The position numbers and the translations under genes were made by a program. Shown here one piece after another: positions 1 to 43,496 of a stretch of DNA of 43,496 nucleotides. How positions within the stretch are numbered: position 1 is the stretch's first letter; every line of letters begins with the position of its first letter. Origin of the DNA: an uncultured archaeon (GTDB taxonomy: Archaea > Asgardarchaeota > Lokiarchaeia > Sigyniarchaeales > SOKP01); NCBI GenBank assembly GCA_964508365.1, contig CAZDTP010000033.1, forward strand, positions 1 through 43,496. Reading direction: 5' to 3'. Under the pieces are notes generated by a model. It was not told where the DNA came from. It searched no databases and was given only the letters and a program-made list of their open reading frames with translations.

Positions 1-1045
1 ATTCCAACCTATCGGCAGTTCCCTCCATAATTTCATCGGTAATATAAGCGTAGTCGACTCCGTAAGAAATTACTTGTCTAAAGGTTTGATTGATTAGATG
101 GCAATTCATACCCATATATTGTGTGACTAAGGATTGCTGTTCTTCTGCTGGATCATCACCAATTAAGGTAGTGCCTGCGTCAGCTGCAAATTGAGCGTGG
201 AATGATGGATGTGGATCGTCTAAGAATTGAATATCCTCTGATAGTAAGGCTAAATTTCTGGCGTTCGAATCAGTAATTCCTGAAAATATTAATTTCGTAA
301 TTCCTGAGTGGGTCCATCCCCCATAATAAGCTGGATATCGGGACATTACTACCTCAACACCAGCTTCGTACGAATCGTAAACCCAAGGACCAGTTCCAAC
401 TAGATCGCTTGTAGCTGTAACAAGGTACTCATCTTGAGGAGTACTTTTTGGTGATTGAATGTATGAACCGCTAAAGCATAACAAAGCTTGAAATGGAGCA
501 TATGGTTTATTAAGGACGAATTTTATAACATATTCGCTCACAACTACAGTATGGTCAACAATGGGCGTTCCATCGGGCCATACATATAACTCCTCGATTT
601 GAGTTACTCCCTCCAAGTTAGTGCCAGTTGTGTTTAAACACCAAGCCATTCTTTCCCAATTCCACTGAACTGCTGATGCGTTAAATGCGGTACCATCGTG
701 GAATGTAACACCTTGTTTGAGTGTAACAGTATAGTTTAAGTTACCTAAAGACCATATTCCGTCTGCTGTCGCAAGTCGTGGAATAATTGCAAGTTGGGGA
801 TCAGATAAATCATAAGCGTATAATCCTTCGCATACCTGATCAATAACATCACCAGAAGCACTATCCCAGGAAACTTGTGGGTCGAGGTCTACAGGCAGAT
901 ACATAGTTCCGAAGACGAGAGTAGTCTTGTCGTAACCACCGCCACCTCCACCGCCTCCTTGAAGTAAGAAAATAGCAATACCAATACCACCGCCAATAGC
1001 GATGATAGCTATAATTCCAATAGCGTAAATTGTTTTTTTTTCCAT
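1..1045 (-). CDS. ABC transporter substrate-binding protein, family 5 (peptide/nickel, OppA/DppA-like), 3'-partial
   Basis: Not in the ORF track because it runs off the window. Manual translation from ATG at 1045: MEKKTIYAIGIIAIIAIGGGIGIAIFLLQ-Gly8-YDKTTLVFGT...LDPQVSWD...VCEGLY...YTVTLKQGVTFHDGTAFNASAVQWN...VGTGPW. These are SBP_bac_5 motifs with an N-terminal TM anchor. The frame is open to base 2, and a GTGAT SD-like motif lies upstream. Confidence 0.87.
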   Translation of the reverse strand, partial: MEKKTIYAIGIIAIIAIGGGIGIAIFLLQGGGGGGGGYDKTTLVFGTMYLPVDLDPQVSWDSASGDVIDQVCEGLYAYDLSDPQLAIIPRLATADGIWSLGNLNYTVTLKQGVTFHDGTAFNASAVQWNWERMAWCLNTTGTNLEGVTQIEELYVWPDGTPIVDHTVVVSEYVIKFVLNKPYAPFQALLCFSGSYIQSPKSTPQDEYLVTATSDLVGTGPWVYDSYEAGVEVVMSRYPAYYGGWTHSGITKLIFSGITDSNARNLALLSEDIQFLDDPHPSFHAQFAADAGTTLIGDDPAEEQQSLVTQYMGMNCHLINQTFRQVISYGVDYAYITDEIMEGTADRLE

Positions 1046-1313
1046 ATTTTTATCACTTAAGTTATATATTTTTTTATTTTTATAGATTTATTGTTAAGTA
1101 TCTAGCTAATCTCCTAAACTTATAAGGTTTATTCTTTTTTTTATCACTTGTTAATACGAGATTTTTGTAGAGAGGACTGATTAGTTATGATTAAAACGGT
1201 TAACGCAGTTGAAAGTTAAAAGGTATTAGATCTTGCTTAAATTTAGTTTTATCGCTTCTAAAAGTTATTATATGGCATAATAATTAGGAAATTTATTTAG
1301 TAGAACATTTACT

Positions 1314-2243
1314 TCAAACGCTTATTATTCCTATTATAATGTCGTAATAAAATGAGGAGAATAGTAATAAAAAAAGCAAAATCCCCGAGATAATTATGCC
1401 TTTATCGAAAAAGGCTTTTTCGGGTCTCCTTGCTAATTCAGGTTTGGAGGAAGTTAAATACATAAACCGCATGATAATATAGAGAGAAATAGGAATCGTA
1501 AAAATCACAATATATTCTTGTAGATTTATAGTAGGTTCGAAAAGGTTAAATTTTAATATGAGATAAAGAGAATAAGTCATAAACAAAGAGCCCGCAATTA
1601 GAACATAAAATTGCTCTAGAAGTTTTAGAGAGTATTGATCGTAAACTCTTTTATGCTCAACAGCTTTATCCTTCCCAAGATATAGTAGATCACCCTTTCT
1701 TTTAGCAATGCTTAAAAACATAGCGATTTCGAATATTGCTAAAAATAGCCAAGCGGAGATGTATTCGTTTATTATAAGGACTCCAGATAATGCTCTCCAT
1801 AGATACCCCGTGGATAAGACCAATATATCGATAAATGCATAATTTTTAAAGAAATAATTATAAAGTTGCCCCGTTAAGATGATAAGAATTAACATAATTA
1901 TAAAACTAATATTTGGAATCAAAAATATAACACAAAAAACCATAATACCTACAATCGCTATTAAAAGTAACGCTGCGAAATACATTGGTAGTTCTCCAGA
2001 CGCTAAGGGTTTTTTTTTCATTTTTTCTTGATGCTTTTTATCGTGTTCTACATCTTTGATGTCGTTAACAATATAGTTGAAAGAAGAAGCGCAGCATAGC
2101 AAAATAAATCCTAAAATTAGGGGAAAAAAAAGCGTAGGATCAAAAATTTTCTTACTAAAAAACACACCAACGAAGATTAAAACGTTTTTATAATATTGTC
2201 TTACTCGCAGAAGGTGGGAAATGCTTCTAATTTTACTGGTCAT
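1314..2243 (-). CDS. UbiA-family prenyltransferase, decaprenyl-phosphate phosphoribosyltransferase-like subfamily
   Basis: LRVRQYYKNVLIF, YIVNDIKDVEHDKKH..K..KPLASG, FLSIAKRKGDL and RPEKAFFDK match the DPPR-synthase-like UbiA pattern; multi-TM. Confidence 0.78.
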   Translation of the reverse strand: MTSKIRSISHLLRVRQYYKNVLIFVGVFFSKKIFDPTLFFPLILGFILLCCASSFNYIVNDIKDVEHDKKHQEKMKKKPLASGELPMYFAALLLIAIVGIMVFCVIFLIPNISFIIMLILIILTGQLYNYFFKNYAFIDILVLSTGYLWRALSGVLIINEYISAWLFLAIFEIAMFLSIAKRKGDLLYLGKDKAVEHKRVYDQYSLKLLEQFYVLIAGSLFMTYSLYLILKFNLFEPTINLQEYIVIFTIPISLYIIMRFMYLTSSKPELARRPEKAFFDKGIIISGILLFLLLFSSFYYDIIIGIISV

Positions 2244-2271
2244 AATTAGATTTTAAAGAGAAGCATGCCAA

Positions 2272-4815
2272 TTAAACTTTGTTGAGATAAAAAATCTTTT
2301 CGGGTTTGAATTTTTTCAATATAAAATAGCCTAATTTACTAAAAATACTTGTCTCTGACTTCTTTTGAATGTTACCTGTAATGTGTTCGAAGGATAAGGC
2401 TTCTAACGATTTATAAGGTATTTTTATGTCTTTACCGAATATATTTTTGATGGTTATGTAATTAGATACCTCACTTTTTCCCTGATCCGGTTTTTTTTTT
2501 AAATTTTCAATATCTAATTTTATATCTTGAATATAGCCAATTTCTAAGTTATTAACTGGTTTTTTCAAATAAATATAAGTTCTAAGCTGTTTTTCTATCA
2601 ACCAATCAAAAATTTTTAGTTCTGATTTTCGAACTGTTTTATTTCTGTTTATCGTAATATAGGTATTTTTTGGCTTAATTATCAAATCCTTTAATTTATA
2701 ATGAAATGTTTTATCTCCATCATTTTGAGGGAGCATTTCAAAATATAGTTCAGAATTTTTAAAATTCTGTGAAATTTCTACTTTCAAACATCTAAGCATT
2801 ATTATTTCTCCTTTTGTATTGAAAAAAATATCTCTACCAGTAAACATTTTAATTGTCGATATAGAATTAGGTAATTTCGTTTTCTTTAACCGTTTAAAAA
2901 TCTTATGACCATCTTTATCCAAAAAAACATAATCTGCTTTAATTTGATCCGAGCTTATATCTATATCTATAAGATTTAAGATGCCTTCTTTTTCCAAAAA
3001 ATAATCCTCCCTTAGTGAAATTTGAGACTTAGTATATTCTGAAGAATTTAGATGGATTTTATTATTGTTTTTGAATTCTTTCACAAAGTATTCGTCAATT
3101 TCACATACATCATCATTAAATCTTACACTTTCTAATTTACCTACAATAATTTCGTCTGTAATCTTATGTTTAAATATAAAATCCTTTTCGAGTTCCAGTT
3201 TATAGAGTTCGATTCTGTTTAAATTTTGCATATAAGCAGAAATATCACTGATATTGAAATATTCTTTAAATTTTTCGCTAGCTATAACTTTAAATTTAAG
3301 CCGTGCTTTTTCAAACAGTATTGCATAATGTTTTTGATTTGATTTTTTTAAGCACAGAAAAGGGAGAAGCATTTCTTTTGTTGGTTTTAATGTATCATCT
3401 AGGATAGCAGCAATTCTATGATATGTGAGTGGATGAGAGTTTATGATATTACTAATCAGAGAGCTTCTTTTTGGTTTAATTATTGATTTGTTAATGTAAT
3501 CTGCAGTATCTAAGTAATTTAAAATTTCATTATTTTGTGTAATTTTTTCCTCGCTTAAAAGCATCGTATTCAATCCAAATTCACGTCCAGTGGCATAGAA
3601 GCTTTCTAAATTATAAAGTGCTTTTACGAGTTCATTAGCATATCCAATTTTCTTCGTTTTTTGATCGGCTTTCCCTTCTAATATTCTAACAAACATAAAC
3701 AAGATTATATATATTAGTAAGTTTAACAGAATAAAAAATATAAAGGGAAGCTGAGGATTACCAAATGTATAATCGTAATATGTAGCAGGAATACCAAACA
3801 GCATTCTAAAGATTAGGTCACCAGTGGTTAAAAAAGTCAAAATTAAAGTGTGCTTTCCCTTCGTATGTGCTAATTCATGAGCAATTATACCTTTTATTTC
3901 ATCTTCGGGTACTAATTTATAATTTTCTGCGATAAGGGCAATTCGTTTATCAAAAAACGAACCGTATGCCATAGCATTTATTATTGGATAATTACCTATC
4001 CCAACTTTTACTTTTCCTTTTATTCCAAGATCTGATTTTACACCTTCAATTAAATCTAATAGTCTTTTATCCTTAAGTGGTTTAATTCCAAGCATAAAAT
4101 CTAAAATTGGTCCAGAAATGAAATAAATAATCCAATTTATCGCCATTAATATTGTATACACATTCATGAAAAGTTCCCAGACGGAGAAATTGTTAAAAAG
4201 CAAAGCTTTCTGTGAGATAAAATTAAGAGGAGTATATTGGTTAATAAAAACAATAGCTAGCCAAGCAATAATATAAAGAAATAGTGTTAAATATTCAGGA
4301 GACATAAATCTCCAAATAACAATATATTTTCGACCAAATAAAATAAATCCTAATCCTAAAATTATCCAAAATGAAAAGGAAAAAGCTGTGTTTATTACAA
4401 TTGGGTTACCGATAATACTCGATATAATACCCGAGACAAAAATTACATTATAAGTTACCAGAGAAATTATTAAAATTTTATTCAAAACCGGGTAATCCTT
4501 TAATTCTGCTATACCAAACCATAGGTATATTGAAAATGCTCCCATAATTGAAGTGAAGACATCTTTTGAAATAAAAAAAATAAGAAAAAAAAAGAAAAGA
4601 AGAGCAACAAAATCGCTCATTTCGCTTCTTTTACTACTTTTAGCCCATCTATATAATTCTTCAATAGATAACAAGTAAAAAATGAAAAGGGCATAAAAAA
4701 TCCAATCACCTAATAATATAATCCATTCGTCTAGAAGAGAAATTGAAACTAGCAAAAGAGAAATGGTAATTAATAGAAAGATAATAAATAAACTAAAACG
4801 AGCGATTTTTTTCAT
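2272..4815 (-). CDS. htpX: M48 (HtpX/Ste24-like) membrane Zn-metalloprotease with extra N-terminal TM region and long soluble C-terminal extension
   Basis: INAMAYG, GIIAHELAHTK (HExxH), EGKAD (third-ligand Glu) and NSHPLTYHRI motifs; about 330-aa Lys-rich C-terminal region of unknown family. Confidence 0.72.
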   Translation of the reverse strand: MKKIARFSLFIIFLLITISLLLVSISLLDEWIILLGDWIFYALFIFYLLSIEELYRWAKSSKRSEMSDFVALLFFFFLIFFISKDVFTSIMGAFSIYLWFGIAELKDYPVLNKILIISLVTYNVIFVSGIISSIIGNPIVINTAFSFSFWIILGLGFILFGRKYIVIWRFMSPEYLTLFLYIIAWLAIVFINQYTPLNFISQKALLFNNFSVWELFMNVYTILMAINWIIYFISGPILDFMLGIKPLKDKRLLDLIEGVKSDLGIKGKVKVGIGNYPIINAMAYGSFFDKRIALIAENYKLVPEDEIKGIIAHELAHTKGKHTLILTFLTTGDLIFRMLFGIPATYYDYTFGNPQLPFIFFILLNLLIYIILFMFVRILEGKADQKTKKIGYANELVKALYNLESFYATGREFGLNTMLLSEEKITQNNEILNYLDTADYINKSIIKPKRSSLISNIINSHPLTYHRIAAILDDTLKPTKEMLLPFLCLKKSNQKHYAILFEKARLKFKVIASEKFKEYFNISDISAYMQNLNRIELYKLELEKDFIFKHKITDEIIVGKLESVRFNDDVCEIDEYFVKEFKNNNKIHLNSSEYTKSQISLREDYFLEKEGILNLIDIDISSDQIKADYVFLDKDGHKIFKRLKKTKLPNSISTIKMFTGRDIFFNTKGEIIMLRCLKVEISQNFKNSELYFEMLPQNDGDKTFHYKLKDLIIKPKNTYITINRNKTVRKSELKIFDWLIEKQLRTYIYLKKPVNNLEIGYIQDIKLDIENLKKKPDQGKSEVSNYITIKNIFGKDIKIPYKSLEALSFEHITGNIQKKSETSIFSKLGYFILKKFKPEKIFYLNKV

Positions 4816-4930
4816 TCTTCAATCCTTTATTTTAATGACTTTTAAAATATGATCAATTTATTTAATGATAAAAATTCAATTATCATTTTAGGGAAAAAAT
4901 CTAGGTTAAACCTCTTTATTTTAGTCAAAG

Positions 4931-6277
4931 TTATTTCTTCATTTTATTAATTTCAGACCAAAAGTATTTAATAGTGATATAATACCATAGTAAAAGTCCT
5001 GGTATTACTATAATTAAGGAAATTAGAATATTAGTAGGTATTATTAAACCAAAAATATTAATATCTATAAAATCTATGGGGATGATAAATAAATCAATAG
5101 CGACAAGATATAAATACCCTACTAGGATTGAAATTACCATGAGAACTACGATCCCCCTTATTCTAGGATACCGATACAATAAAAATACGGTAATTAATCC
5201 AAAAAAACCCGAAATTATTGTTATTGTAATAAGAGTTAATGTTGAATCCATCAATAGCGTTGTTAAAATAGCAAAAAAACCACATATTATCGAAAGTATG
5301 TAAAAATTTTTGACCAAATCTGGTTCTTTCATTGGTCCTTTAGCTAATATTAACCTAGGTAATGTTAAAACAGCGCTTTTTAGATCTGAAGCCTTTATAA
5401 GATCGTTTTCTACTAATAAAATGTCGCTTCTATTGTCTGAAATTTTACTACTTTCGAAAAACCCCTTTACAGAATAAATGACATAAAAGCTATTAAATAT
5501 ATGAATAAGCAATGCACAAAAAACTGCTGCTTCAAGAGAACCAATCAGTGCGATAGAAGCAAAAATTGCTCCAATACTTAGTGTTCCAACATCCCCTGGA
5601 AAAATTTTAGCTGGAAACTTGTTATATAAGAAAAATGGAATTAATATCGCTAAGGATATAACTGTAAATAATAAACCTTCTGCGGAATCCCATATAATAG
5701 AGCAAATCATCAAGGAAAATAAAGCTATAATCGATGTTCCTGAGCCTTCACCATTGTATCCTTCTAACATATTGACTGTATTAGCGAAAACAGCAACGAT
5801 CAAAGGAACGAGAATTGGATATATAACATTTAATCTTAATTTTCCCAAAAAGGGGATTGTAGGAGATTCGATTTGTATAAAACCAACAGAGTTTGCCAAA
5901 AATATCACTATTCCTGTAAAAATTGTTAACAACAGCTTGTATCTTGATCTTAATTTGATTCTGTCATCTATATAACCAATTAAACCAGAAATTACTACTG
6001 TTAAAACAAAAATCAAGATTTCATTAAAGAAATCTGGGAAAAATATAGTCAATAAAATAGCAGTAATTGATATACCAATGATAATAGAAATCCCACCAGA
6101 TTCCGGAACTTCATTTTTTAATGTCTTATGTATATCTATCCCCGTGTATCCTTTCCGTTTCATGATTTTTATAATATAAGGGATAATTACTAATGTTATA
6201 ACAAATCCTACAATGAAAGATATAACTAGGTAAATTGTTTCTAAAATACCCCAATTCATAGAGGATAGCCGAATCAT
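4931..6277 (-). CDS. aglH: Polyprenyl-phosphate GlcNAc-1-phosphate transferase (MraY/WecA/GPT family; AglH/Alg7-like)
   Basis: GIDIHK, VPESGG, IGYIDD, NTVNMLEGYNG, IFPGDVGT motifs; multi-TM. Assignment to the AglH/GPT subfamily is inferred from archaeal context. Confidence 0.78.
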   Translation of the reverse strand: MIRLSSMNWGILETIYLVISFIVGFVITLVIIPYIIKIMKRKGYTGIDIHKTLKNEVPESGGISIIIGISITAILLTIFFPDFFNEILIFVLTVVISGLIGYIDDRIKLRSRYKLLLTIFTGIVIFLANSVGFIQIESPTIPFLGKLRLNVIYPILVPLIVAVFANTVNMLEGYNGEGSGTSIIALFSLMICSIIWDSAEGLLFTVISLAILIPFFLYNKFPAKIFPGDVGTLSIGAIFASIALIGSLEAAVFCALLIHIFNSFYVIYSVKGFFESSKISDNRSDILLVENDLIKASDLKSAVLTLPRLILAKGPMKEPDLVKNFYILSIICGFFAILTTLLMDSTLTLITITIISGFFGLITVFLLYRYPRIRGIVVLMVISILVGYLYLVAIDLFIIPIDFIDINIFGLIIPTNILISLIIVIPGLLLWYYITIKYFWSEINKMKK

Positions 6278-6349
6278 ATTAAATCATTTAGTTTTGGATT
6301 AATTTTTTATTCTTATATTCAAATAAATCTTTTTAAAGAAAGGTGTAAT

Positions 6350-6451
6350 TAGCCCGGCACGGAGTTTCGATTATCGAGATGACTCGATAAATTTCGAACC
6401 GTGGTCACGGGGTTCAAGGCCCCAGATGCTTGGCCACTACACCACCGGGCT
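6350..6451 (-). tRNA. tRNA-Gln(UUG), intron-containing (29-nt intron at 59/60), no encoded CCA
   Basis: Minus strand: AGCCCGG..CCGGGCT acceptor with the archaeal Gln A1-U72 pair and A73; D-arm GTGT/GCAT; anticodon stem TGGGG/CCCCG with loop CCTTGAA (TTG at 6417-6415); T-arm CACGG/CCGTG. Intron removal gives TTCGAAT and a 73-nt tRNA. Confidence 0.92.
6364..6392 (-). other. tRNA intron at non-canonical position 59/60 with BHB motif
   Basis: Intron ATTTATCGAGTCATCTCGATAATCGAAAC. Central helix UUCG/CGAA, bulges AAA and ACU, inner 8-bp hairpin TTATCGAG/CTCGATAA. Cutting after nt 2 of each bulge restores the canonical T-loop. Confidence 0.87.
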
Positions 6452-6465
6452 TTAAAAATTATTTT

Positions 6466-7089
6466 TTATAGATTAAATGGTTTTAAATTTTGTTTAAAAA
6501 ATGTGTTATCTAATAAATCTTTATTGGTTTTCAGAAATAGAATATCTGCTTCTTTATCTCTATATTCATCCGGTAACATCTGCGGAATAGTTTCGGTGAT
6601 TGGGAACCATCTCTTACACTGAGAACAGAACAATATACCCGTTTCAATTTCAATTTCAGTTTTGAATTTGTTTAATAAATATAATTCTGGCAAAATAGTA
6701 TCAATATGTTCATTCATCAAATTGTTTGAGAAGGCTTTTATTTTTTGTTTTATATCATTTTGTATAATGTGAATGCATCGCTTACTTAGCTCAGATGAAG
6801 ATTTATCGAGCATATTATCTACTTCTTTAATGCTAGAAATTATTTTATTTATATAAATACCAAGTTTACTTTTTTCAATCACGATTTCGTCTTTCAGAAG
6901 TAATTCTTCATTTTTTTGCTCAATTTCAATAACTTTTTCCTTTTTAATACTAAATAAGTCTTTCTTATCATACGCTTCTAATATTTCTTTAAAGATATTT
7001 TCGTTTGTTTGAAAAGAGAAGATTATCAACTCTAGAGGAAAAAATTTGTCAATCGGACAAGCTAAAATGTCGCATAACCACGGTCTCAT
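6466..7089 (-). CDS. trm112: Trm112-family methyltransferase activator with large central insertion
   Basis: N-terminal MRPWLCDILACPIDK..PLEL and C-terminal EIETGILFCSQCKRWFPITETIPQML halves of Trm112, separated by about 120 aa. Confidence 0.75.
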   Translation of the reverse strand: MRPWLCDILACPIDKFFPLELIIFSFQTNENIFKEILEAYDKKDLFSIKKEKVIEIEQKNEELLLKDEIVIEKSKLGIYINKIISSIKEVDNMLDKSSSELSKRCIHIIQNDIKQKIKAFSNNLMNEHIDTILPELYLLNKFKTEIEIETGILFCSQCKRWFPITETIPQMLPDEYRDKEADILFLKTNKDLLDNTFFKQNLKPFNL

Positions 7090-7112
7090 TAATTCACCGA
7101 AATTTTTGTCAT

Positions 7113-8975
7113 TTATAATAAATAACTTCTTAGTTGTTGAATATACTTGTCGATCGATCTATCTAATTTTTTTCGTCTATTGAAGAAATCATCTGATAAT
7201 TTTTGGTAAGCTGCTTTAGAAGGTAATTTTCCTCTTTTATATCGCGTCTCCAAGAGATTTAAGCTATCCGAAATACTAATTCTTTCGGCATCTAACACAT
7301 CAAGTCTTTTTACAATATTATTGAATGTATCGTTCGTCTCCATCAATATTTTCTTAAAAGGGTGGATTTCTTCTTTGATCTGTTCAATTTTTGCTGTATT
7401 TTTGCTTAATAAATTCTTATAAGTCTTTTTTGCTAACTTCTTGCGTTTTGTCTCACTTTCTGCATTTCTAATTTCCAACACTAATGCATTTCTTTCTTCG
7501 TACAATGAACAAAATTCTCTAATTTCACTTGAAGGGATGAATTCTTTTTTGAAGATCGATACTTGTTCCTCTCTTTTTAGAGTTTTAATTGCAAAAACGA
7601 AAATCGACGATAATAAGGCAATGATCATAACGAACACAACAGGTCTAAGAAATGTTTCAAATAAATCAATAGTAAAAGTAAGTAGTATATCTTTTTTTAC
7701 TAGTGGACTTATATTTTGTGTGTTGTATACTATAACTTTGGAATTTCCCGAGTTATGCAAAGCTTCTGGTAATGAAGACATATAGTCAATACTACCACAA
7801 CCTTCGATAATTACATTGGTAGTTTGTTCGTATATTAAATATTCATATTTTGTCGTAAGTAAGTTTATTGAAATGGATTGTTGGAGCCAATTGTAAGATA
7901 AATATTTTTCAGGGGGTAGATAATATTCAAGAAAAAACTTAAATTTTGATGCTGGTGTCAGCGAAACTCTATTCTGGTATAATTCAATAGAAACGGTTTT
8001 TGTTGAAACATCATCAATAGATTCTATAAGGGATACCCCTAAGACTTCTCCCAGATCGTCATAAACTTTTACATTCGTTGCATCGATTGGAATTTTCATT
8101 GATAATTGAGCGACTTCAACAATCCCAACATTTTCAATCGTAATTTCTTCAACATTTTTAATAATACCCCAAGGAGATATGTAAATATATTTGTCTATCT
8201 TTTCTATTTCTAATTTTGATGTTGACCTATCTTTTACAGAAATTGTTGTTTCGTTATTCTCTCCTAAGTTTAGTAAAAAGGGCTCTAGATAGTTAAATTC
8301 TTCGCTATATTCTAAATCGTATAACACATTAGTATCCCCTATTGGAGTTCCCATTGGCCCAATTTGTGTATGATAATATAATGTTGATCCTTCGGGTAAC
8401 AGATAAGTTGATTTAATATTTCCTTCGCTCTTGTAAGGTAAAAGAGGGAAAAATTGTCCTTTAAATACTAAAAGTTGAGTAACTTCATCGTCAATATATG
8501 CAAACTGATAAGACATTAAATTCGTATATGAATGCAGAACAGTAAAAGTAATTCTTTGTGAAGGTAATAAAGGCATATCAAAATAAATAGTTATCATTTC
8601 GTAAATGTCCATTATTTCGTGGGATCTTTCGATTAATAGTGTGTTCTGTGCTTCACCAAAAGCGTTAAAATAAATTAAATTATTTGAATGTTCAACCTTT
8701 ATTCCAAATAAAATTGAATTAATCGGATTGTTATTATTATTTAAGATTGTTAGCCTATCCTTTATATTTACTAAACCAAAGGAACTTAAATTAGTGGTTC
8801 TTACCATATCTACCACTAAAAGGTTATTTGCTCCTTCTAAAGTCCTTGATAGCTGAGGGTCTTCATCTGAGAAATGATATTGATAATTGTATGAAAAATC
8901 ATCATGAATAGCTGAAAATACGATCATAAAAGATAAAAATCCAATAAATATAATAAAAAAACTTTTTCTTCTCAT
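7113..8975 (-). CDS. Ribophorin I (Rpn1/Ost1)-like oligosaccharyltransferase subunit homologue
   Basis: N-terminal signal/TM, beta-rich lumenal region with IDKYIYISPWGIIKNVEEITIEN, VYDDLGEV and RVSLTPASKFKFFLEYYLP (cf. Rpn1 IEVSHWGNIAVEE, RDEIGNI, RFPLFGGWK..Y..GYNLP), one TM, then a coiled-coil cytosolic tail. Ribophorin I homologues are known in Asgard archaea. Confidence 0.7.
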   Translation of the reverse strand: MRRKSFFIIFIGFLSFMIVFSAIHDDFSYNYQYHFSDEDPQLSRTLEGANNLLVVDMVRTTNLSSFGLVNIKDRLTILNNNNNPINSILFGIKVEHSNNLIYFNAFGEAQNTLLIERSHEIMDIYEMITIYFDMPLLPSQRITFTVLHSYTNLMSYQFAYIDDEVTQLLVFKGQFFPLLPYKSEGNIKSTYLLPEGSTLYYHTQIGPMGTPIGDTNVLYDLEYSEEFNYLEPFLLNLGENNETTISVKDRSTSKLEIEKIDKYIYISPWGIIKNVEEITIENVGIVEVAQLSMKIPIDATNVKVYDDLGEVLGVSLIESIDDVSTKTVSIELYQNRVSLTPASKFKFFLEYYLPPEKYLSYNWLQQSISINLLTTKYEYLIYEQTTNVIIEGCGSIDYMSSLPEALHNSGNSKVIVYNTQNISPLVKKDILLTFTIDLFETFLRPVVFVMIIALLSSIFVFAIKTLKREEQVSIFKKEFIPSSEIREFCSLYEERNALVLEIRNAESETKRKKLAKKTYKNLLSKNTAKIEQIKEEIHPFKKILMETNDTFNNIVKRLDVLDAERISISDSLNLLETRYKRGKLPSKAAYQKLSDDFFNRRKKLDRSIDKYIQQLRSYLL

Positions 8976-9127
8976 AATTCAATTCCTTTGTAAACTCGAA
9001 TTAACTAACAATAATTAATACCATTAATAAAAATTTATTATATTTATTTATATGATTCGAGATAAAACTTATTATTTGTGTTGTTTTAAATTTATTTAAT
9101 TAATAAAAATAATTGAGAAAATTATAA

Positions 9128-9343
9128 TTGTCGTCTCAACGCAGCCAATCAAAACGTAAAAAAAGGAGAAGCGGAAATGCACCAATGCCTTTAGGAGGCG
9201 CTGGTTTAATGAGGTTTTTTGAGGATAGTTCAATTGGAATTAAAATTAGCCCGACAACAACTGTAATTATAGCTACTGCTTTAATATTGATCGTCATTTT
9301 TGCTTGGTTAGGTATTTTTGATTGGTTGTTTACCCCCTCGTAA
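9128..9343 (+). CDS. secG: Preprotein translocase subunit Sec61beta (archaeal SecG/Sec-beta)
   Basis: Basic N-terminus, GAGLMRFFED...IKISP motif and a single C-terminal TM helix; TTG start. Confidence 0.86.
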   Translation: MSSQRSQSKRKKRRSGNAPMPLGGAGLMRFFEDSSIGIKISPTTTVIIATALILIVIFAWLGIFDWLFTPS

Positions 9344-9385
9344 CTTTATTTGTAATATTTCTTATAAATATGATTACATTTAAAC

Positions 9386-9679
9386 ATGCGTATGTCGGAA
9401 TTTCAGGCGTTACTCAAAAAGCTCTACCTTCACAAGGACCTAAATCGAGGGATTAAAAGCACGTACATCTGGCTTATTGAAGAAATCGGTGAGCTTGCTA
9501 CTTTATTAAACGCCCAAGAATTAGATAAAACAAAGATTTCTGAAGAGTTAGCAGATATAATAGCTTGGACAATTTCTATCGCAAATATCTTAGATATTGA
9601 TATAGAAAAAGCTATAGTTAGTAAATACCCCAATAAGTGTAAAAAGTGTAATTCCTCTCCTTGTAATTGTGTAAAATGA
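9386..9679 (+). CDS. MazG-like nucleotide pyrophosphohydrolase
   Basis: WLIEEIGELA...EELADIIAW all-alpha NTP-PPase motif; KYP..C..C...PC.C tail typical of archaeal members. Confidence 0.85.
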   Translation: MRMSEFQALLKKLYLHKDLNRGIKSTYIWLIEEIGELATLLNAQELDKTKISEELADIIAWTISIANILDIDIEKAIVSKYPNKCKKCNSSPCNCVK

Positions 9680-9741
9680 TTAAATTAATATTTTTTATAA
9701 TATATATTAATTAAAAATCAAAAGAAAGTGAATCCATAGAA

Positions 9742-10497
9742 GTGAAACGGGAAGATACAAATAATTCTTTTATTCATGAGAATGCTATCGTCGATAAAAA
9801 TGCATTTATTGATACATTTTCAACAATAGGAAAAGGAGTTACAATTGAAAGCGGAGTTTATATTTCTAAGGGTGTCAATATTTACGGAAACGCTTTAATT
9901 CAATCGGGGACTTATATAGGGGAAAATTGTATTATTGGGCACCGCCAACGAGCGGAATTATTAGAAGTGGTAAAGAGTCAGAAGAATGGAACGGATTACG
10001 AGAGTCCATTAGTTTCTATTGGAACAGATTGTACCATAAGGGCAGGTAGTATAATTTACTCTGAAGTCTTAATTGGGAATAACTGTCAAACAGGAAATAA
10101 TGTTATGATAAGAGAAAAAACAGTAATAGGGCATAATACAGTTATTGGTACTAACACGGTTATTGACGGTAATGTAGTAATAGGTAATAAAGTTAGTATT
10201 CAAACGGGAGTATATATTCCGTTATATTGTAGAATTGGAAATAATGTATTTATGGGTCCTTTCAGTAAATTAACGAATGATAAATATATGGAGCGGAAGG
10301 AATTTGATTTGATTGGTCCAACAATTGAAGACGAAGTATCACTAGGTGCAAATTCAGTTATTTTTCCGGGAATAACTTTAAAAAGGGGAACAATTGTTGG
10401 AGCAGGTGCTGTTGTTACCAAAAATACTAATGAAAGAGATATAATTGTTGGAAACCCTGCTAAGTTATTAAAAAAAAAACCTGCAGATTGGATTTAA
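9742..10497 (+). CDS. Hexapeptide-repeat (left-handed beta-helix) sugar N/O-acetyltransferase, WbpD/WxcM-like
   Basis: Extensive [LIV]Gxxxx repeats; IGNNVFMGP..LTND, SLGANS.IFPG.T, IVGAGAVVTK, VGNPAK; GTG start. Confidence 0.8.
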   Translation: MKREDTNNSFIHENAIVDKNAFIDTFSTIGKGVTIESGVYISKGVNIYGNALIQSGTYIGENCIIGHRQRAELLEVVKSQKNGTDYESPLVSIGTDCTIRAGSIIYSEVLIGNNCQTGNNVMIREKTVIGHNTVIGTNTVIDGNVVIGNKVSIQTGVYIPLYCRIGNNVFMGPFSKLTNDKYMERKEFDLIGPTIEDEVSLGANSVIFPGITLKRGTIVGAGAVVTKNTNERDIIVGNPAKLLKKKPADWI

Positions 10498-10557
10498 ATC
10501 ACAATTTATGCTTCTTTTTCAAATTTTTAAAAAACAACTGAAAGAATTATTTTAATT

Positions 10558-11667
10558 ATGAGTATAGCAAGAAAGAAAATTTGGATTGATATTGAAGAAC
10601 CAAAAACAGGTATAATGTTTAAATCTCTTATAGAAAAATTTAGAAATGATGGAGCTGATATCCTTGTTACAGCAAGAGATTACGACTCAACCTTTCAAAT
10701 TCTAGACGATTTAGAAATAATTTATGAGAAAGTAGGGAAGCATGGGGGCGCTACTTTAGAAAATAAATTAACGTCATATATCAACCGTTTGACGGAATTA
10801 TTCCCTAAAGTTGTAAATTTTAAGCCAGATTATTTTATTACATTTTCATCTGTTGAGGGTACAAGAATCTCGTATGGTTTGAATATCCCTTCGATAGGTT
10901 ATAACGACGAACCTCGTAATATTCCAGTATGTAAATTAATATTTCCCTATTTAGATAATATTATTACTCCTAATTGTGTTCCCGAGCAACTGTACATAGA
11001 CCTCCACGCAAATCCAAATAAATTGTTAAGATTTAATGGTATAGACGAGATAGCTTGGTTATCGGAGTATCAACCAAATCCTTCCATACTTGATGAATAT
11101 AATTTAAAGAAGGGAGAGTATGTAGTTATACGAAGTGAACCCTCATTTGCAAGCTATTTTATTGATATTCTTAAGCCAGAAGAATCATTAATTAGCAAGT
11201 TCTTTCCTCCTATCTTTAAAGAATTTCCAAACCATAAATATCTGATAATTGTAAGAACTAAAAAGCAAGAATTATTTCTTAACGAGAAATTGGAGAATTA
11301 CAAAAGATATTCCAATATAAAAATAACAAGATACATGCCGAATATGATTGATCTGTGTTTTTACAGCAGTTTAGTAATCAGTGGCGGTGGAACAATAGTA
11401 CGTGAATCAAGTCTATTAAATGTACCAAGTATAGAATTTTTTCCAGGAGAAACAGCACCCCAAGAGAGTTTTTTAATAAATAATGGCTTCCCTTTACAAC
11501 ATATAAAAGGAATTGACGAAATCGTAAAAAAATCTTTGGGGATTCTCTCAACCAGACCGAAATCTGATAGGTTTAACAATAACTTTCGAGAAAAAATATT
11601 GAATTTTGAGAATCCAAATGAAGTCTGTTATAAAACTGTTAAGAAAAACCTCTTGGAGGGCTCTTAG
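10558..11667 (+). CDS. DUF354-family protein (GT-B-like putative glycosyltransferase)
   Basis: KKIWIDI, LVTARDY, VGKHGG, FNGIDEIAWL, VIRSEP...SY, ISGGGTI.RESSLLNVPSI pattern. Confidence 0.7.
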   Translation: MSIARKKIWIDIEEPKTGIMFKSLIEKFRNDGADILVTARDYDSTFQILDDLEIIYEKVGKHGGATLENKLTSYINRLTELFPKVVNFKPDYFITFSSVEGTRISYGLNIPSIGYNDEPRNIPVCKLIFPYLDNIITPNCVPEQLYIDLHANPNKLLRFNGIDEIAWLSEYQPNPSILDEYNLKKGEYVVIRSEPSFASYFIDILKPEESLISKFFPPIFKEFPNHKYLIIVRTKKQELFLNEKLENYKRYSNIKITRYMPNMIDLCFYSSLVISGGGTIVRESSLLNVPSIEFFPGETAPQESFLINNGFPLQHIKGIDEIVKKSLGILSTRPKSDRFNNNFREKILNFENPNEVCYKTVKKNLLEGS

Positions 11668-12773
11668 AGGTTCATAAATTTTTCGTATTCCTTTTCTAAT
11701 CTTTTGCCTACTGCATTCCAACTATACTTTTGGATATATTTTTGAGCATTAATAACTAATTGATTTCTTAGATCATCATTGTGTAGTAGGAAATTAATTT
11801 TCTCTGCTAATTTAATGGGATTTCTAGGCGAAACAAAGAGCGCGTGGTCCTCTAATATTTCTTTAAATACCGAAATTGCTGAACAAATAACAGGAGTTCC
11901 ACAAGAAATGGCTTCCAAAGGGGTTAATCCAAATCCTTCAGATGAAGATGAATATGTAATAAAAATGTCTCCCATCGAAAAATAGAATGGAATATCAGAT
12001 TCGGGGATAAAACCTAAAAAACGAACATCTTTATAATCAGCAATCCAATTATTGTATTCATTTTTCATTAAAAAATCAGGCTTTCCACCAATAACTAACT
12101 TGATATTAGGATTTTCGCTTTTAACTAGCTTATAAGCTTCAATTATACTTTTCACACCCTTATATTGTGTTATTCTTCCAACAAATAATAAAACTGGACC
12201 CTGAATATTTAGTTTTTCCTTTAATTTTTGAGCTTCATTAGGATATGGTTTGTATTTTTCATCAATACCGTTGTAAATCGTGTTAATTTTATACTTGTCG
12301 ATATTAGGAATAAAATGCTGGAATTCCTGCTTAATAAAATTAGATACTGTTATTATCGAAGATGCTCTTTTTGAAACAAATTTAATTAAAAGCTTTTCTA
12401 ATGGAATTTTTGTGAGTTGTGTTTCAAAAGGAGTAAAATCGTGAATTGTACAAATAAATTTTTTCTGAAGGGATAAAATCACTGGTAAGGCAGCCTTTGC
12501 GCTATTTGCATGCACAATATCGAATCTATTACTTCTTAAGTATCTAATGACTTTAAAATAAAAATGAAGCACCCATAGAAACCTTTTTCTGATTAAATCG
12601 AATTGAATAATGTCGGGAGTGTCTAAGTCTTTATTCCATTTACCTGTGACTAATTTAACGCTATGTCCCTGTTTTTTTAAATATTCAAAAAGAGCTCTGA
12701 TGACTTTTGCCTCGCCATCCACACTATCTGGAGAAACAGTTAAAGAAATAAGGCATATTTTTAGTTTTCTCAT
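11664..12773 (-). CDS. Glycosyltransferase family 4 (GT-B)
   Basis: DIVHAN, TIHD, IITVS, IYNGID, LLFVGRITQYKG, EGFGLTPLEAISCGTPVICS motifs. Confidence 0.9.
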   Translation of the reverse strand: MRKLKICLISLTVSPDSVDGEAKVIRALFEYLKKQGHSVKLVTGKWNKDLDTPDIIQFDLIRKRFLWVLHFYFKVIRYLRSNRFDIVHANSAKAALPVILSLQKKFICTIHDFTPFETQLTKIPLEKLLIKFVSKRASSIITVSNFIKQEFQHFIPNIDKYKINTIYNGIDEKYKPYPNEAQKLKEKLNIQGPVLLFVGRITQYKGVKSIIEAYKLVKSENPNIKLVIGGKPDFLMKNEYNNWIADYKDVRFLGFIPESDIPFYFSMGDIFITYSSSSEGFGLTPLEAISCGTPVICSAISVFKEILEDHALFVSPRNPIKLAEKINFLLHNDDLRNQLVINAQKYIQKYSWNAVGKRLEKEYEKFMNL

Positions 12774-12810
12774 AAGTTCTCTGAGATTAAGTGGTTTTAT
12801 ATCTCCAATT

Positions 12811-13791
12811 TCAGGTTAGCTGTTTAAATCCATCTTCAGTTATCAATATCGTTTCTTCACTCTGAGCGACAAACTCTCCCTTCTGTTCTGCTAGAACATA
12901 ATGAACTCGAATTTTTCCTTGCTGAATTAGTTCTTGGAGTCCAAAAACAACACCCATTCTAAAGTCTTTAGCTAACCATCTTTCTGCAAAAGGAAGAGTT
13001 TTGTAATTTTTATTGATATGTCCTAGAATTTGCTTAGATGTTTTTCTCCTCAGCGGAACTCTTCCTGCGTAGGGGTTTAATTCATAGATATAGGAAGCAT
13101 TTGTATTGTGAATGCTTCCTTCTCCTGTTGAAGCAAAAATTTCTATAGCAAAAACTTCCCCTTCTTCCATAACATCCCCACCTTGGTTACCCAATTCAGG
13201 CAACTGTTTTTTACCGTGTACAATCCATCTTTCAATTTGATGACCGCCTAATTCTTTTATTGGGTTAAATTTAAATCCTTTTACGATGTCTTCTATTTTT
13301 TTTCCTAATTCCCTAGTGTTGACTTTGGGTTTAGCTAACATTTTTGCTGCTTCAAGGGCTATTTCTGTTGCTTGAATTAAATTTTCAAGGGATTTTTCAT
13401 CATTAAAACTTACTGTAAAGGCAGTATCAACAATGTAACCTTCGATATGAACTCCTAAATCAATTTTCACAATATCTCCTTCATTAATAGTAAGTTCATC
13501 GTCTTTAATTGGAGATGTATAATGAGCTGCTGTATTATTTATACTTACATTGATGGGGAAAGCCCATTCTCCACCTAACTCGATGATTTTTGCTTCAGCA
13601 CTTTTAATAAGATTAAATACATTTGTTCCAACCTCTACTTGCGGCCTAATGAATTTTTTTACTTCTTGAGCAATTTTACCCGCTTTATTAAGAGATTCTA
13701 ACTTAATTTTTTTCTCTTCGGCTTCAGTTTCTGCTTCTTCCTTACTACTTCCTTGATCAGATTGATTTTTCAATTTGTTTATCTCATTCAT
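12811..13791 (-). CDS. map: Methionine aminopeptidase, type II
   Basis: AFPINVSINNTAAHYT, KIDLGVHIEGYIVDTAFT, LGGH.I....VH, FAIEIFASTG.G, VAQSEETILIT; type-II helical insert present. Confidence 0.93.
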   Translation of the reverse strand: MNEINKLKNQSDQGSSKEEAETEAEEKKIKLESLNKAGKIAQEVKKFIRPQVEVGTNVFNLIKSAEAKIIELGGEWAFPINVSINNTAAHYTSPIKDDELTINEGDIVKIDLGVHIEGYIVDTAFTVSFNDEKSLENLIQATEIALEAAKMLAKPKVNTRELGKKIEDIVKGFKFNPIKELGGHQIERWIVHGKKQLPELGNQGGDVMEEGEVFAIEIFASTGEGSIHNTNASYIYELNPYAGRVPLRRKTSKQILGHINKNYKTLPFAERWLAKDFRMGVVFGLQELIQQGKIRVHYVLAEQKGEFVAQSEETILITEDGFKQLT

Positions 13792-13998
13792 TAATATATG
13801 TTAATGTTAAAATCGATAAAAATATTTTTTAATTTAAGTACCACATACATTATAAAATAGAAAAAATAAGGTAAACATTAATAATTAAATTAAGTTAATT
13901 TTAATAGATCATATAAGTTATTGATTTATCACTCATTACGATGATTTACATTTGAGTGAAAAATTTTGTAAGGCTTTAAAACTCTCGTTAAAATGTTA

Positions 13999-14004
13999 GG
14001 AGGT
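13999..14004 (+). promoter_or_regulatory. Shine-Dalgarno motif GGAGGT for the roadblock gene
   Basis: GGAGGT lies 8 nt before the TTG start at 14013. Confidence 0.55.
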
Positions 14005-14012
14005 AATTATGG

Positions 14013-14384
14013 TTGTCTGAGAATATTAGCGAGCTCACCGATCTACTAAGAAAATTATCAGCAGTAAATAGTGATATAGAGGGTTCTGCTATTGTTAGTG
14101 TTCAAGGACTTCCTATTTGTTCCGTTTTAAGTCGTAATGTGAATGATGGCATAGTTTCTGCGATGTCAGCAGCTATACAGAGCGTTTCAGAGCGAGCGGT
14201 TGAGGAACTTGATAGAGGCGAGTTAAAAAGAATTCTTATTGAAGGTCTAAATGGAATTATTGTTCTTTCTAAAGCTGGTGAAAACGCTATTTTATGCACG
14301 CTTTGTGGCGCTAATTCTAGTTTAGGTATGGTTTTTCTAAATATCCAGAGTGTTTCCAATAGGATTGCTTCACTTTTAGATTAG
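14013..14384 (+). CDS. Roadblock/LC7 (MglB-like) domain protein
   Basis: DIEGSAIVSVQGLPICS...SAMSAAI.SVSERA..EL.RGELKRILIEG.NG.IVL..AGENAIL is a typical roadblock sequence; TTG start. Confidence 0.88.
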   Translation: MSENISELTDLLRKLSAVNSDIEGSAIVSVQGLPICSVLSRNVNDGIVSAMSAAIQSVSERAVEELDRGELKRILIEGLNGIIVLSKAGENAILCTLCGANSSLGMVFLNIQSVSNRIASLLD

Positions 14385-14467
14385 AAAACGCAATAATTTT
14401 TATTTTCTGTATTTTAAAATTAAAATGTAGAGAAAAAAAAGTAATTAAATTAGGTTATGTCTTAATT

Positions 14468-14872
14468 TCATTTTGTCTTCAAATCCCTAGAAGGATGTTT
14501 TTCGAGATATACATTAATTACAGCAATTAAACCATTACCAATACCTCCACCAACTGCCCCAAATATAGCTGCTAATAGTATTATGAGTATTAAAAATATC
14601 CATCCAGAACCACCTCCAAAGATTAACTCTCCGAATTGATCGAGCGTTAAATAAACATTTCGTGTATACATTCCAACTATGATATAAATTCCCCATGAGA
14701 GGGTGACACCACTAACACCACTTAAGATCCCGCGTTTTAACGATTTATTAAGCATTCCAGCAATAATCCCTGGTATTATCACTAACTGCCAAACTGGAAT
14801 TAGAGTTAGTAACATTGTTAGACATAAAACTATAACTATACTTATGTAGAACGTTCTATTTTCAATTTCCAT
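14468..14872 (-). CDS. Small 4-TM membrane protein (DUF5518-like), function unknown
   Basis: Gly-rich hydrophobic helices. Start moved from 14914 to ATG 14872 because GGAGG (14881-14885) lies 8 nt upstream and this removes the overlap with the acylase gene. Confidence 0.6.
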   Translation of the reverse strand: MEIENRTFYISIVIVLCLTMLLTLIPVWQLVIIPGIIAGMLNKSLKRGILSGVSGVTLSWGIYIIVGMYTRNVYLTLDQFGELIFGGGSGWIFLILIILLAAIFGAVGGGIGNGLIAVINVYLEKHPSRDLKTK

Positions 14873-14876
14873 GCCA

Positions 14877-17459
14877 TTAACCTCCAGTTGGAAAGAAATA
14901 TAATTTAGATTCAATTGAACTAGTAGGAAAGTTGTATAATGTGTTTGAGAAATATTGATAATGGTATTTACCTTGTAAGAAAAGTTGTTCTAGTTGATCT
15001 GAATAGTGTTTTGAATTTGAAAGACCTCGTTGTCCTGATGGAATTACGCTTAATGAATTATTTAAATCGCTAAAGTCGATAATTAGTCTCTCAGACGCTC
15101 CGCCTCTTGCGTACCCTACTCCATTTTTTATATTTACCCCAGAGGGATTGATGGTATACCCCTCCCCATCGGCTTCATAAGGACCTTTACTTAAGAAATC
15201 TAACTGAGTAAGAGAGGTGAAGTAAAGTTGATGAAGATCGCCCCACCTCCAAGTTGTTGGATCATCTGAATTATAAAAATCTTCTAACCAATCTATAGTA
15301 GCATTTAATGCTTGAATCATTATATCATCTCTTGTTTCATTTTCAGGCGTGGAGATATTATTGAACCAATGAGAAGATACATTTTCTTTCATTAAATACT
15401 CTAATACCACAATTCTAGAGCGTATATTAATTCCATATAATGTAGATTCGTCGTCAAATGTAAAATCTTGGAAAAAATCTCTCCATTTACGATAAATTGT
15501 TGGTGCGCTTTTGTCTTTATCCATAATATAACCCCAGCTTTCTAATTCAGTGAGAATTTTGTTGATTTTTGTGGGAATTGTAGGACCATAATAATCGTGA
15601 ATAACGTCAATTAACTTTGGAATGAACGCCCTCGCTGCAGTTGAGTTCACATCGTTTTGTATATTTTTCATAGTCTCTACACTTACAGATCCATCAGCAG
15701 CATTCATAAGAAGTTCATTTATTCTTCTTGCTCTGTATCCATCAGCGTATTCGTTTTGTAAGAAATATTTTTTGTATTCCGGTCCTGCGACAATTTGGTT
15801 TGCGGAAGCTAAATATTTTTGCGATGGATTAAGAGAATTAGGTAATTCTTCAAAGGGAATATATCCAGTCCATTCTCCTTCACCGTTTGAACCGTTATAT
15901 GGGAGTGTTCCGTTTCCTAAATGTCCTGGAGGGTTTTTAGAATCGTCTCTAATCGGTACTTTGCCTGTTGGTCTAATAGCGATGTTTCCATCTATATCCG
16001 CGTATACAATATTTTGAGCAAGAAGAGTCCAGTATTTTGAACCTTCGTCAAATTCTGCCCTATTATTTGCTCGATCAAACCCATTACCAGCAAGGATATT
16101 GAAAAAGTAATCGTTAGCAGTCCATTTTGGCGCTAAAACAATGTCTCCTAGAGATGAAGATAATCCAAAATCAATTAAATCACTGAATACAGGCCCATGA
16201 ACAGTATAGTTAACTACGAACTTAATTGTCTCTTGATCTTTAACTTTTATGTTATATGTTTTTTGTGTATAAGCTGTTGATATTCCGTTGTAAATGTAGT
16301 TATTTGGTCCATCCTTATTATAATAATACCAATCTATTACATCATATCCAGTGTTTGTGAACCCCCAACCTACCCTTTCATTATGACCTACGGCAACACC
16401 AGGCATCCCCGGTATTATGAAGCCATATACGTGAAATCCTGTATCTTCAGCTTTTAAATGTTGTTCATACCATACTCCTGGCATCAACCAAGCAAGATGC
16501 ATATCGTTACAGAGGATTGGCGAACCTGTATTGCTCAAAGTGCCGTTAACAACCCAATTATTTGACCCTATTATTTGCTCTTTTTGGTTCTCCATTAAGA
16601 TTTTCTCGGAATCAATTTCTTGAATCTTTTCCAGAAAGTTTGTAATTTCCGATTTTAAAGCGTCATTAGGTTTCAAATCAACTCCCGCTATCATAGGACT
16701 TTCTGGATAATCCCCGTACTCGGGAATTATAGGGATTTGATAAGGTAAAGGTTCTCCAAAAAGTTCGTTATAATATGTATGATTCAACGATTGTAAAGTA
16801 ACATATCTTTCTAAATCATTACTATTCCAAGACATCTGTCTTGCCATTTCCTGTACTAGACATAACGTATCGACGGTCGTCCATTTGGTAGGTTTAAAAT
16901 CTGTTAGTTGGTATTCTAATGGTTTGAAATCGTTATGAGTTTCAATATAGAGATTAATTCCATCAACATACCTTTCAAATGAACTAAAATAATCAAGTGT
17001 TCCATTAGCATACATCTCTCTCAATAATTCATCAGTTTTAATAGCTGAATCCTCCATTCCCCTCGCAAGCGCGATTTTGTCATTGGTTAACATACTTTCT
17101 CCTAAAATTTCTGACAATCCTCCTCGCACTTGACGGCGCCACATATCCATTTGGAAAAGCCTGTCTTGAGCATGGCAATAACCTTGGGCAAAAAAGAGAT
17201 CCTCTTCGTATTCGGCAAAAATATGAGGTATACCCCAATCATCACGAATAACAGTAACTTCCCCTCTTAACCCTTGTATATTTAACCTTTCTGCTGCTGG
17301 AAGCTCTCCCGGAACTTTCCATACTCCGTTTCCTGGAAATAAGAGGTTACCTAACGGGGGTATACCCATTAAGGGCAGTGAAAAGAGAGTCATAACGATA
17401 ATTGCGAGCGGTACAAAAATAGATAATTTTATTACACCTTTCTTTGCAAGATTTCTCAT
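14877..17459 (-). CDS. Penicillin acylase-family Ntn hydrolase (PvdQ/QuiP-like), membrane-anchored
   Basis: V.VIRDDWGIPHIFA, AQGYCHAQDRLFQMD, GSNNWVV (catalytic Ser at the beta-chain start), NDMHL, QNIVYADIDGNI, SANQ, SGQ.G...S.HYSDQ. Confidence 0.88.
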   Translation of the reverse strand: MRNLAKKGVIKLSIFVPLAIIVMTLFSLPLMGIPPLGNLLFPGNGVWKVPGELPAAERLNIQGLRGEVTVIRDDWGIPHIFAEYEEDLFFAQGYCHAQDRLFQMDMWRRQVRGGLSEILGESMLTNDKIALARGMEDSAIKTDELLREMYANGTLDYFSSFERYVDGINLYIETHNDFKPLEYQLTDFKPTKWTTVDTLCLVQEMARQMSWNSNDLERYVTLQSLNHTYYNELFGEPLPYQIPIIPEYGDYPESPMIAGVDLKPNDALKSEITNFLEKIQEIDSEKILMENQKEQIIGSNNWVVNGTLSNTGSPILCNDMHLAWLMPGVWYEQHLKAEDTGFHVYGFIIPGMPGVAVGHNERVGWGFTNTGYDVIDWYYYNKDGPNNYIYNGISTAYTQKTYNIKVKDQETIKFVVNYTVHGPVFSDLIDFGLSSSLGDIVLAPKWTANDYFFNILAGNGFDRANNRAEFDEGSKYWTLLAQNIVYADIDGNIAIRPTGKVPIRDDSKNPPGHLGNGTLPYNGSNGEGEWTGYIPFEELPNSLNPSQKYLASANQIVAGPEYKKYFLQNEYADGYRARRINELLMNAADGSVSVETMKNIQNDVNSTAARAFIPKLIDVIHDYYGPTIPTKINKILTELESWGYIMDKDKSAPTIYRKWRDFFQDFTFDDESTLYGINIRSRIVVLEYLMKENVSSHWFNNISTPENETRDDIMIQALNATIDWLEDFYNSDDPTTWRWGDLHQLYFTSLTQLDFLSKGPYEADGEGYTINPSGVNIKNGVGYARGGASERLIIDFSDLNNSLSVIPSGQRGLSNSKHYSDQLEQLFLQGKYHYQYFSNTLYNFPTSSIESKLYFFPTGG

Positions 17460-17712
17460 AATATAACCTTTAAAATTATAATAATATCCATCGAATTTTT
17501 AGTAATAAATTCTAATATAATTCTATGTCAATTTCCTTTATAAAATATCTTTTTTTTCTAAAATAAAAGGATTTCAAAACAAAATTAGGCTACCCAATTC
17601 TCTATTAAGATAAGAAGATAAATTTTAATCAAGAAGTAATTATAAATACAAAATCCACAATATAATATATAAATTTGAAATAAATCTACACTAAAAAAAA
17701 AGGTATATTGAT

Positions 17713-18411
17713 ATGGTTGACGCATTAGGATTATTAGATGGCTTAACGGCCACAGGTATTATTTTATCAGCTACATTTTTTGCATTGCTATCGTTATATA
17801 AATCAATAAAATTAAAAGCAAAACTCTTAACATTCGCTGCATTGACTATGCTTTTTGTTGGCTTTCTATGGCTTGGTCCATTTATAGATTTTATTTTAGT
17901 TACATTTACAGGAACCAACATAACACCAATCTATTTATATTCGTTATTAAGTTATTTGTGGGTAGCTCCGACATTAATTGTTGCAATGTATCTTGGTGGT
18001 GAACTTTTAATACCTAAAAAAAAATGGATATTAGTTGGAGCATTTATTATATTAGGTATTATATTTGAGTACTTTCTATGGTTCCAAACAAACGAATCCT
18101 TCACATGGACACTTACTAATCCAGGTCAGGATTTAATTGATGCTAGTTTTATTAGGGATCATCCAACATTTTTATTAGTTGCTTTGTTCCTCGTATCAGC
18201 TTTAGTATTTCTTGGTATTGGGTTTTTTATTAAGGCAAAACAAGCAACTGGAGAATTAAGAAAGAAATTTTTCTATTTAGGGTTAGGATTCACAATTTTC
18301 GTTGTCTGCGGAGCTTTAGATTCTATTATTCCACCCGGAATTGCTATTGGGTTTGTAAGAGGGTTAATGATGACTTTCGCTTTTTGGATGTATTTAGGTC
18401 TAAAAACTTAA
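17713..18411 (+). CDS. Seven-TM membrane protein of unknown function
   Basis: Seven hydrophobic segments counted by eye; no cytoplasmic enzymatic domain; no Lys in helix 7. Confidence 0.6.
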   Translation: MVDALGLLDGLTATGIILSATFFALLSLYKSIKLKAKLLTFAALTMLFVGFLWLGPFIDFILVTFTGTNITPIYLYSLLSYLWVAPTLIVAMYLGGELLIPKKKWILVGAFIILGIIFEYFLWFQTNESFTWTLTNPGQDLIDASFIRDHPTFLLVALFLVSALVFLGIGFFIKAKQATGELRKKFFYLGLGFTIFVVCGALDSIIPPGIAIGFVRGLMMTFAFWMYLGLKT

Positions 18412-18449
18412 AAAACATCAAAAAAAATTTAAATTTCTCTTTTTTTTTA

Positions 18450-19925
18450 TTATTGCTTTAATTCTTGAACATAGTCAAAAATTGTATCAATTCTATCTTT
18501 TATACTCCCGAACAACCCTTCTTCTTCAGATACTACAGAGTTAATAGCTGTTTTAAGGCCATAATGGCTTTCGGAAATTAATACTCTTATTGGAAGCGTT
18601 AAAATATCGCTTAATAACATTAAAATTTCTTGCATAATCTTAATAATTTTTGGGATGTTTTCTTCAGTTTTTTCCATCATTGACTGATCCGAAGAAAGTA
18701 AACCGTTTTCTCTTTCCTTTCTTATTTCTTCCCAAACATTATCTTTTAACTCTGAAAAGTCAATTCCTAAATTTTCAAGTGCCATTTGGGCTCCTTCAAA
18801 GAGAAAATTAATATCATCCTTACCCGAGAATTGTCTTACATTCTCGACCATCTCTGCTGGGGCTAAACCATCAAGAAAACTTATTAATAATTGATGATAA
18901 TCGTTGATTACATCAATAGGGATGAATAATAAAACAAATTCTCTTAACTGTTTAAAAAGATATCCCGCAATTTTAGCAAATGTGTTATTCTTCAAAGTTT
19001 TTTCGATTAATCCTCCATATTCATTAAGTAAATGAACTGCGAGATAACCAATGATTCTTAATAGATCATCCTCATAATTTTTAAAATAATCGAAGAAATG
19101 GGAGGGTTCCATGTTTAGTTTATCTTCAATGATCTCAGCAACTTTTCTTTTAATGCCCTCTAAGGGTTCATCAAGTAATTCCTCAATTTTATCAAGAGAT
19201 AAGACTTCTTGAAGTTTATCAATAATGTCTAACTTAGTTTCTTGAATAACATCCTCTTCTATAGATTCTTCAAATTTAACTCCAGATTTAATTTTATCTT
19301 GAATTCGAACGGAACTAAACTCTTTCCATTCTAAAGAATCATAAATTTTACAAATAAACTGAAGATGTTCATCACCTTTCGCTAAGCACTTCTGTTCTAC
19401 TATACTAATTCTATAATCGTTTCTTTTTATTTTAAGTATGAAATTAGCAACATTTTCTAACATTCCCGTTAAACCGCACGCAAGACCTTCACTATTTTTA
19501 CTGTTTACTTTTTGAAATTTGAAAGTATCTTCATCATCTACCCCATACCCTGCACAAAGTGGACAACTTTTTATCTTAACAATATAATCGTTATATTTCG
19601 AGCCTTCTTTAGGAAGTTCCTCATATGTTAAGTCCCCCTCTTCTAATTCCTTTCCAAAAACAACAACCCATAAAAGTTCAAAATATTCAATTACTTTTTT
19701 TGGGCTCCCAGGCATCCATTTAAAAACAGCTGTGTGACGCTCGCATGATTCTGTGGCAGCTTTCTTCCCGATCTCTCTAAGTATAATAATACTATCCTCT
19801 TCATCTTTCGTAATATCATTTATCTCTTTTAATATTTCACGATAAAGAAGAACATAATATAAAGAAGTAGTGTTTCTACCGAATACTTTAGTAATCTTTT
19901 TTAATAACCATTGCACTGCTCCCAT
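18450..19925 (-). CDS. V4R/TRAPP-like domain protein with long helical C-terminal region
   Basis: EIGKKAA, IKSCPLC, CGLTGMLENVA, VEQKCLAKGDEHLQF fit the V4R Cys pattern; acidic helical C-terminal ~280 aa unassigned. Confidence 0.6.
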   Translation of the reverse strand: MGAVQWLLKKITKVFGRNTTSLYYVLLYREILKEINDITKDEEDSIIILREIGKKAATESCERHTAVFKWMPGSPKKVIEYFELLWVVVFGKELEEGDLTYEELPKEGSKYNDYIVKIKSCPLCAGYGVDDEDTFKFQKVNSKNSEGLACGLTGMLENVANFILKIKRNDYRISIVEQKCLAKGDEHLQFICKIYDSLEWKEFSSVRIQDKIKSGVKFEESIEEDVIQETKLDIIDKLQEVLSLDKIEELLDEPLEGIKRKVAEIIEDKLNMEPSHFFDYFKNYEDDLLRIIGYLAVHLLNEYGGLIEKTLKNNTFAKIAGYLFKQLREFVLLFIPIDVINDYHQLLISFLDGLAPAEMVENVRQFSGKDDINFLFEGAQMALENLGIDFSELKDNVWEEIRKERENGLLSSDQSMMEKTEENIPKIIKIMQEILMLLSDILTLPIRVLISESHYGLKTAINSVVSEEEGLFGSIKDRIDTIFDYVQELKQ

Positions 19926-19927
19926 TA

Positions 19928-20428
19928 TTAAACACCTCCCTCTCTGTATTTAAAGCTTTGAATACAAGATTTATGTCCAAATGTTCGAGATTCAAGAATA
20001 TCAAGTGGTTCTAGTATTAATGAAGATTTTCCTTTATTAAGGCAAGTTATTATTTCTGATAGCATTGCTGCAATAATTTCACATCCTGCAACATCGATAT
20101 CGTTAAAATGATACTTACATAAAGGGCAATCATTATCTTTAACCGTGACGATCTTATTTATTTCATTAAAATCCACCGAAACCGAGCTATTTAAGATTTT
20201 TTTATAGATTGTGGTTATTACATCATTTAAATTATCTTTTTTAACAATATCAATTGGTTTCCAATATTTTATATAAGTTCGGGCGATATTTCGACCCATT
20301 CTCCTTAAATTCTCTCTTATTTCGGACACTTCATTGAGTTTCATAAATCTCTCTAAATGATAAACCATATTACGCATTTGATTCATTGTAGCATCTGACT
20401 GGATCAAATCATCTCTTGTTAAATTCAT
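19928..20428 (-). CDS. Stand-alone V4R/TRAPP (Bet3-like) domain protein
   Basis: LRRMGRNIAR, VKDNDCPLC, GCEIIAAMLSEII, ESRTFGHKSC. Its 3' end carries GGAGGTG (19933-19939) as SD for the next gene. Confidence 0.6.
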   Translation of the reverse strand: MNLTRDDLIQSDATMNQMRNMVYHLERFMKLNEVSEIRENLRRMGRNIARTYIKYWKPIDIVKKDNLNDVITTIYKKILNSSVSVDFNEINKIVTVKDNDCPLCKYHFNDIDVAGCEIIAAMLSEIITCLNKGKSSLILEPLDILESRTFGHKSCIQSFKYREGGV

Positions 20429-20602
20429 TCTTCACGCACTCTAGGGAAAAGTAGTTGAATAATAAATGAAAAATAAACCTCAATATTAATATTTTCAATT
20501 CGAATCATATATGATTAGTATGTTTTTCAAGCAAGAATTATAATTTAGTAAATCATTTATAGACATGATAAATAAAATTAAATTTCATGATAAAATATTG
20601 AG

Positions 20603-21259
20603 GTGATTAATATAGACACTCAAATGGAAATTATTTGGTTGGGTCACGCATGCTTTAAAATTAAGATCTTTAGTGGAAGGATTATATATTTAGATCCTTA
20701 TAATATCAAAGATGGAGAAGAAAAAGCGGATATCATAGTGACTTCACACACACATGGAGATCATTTTTCGAAATCAGATATTAAAAAAATTTGGCAAGAT
20801 GATACAGTTTTGTTAGGTCCTATTAGCATTGCAAACAGTTTAAAGAAATTTGGTGGTCAAGGCTTGGAAATCGGTGAAGAGTTTGCGTATGAAGATTTTT
20901 CAATCGAATTGTTTCCTGCGTATACAATCGAGAAAATAACGCATCCAAAAAGCAATAATTGGACGGGAACGATAATAGAATCAGCAGGTAAAAGTGTTTA
21001 TCATGCAGGCGATACTGAAAGAATCCCTGAAATGAAAGAGTTAAAGGCCCGAAATATTACTGTAGCTTTATTACCTTGCGGAGGGACATATACTATGGAT
21101 TTTGAAGAAGCATCTAATGCTGCTGTGGATATTCAACCTGAAATAGTAGTACCAATGCATAATTGGGAAAAAGATTTAAATATCTTCAAAGAAATTATGG
21201 CAAAAAAAGACTCTAACATAAGAGTAGAAATTTTAACTGAAAAATCTTTAAAAATATAA
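20603..21259 (+). CDS. Metallo-beta-lactamase-fold hydrolase (UPF0173/UlaG-like)
   Basis: WLGHACF, YLDPY, TSHTHGDH, VYHAGDT, ALLPCGGTYTM, VVPMH; the true start may be ATG 20624. Confidence 0.85.
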   Translation: MINIDTQMEIIWLGHACFKIKIFSGRIIYLDPYNIKDGEEKADIIVTSHTHGDHFSKSDIKKIWQDDTVLLGPISIANSLKKFGGQGLEIGEEFAYEDFSIELFPAYTIEKITHPKSNNWTGTIIESAGKSVYHAGDTERIPEMKELKARNITVALLPCGGTYTMDFEEASNAAVDIQPEIVVPMHNWEKDLNIFKEIMAKKDSNIRVEILTEKSLKI

Positions 21260-21339
21260 GAATTTTTTTTTTTATTTGCAAAGTGCAATTAAAAAGAATT
21301 TAATTCTTAGTTGTTCTATTAATCCGAGAAGAGATTTTT

Positions 21340-21942
21340 ATGATAGTATACAATGTCGGTATAAGAGGAGGTCTTAAAAAAATAAGGAAAGCCGATTTTA
21401 AAGAAGATGAAGTTTATTTAATTGACGATTCTAAAACAATGTATCTGTGGTTTGGATCAAATATAACTAAAAAAAGAAGAGATTTATCAATAGATAAAGC
21501 AAAGCTGATAAATGATAAAAATGAAAACACCGCTAACATTCAAATTATTACTCAAAATAAAGAATATGGGGCATTTATAGCTATTAAGGACTCTCTAAAG
21601 AAAGGAGAAATCAAAAAACAACATTTAGAGAGAAGACCAGAGTTAGAAATTCAATTTGAAGAAACTTTAGAGCTAATAGAGGCAGGAATAAGTCCGGATT
21701 TAGAAGCAGAGATAACATTAGTAGCACATAAACTATCTCTCGAAAATAAATCTTACAAAAGCTTATGTCAAACCTTAGCTAAGATGCAATTGGATCTTAC
21801 TAAAGGTCTAAACAAAGCTTCAAAGAACGAAATACAAAAAAAAACGCAAGAAATTTTTGAATCATCATCAACCTATGAAGAAGTTTGCTGGTTAATCGCA
21901 CAATTAAACGTAATTGCAGATAAATCTTCTTTAGATTCATAA
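21340..21942 (+). CDS. Single gelsolin-domain protein with C-terminal helical domain (1DGelX-like)
   Basis: FKEDEVYLIDDSKTMYLWFGSN...RR....DKA..IN......IQIITQNKEYGAF matches the gelsolin-repeat core (vfilD...iyvW.G....e...a...a.......qg.E...F); ~100-aa helical tail. Confidence 0.75.
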   Translation: MIVYNVGIRGGLKKIRKADFKEDEVYLIDDSKTMYLWFGSNITKKRRDLSIDKAKLINDKNENTANIQIITQNKEYGAFIAIKDSLKKGEIKKQHLERRPELEIQFEETLELIEAGISPDLEAEITLVAHKLSLENKSYKSLCQTLAKMQLDLTKGLNKASKNEIQKKTQEIFESSSTYEEVCWLIAQLNVIADKSSLDS

Positions 21943-22155
21943 TTATATCTTTTTTTAGCCCGTTTTTTTGAAAAGCGATTGGTTGAAATTCTTTCTAATT
22001 TTATTGGCTGTGAAAAAAAATACACGACTTTTCCCATTTATAGCTTAATTTTTAATAATTGATACTAATAAAAGCAATTAAATATTTATTTTGACTAATA
22101 ATACACATATAATTTTAAAAGTCTAATTTTTTCAATTATATAAATTGTTAAACTG

Positions 22156-22521
22156 ATGAAGATGACAAGAATCGAAGAATTAAAAGATTTTGGTATAGAA
22201 ATTGCTGAAAATATGAAGGAAGGGAATCTGATCATAGACATTTTTACTGTATGGTGCGGTCCCTGCAAATTTGTCTCTCCAATATTGGAGAAACTTAAAA
22301 GGGAAGGATTAATTAAATTAATAACAGTAGATTTAGACCAGAATAGAGCTTTAGGCAATAAATTTAATGTAACAGCCATTCCTACTCTACTTTTCTTCAA
22401 AAACGGAGAATTGTGTGATGGAATTATTGAAATTCAAGGACAACCCTTAGTAAGAGACGGAATAATGCTAGGGGCAGCAGGTGAAGATATTATTAGAGAA
22501 ATCGTTGGTAAATTGAATTAA
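22156..22521 (+). CDS. trxA: Thioredoxin
   Basis: IDIFTVWCGPCK active site; VDLDQN.ALGNKFNVTAIPTLLFFKNG. Confidence 0.86.
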   Translation: MKMTRIEELKDFGIEIAENMKEGNLIIDIFTVWCGPCKFVSPILEKLKREGLIKLITVDLDQNRALGNKFNVTAIPTLLFFKNGELCDGIIEIQGQPLVRDGIMLGAAGEDIIREIVGKLN

Positions 22522-22704
22522 ATCATTGCTTAGAAATAATCAAATTTATTTCCATAAGAAATTGTCAAAAATTACTCGAATTTTTTTTATTTTCTGATTT
22601 GTTAAAGAAATTGAACCTTTTCTTGGGTTAAATTAAAAAGAATTAATTTAAAATTTAACGGTAGGTTTTATTAAAATAAGGTTAAAAAAACTAACTAAAT
22701 AATT

Positions 22705-23208
22705 ATGGCAACAATAGATTTTGAATTTCGAAATCAGATTCTCCAATCCGACATTGGTAATACGCTAGCTTATTGCTATCAATGTGCTACTTGTAGTGGA
22801 GCGTGTCCTGTAGCACAAATAACAAATGGTCGATATAATCCTAGAAGACTTATCTTAGATGCACTTCTTGGGTTAAAAGAGAAAATTTTTGGTAAAGAAA
22901 ACGCTTTTAATATATGGGGATGCACAGTATGTGATACCTGCGACGAGGTTTGTCCCCAAAAAGTAGAACTCACAGAAATTTTTACGATTTTAAAAAATAT
23001 TAGCGTTGAAAAAGGAGAAGCACCAGACTACTATACAACACAAGCTTCCGCTATTTTAGAAAATGGTAAAGCCATCCCAATGCAACCTGCAATAGAAAGA
23101 AGAAGAGATCAACTCGGATTGCCAAAAGTAATTCCTCCAGATGTAGAAGAAGTTAAAAAATTATTAAGAGCTACAAAGTTAGAGGAAAAAATTAAAAAAG
23201 AAGAATAA
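22705..23208 (+). CDS. hdrC: Heterodisulfide reductase subunit C-like 2x[4Fe-4S] protein
   Basis: CYQCATCSGACP, YNPRRLI, IWGCTVCDTCDEVCPQ, RR..LGLP. Confidence 0.8.
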   Translation: MATIDFEFRNQILQSDIGNTLAYCYQCATCSGACPVAQITNGRYNPRRLILDALLGLKEKIFGKENAFNIWGCTVCDTCDEVCPQKVELTEIFTILKNISVEKGEAPDYYTTQASAILENGKAIPMQPAIERRRDQLGLPKVIPPDVEEVKKLLRATKLEEKIKKEE

Positions 23209-23222
23209 TCTTCTTCATTACT

Positions 23223-23263
23223 CTTTTTTTAAAAAAGGTTTCAGGGATTTAACATCCCTTTAC
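23223..23263. terminator. Possible terminator/structured element: 16-bp palindrome CTTTTTTTAAAAAAAG plus AGGGAT-ttaac-ATCCCT hairpin and T-run
   Basis: Both inverted repeats are directly visible between hdrC and tpiA; the function is inferred. Confidence 0.3.
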
Positions 23264-23338
23264 ATTAATAAAGCTTAAATTGAAATAGTAAATGAGCTTT
23301 ATCTAAAGTATATAAAAAATTTAATAAGTGAATTTTTG

Positions 23339-24109
23339 ATGAGAAGACCAATAATCGGTGGGAATTGGAAAATGAATAAAGGCATACCTTTTGAGGGTAT
23401 AGAGATGCTGAAAAAGTTAATTCCACTTGTGAAAAACATAAACAATGTCGATATTGTAATTGCTCCACCATATACAGCTTTATTTCCTGTGATTGAATTC
23501 ACTAAAAATACGAACATAATGATAGGAGCACAAAATATGTATTTCGAGGAAAAAGGTGCTTTTACTGGCGAAATCTCTCCTGTTTTCTTAAAAGAGTTAG
23601 GATGCAGCTATGTTATTTTGGGTCATAGTGAAAGAAGAGATATTCTAAAGGAAACCGATGAAATCATAAATAAAAAACTGAAAAAGGCTTTGAATTTTAA
23701 CCTGAAACCTATTGTATGTATTGGAGAACACTTGAAGGAGAGAGAAACACATAAAACAAAAGAATTTATAGAGAAACAATTTAGACTTTCTTTTAAAGAC
23801 TTGAGTGGTGAAGAAATACGAAAATCAGTTATAGCTTATGAGCCAATTTGGGCGATAGGGACGGGAAGAACTGCTACTCCGGAACAAGCTGAAGAAATTC
23901 ATATTTTTATACGCGATTTGATTACAAATATTTATGATAGTAAAACTGCAAATGCCGTCAAAATCCAATATGGAGGTTCTATAAAACCTAGTAATGCAAA
24001 AGATATTTTCATAAAGGAAAACATTGATGGAGGTTTAGTTGGGGGCGCTTCCCTTCAAGCTGAGTCATTTAGTGAAATAATTGAAGCTGCAAATAATTCT
24101 CCTTTTTAA
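23339..24109 (+). CDS. tpiA: Triosephosphate isomerase, bacterial/eukaryotic type
   Basis: GGNWKMN, GAFTGEIS, VILGHSERR, VCIGE, AYEPIWAIGTG, YGGSIKP, GGLVGGASL; ATG 23339 directly follows the TTG used by the ORF track. Confidence 0.95.
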   Translation: MRRPIIGGNWKMNKGIPFEGIEMLKKLIPLVKNINNVDIVIAPPYTALFPVIEFTKNTNIMIGAQNMYFEEKGAFTGEISPVFLKELGCSYVILGHSERRDILKETDEIINKKLKKALNFNLKPIVCIGEHLKERETHKTKEFIEKQFRLSFKDLSGEEIRKSVIAYEPIWAIGTGRTATPEQAEEIHIFIRDLITNIYDSKTANAVKIQYGGSIKPSNAKDIFIKENIDGGLVGGASLQAESFSEIIEAANNSPF

Positions 24110-24132
24110 TATCTAACATGCTTTTATTTAGT

Positions 24133-24990
24133 TTATCCTAAAATTTGATCAAACCTAGATGCAAGTTTTCCTGGAAACTCACCTAAATATGATTGTGAAT
24201 CTGCAAAAAGTAAATAAAAATAAGGCTCAAACAGGTCATTAATAGTTGGACCAACTCCTGATTTTATTATATAGACCCATAACTGTTCATTTGAAAAATA
24301 AGATTGTCGGTAAATCCATTCAAGCGTTGAAATATTCGGAAATACATTAATATTTCTTAAAATAGCGTCTATATCTGCCAATGAATATAAAATCCCGAAA
24401 CTCATGATTGGTGAAAGATCAAACGATGTTATACAAATGCCATTAAGCCCATAACTACTCATTTCCTTTAAAAAACCGTCTGCTAACCTGTTAATCTCTT
24501 CTTTTTGCACTTCTACGCGGTTTCTAGCTTCTTTATCAGTTAGGATTTCGATAATTTTATCCTCTTCATTTTGTAGTAATTCTAAAGCTGAATCAAGTGG
24601 AATTTTATCTGCGATAACTAAATTATAAATATTTTTGATTTTTGCATTAACAGACTTTTGAAGGAGATAAGGCTCTGTTTGAGTCGTGATTAACACATCC
24701 CCTTTATATTGATTGTCATCGGAACTATCAGGTTTATTTTTTCTTGATTTAAATTCTAACATTTCAATTTTTTTATCAATATTTCTAGCAAACTCAAAGA
24801 GTGCGGAAACTAATCCTGCGTTGAGTTCAAATGAGCTAACGGGATCTAATTTCGTCAATGGTTCTAAATTCTGTTGCGTGAAGTCAAAAAATCTTAAAGT
24901 TAAATTCACTCCACTAGGAGGAGTATTTAAAATTAAATTATAATATGGAAAGCCTGTATTGGTAATAACAGATAACTCATAAAATGTCAT
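24133..24990 (-). CDS. Hypothetical protein, possibly tandem longin-like domains
   Basis: N-terminal ELSVITNTGFPYY ... ELNAGLVSALFEFA resembles the longin beta-hairpin plus helix pattern; second half has a similar GICITSFDLSPI segment. Pattern recognition only. Confidence 0.45.
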   Translation of the reverse strand: MTFYELSVITNTGFPYYNLILNTPPSGVNLTLRFFDFTQQNLEPLTKLDPVSSFELNAGLVSALFEFARNIDKKIEMLEFKSRKNKPDSSDDNQYKGDVLITTQTEPYLLQKSVNAKIKNIYNLVIADKIPLDSALELLQNEEDKIIEILTDKEARNRVEVQKEEINRLADGFLKEMSSYGLNGICITSFDLSPIMSFGILYSLADIDAILRNINVFPNISTLEWIYRQSYFSNEQLWVYIIKSGVGPTINDLFEPYFYLLFADSQSYLGEFPGKLASRFDQILG

Positions 24991-25156
24991 ATTAATTAGT
25001 AATTTAAGAAAAATTTGAAGATTGAAATATAATTAAATCTATAATTATAGATTTGGTAATATATATTTAAATTAATTGAGTTCATAAGATAGTTTACTTT
25101 AAAAATGCTTATAAAACTTCCGAGAATATAAAAGGGAAAAAATGGAGTTAAATTTC

Positions 25157-27972
25157 TTATTTTATTATTATCGCAGGTTTCCCAGGTAACCCTTGAGCCG
25201 CTTTGTTTTCTTGCGATTCATTTTCTGGGATGATACTTACTTTACATTTATATTTCTTTTCATAAATATTTTTAATCTCAAAAAAGAAATTAAATTCATC
25301 TATGGCATTGATTGGTGATTTAACATATTTCCCAAGATTCTTCAATACTTTAATGACTGTTTGAGAAATAAATTTCCCTTTTGTTTTAAATTCTTTATTT
25401 TCCATTAATTTTCCAATTATTTCTCTTTGATCTTTTGATTTTTCTGCTAATGAGAGAAGTTTCAGCATTACATCGAATTTCCATTCAGCTGCAATAATAA
25501 TAATCATCTCTGTCAGTTTTTCTTTCTTTATAATTTGAATTATATGATTAATTGAGTCAACAGTATTATTCATTAAATTCCATTTGTAATCATTTTCAAC
25601 AGAAAGGATATTTTTATCATAGTTAGGCCAAAGGGCTAAACTTAAAAAGCTCTTTTTTCCCATTTGCTCCCATAATTCCTCAGTCATATGAGGTACAAAT
25701 GGATGAAGTAATAATATTAAATTCTCTTTACATTTGTCAAAAACTTCCTTATAAACCCCCTCAGACTTATACCTACTTATTTCGGAAGTAAATTGGATGA
25801 TTTCGTTAATGGCATCCCTAATTGACAATATATTTAACGATTCGCTTACGATTTTTATTGTTTTATTAAGGGTATATTCAATAAGGGTATCTCTAATTAT
25901 TTTCTCATTTCTGATGGTTTCTGGGGGTTCTTTTAATAATGTAAATGTGTTTTTTACATATTTGAAAGCAAAATCTACACCTTCATCAGACCATTCCAAA
26001 CCGGATTGGGGACTGGCTCCAAAAAGAATAAAAAATCGAGCCGCGTCTGCTCCATATTTATTCATCAACCCAATTGGATTCACCGTATTACCGTAACTTT
26101 TACTCATCTTAACGCTTTTTAATATATACTTGGTTCCACATCTTTTACAGCTTTCGCTCGTCATTTCAGCTTTCATAGCAAATGTCCCACAATTAGAGCA
26201 ATAAGGATGCGCTTTGTTAACCATCCCTTGAGTCAATAGTCGCTGGAAGGGCTCATCAAACGAATGAAACCCAAGATCTCGAGCAACTCTAGTGAAAAAA
26301 CGTGCGTACATTAAATGGAGAATTCCGTGCTCAATACCACCTATATATTGGTCAACATTCATCCAGTAATCGGCGATATCTTTTCTATATGGTAAATTTT
26401 CCTCATTTGGATCGCAATAACGAAAGAAATACCACGAACTATCTACGAAAGTATCCATCGTATCGGTTTCTCTTCTTGCTTGAATACCACATTGTGGACA
26501 CGAGGTATTAACAAAAGATTCACTCGTTTTCAAAGGATTTCCTTTTCCCGTGAATTTTACATCTTTCGGTAATTCAACAGGTAAATCTTCGTAGGGAACG
26601 GGCACAATTCCACAGGTATCGCAGTATATAATTGGTATAGGGCATCCCCAATAGCGTTGTCGGGAAATTAGCCAATCTCTTAGTTTGTAATTAACAGTTT
26701 CCTCTCCCATTCCTATTTCTTCTAATTTTTTTGACATAGATTTTATCGCGGATCGGTTTTCCATCCCATTAAACTCTTCTGAGTTTATTAAAGTTCCGTC
26801 ACCTTCGTACGCTCTGGTCATTTTTTCAGCGTTCAATTCGTATTCAAAAGGTTGAATAACAACCTTTATTGGAATATTATATTTCACTGCGAACTGAAAA
26901 TCTCGGGAATCATGTGCGGGAACAGACATTACGGCTCCAGCACCGTATTCGTAAATGACAAAATTTCCAATATATATAGGTATTTCCTCTTTATTTAGTG
27001 GGTTAATCGCGTGTTTTCCGATAAATATACCTTTCTTCTCGACTTCGATATCTGTTCTTTGAAATTTATTCTGTCTAATAGTTTCTGTATATAGGTTCTG
27101 AAAATCAGATTCGTATTCAGTCTCTTCTACCCATTCCTTGACCCAAGGATGCTCGGGGGCAAATACCATAAACGTGACCCCATACAGCGTATCTGGGCGA
27201 GTAGTAAAAATGTCAATGGTTCTTTTTTCCCCCACAATTGGAAATTTAATTATTGTTCCCTCCGATCTTCCAATCCAGTTACGTTGCATAGTTTTCACTT
27301 TATTTGGCCAGTCTACCTTGTCTAATCCATCTAAAAGTTCTTCGGCATAGTCTCGGATTTTTAAGAACCACTGGGTTAAAAATTGTTGTTCAACTTCCGA
27401 ACTACAGCGCCAACATTTGCCACTTTGAACTTGCTCGTTAGCTAGCACAGTTACACATTTTGGGCACCAATTCACATAACTTTCTTGTCTATAAGCCAAA
27501 CCCTTCTCGTACATTTTTAAGAAAAACCATTGATCCCACTTGTAATAATTAGGGTCGTGAGAATAGACCATCCGGGTCCAATCGTAAGAAAGTCCTATTC
27601 GCTTTTGCTGTTTTTGAATTGATTCTATATTTTTGTTTGTCCACTCTTCGGGATTTACACCGTGGTCAATTGCCGCGTTCTCTGCGGGTAGTCCAAAGCT
27701 CTTATGGTATTCTCTTATTGGGAAGTACAATCATAGCCCATTGGATAGAGGACATTGAACCCGCACATTCGTTTGTATCGTGCAAATGAATCTCCTATTG
27801 AATAATTACGTAGGTGTCCTATATGTAAATCAGAACTGGGATAAGGATACATTTCCAGTACATAATATTTTTTTTTATCAGGATCTTCTTTGACTTCGAA
27901 GATTTTCTCTTCTTCCCATTTTTTTTGCCATTTTTTCTCGATTTTTTGAAAATCGTATTCAATATTAGTCAT
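25157..27972 (-). CDS. leuS: Leucine--tRNA ligase, interrupted by a 29-nt putative intron; join(complement 27730..27972, 25157..27700), 928 aa
   Basis: Exon 1 (81 codons): [12 protein letters not shown]...LYPMGYD. Exon 2: [75 protein letters not shown]. The ORF track shows it as 27715..27972 plus 25157..27730. Confidence 0.93.
27701..27729 (-). other. Putative bulge-helix-bulge (tRNA-type) intron in leuS mRNA, phase 0
   Basis: Insert TGTACTTCCCAATAAGAGAATACCATAAG between GAT (Asp81) and AGC (Ser82); 29 nt, in-frame TAA. GGC/GCU helix, central helix UAUG/CAUA, bulges AU^U and AG^A, inner helix GUA/UAC plus UUC/GAA, outer UCCAA/UUGGA. Confidence 0.85.
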
Positions 27973-28105
27973 TTTGTGTCAAAATCGTTTTTTTAAAGTT
28001 GAATATTAAAATATAAACTGAAATAATTTATACAATAAATTTTTTTTGATATGGGGTATATTCTTAATCAAAAAGATTATAGTAACTGTAATACTTGTAT
28101 GACCA

Positions 28106-29113
28106 GTGACAGTTGAAAAGATTAGGGTTTCAATAGGTAGTGCTTCACTACTTGGATTATATGAAACTAAAAAATTTAAAGATGTACCTACAACATGCTA
28201 TATAATGACCTATATAGTAGGTCATTGCAGTGCAAATTGTGGTTTTTGCCCACAAGCTAGAGAATCAGAAAGTTCCATTGAATTATTATCGCGTGTTAGT
28301 TGGCCAGTTTTTAGTTTTAAAGATTTTTTGACGAAATTGAATTACATGCCACATTCAAAACGATTTAAAAGAATTTGTATCCAAACCTTAAATTACTTGC
28401 AAAATTTTCATGATCTTTTAGAGATTGTTTCCCAGATTAGAAAAAGTTGCAACATTCCAATATCTATTGCAATACCACCTATGGAGAAAAAAAATTTAGA
28501 AACATTAAAAATTCTTGGTGTGGATCGGGTAGGTATAGCTCTTGATGGTGCTACTCCTGAAATTTTTGAACACATAAAAGGAAAAGAAGTAAAAGGACCT
28601 TATAATTGGAATAACCACATTCAAAAACTCAAAGAAGCGCTTACAATTTTTGGAGAGGGAAAAGTTACAACGCATTTAATTGTGGGATTGGGAGAGACTG
28701 CAATTGCAATCTTGAAAATGATTAAGAAACTTCACGATTTAAGAATAAGAGTAAGTCTTTTTGCATTTATGCCCATAAAAGGGACATTACTTGAAAGTTT
28801 AAGCCAACCAGATTTATTGAATTTTAGAAAGATACAATTAGGAAGATATCTTCTAGTGAGCGATAATAGAACTCTTAAGGACTTTACTTTCAATAATTTT
28901 GGCGAAATTGTAAAATTTAATTTAAATGAGAAGGAGTTATGGTATATTACTTGCAGTACGGATGCGTTTTTAACTTCGGGTTGTCCCGGTTGTAACCGTC
29001 CTTATTATACATCAAGACCTTCGGGTCCTATTTATAATTATCCTAGAACATTATTAACACACGAGATGAATGATATTTTTAATAGTTTAATTAATGCTGT
29101 TCATAATAAATAG
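28106..29113 (+). CDS. lipS2: Radical SAM protein, archaeal lipoyl synthase subunit LipS2-like
   Basis: CSANCGFC radical-SAM motif; C-terminal TSGCPGCNRP fits the TxGCPxC(N/D)RP motif recalled for T. kodakarensis LipS2; adjacent to lplA; GTG start. Confidence 0.7.
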   Translation: MTVEKIRVSIGSASLLGLYETKKFKDVPTTCYIMTYIVGHCSANCGFCPQARESESSIELLSRVSWPVFSFKDFLTKLNYMPHSKRFKRICIQTLNYLQNFHDLLEIVSQIRKSCNIPISIAIPPMEKKNLETLKILGVDRVGIALDGATPEIFEHIKGKEVKGPYNWNNHIQKLKEALTIFGEGKVTTHLIVGLGETAIAILKMIKKLHDLRIRVSLFAFMPIKGTLLESLSQPDLLNFRKIQLGRYLLVSDNRTLKDFTFNNFGEIVKFNLNEKELWYITCSTDAFLTSGCPGCNRPYYTSRPSGPIYNYPRTLLTHEMNDIFNSLINAVHNK

Positions 29114-29904
29114 TGGTAAATAGCTTGAGAGAATGGAGATTTCTTCCCTTAGAAACTAGAAATGGATATTGGAATATGGCTTTAGATGAAGCGATACTAA
29201 ATGCAGCTATTGAAAAAAAAATTCCTAATACTCTAAGGTTTTTCAAATGGAAGCCATCAACTGTATCTATTGGAAGAAATCAAAGTATTTCTAACGAAGT
29301 AGACTTGAATGTAGTTAGAGAAAAAGGTTTCAATGTTGTAAGGAGAATAACTGGAGGGGGTGCTGTATTCCATGATAGCACTCGTGAAATTACATATTCT
29401 ATTGTATGTCCTTTGAAATTTCTAGAAAACCTTAATGCTAAGAATGTGATTGAGCAATTTGAGATTATCGAGGCGGGTATTGTTAATGGTTTATCACAAT
29501 ATGGCTTGCAGCCTCAAAAAGGAGTTATTCATTGCCCTGCTATTTTTTTAGAGGGAAAGAAATTTTCAGGAAATGCACAGATAAGAAAGAAGGGGTATCT
29601 CCTTCAACACGGAACAATTTTATTGGAACTTGATCCCAACCTTATGTATTCCGTTTTAAAAGCACCTTATAATGTAGAGAAAACTAAAATGGTGAAATCA
29701 GTATTTGCGAAGTGCATCGGCATCAAAGAACGATTAGACCAATATGATGAAACGGAATTCTTATTCTATCTTAAAGCTGGTTTCGAGGCGACATTAGGAA
29801 TTAAATTAATAGATGGAAATTTCACAGATTATGAATTAAATTTAGCAGATAAACTTGTGTCCAAAAAATATTCTAATAAGAAATGGCTGGAAAAATATGA
29901 CTGA
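29113..29904 (+). CDS. lplA: Lipoate-protein ligase A, catalytic (N-terminal) domain
   Basis: NMALDEAI, TLRFFKW.PSTVSIGRNQ, VRRITGGGAVFHD, KKFSGNAQ, LQHGTILL; GTG overlaps the upstream stop. Confidence 0.86.
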   Translation: MVNSLREWRFLPLETRNGYWNMALDEAILNAAIEKKIPNTLRFFKWKPSTVSIGRNQSISNEVDLNVVREKGFNVVRRITGGGAVFHDSTREITYSIVCPLKFLENLNAKNVIEQFEIIEAGIVNGLSQYGLQPQKGVIHCPAIFLEGKKFSGNAQIRKKGYLLQHGTILLELDPNLMYSVLKAPYNVEKTKMVKSVFAKCIGIKERLDQYDETEFLFYLKAGFEATLGIKLIDGNFTDYELNLADKLVSKKYSNKKWLEKYD

Positions 29905-30949
29905 TATTAAAGATTTATTAAAGAGATTTGAATTAGGTAATCAAACATGGTCAGATTATGAAAAATTGTTAAAACTTGATGATAAAGAATTAGAGCCGAT
30001 TTTAAATCTTGCTTATAAAGTAAAGAAGAAAAAAATTGGAAATCTATTAAAAATTTATATCCCCAATAAACGGTTTCCAGCCATCAGTATTACTGGAAGT
30101 GAATGTTCATTACACTGTGAACATTGTAATAAAAAATATCTAGATGGTATGAAACCAATCCTAACTAATTCCGAATTAAAATCCTATTTGCTAGAATTAT
30201 ATAGTAATGGTGGAATCGGTGTTTTACTTTCGGGGGGATGTCTTCCCGATGGTTCAGTTCCGTTATTAAACTTTCTAGATACCATTAAAGACATCAAGAA
30301 GAGAACTAATTTAATAGTCAACGCTCATACTGGGTTGCTTAGTGAAGAAACTGCTAAACAATTAGCACTTGCAGGTGTTGATATCGTTTCTTTTGATGTT
30401 ACAATGGATAAAGACGTAATAAACAAAATTTACCATTTAAACAAAGATATTGACGATTATAAAAAAGCAATCCGTTTCATGCAAAAATATGGAATAAATA
30501 TCGTTCCTCATATTTGCATAGGGTTATTTTATGGAAAGATTCACAAAGAATTGGAAACAATTAAGTTTTTGAAAGAATCGGGACTAGATCCCTCTTTAAT
30601 AGTATTGATTGCTTTAATCCCTCCAAATAATTCTGGAAATAATTTTCTTAGACCTCAACCGAGTGATATCGCAAAAATTATTGCGATTACTAGATTTGTC
30701 TACCCAGACGCAGAAATTTCCTTAGGGTGTATGAGACCAAGAGGGGATGTGAAATTAGAGATAGAAAAATATGCAATTAGAGCTGGGATAAATAGAATTG
30801 AAATACCTTCAAAAAATACATTAAAATGGGTAAAAAATAATGATCCTGAAGTTGTCTTCAATTTCTTCTCAGCTTGTTGTGCGATTCCAGATAAATTTGA
30901 AAAATACGCAGAAAGCAAGGATTCAGATTTAAAGAATTATAAGATTTAA
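29897..30949 (+). CDS. lipS1: Radical SAM protein, archaeal lipoyl synthase subunit LipS1-like
   Basis: ISITGSECSLHCEHC, LLSGG, SLGCMRP and SACCA (GC(M/A)R and CC motifs recalled for LipS1). Start placed at ATG 29897, overlapping the lplA stop. Confidence 0.7.
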   Translation: MTDIKDLLKRFELGNQTWSDYEKLLKLDDKELEPILNLAYKVKKKKIGNLLKIYIPNKRFPAISITGSECSLHCEHCNKKYLDGMKPILTNSELKSYLLELYSNGGIGVLLSGGCLPDGSVPLLNFLDTIKDIKKRTNLIVNAHTGLLSEETAKQLALAGVDIVSFDVTMDKDVINKIYHLNKDIDDYKKAIRFMQKYGINIVPHICIGLFYGKIHKELETIKFLKESGLDPSLIVLIALIPPNNSGNNFLRPQPSDIAKIIAITRFVYPDAEISLGCMRPRGDVKLEIEKYAIRAGINRIEIPSKNTLKWVKNNDPEVVFNFFSACCAIPDKFEKYAESKDSDLKNYKI

Positions 30950-30974
30950 TTTTTAAACAAGGAGATTTAAGATT

Positions 30975-32390
30975 ATGAGAGGAAATATAGAAATTATCGG
31001 ACTAGAAAATATCCCCCTAATAAAACCCGGAGACAATATTCCATTAATAATTTTTAATGCTTTAACAAAAAACAGTATCTCGTTAAAAGATGGAGACATT
31101 GTGATTATTGCCCAAACTATAATATCGAAAAGTCTGGGAAGACTAAGAAATATAGAAGATATCATCCCAAGTCAAGAGGCTATCGATCTGCACGATATAA
31201 TGGCTCCATTGATAAGAAAAAATAATTTACCTGATAAAAGTCCTGAACTAATTCAAGCAATATTAGATGAATCCAGACACGTTTTGAAAGCAGAGCATGT
31301 AATGATTGTTGAAACGAACCACGGTTTTATATGTGCAAATGCAGGTATTGATAAATCTAATGTCGGAAAAGGGGATGTAATTTCTCTGCTCCCTTTAGAT
31401 TCAGATAAAGAAGCCGAAAAAATCCGGTTTTCTCTTCAAAAAATAACAAAAAAAAAAATTGCTGTATTAATTTCAGACTCGTTTGGAAGATCGTTTAGAT
31501 TGGGAGCAGTAGGAGTAGCCCTAGGTGTTTCTGGAATATCTCCAATATTGGACAAGCGAGGTAGTAAGGATTTATATGGGAAAGAATTACAGAGTACAAT
31601 CATCGGGCAGATTGACAGTTTGGCTTCTGCTGCTCAATTGGTCATGGGAGAAGCGGACGAAGGTCTACCAGTTGTTATAATCAGGGGATATGAATATTCA
31701 ATAATGGAAAAAGCTTCTATAAACCAAATTTTACGAAAAAGCGAGATAGATTTATTTAGAGAGAAATGCATAAATGGTAATTTTGAAACTATTCTTAAAT
31801 CTCGGAGAAGTTATAAATCAGAGTTTAATGATAAAGAAATTAGTATTAAACTGATAGAAGACTGTATAGATATAGCTCGATGGTCTCCAAGTGCTCACAA
31901 TGGCCAATTCTGGAGATATACTATAATTGAAAAGGGAAAGATTCGTGAAACTTTGATTAAGAAGATGAATTCTAAATTGAAAGAAGACTTGATATCAGAA
32001 GGCAAATCAAATAATTATATTTTTAAGAAAATAAATAAAACAAGAAATCAATTTCTCAATTCACCTTATTTAATCCTCCTATGTATGGATGCACACGATT
32101 TAAAGGTCTATTCAGATAATACACGAGAATTAAATGAGTATATTATGGGGGTCCAGAGTGTAAGCGCCTCAGCAACCTATTTACTTCTTGCATTTGAAAA
32201 TAAAGGAGTGTCAGCGTGCTGGTATTGCGCACCTTTATTTGCAAAAGAAATTATCAAGGATGTACTAAAACTACCAAGTTCTTTCGTACCTATGGCATTT
32301 TTTACAGTAGGTTATTCAACTAAAACAACTCAAAAACCATATCGTAAAGAATTGAAAGATATTATCTTTAAAATAAGTAAAGAAGTATGA
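30975..32390 (+). CDS. cofE: Coenzyme F420-0:gamma-glutamyl ligase fused to a C-terminal nitroreductase domain (FbiB-like)
   Basis: IPLIKPGD, ANAGIDKSN, ISDSFGR.FR.G, GEADEGLPVVIIRG (CofE), then RRS...F...ARWSPSAHNGQFWR...GVSACW (nitroreductase). Confidence 0.85.
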   Translation: MRGNIEIIGLENIPLIKPGDNIPLIIFNALTKNSISLKDGDIVIIAQTIISKSLGRLRNIEDIIPSQEAIDLHDIMAPLIRKNNLPDKSPELIQAILDESRHVLKAEHVMIVETNHGFICANAGIDKSNVGKGDVISLLPLDSDKEAEKIRFSLQKITKKKIAVLISDSFGRSFRLGAVGVALGVSGISPILDKRGSKDLYGKELQSTIIGQIDSLASAAQLVMGEADEGLPVVIIRGYEYSIMEKASINQILRKSEIDLFREKCINGNFETILKSRRSYKSEFNDKEISIKLIEDCIDIARWSPSAHNGQFWRYTIIEKGKIRETLIKKMNSKLKEDLISEGKSNNYIFKKINKTRNQFLNSPYLILLCMDAHDLKVYSDNTRELNEYIMGVQSVSASATYLLLAFENKGVSACWYCAPLFAKEIIKDVLKLPSSFVPMAFFTVGYSTKTTQKPYRKELKDIIFKISKEV

Positions 32391-32400
32391 GCGTTAAAAT

Positions 32401-33336
32401 ATGGATGATTTTTACTATTTAGTACTTGCAGGTGGAGTAGGAGCAGCTAAATTTATAGAAGGATTGGCGAATGTAATTGATCCCGCTTTATTAAAGATCA
32501 TAATAAATACTGGTGACGATATAGAATTATACGGTTTACAAATCTGTCCTGATATTGATATAATAACTTACACTTTGGCGGGAATCGTAGATAAAGAAAA
32601 AGGATGGGGTTTTCAAGACGAATCTTTTAATTGTTTAAAATCTTTAAAACAATTTTACGATTTTAAATGGTTCAATTTAGGAGACAAAGACTTGGCAACA
32701 CATGTATTTAGAACTGATCTTTTTAAGAAGGGATTTAGTAAAGCAGAAATCACTATGAAAATAGCTGAAAAAATGGGGTTAACATCTCATCTCATACCAA
32801 TGACAAATGAGAGTGTTCAAACAATAATTACAACCGATTCAGGAGAAATGCATTTTGAAGAATTTTTCATTAGATACAATTGTAAACCAAGAATATTAGA
32901 TATTAAATTCCAAGGCATTGATAAAGCAAAACCAGTTCAAGGTGTACTTGAATACATAATGCATGCTGAGAGAGTTCTAATTTGTCCTTCGAATCCTATA
33001 GTTTCCATTGGAACTATACTTACAATTCCGGGAATTAGGAAAACATTAAAAAACATCAAGCAAAAAGTAATTGCTATAAGTCCAATTATAGAAGGGACAA
33101 CAATAAAAGGTCCAGCAGATAAAATGTTGAAACATCTGGGATTCGAAGTTTCTTGTATTGGAGTGGCGCATTATTATAGAGACATAATAAGCCATTTCAT
33201 TATTGATAATAAAGATTGTGCATTAAAGCCGATAATTAAGGAAATGGATATAAACACTTATTGTTTTGATACCTTAATGATCTCAAAAGAAAAAAAGAAA
33301 GAATTGGCAAAGTTTACAATTAATTTAGAAATATAA
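32401..33336 (+). CDS. cofD: 2-phospho-L-lactate/phosphoenolpyruvate transferase (CofD/FbiA)
   Basis: LAGGVGAAKF, INTGDD..LYGL.ICPDID, WFNLGDKDLATH, MHFEEF, PSNPIVSIGTIL, AISPII....IKGPADKM. Confidence 0.9.
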   Translation: MDDFYYLVLAGGVGAAKFIEGLANVIDPALLKIIINTGDDIELYGLQICPDIDIITYTLAGIVDKEKGWGFQDESFNCLKSLKQFYDFKWFNLGDKDLATHVFRTDLFKKGFSKAEITMKIAEKMGLTSHLIPMTNESVQTIITTDSGEMHFEEFFIRYNCKPRILDIKFQGIDKAKPVQGVLEYIMHAERVLICPSNPIVSIGTILTIPGIRKTLKNIKQKVIAISPIIEGTTIKGPADKMLKHLGFEVSCIGVAHYYRDIISHFIIDNKDCALKPIIKEMDINTYCFDTLMISKEKKKELAKFTINLEI

Positions 33337-33347
33337 TATTGTAGGTT

Positions 33348-34781
33348 TCACGCTGTAGTTTCCTGAATTTCAAGATCTTTTTCTTCTTTTATTTCTTCTT
33401 TCTTCACATAATCCCCTACTGAAGCTAGAATCTCTTTTATCCTACCTTCTTGTTGGAGCCGAATAATTAAATTTCTATGTTTTATTGAAGAGATAATCTT
33501 TGAAATCACAGGGAATATTAGTATCAATGGAACTAATAATATTATTATAACTTCTGGAGAATACATTGCAACACTTTCTATGATAGCAGGTGGTAAATTA
33601 AAAACATTTTCCATGAACCATTTTGGATGGATAATAATAAAGCTAATGATTATCAGTAAGCCAACTCGGAAAAAGAAATTAATAACTGTTGAAATTATTA
33701 GGCTTTTAGGTTTAGGTGCTGATGATCTGGCTGTTAGAGTATCGCGTGCTTCTTTGTCTTCTTGAAAAAGCCGGTGTATATATCTTCCAAGTCTTCTCGT
33801 CTTAGAAGCAGCGGTAATTAATTTCTTTTCTTCGTCCTCTAATTTCCTTTTTTCAATCATTTCCTTAACATAAGAAAATGTCTCTCCTGTCTTAGCGAAA
33901 AATTTTCCTATAGTTGCTTTTTCATCAATTTTTAATTCCTGTTTCCTTTTTTTTGCTTCTTCTTTGATTTTGTCAATATTTGCGGTTATATAATGGGATT
34001 CACTTTGTAACACACTTAACTGAGCTTCTAACCTATAACTTCTTTCTAAGGATGGTTTAGTAACAGTGAATGTATAATTTATTTGGAAAGCCATTTCTAA
34101 ATATATATAAGAAGCAATTGCAAGAAGAATTACAGGACTTGCAAAAAATTGAAATATATTGTCAATAGGAATCACCTCTAATGATGGATCTAGAGGATAG
34201 GGTAGATCATCAAAATATGGAATTGGTATACTGAATAATTCTAACATATCTTTAAATCCAAAAACCATAAGCGGAAGAACCAACATGAGAACGATTGCTC
34301 CTACAACGCGTATATCGTTTTTTGGATCTGTTCTCAGAAATGCTTTGATAGCGTAATAGATAACGATGATGAATAATATTTGAAATGCAATTAAATAGAT
34401 ATTTTCACTGAATACTGCGAATTCCTGACCTATTAGATCTGGAATTTCACTAAATTCTGGTGTAGTACCATTCGGAAAGGTAAACCAGAGACTTAACAAT
34501 CCTCGAAAAAATTGCTCTAATAAAGTTAGCATAAACGGTTGAACGGCTGAAAAAAGAATAGAGGCTACCATAACACAAACAAACGCAACACCATATGTTG
34601 CTGTAAATATAGCATATGTCGAAATATTTCTTAAACTAGTCAGAAATGAAGATAAAACAAGTTCTCCATCAGTAGTTGTGATTACTTCGTCAAAATGAAA
34701 AATTGATAGAAAAATAACTAAAATCCACAGGAAAACAAGTGCATTAATAACCTTTAAAATCATAAGGTAATATCTCGTCAT
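33348..34781 (-). CDS. Multi-pass membrane protein of unknown function with a central cytoplasmic coiled-coil region
   Basis: Long ORF in operon with the DUF58 gene (3-nt gap); several TM segments flank a charged helical region. Confidence 0.6.
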   Translation of the reverse strand: MTRYYLMILKVINALVFLWILVIFLSIFHFDEVITTTDGELVLSSFLTSLRNISTYAIFTATYGVAFVCVMVASILFSAVQPFMLTLLEQFFRGLLSLWFTFPNGTTPEFSEIPDLIGQEFAVFSENIYLIAFQILFIIVIYYAIKAFLRTDPKNDIRVVGAIVLMLVLPLMVFGFKDMLELFSIPIPYFDDLPYPLDPSLEVIPIDNIFQFFASPVILLAIASYIYLEMAFQINYTFTVTKPSLERSYRLEAQLSVLQSESHYITANIDKIKEEAKKRKQELKIDEKATIGKFFAKTGETFSYVKEMIEKRKLEDEEKKLITAASKTRRLGRYIHRLFQEDKEARDTLTARSSAPKPKSLIISTVINFFFRVGLLIIISFIIIHPKWFMENVFNLPPAIIESVAMYSPEVIIILLVPLILIFPVISKIISSIKHRNLIIRLQQEGRIKEILASVGDYVKKEEIKEEKDLEIQETTA

Positions 34782-34784
34782 CTT

Positions 34785-36113
34785 TTAATACGCACTCCCC
34801 TTTTTCTTTGCTTCCACATACTTCGCTAAAACTTGGTTCATCATATCATCAGGTCCAACTGTTATGATATTTACTCCTAAATTTCTTATTTCTTGCTTTA
34901 ATGCAATAATATGCTCCATCATTTCTTCGCTGATAGCTTCTGCAAGAGCCTTATCTGTAGATGATAAATCAATTTCATGAATTTCAAACCATGGACTGAA
35001 TGGATTGATTAAAATAATTGTATGGTTGAAAGGTACTAATTTTTTGATTGCTTGTCCTATTTCTTTAACACTTGCTTCTAAATCCGATATTATGAAAAGT
35101 AAACTACGCTTTTGAAAGCGCTTGTTTAAAACGCCCATCGCTTCGACGAATCTCGACTTACCTTGTGGTTTTATTCTTGCAACAAAATCTAACACCTGAT
35201 AAAAATGATCTTCTCCACTCCCAGGTTTTAAAAATTTGAAATTTTCCCTATCTGAAAATGTAAAAACGCCTACATTATCTTTGCGAGACAATGCGACTTT
35301 AGTTAAAAGCATGCAGGCTCTAATCGCATACTCAAATTTTGTGTTTTCAATAGCACCACCTGCCATAGAATTAGACGAGTCTACCAAGATCATAACGGTA
35401 ACATCTCTGTCACTTTCAAATTCTTTAACAATTAATTTTTGAGTCCGAGCACTTGCTTTCCAGTCAATCAACCGAAATTGATCTCCAAATACGTATTTTC
35501 TCATTCCATAGAATTCAGATCCAAGTCCTTTTTGTTTAGATCGTTGTTGTCCGTAATTTAAGTTTAAAGAGCGTTTAGAACCTAAAATTTCAATTCTTTT
35601 AATATCCTCATAAGGTGGATAAACTAAGATATCAGATACACTATCCGGAACAACTCTTTCTACAGAGTTAAATCCTAACCTATCTTTGACGGTTAGAGAA
35701 AGAGGCCCCAAAGGATACTCGCCTCTTACTTTTGGTTCGAGAATATAGCTGAACTTTATTTTTTTCTTTGGACCAATTCTAGTTGAAATAAAATTTTCTC
35801 CTAATACTAACCTAAAGAGTTGAGGATTGTAGTAATCTCTAATTTCAAGAAAATCAAAACCACTTTTACCAGTGTTTTCAACGATTACTTTAACATGAAC
35901 AAAATCGTCTTTGAACACTTTCTCTTTTTCAAGTTCTCTATGAACTCTTAAATCTTCGATATTCATCTGGTAATAGAATAATGGTAAACTTATAACTGTG
36001 CTAAATATTAAAAGTATGGCGAAATAAATCAGAAAGTAGTTTTCAAACGCAAAACCTGCTGTTAGAAAAAAAACTGAAAATAATACTAAAGTTCTTCCCT
36101 TTCCTCCTAACAT
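34785..36113 (-). CDS. DUF58 / vWA-domain protein (MoxR partner)
   Basis: N-terminal TMs, PKVRGEY.LGP, EFYGMRKYVFGDQFRLIDWKASAR, VKEFE, ILVDSSNSM (MIDAS-like); SD GGAGG at 36120-36124. Confidence 0.86.
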   Translation of the reverse strand: MLGGKGRTLVLFSVFFLTAGFAFENYFLIYFAILLIFSTVISLPLFYYQMNIEDLRVHRELEKEKVFKDDFVHVKVIVENTGKSGFDFLEIRDYYNPQLFRLVLGENFISTRIGPKKKIKFSYILEPKVRGEYPLGPLSLTVKDRLGFNSVERVVPDSVSDILVYPPYEDIKRIEILGSKRSLNLNYGQQRSKQKGLGSEFYGMRKYVFGDQFRLIDWKASARTQKLIVKEFESDRDVTVMILVDSSNSMAGGAIENTKFEYAIRACMLLTKVALSRKDNVGVFTFSDRENFKFLKPGSGEDHFYQVLDFVARIKPQGKSRFVEAMGVLNKRFQKRSLLFIISDLEASVKEIGQAIKKLVPFNHTIILINPFSPWFEIHEIDLSSTDKALAEAISEEMMEHIIALKQEIRNLGVNIITVGPDDMMNQVLAKYVEAKKKGSAY

Positions 36114-36190
36114 CTTATTCCTCCATACCTAAATTACTTAGATCTTTTTTCCTTTAAATTTAACTCTATTTTTAATGCAAATAAAAAATT

Positions 36191-37171
36191 TTAAATAGGG
36201 ATTGGGATATCTTCGATAATGTTTTTGATTATTGTCTTTACATCTAAACCCTCTAATTCGGCTTCTGGCTTTAGTAGTATTCGATGGTTTAACGCTGGAA
36301 CAACTAACGCTCTCACATCATCAGGTGTAACATATATTCTCCCTAAGATAGCAGCTCTAGCTTTAGAACACTTCATTAAGACAAGGGATGCTCGTGGACC
36401 ACACCCAAGACCGATCTGAGGATGATTTCGAGTTTTTAATACAATGTCTCTAATATATTTCAATATCCTATCATCAATGTATACCATGTTCATTAATTTT
36501 TGAGCCGCGAGTAATTCTTCCCCATTGGTAATAGCCTCGACTGATGGAGAATCGCCTGATATCTGTCTTCTCATTATATCAACTTCCTCTTCTTTTTCTG
36601 GATACTCTAACCAGAGTTTCATGACAAATCGATCAAGTTGCGCTTCAGGCAAGGGGTAAGTTCCCTCCATTTCGACTGGGTTCTCTGTAGCAACAACCAT
36701 AAAAGGTTTTTCAAGAAGAAGAGTTTCTCCTTCAATAGTTATTTGTCTTTCTGCCATAGCTTCAAGGAGCGCAGATTGAGTTTTGGGAGCACTTCGATTG
36801 ATTTCGTCTGCTAATACAATATTTGCAAATAAGGGGCCCTTTTGGAGTACAAACGCTCCTTCGTTTTGATCAAATATTTTTGTTCCTGTAATATCTGATG
36901 GTAGTAAATCAGGAGTAAATTGAACTCTTCTAAAGGATATACCGAGCGTTTTTGCAAATGTCTTTGCCATAACGGTTTTCCCTAAACCAGGTACTCCTTC
37001 AAGGAGGACATGGCCATTAACAAGTAGTGCTATGAAAAGTTGCTGCAAAATATCGCCGTAACCTACAATAACTCGACTAACCTCTGATAGTACTTCTTGT
37101 GCTATATCTCTAATTGGTTCTACATTTAATTCTTCCCTATCGTAATACTTTGCTTTATTATGGGATTCCAT
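36191..37171 (-). CDS. moxR: MoxR-family AAA+ ATPase
   Basis: GHVLLEGVPGLGKT, RVQFTPDLLPSDITG, LADEINRSAPKTQSALLEAM.E.Q, ATENPVEMEGTYPLPEAQLDRF, GPRAS, LNHRILL. Confidence 0.94.
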   Translation of the reverse strand: MESHNKAKYYDREELNVEPIRDIAQEVLSEVSRVIVGYGDILQQLFIALLVNGHVLLEGVPGLGKTVMAKTFAKTLGISFRRVQFTPDLLPSDITGTKIFDQNEGAFVLQKGPLFANIVLADEINRSAPKTQSALLEAMAERQITIEGETLLLEKPFMVVATENPVEMEGTYPLPEAQLDRFVMKLWLEYPEKEEEVDIMRRQISGDSPSVEAITNGEELLAAQKLMNMVYIDDRILKYIRDIVLKTRNHPQIGLGCGPRASLVLMKCSKARAAILGRIYVTPDDVRALVVPALNHRILLKPEAELEGLDVKTIIKNIIEDIPIPI

Positions 37172-37259
37172 TTATTATCACTTCTCTCATTTTTTTTTTA
37201 TTTTGTATTTGATTTTTTCTTATTTTTTTTTTATTAAAATTGATTACTGTGATTTATTC

Positions 37260-38996
37260 TTATACATTATTTACAACCCACTCCATCTCGAAGTAAAGGT
37301 TTTCAAATTCATGTTCATTTTTCACTTTGCTTTTTCCCTCTTTAATAGCTATAATTGTATCTATAAATTTAGAGATCCTTTTGATTTTAATTTTGGATGT
37401 CTTTGGTTCTTTAGATATTACTAAATCTATTACATTTTTTGTTGTAATTTTTTGACCTCGTAAAAGAGCATTTAATTTTCTCTCTAATCTCCTATAAAGC
37501 AAAGTTAATGCTTTACCATATCTGCTTTTCTCTCGATACCATTCAATTTTTTCTGCGAAAAATGAAGAAGTTCTAAATTTTTCTCTTTCTTCTTTTTTAT
37601 CTTGTTCATCAACTTTCTTTTTAGCCGATTTTTCGTCTTTTTTAGGTAGATATTTTTTCAATGAATAAATTGCTAAAATTGGATAAATCCAAGCTGTAAT
37701 TGGATTAGTACTTAAATGAATAATATATTGTGTAATAAACCCAAAGATACCTGCTGATGTCATATCCCGAGAAAATTCAGGTCGAATGTGAGCTTCATCG
37801 AAAATAATAATCCAGTCCTCTTTAGGTTCACCATATGTTAACCAATTTACTATATTTAGTCCGAATTGAAGATTATCATAACCAGGTTCTGATATGAGTT
37901 CGTTATTAAACAAACTCGCATCAGCTGATACGAAAACCCTTGAGGTAATAGCATCCTTAGCCATAAAAACTCCTTGAGAATAACCACCTAAAGGCCATTT
38001 ATCTGGAAAACCAGGAAGCGCGCCACTTATTAAGCTTAAATCAATAAAATCGTCATCAAAATTGTACATATGATCATCGTTTTTATCAACATATCCATAT
38101 TCAGTACTTGATCCTACTAAATCCCATCCGAAATACGATAGGAAGGGACCACCTACTACTGCGGATGCTTCAGATAAAATAACATCACTAATCCCCACAG
38201 TAGTGGGATGAGCGGAAAACGATTTAATCACAGGAAAGTCTGGAGCAACATAATATGAACCGTTATCGCGTAATATTCCATTAGCAAAAATAGTGACTGG
38301 TATTGCTCCTTGAAGGTGAGGGTCTAAAGCACTTGCGATAAAAATCTCCCATAATAATGTACTCGTGCTCCCATGGTCATGGCATATAAATAATGAATTT
38401 CTTGTGGTATTATCGAAAAAATCCATGAAATATGGTATTTCAAATATTGGATTGTAAAACAGATTAGGACCTAGTAAGACTAATAGGATAGATTTATCTA
38501 ATCGCTCCGTAGCACTCAAGCTGGATTGAATCGTCATAACTTTATATCCTTCACCTTCAATTGCGGTCTTAAAATCAGATGCACCATTCCAATCCTCGTT
38601 ATAAACGGAAAAATTCTGATCATTTACTCCTTGATCAAAAATTGGGCCAAATAAAGGTATAAAGGAGACAAAAAAAATCACTAAAAAGAGCGCCTCTTTA
38701 TAGGCAGAACCTGTTTTTGATTTTTTACGAGATTGTATTTCTCTCGATTTTTGAACAGTAGTGTTTCGAATGAAAATTACCAAGGCAAATACTAAAAATA
38801 TTGCCCCGATATAACAAACAAGAGGAATATAATTCATAAATATTGGAAGAAATTCCCCCATATTATACTTGGGGTAATCCTCAATGAAACTGCTTATAAA
38901 AACCCCATAAATTATGAGAAAAACCGTGAAAAATCCTATGATTAAACCCTTTGAAAATGGGACATTTTTTCCGTTTGTTTTTCCAACATTTGACAT
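37260..38996 (-). CDS. Membrane protein with DUF4350-like extracellular domain and helical C-terminal domain
   Basis: FSVYNEDWNGASDF..AIE, RVFVSADASLFNNELI, NL.F.LN.VNWL, IIFDEAH; MoxR-operon context. Confidence 0.58.
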   Translation of the reverse strand: MSNVGKTNGKNVPFSKGLIIGFFTVFLIIYGVFISSFIEDYPKYNMGEFLPIFMNYIPLVCYIGAIFLVFALVIFIRNTTVQKSREIQSRKKSKTGSAYKEALFLVIFFVSFIPLFGPIFDQGVNDQNFSVYNEDWNGASDFKTAIEGEGYKVMTIQSSLSATERLDKSILLVLLGPNLFYNPIFEIPYFMDFFDNTTRNSLFICHDHGSTSTLLWEIFIASALDPHLQGAIPVTIFANGILRDNGSYYVAPDFPVIKSFSAHPTTVGISDVILSEASAVVGGPFLSYFGWDLVGSSTEYGYVDKNDDHMYNFDDDFIDLSLISGALPGFPDKWPLGGYSQGVFMAKDAITSRVFVSADASLFNNELISEPGYDNLQFGLNIVNWLTYGEPKEDWIIIFDEAHIRPEFSRDMTSAGIFGFITQYIIHLSTNPITAWIYPILAIYSLKKYLPKKDEKSAKKKVDEQDKKEEREKFRTSSFFAEKIEWYREKSRYGKALTLLYRRLERKLNALLRGQKITTKNVIDLVISKEPKTSKIKIKRISKFIDTIIAIKEGKSKVKNEHEFENLYFEMEWVVNNV

Positions 38997-39049
38997 TTTT
39001 TTTAATACTGAAGCTCGATTTTTAGTGTTATTAGATTAGTGTTATCTTA

Positions 39050-39430
39050 CTAAAAGCTTACTGATGGTAACGCATTTCCTGTTATATCATTGTATAAATT
39101 TGAGAATAACTGAACTGTAAAGTTTAATTCCTTTCCTGTTGGTTCAATTCCTCCATAGATGATATCCTCGATCTTCTTGATGAAAGGATAGATAGACTCT
39201 GGTTTTTGGCCTAACTCATTAACGCATGTTATAGCGTATTCCCGTATAGTTTGGTAAGCTAGTCTTGGTTTCTTGAACTTTTTCGTTATTATATCATTGT
39301 AAATAAGATAAATATACGCTATTGCCTCTTTAGCCCTATTCGAGCCTACTAGTACTTTTACATTTTCTAATTTTTGGCTAACATCGATTTCAGTTTCTTG
39401 TTCTTTTTTTGATTTTTTCTTTTTTGCCAT
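39050..39430 (-). CDS. Small soluble DUF4129-like protein, paralogue of the C-terminal domain of 39540..41126
   Basis: EAIAYIY.IY...QTIREYA...IYPFIKKIEDIIYG aligns by eye with ESLSYLF.AIY...ETIRDFA...IYPFIQKVEEIIYA. Confidence 0.55.
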   Translation of the reverse strand: MAKKKKSKKEQETEIDVSQKLENVKVLVGSNRAKEAIAYIYLIYNDIITKKFKKPRLAYQTIREYAITCVNELGQKPESIYPFIKKIEDIIYGGIEPTGKELNFTVQLFSNLYNDITGNALPSVSF

Positions 39431-39539
39431 TTTCTTTACCTATTTCCTTTTTTTATATCGTTTTAATTATAATTTCTTTTGACCTTAAAATTTTTTCTAC
39501 AAATTTCTCAATATTCTTTTTTTTGATTTTTCTAACCTC

Positions 39540-41126
39540 TTAAAACTTTAACACAAAATTATAACCTGTTAATTCAAAATAAATGGGAGAAAATAAATCA
39601 ATCGTACTGTAAAACTCTTTGTCCGTAATTTGAAACGGTTTTGCATAAATAATTTCCTCTACTTTTTGTATAAATGGATAGATTCTAGCAGGTGTTAAGC
39701 TTAATTCTTTGACAGATATAATAGCAAAATCTCTGATTGTCTCGTTAATGTTTCGAGTTCTTCCATACTTTGCATTAATCAAATCCATGTAAATTGCGTT
39801 GAAAAGGTAAGATAACGATTCTTCTAACCTTCCCGTTTCTTTTAAAATTTTAAGATTAATTATTTTGTTCTCAAGAGGTAAATTAACTACTTTCGAAAGT
39901 TTATCTTGTTTTTTATAATAACGATAACCAAAAAATGCTAACACTCCAACAACAACTCCTAAAATTGGTAGAAAAATGGTAAAAAACATTAAGAAAGGGG
40001 GGATTTGAGGTCCATTACCTATTGGAGTTGATTGGGGGGCTTGAACTGTTATATAATATTGAGTAACTAGATTTTTAGCTAGATTGTTCTGTAATCGAAT
40101 GGTGATAAAAGTCAACCCTGTACTGCTATTAAGTGAATGTGAGACGGAAAACTCTCCGTTTGAACCAGTTTGAACATTGCTTCTTATTAGAGTCCGATTA
40201 TAATAAATATCAATTAATCTATCATTAATAGGTACTGATGGATTAGTCTTCGAAACAACTTGTCCAGCAATAGTTAAACTGGTCGATGCTATTATCGTTG
40301 AAGGGAGGTTCCAAATGCATGTAATATTCGAGAACACCTTTGTTTCTGTAAATAATGTTTCAGAATATCCAATTTCGGGAAGAGATTGAAATGTGAGTTT
40401 TAAATCTAAATCTGCTGTTCCAATATCTGGAATAGGAATAGGTTGAATTAAACCTGTAATATCAGTTGAAACGATGTTGCTGTCAACGATAACAGCTCCA
40501 TCATACCAAAAATAATCGATTGATGAAGACGGGATTCCTGAACCATCTAATAATCTTAAATAATCGTCAGCATCAAAATCAAAGAATTCACCGATTAATT
40601 TAGCGTCAGATGGAGCGTTTACATCAAAATAAGAAGTAGTATTTACAAAAAAAGTGTAATAAGTTCGATATTCTACACTATCGGGTGGAGAAATTACAAT
40701 GGCTTCAATTTTATGAGAAGAATATATATCAAGAGAAGGATCAATGGTGTAATCAATTTGGAAATCTCCATTCGAATCAGTAACACCGTTGATACTTGAG
40801 TATACGATATCGTCAATTTCAATTGCTATGGTATATCCTAATTTACCTGTATCGAAAATTCTATTAAAAAGTCTTCCCTGAACATATATTACTCTATTAT
40901 GAGTAAAGCGAGAGTTGTTAATATCAATTGGATTCGTTAAGTCTAAAGTCGCCCAGATGCCAGAATTTTTAATTCTGTTGTCTTGAACGCTGTATATAGA
41001 AAAATCTAGCAGATTAAAATTTAAAAGAGCCTGGAAAATGATGAAAATCGAAATCGCAAAAAGAATTATTCTATTTTTTTTTTGGTTAGTTTTATGCGAT
41101 TTATATTTTTTTGTCAATATCATCAC
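39540..41126 (-). CDS. Membrane-anchored protein: Ig-like beta-rich extracellular region, TM helix, cytoplasmic DUF4129-like domain
   Basis: N-terminal TM, repeated TDSNGDF/TDITGL/TGSNGEF segments, TM IFLPILGVVVGVLAFFGY, helical tail. Start may be GTG 41126 or ATG 41123. Confidence 0.58.
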   Translation of the reverse strand: MMILTKKYKSHKTNQKKNRIILFAISIFIIFQALLNFNLLDFSIYSVQDNRIKNSGIWATLDLTNPIDINNSRFTHNRVIYVQGRLFNRIFDTGKLGYTIAIEIDDIVYSSINGVTDSNGDFQIDYTIDPSLDIYSSHKIEAIVISPPDSVEYRTYYTFFVNTTSYFDVNAPSDAKLIGEFFDFDADDYLRLLDGSGIPSSSIDYFWYDGAVIVDSNIVSTDITGLIQPIPIPDIGTADLDLKLTFQSLPEIGYSETLFTETKVFSNITCIWNLPSTIIASTSLTIAGQVVSKTNPSVPINDRLIDIYYNRTLIRSNVQTGSNGEFSVSHSLNSSTGLTFITIRLQNNLAKNLVTQYYITVQAPQSTPIGNGPQIPPFLMFFTIFLPILGVVVGVLAFFGYRYYKKQDKLSKVVNLPLENKIINLKILKETGRLEESLSYLFNAIYMDLINAKYGRTRNINETIRDFAIISVKELSLTPARIYPFIQKVEEIIYAKPFQITDKEFYSTIDLFSPIYFELTGYNFVLKF

Positions 41127-41145
41127 TCAAATCATTTTTTACTTA

Positions 41146-43496
41146 TTATGGAGCTCTAAATAATTCTACCTCATAAAATTCTACATAATAATAATCGGGA
41201 GAGCTAAAACTATCATCGGGGTAAAAAGTCACCCATATCTCAGCATCAAGGGGCCAACCACTTCCAATAATTATCGTAATGTTAAAGAATCCGGAACCAT
41301 CGGTGAACCCTGTTGCTGTTCCTAAGATATTTCCAATGCTATCTTGAACTGTCACATTTACTTCCATAAAAGCCATTGCTGTTCCGTTGTCCCAGTTCAA
41401 GAAACCATAGACATATAAGTCATCACCTTCATAAAAATCGTCTTTAACTACTCTCGTATCGTATTCTCCACTTATAACCGTGCCAGCTGTAATATTAATC
41501 GAGAGAATCATGCTCATTGATGTATTCATATAACTCGTTAAAGATATTCCAGATTCACTTATACTTCCAGTAAAATAAATTAAAATATAGTATTTTCCTT
41601 GTGGACAGTTTAGGACTACGGAATTGCTGTCGTATAAGTAAGCCCCAACGGAGACCGTCCTGAATTGAGGGCCGTTCAGATTTAAATAACTCGAGGAATC
41701 TTGATACGATGCGTTGATTAGAATTAAACCTATAACTAAACCATCTAAATTTGTGCCATTATGTTGAAGAATTCCGTCCACATTAAATTGATGGAAATCC
41801 CTCTGAACCACATTTCGATCTACATTTATTGAAATAGGTATTGTTTCATTGATAACTATGTATGTTGTGTTGAATGTGCTATAACTCTCATAATTTACTC
41901 TAAACCTAATCAAACCAGCATGTAAAGTATTTGTTGAAATATTGAACTGTATAAATCCTGACTCATCATCAAAAACCCATGAAGTGATGAGAACATCAGT
42001 AAAATCATCGTAGAGGTATACAGTATTTCCTGTTTTTAGTAACGCATGAATGATTTGAACTTGAATATGAGCAGTCTCCCCAAATTTGAATGTTTCAGGA
42101 GGATTTGCATTGTCATAAAATAATTGAGTTGGGTTTCCTTCTACTGAGAGCATTATGTTCAAATTCTCTGGATCTATGACGCTAAGTTCAAAAAATCCAT
42201 AAGCAGCATCAGAAAAATTAGAAAATGAGGTTAAGTAAAAATTATGTTCATTGTATTGATTATTTGGCCAAGAATATAAGAAAGTTCCATTAAACCAAAT
42301 TTGAAGGGTATAATTTTTATCAGGAGTACTACTGGAAACATTAAACATGAGATTGAATTCACCAGTATCATCTAATTGAAAAGACCCTCCAACCAATATT
42401 AAATAATATGACACATCAGTTAATGTCTCATCAAATAAATGGACTTCAATTTCTCCAAATTTAATCGGAGAACCATTTAAGGAATCATTAATATATCCAT
42501 GAATGTTAAAGGTTCCTACACCAACTCCGCCTCTTGATATTTCTCGAGGTTCGGGACCGCTCTCAAGATCAACAATTATAGGAGTATCATATATGAAATA
42601 TGAATAATTATAATTTGATCCCCACTTCGCATAAATTAAATGTGGTCCAGCTACAGTGGAAAATCCAGTTGAATATACTACTTGGGTAAATCCATTAATC
42701 GTTTGAGCTGACCCTATCGCTATATTTTGAGTTACATCATAAAAATCTATCCATTCTCCATCTCCAATCGGAACAGATCCCCATTTAATATAAACGGATA
42801 AATTAACTTCTCCATTTTGGATGATTACGGGTTGATTATAATTATCATGTGTGGTACCATTTATCCAAAAATTAAATAATAATGTTGCAGGGGTTTCTAT
42901 TTTCAACTCGTTTGTAAAAACTGTAGAAGTGTTAATATATGGAAGGTTAAAAGATGCGTTGTATCTAGGATGCCCTTGTCTATTAATCGTACCGTTGAAA
43001 TCCAACCTTAAGGTGTAATTTCCCGTCGGTGTATTAGATGCAACTTCAAGATTTAAATTAAAATATCCGTTAAAATCTGTCCATATTATATCGAATGGTA
43101 TTAAATATGGGGAATAATCCGTTCCACCTTTAAGTAATTTTAAATTTAATCGTGAAAACCTAATAGGGTTGTTGTTAATACTGTCTAAAATTTCTCCTTC
43201 AATATTAAATATTGTATTACTAGCTCCTGCACCAGTACGATTAATTTCTCGGGGTGTTGGGCCAGATATAATGTTAATTGTTGGTTCTTCATTTAATATA
43301 AAATAAGTATAGTTTTCTTTAATGCCAAGCTTACTATACAATAAATTAGGTCCTACTGTGGCGAAATTGCCTATAGTGTAATTAAGAGTTGCTATCCCAT
43401 TAGAATTTGTTATATTTGAGCCGATGTAAAAACCTCTTGTGTAATCGTAGAAATCTACATTTTTATTTATTATGGGATGGTTGGTTTCATTTACTA
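41146..43496 (-). CDS. Large extracellular/surface protein with tandem Ig-like repeats, 5'-partial
   Basis: The frame stays open beyond the track's TTG at 43341 to the window end (VNETNHPIINKNVDFYDYTRGFYIGSNITNSNGIATLNYTIGNFATVGPNLLYSKLG); aromatic and Asn-rich, many N-x-S/T sequons. Confidence 0.68.
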   Translation of the reverse strand, partial: VNETNHPIINKNVDFYDYTRGFYIGSNITNSNGIATLNYTIGNFATVGPNLLYSKLGIKENYTYFILNEEPTINIISGPTPREINRTGAGASNTIFNIEGEILDSINNNPIRFSRLNLKLLKGGTDYSPYLIPFDIIWTDFNGYFNLNLEVASNTPTGNYTLRLDFNGTINRQGHPRYNASFNLPYINTSTVFTNELKIETPATLLFNFWINGTTHDNYNQPVIIQNGEVNLSVYIKWGSVPIGDGEWIDFYDVTQNIAIGSAQTINGFTQVVYSTGFSTVAGPHLIYAKWGSNYNYSYFIYDTPIIVDLESGPEPREISRGGVGVGTFNIHGYINDSLNGSPIKFGEIEVHLFDETLTDVSYYLILVGGSFQLDDTGEFNLMFNVSSSTPDKNYTLQIWFNGTFLYSWPNNQYNEHNFYLTSFSNFSDAAYGFFELSVIDPENLNIMLSVEGNPTQLFYDNANPPETFKFGETAHIQVQIIHALLKTGNTVYLYDDFTDVLITSWVFDDESGFIQFNISTNTLHAGLIRFRVNYESYSTFNTTYIVINETIPISINVDRNVVQRDFHQFNVDGILQHNGTNLDGLVIGLILINASYQDSSSYLNLNGPQFRTVSVGAYLYDSNSVVLNCPQGKYYILIYFTGSISESGISLTSYMNTSMSMILSINITAGTVISGEYDTRVVKDDFYEGDDLYVYGFLNWDNGTAMAFMEVNVTVQDSIGNILGTATGFTDGSGFFNITIIIGSGWPLDAEIWVTFYPDDSFSSPDYYYVEFYEVELFRAP
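41521..43496 (-). repeat. Protein-level tandem repeat of ~235-246 aa (two alternating beta-domains); boundaries approximate
   Basis: Equivalent starts NYTYFIL (43314), NYSYFIY (42609), NTTYIVI (41871), spaced 705 and 738 nt; GP.PREI.R and NYTL...FNGT recur in the first two units. Confidence 0.6.

Follow-up and report, generated by a model that had tools for sequence, protein, structure and literature searches.

A 29-nt insert in the leuS gene of a Promethearchaeota (Loki-type Asgard) archaeon is very probably a genuine archaeal bulge-helix-bulge (BHB) intron, which would be removed from the pre-mRNA of this bacterial-type gene by EndA and RtcB. The gene lies on the minus strand of the window, the whole 43,496-nt stretch of DNA that was analysed. 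An earlier note on this DNA had proposed a spliced mRNA intron in a probable Asgard archaeon, and the host is indeed of that group. The intron reading is likewise supported, as every testable sequence-level prediction that follows from it agrees with the data, and cleavage and ligation themselves are deduced from these.

A 29-nt insert splits a bacterial-type leuS gene

Exon 1 of leuS (27730..27972, minus strand) comprises 81 codons, from the Met to ..PMGYD, and contains the HIGH motif, while exon 2 (25157..27700, minus strand) comprises 847 codons and the stop. Between them lies the 29-nt insert (27701..27729, minus strand), which contains a UAA in frame and causes a frameshift. The minus-strand sequence is as quoted in the earlier note, and the insert splits a conserved LeuRS motif as described there; in insert-free relatives, GYD-S(F/Y)GLPAENAA runs uninterrupted across the site. 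In a search with the bacterial-type LeuRS profile TIGR00396 (NCBIfam), exon 1 covers profile positions 1-76 and exon 2 covers positions 77-781 (832 bits). The cuts AU^U and AG^A proposed earlier thus restore a LeuRS of 928 aa (81 + 847) exactly, with the exons abutting at profile positions 76/77 and a predicted exon-exon junction of GGCUAUGAU-AGCUUUGGA. The boundaries cannot slide, because the bases flanking each boundary differ.

In the unspliced gene the shifted frame runs into the TAA, and ORF callers report two products of 85 aa and 857 aa. Among homologous proteins we found no spliced form, and the sole 100%-identical matches are 857-aa unspliced ORFs.

The insert has the architecture of an EndA substrate

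The whole hBHBh' motif spans 27692..27745 on the minus strand, as judged from the sequence and from pair counts on 14 homologues. Its outer exon-exon helices pair 27741-27745 with 27692-27696 and 27736-27738 with 27697-27699, the inner of these two being GGC/GCU. The central 4-bp helix UAUG/CAUA (27732-27735 with 27703-27706) is flanked by two 3-nt bulges on opposite strands, AUU (27729-27731), with the predicted cut between 27730 and 27729, and AGA (27700-27702), with the predicted cut between 27701 and 27700. The inner helix of the intron starts with GUA/UAC (27726-27728 with 27707-27709). Read 5' to 3', the intron begins with one nucleotide of bulge 1, continues with a hairpin and with CAUA, which forms the 3' side of the central helix, and ends with two nucleotides of bulge 2. 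The hairpin has 7 bp, one bulged C, one C.A mismatch and a 5-nt loop, AAUAA, and it is weakened in the leuS of the window by a 1-nt deletion. The earlier description of this geometry stands for GGC/GCU, UAUG/CAUA, the bulges AUU and AGA, and GUA/UAC, and is weaker than stated for the outermost helix UCCAA/UUGGA, of which one pair is kept in only 4 of the 14 homologues.

These features agree with the definition of an EndA substrate, in which two 3-nt bulges on opposite strands are separated by a 4-bp helix and the core is flanked by an outer exon-exon helix and an inner intron helix. In addition, a cut between the second and third nucleotides of each bulge gives an open frame in the 29-, 30- and 31-nt forms of the insert. 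A BHB with 11 required pairs arises by chance in about 4 in 100,000 position-and-length combinations (34,812 of 8.6 × 10^8 in this genome).

The claim that the RNA folds into a BHB is borne out by comparative pairing but not by nearest-neighbour folding, which does not choose the central helix as part of the minimum-energy structure. For the region folded as a single sequence the z-score is -0.25, and the minimum-energy structure is 2-16 kcal/mol more stable than the BHB conformer; thermodynamic folding was therefore set aside as structural evidence. RNAalifold independently recovered the hairpin and the exon-exon helix and left the central helix open.

It is highly improbable that enzymes other than EndA and RtcB remove the insert from the RNA, or that it arose in assembly; nothing specific speaks for either, and a residual uncertainty is all that they retain. 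The geometry is an exact match to what defines an EndA substrate. A group I or group II intron is further disfavoured by the size of the inserts, 29-31 nt being far too small, and by an Rfam search of 27400-28100, which returned no match at E<=1. As for an assembly artefact, a concern raised in the earlier note, an independently assembled JGI metagenome contig carries the identical 29 nt, base for base, and homologous inserts occur in many MAGs from different studies.

Homologous inserts are conserved in structure and the gene is under selection

The earlier note had suggested an alignment of leuS across relatives, and this alignment reveals same-site inserts, their presence and absence, and helix covariation. 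A homologous insert, 30 or 31 nt in length, occupies the identical site in at least 13 other Promethearchaeota leuS genes, which gives 14 distinct inserts of 29, 30 or 31 nt with that of the window. The length variation is confined to the hairpin and leaves the boundaries unaffected. No form of the insert can be read through, since those of 29 and 31 nt cause a frameshift and each 30-nt form examined has a TAA or TGA stop in frame.

Across the 14 homologues, 92.5% of the cells are paired, compared to 29-48% when the partners are slid. The central helix is paired in 14/14 and invariant, as are the bulge lengths, while 89% of the cells are paired in the outer helix and 92% in the inner helix. 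Compensatory changes on both sides occur in six of nine inner-stem pairs, and the covariation score was reached by none of 500 shuffles. The exon codons that take part in the pairing are also restricted. Tyr is encoded by TAT in 11/11 intron-bearing genes versus 57/79 intron-less genes, Gly by GGY in 11/11 versus 50/79, and Ser by AGY in 11/11 versus 16/79. Since Gly-Tyr-Asp and Ser-Phe codons supply the exon halves of the helices, the structure constrains synonymous sites.

Two translational explanations bear on these observations. In the first, LeuRS would be made without RNA splicing, by assembly of an 81-85-aa N-terminal piece with a re-initiated exon-2 piece of about 820-857 aa. Aquifex aeolicus has a split LeuRS, and gene callers do yield two ORFs here. 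However, the break falls within the conserved motif GYD-SFGLPAE, and the start of the exon-2 ORF is not conserved, being a TTG inside the insert in this genome and giving ORFs of 820, 837, 852 or 860 aa in relatives. A two-polypeptide enzyme also leaves the invariant 4-bp helix and 3-nt bulges, the stem covariation and the constraint on exon bases unexplained, and we regard it as very unlikely. In the second, the ribosome would bypass the insert or undergo programmed frameshifting over it, aided by the hairpin much as in the bypassing of T4 gene 60. In favour of it, the gap contains a stable hairpin and a stop codon, but the take-off and landing codons do not match, with GAU or GAC before the insert and AAG or AAA at its end, and the in-frame stops of the 30-nt forms are impassable to frameshifting. 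The pairing of exon 1 with the 3' end of the intron and with exon 2 is BHB-specific and is not required for bypassing, which makes this explanation extremely unlikely.

The BHB intron reading also has to be weighed against decay of the gene. The genome encodes an intact archaeal-type leuS on contig C56 (972-aa ORF, 922 bits on TIGR00395), and the insert breaks the frame of the bacterial-type copy, which could accordingly be a young pseudogene disabled by the lesion while the archaeal-type LeuRS does the work. The earlier note had held that a second intact leuS together with decay of this copy would speak against an intron; the second gene is present, but the split copy shows no decay. Comparisons of the gene give a dN/dS of 0.05-0.12, synonymous sites being close to saturated, and two sister pairs in which both members bear the intron give 0.11 and 0.07, with exon 1 constrained too. 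In intron-bearing genes there is no further stop or frameshift in the exon-1 stretch translated, and exon 2 is open to its natural stop or throughout the available sequence, the exception being a relative (G009) whose leuS has a second 30-nt BHB insert at another site. At least 14 distinct sequences, from lineages in which synonymous sites are saturated, have retained the inserts; these are about 90% conserved, far more than those sites, and their stem shows compensatory changes. A decaying gene would have no such conservation, selection and covariation, so that a pseudogene is strongly disfavoured and has a very small probability in our estimate. The earlier statement that the LeuRS supply depends on the tRNA-splicing machinery was overstated given the gene on C56, with which the cell could in principle tolerate loss of the bacterial-type copy.

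Gain and loss of the leuS intron

The intron is patchy within the genus, where it is found in 9/42 species. A metagenome pattern scan allowing gaps of 0-30 nt matched 113 stretches, and 74 of the 80 loci listed are intron-less; their identity to intron-bearing species does not exceed 81%, and no spliced transcript turned up among these contigs. The pair L287 and L288 reveals an intron loss in which about 0.35 kb was replaced by recombination, and at least one loss is thus attributable, as read from these sequences, to such a replacement. Within 60 nt on either side of the junction, the leuS of the window has 18 differences from intron-bearing L047 versus 23 from its sister L032, while outside this interval the differences are 56 (L047) versus 25 (L032). 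This pattern is suggestive of a gain of the intron by a short conversion tract, and the pairing constraint on the exons may explain part of it. A break in the leuS of L118 after residue 322 was rejected as an insert, since homology is lost there.

A covariance model of the insert, searched against the 42 genomes of the genus, detects only the leuS copies and no paralogous intron elsewhere. Searches of this genome with the introns (blastn-short) likewise return no match beyond the introns themselves. The introns are therefore not copies of a repeated mobile sequence. Because the host gene is bacterial-type, the leuS intron was probably acquired within the archaeal lineage.

BHB inserts in other genes of the genome

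The aIF2-gamma gene of this genome is interrupted by a 29-nt BHB within GHVDHG|KT, and a genome-wide scan brought up a perfect 30-nt BHB in an AIR-synthase-family gene on contig C3. Both inserts resemble the leuS intron in size class, architecture and lineage and share no intron sequence similarity with it. The scan used an ungapped stem, two parameter sets and shifted-partner controls. BHB motifs joining two open frames numbered 187 versus 171-183 in the controls with one parameter set and 158 versus 168-204 with the other, indicating no excess, and a scan without enrichment gives no estimate of the number of mRNA introns in the genome. The scan overlooked the leuS intron itself, whose hairpin, with its 1-nt deletion, cannot form the required ungapped stem. 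The scan for other short frame-breaking BHB inserts that the earlier note had advised thus adds the AIR-synthase-family case but yields nothing above the shifted controls. The tRNA genes also appear to be heavily interrupted, as ARAGORN detects only 29 of them in a genome that is 100% complete, 17 of these with called introns.

It is reasonably likely that the leuS intron belongs to a dynamic population of EndA/RtcB-spliced mini-introns in many protein genes of Loki-type Asgard archaea, which would invade even genes of bacterial origin and be gained and lost by homologous recombination between intron-bearing and intron-less alleles.

Splicing machinery and proposed mechanism

The genome encodes two EndA paralogs of 200 and 201 aa (C9:62003-62605 and C1:52034-52639), which are 28% identical and match PF01974 and PF02778 with 96.5 and 69.4 bits, and only one of them has the catalytic His. 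Such a pair is in keeping with the (alpha-beta)2 form of EndA that has been reported in Asgard archaea (PMC5829648). RtcB is encoded on contig C18 (559 bits).

In the mechanism that we propose, the bacterial-type gene would have reached the archaeal lineage before the intron entered it. The transcript would fold into two 3-nt bulges on opposite strands around UAUG/CAUA, flanked by the exon-exon helix and the intron hairpin. EndA, probably a heterotetramer with its catalytic alpha subunit from contig C9 and its structural beta subunit from contig C1, would cut AU^U and AG^A, between nucleotides 2 and 3 of each bulge. RtcB would then join the exons into the mRNA for the 928-aa LeuRS and probably circularise the intron. 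The intron would now be patchy in one genus-level clade, a distribution to which the exchange of 5' segments with and without the intron, by homologous recombination, would contribute.

Significance and comparison with known systems

In the literature searched, crenarchaeal cbf5 is the sole archaeal gene whose coding sequence is documented to be spliced by the tRNA endonuclease. The leuS case would extend such splicing to an aminoacyl-tRNA synthetase gene and to an Asgard archaeon, and its comparative support is unusually strong, comprising 14 homologous introns, their covariation and the selection acting on the two exons. The L287/L288 pair offers a concrete mechanism of intron turnover, the replacement of about 0.35 kb by recombination. 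In addition, because gene callers split such genes into two ORFs, the annotation of Asgard MAGs is distorted, as are their completeness estimates and pseudogene counts. The BHB region of leuS, at about 55 nt, is a compact natural substrate for testing the specificity of Asgard EndA.

The closest known system is the BHB intron in the cbf5 pre-mRNA of Desulfurococcales and Sulfolobales (Watanabe 2002; Yoshinari 2006; Yokobori 2009, PMC2738675), which often has a relaxed motif and is cut between bulge residues 2 and 3, as verified by cDNA (PMC2738675). Both introns lie within a coding sequence, are cut between bulge residues 2 and 3 by a hetero-oligomeric EndA (as predicted here for leuS), are present or absent in a lineage-specific manner, and are mis-called by genome annotation. 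Splicing of cbf5 is cDNA-proven, whereas that of leuS is predicted from the DNA sequence. Membership in the cbf5 intron lineage was rejected, as the host gene is leuS and the genome is that of a Promethearchaeota archaeon. Compared to the cbf5 intron, the leuS intron sits in a bacterial-type gene of the Promethearchaeota (Asgard), is only 29-31 nt long, and has a fully canonical hBHBh' motif; its host is a paralog beside an intact archaeal-type leuS, and at least one loss of it is traced to a recombination tract. Many non-canonical tRNA introns are reported for Asgard archaea (bioRxiv 10.64898/2026.10.13.758758; PMC5829648). The leuS intron has the same structural motif as archaeal tRNA and rRNA BHB introns, and the same enzymes are predicted to act on it at the same cut positions, but its host RNA is an mRNA, in which the exon halves of the helices are codons.

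A frame-breaking insert in leuS with predicted bulge-helix-bulge geometry

The leuS gene on the minus strand is divided into exon 1 (27972-27730; 81 aa, ending in PMGYD), a 29-nt insert (27729-27701), and exon 2 (27700-25157; 847 aa, beginning [10 protein letters not shown]), and the sequence around the insert reads ..CCA AUG GGC UAU GAU / 29 nt / AGC UUU GGA... Without splicing, the frame shifts and then meets a stop, and ORF finders return two ORFs of 85 aa and 857 aa. On TIGR00396, the NCBIfam model of bacterial-type LeuRS, exon 1 matches profile positions 1-76 and exon 2 matches positions 77-781 with 832 bits. Because the exons adjoin at positions 76/77, exact excision of the 29 nt leaves no gap and no surplus residue, and the boundaries have no room to slide, since each has different bases on its two sides. 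The frame-shifting insert described in the earlier note is thus confirmed by the sequence, the exon translations, and the abutting profile positions. An independent JGI metagenome contig carries the identical 29 nt at every base, which argues against an assembly artefact and against a sequencing slip as the source of the frame-breaking length.

The insert and its flanks can be folded into the arrangement that defines the archaeal bulge-helix-bulge (BHB), the substrate shape of the splicing endonuclease EndA. The outer helix GGC/GCU, lengthened in the window sequence by UCCAA/UUGGA, is followed by a 4-bp central helix (UAUG/CAUA), 3-nt bulges AUU and AGA on opposite strands, and an inner helix that starts with GUA/UAC and runs on into a hairpin whose loop is 5 nt long. 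If each bulge is cut between its second and third nucleotides, the rule confirmed by cDNA for cbf5 (PMC2738675), the cuts fall precisely at both boundaries that the protein needs, as had been proposed. In this genome a motif with 11 required pairs arises by chance in about 4e-5 of the position-and-length combinations, and an Rfam search of the insert region returned no family match. The single-sequence fold of the region has a z-score of -0.25; the BHB conformer has a negative energy, yet lies 2-16 kcal/mol above the MFE, and RNAalifold predicts the hairpin as well as the exon-exon helix but leaves the central helix open. In these folding models, thermodynamics by itself is not persuasive support for the BHB.

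Homologous inserts covary and their exons are under selection

In 40 relatives leuS is mostly uninterrupted (~933 aa), and five same-genus species among them carry a 30-nt insert at exactly the same site. Further inserts were obtained by scanning GTDB species genomes and by a pattern scan of metagenomes. Altogether this gave 14 distinct insert sequences at the site, 12 of them 30 nt long and the other two 29 and 31 nt, with the length differences falling within the hairpin and an in-frame TAA or TGA in each 30-nt insert examined. In an alignment made to examine helix covariation, as the earlier note had suggested, standard pairs fill 92.5% of the cells, compared with 29-48% with slid partners. 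The central helix does not vary and is paired throughout, both-sided changes occur in six of the nine hairpin pairs, and the observed covariation score was reached by none of 500 shuffles. The helix-forming exon bases are also constrained in intron-bearing genes: the Tyr TAT, Gly GGY, and Ser AGY codons are each present in 11/11 of these, versus 57/79, 50/79, and 16/79 intron-less genes, respectively, counts that serve as description, given the shared ancestry of the sequences.

In every intron-bearing leuS that could be traced to the natural stop of exon 2, the exon stays open up to that stop; in the remaining ones it is open as far as the available DNA reaches, the sole exception being a second insert in the relative G009. 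Comparing intron-bearing genes with one another gives dN/dS of 0.05-0.12; their synonymous sites are nearly saturated (pS ~0.75), while the intron is still ~90% identical. Two sister pairs with the intron in both members give dN/dS values of 0.11 and 0.07, and exon 1 is constrained in both (pN 0.016 versus pS 0.17; pN 0.029 versus pS 0.44). That leuS has been dead since the insertion is very unlikely given the dN/dS values, the open exon 2, and the constrained exon 1.

A second, intact leuS in the same genome

The window corresponds to C33, one contig of a 4.07-Mb MAG (100% complete), and the loci nearest to it in public genomes carry the titles Promethearchaeota or Promethearchaeia (formerly Lokiarchaeota). 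The interrupted leuS is of the bacterial type (TIGR00396), and the same genome holds an intact archaeal-type leuS (C56:2325-5192; 972-aa ORF, 922 bits on TIGR00395), so the earlier proposal that LeuRS supply depends on splicing is too strong. A second intact leuS combined with decay of the interrupted copy had been named as evidence against an intron; the former is present, as the archaeal type, and the latter is contradicted by the dN/dS of 0.05-0.12. Among 40 genomes sampled in the order, a bacterial-type copy passes the family cut-off in 33, and that search also turned up long ORFs of the archaeal type in many of these; two LeuRS types seem to be common in the order.

The probable leuS intron has been gained or lost repeatedly within one genus-level clade

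A search with R1, a covariance model built on the leuS intron and its flanks, detected the intron in nine of the 42 species genomes of the genus and, in these 42 genomes, nowhere outside leuS. A leuS tree built on 101 sequences places all 11 intron-bearing rows within one genus-level clade and needs at least seven gains or losses to account for them; the intron is absent from the DPANN and more distant Promethearchaeota sequences in the tree.

One loss can be followed by comparing two DNA stretches, L287, with an intron-less leuS of 928 aa, and L288, with an intron-bearing leuS that is identical to that of genome G023 over exon 1 and the ~1 kb of exon 2 compared. Their first ~360 alignment columns (L287:601-960 versus L288:349-740), which cover exon 1 and reach past the intron site ~85 nt into exon 2, are ~30% divergent, and the L287 version has no close relative in the sequence set examined. 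Past these columns the two are ~96% identical over a 1,040-nt stretch, with only 1-12 differences per 90 positions on to the gene end, and the upstream flanks of L287 and of the related, intron-bearing G006 share 92% identity. Because the divergent 5' stretch lies between an otherwise closely similar flank and gene remainder, the intron was lost from L287 when a ~0.35-kb tract was replaced by a foreign intron-less allele through recombination. The window's own leuS shows a milder mosaic around the junction, part of which the pairing constraint could explain.

The G005 MAG (8% contamination) contains intron-bearing and intron-less bacterial-type leuS fragments (C152:26994-29204 and C30:71-1795), reflecting either two strains binned together or real polymorphism. 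In L118 (contig CAYGYC010000004.1), homology to the window protein ends abruptly after exon 2 residue 322 and stops follow, which may reflect misassembly or truncation of the gene.

Other BHB inserts in coding genes

The second leuS insert of G009 (L047:3514-3543, contig C316, minus strand), seen in no other leuS sampled, is 30 nt long, lies between ..HDPKYYK and WDQWFF.., and contains two in-frame TAG codons; here too, excision by the cut rule puts the exons back in frame. As a relaxed BHB, it combines a central helix of CUAU/AUAG with bulges AAA and AGA and a 10-bp hairpin, and its outer helix is weak, the adjacent part being only 2 bp.

The window's genome also holds other short BHB inserts, as the earlier note had thought worth checking. 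A 29-nt BHB (central helix AUGG/CUAU, bulges AAU and AAA) lies inside the G1 motif of aIF2-gamma, GHVDHG / KT (C43:14337-14365, L167:2679-2707, minus strand), and the family match (TIGR03680) begins only at profile position 18. A genome scan found a 30-nt perfect BHB in an AIR-synthase-family gene (C3:30946-30975, L166:1447-1476, minus strand), with central helix ACGU/GCGU and 10/10 hairpin and 5/5 outer pairs. This insert joins frames of 157 and 300 codons, with matches to the AIRS and AIRS_C domains in the downstream part, from AIRS profile position 43.

Splicing enzymes and comparison with known systems

An (alpha-beta)2 EndA with broad specificity has been reported in Asgard archaea (PMC5829648). 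The window's genome matches this, with two EndA-family genes (200 and 201 aa), each with N-terminal and catalytic domains; the proteins are 28% identical, and the catalytic-motif His is kept in only one. Going by its title, the work of Yoshinari et al. (2006) reportedly ties the same EndA type to archaeal pre-mRNA splicing. A gene for the ligase RtcB is also present. ARAGORN called only 29 tRNA genes in this 100% complete genome; introns were called in 17 of them and odd anticodons in several. The count is consistent with tRNA genes that are heavily interrupted and a splicing system in frequent use, and suggests that non-canonical introns conceal many tRNA genes.

The leuS insert is a real feature and very probably a spliced mRNA intron. 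Our literature search, with subscription journals outside its scope, found cbf5 papers and Asgard tRNA-intron work and none on BHB introns in Asgard protein-coding genes. The leuS intron would work like that of cbf5, but in another gene and another phylum.
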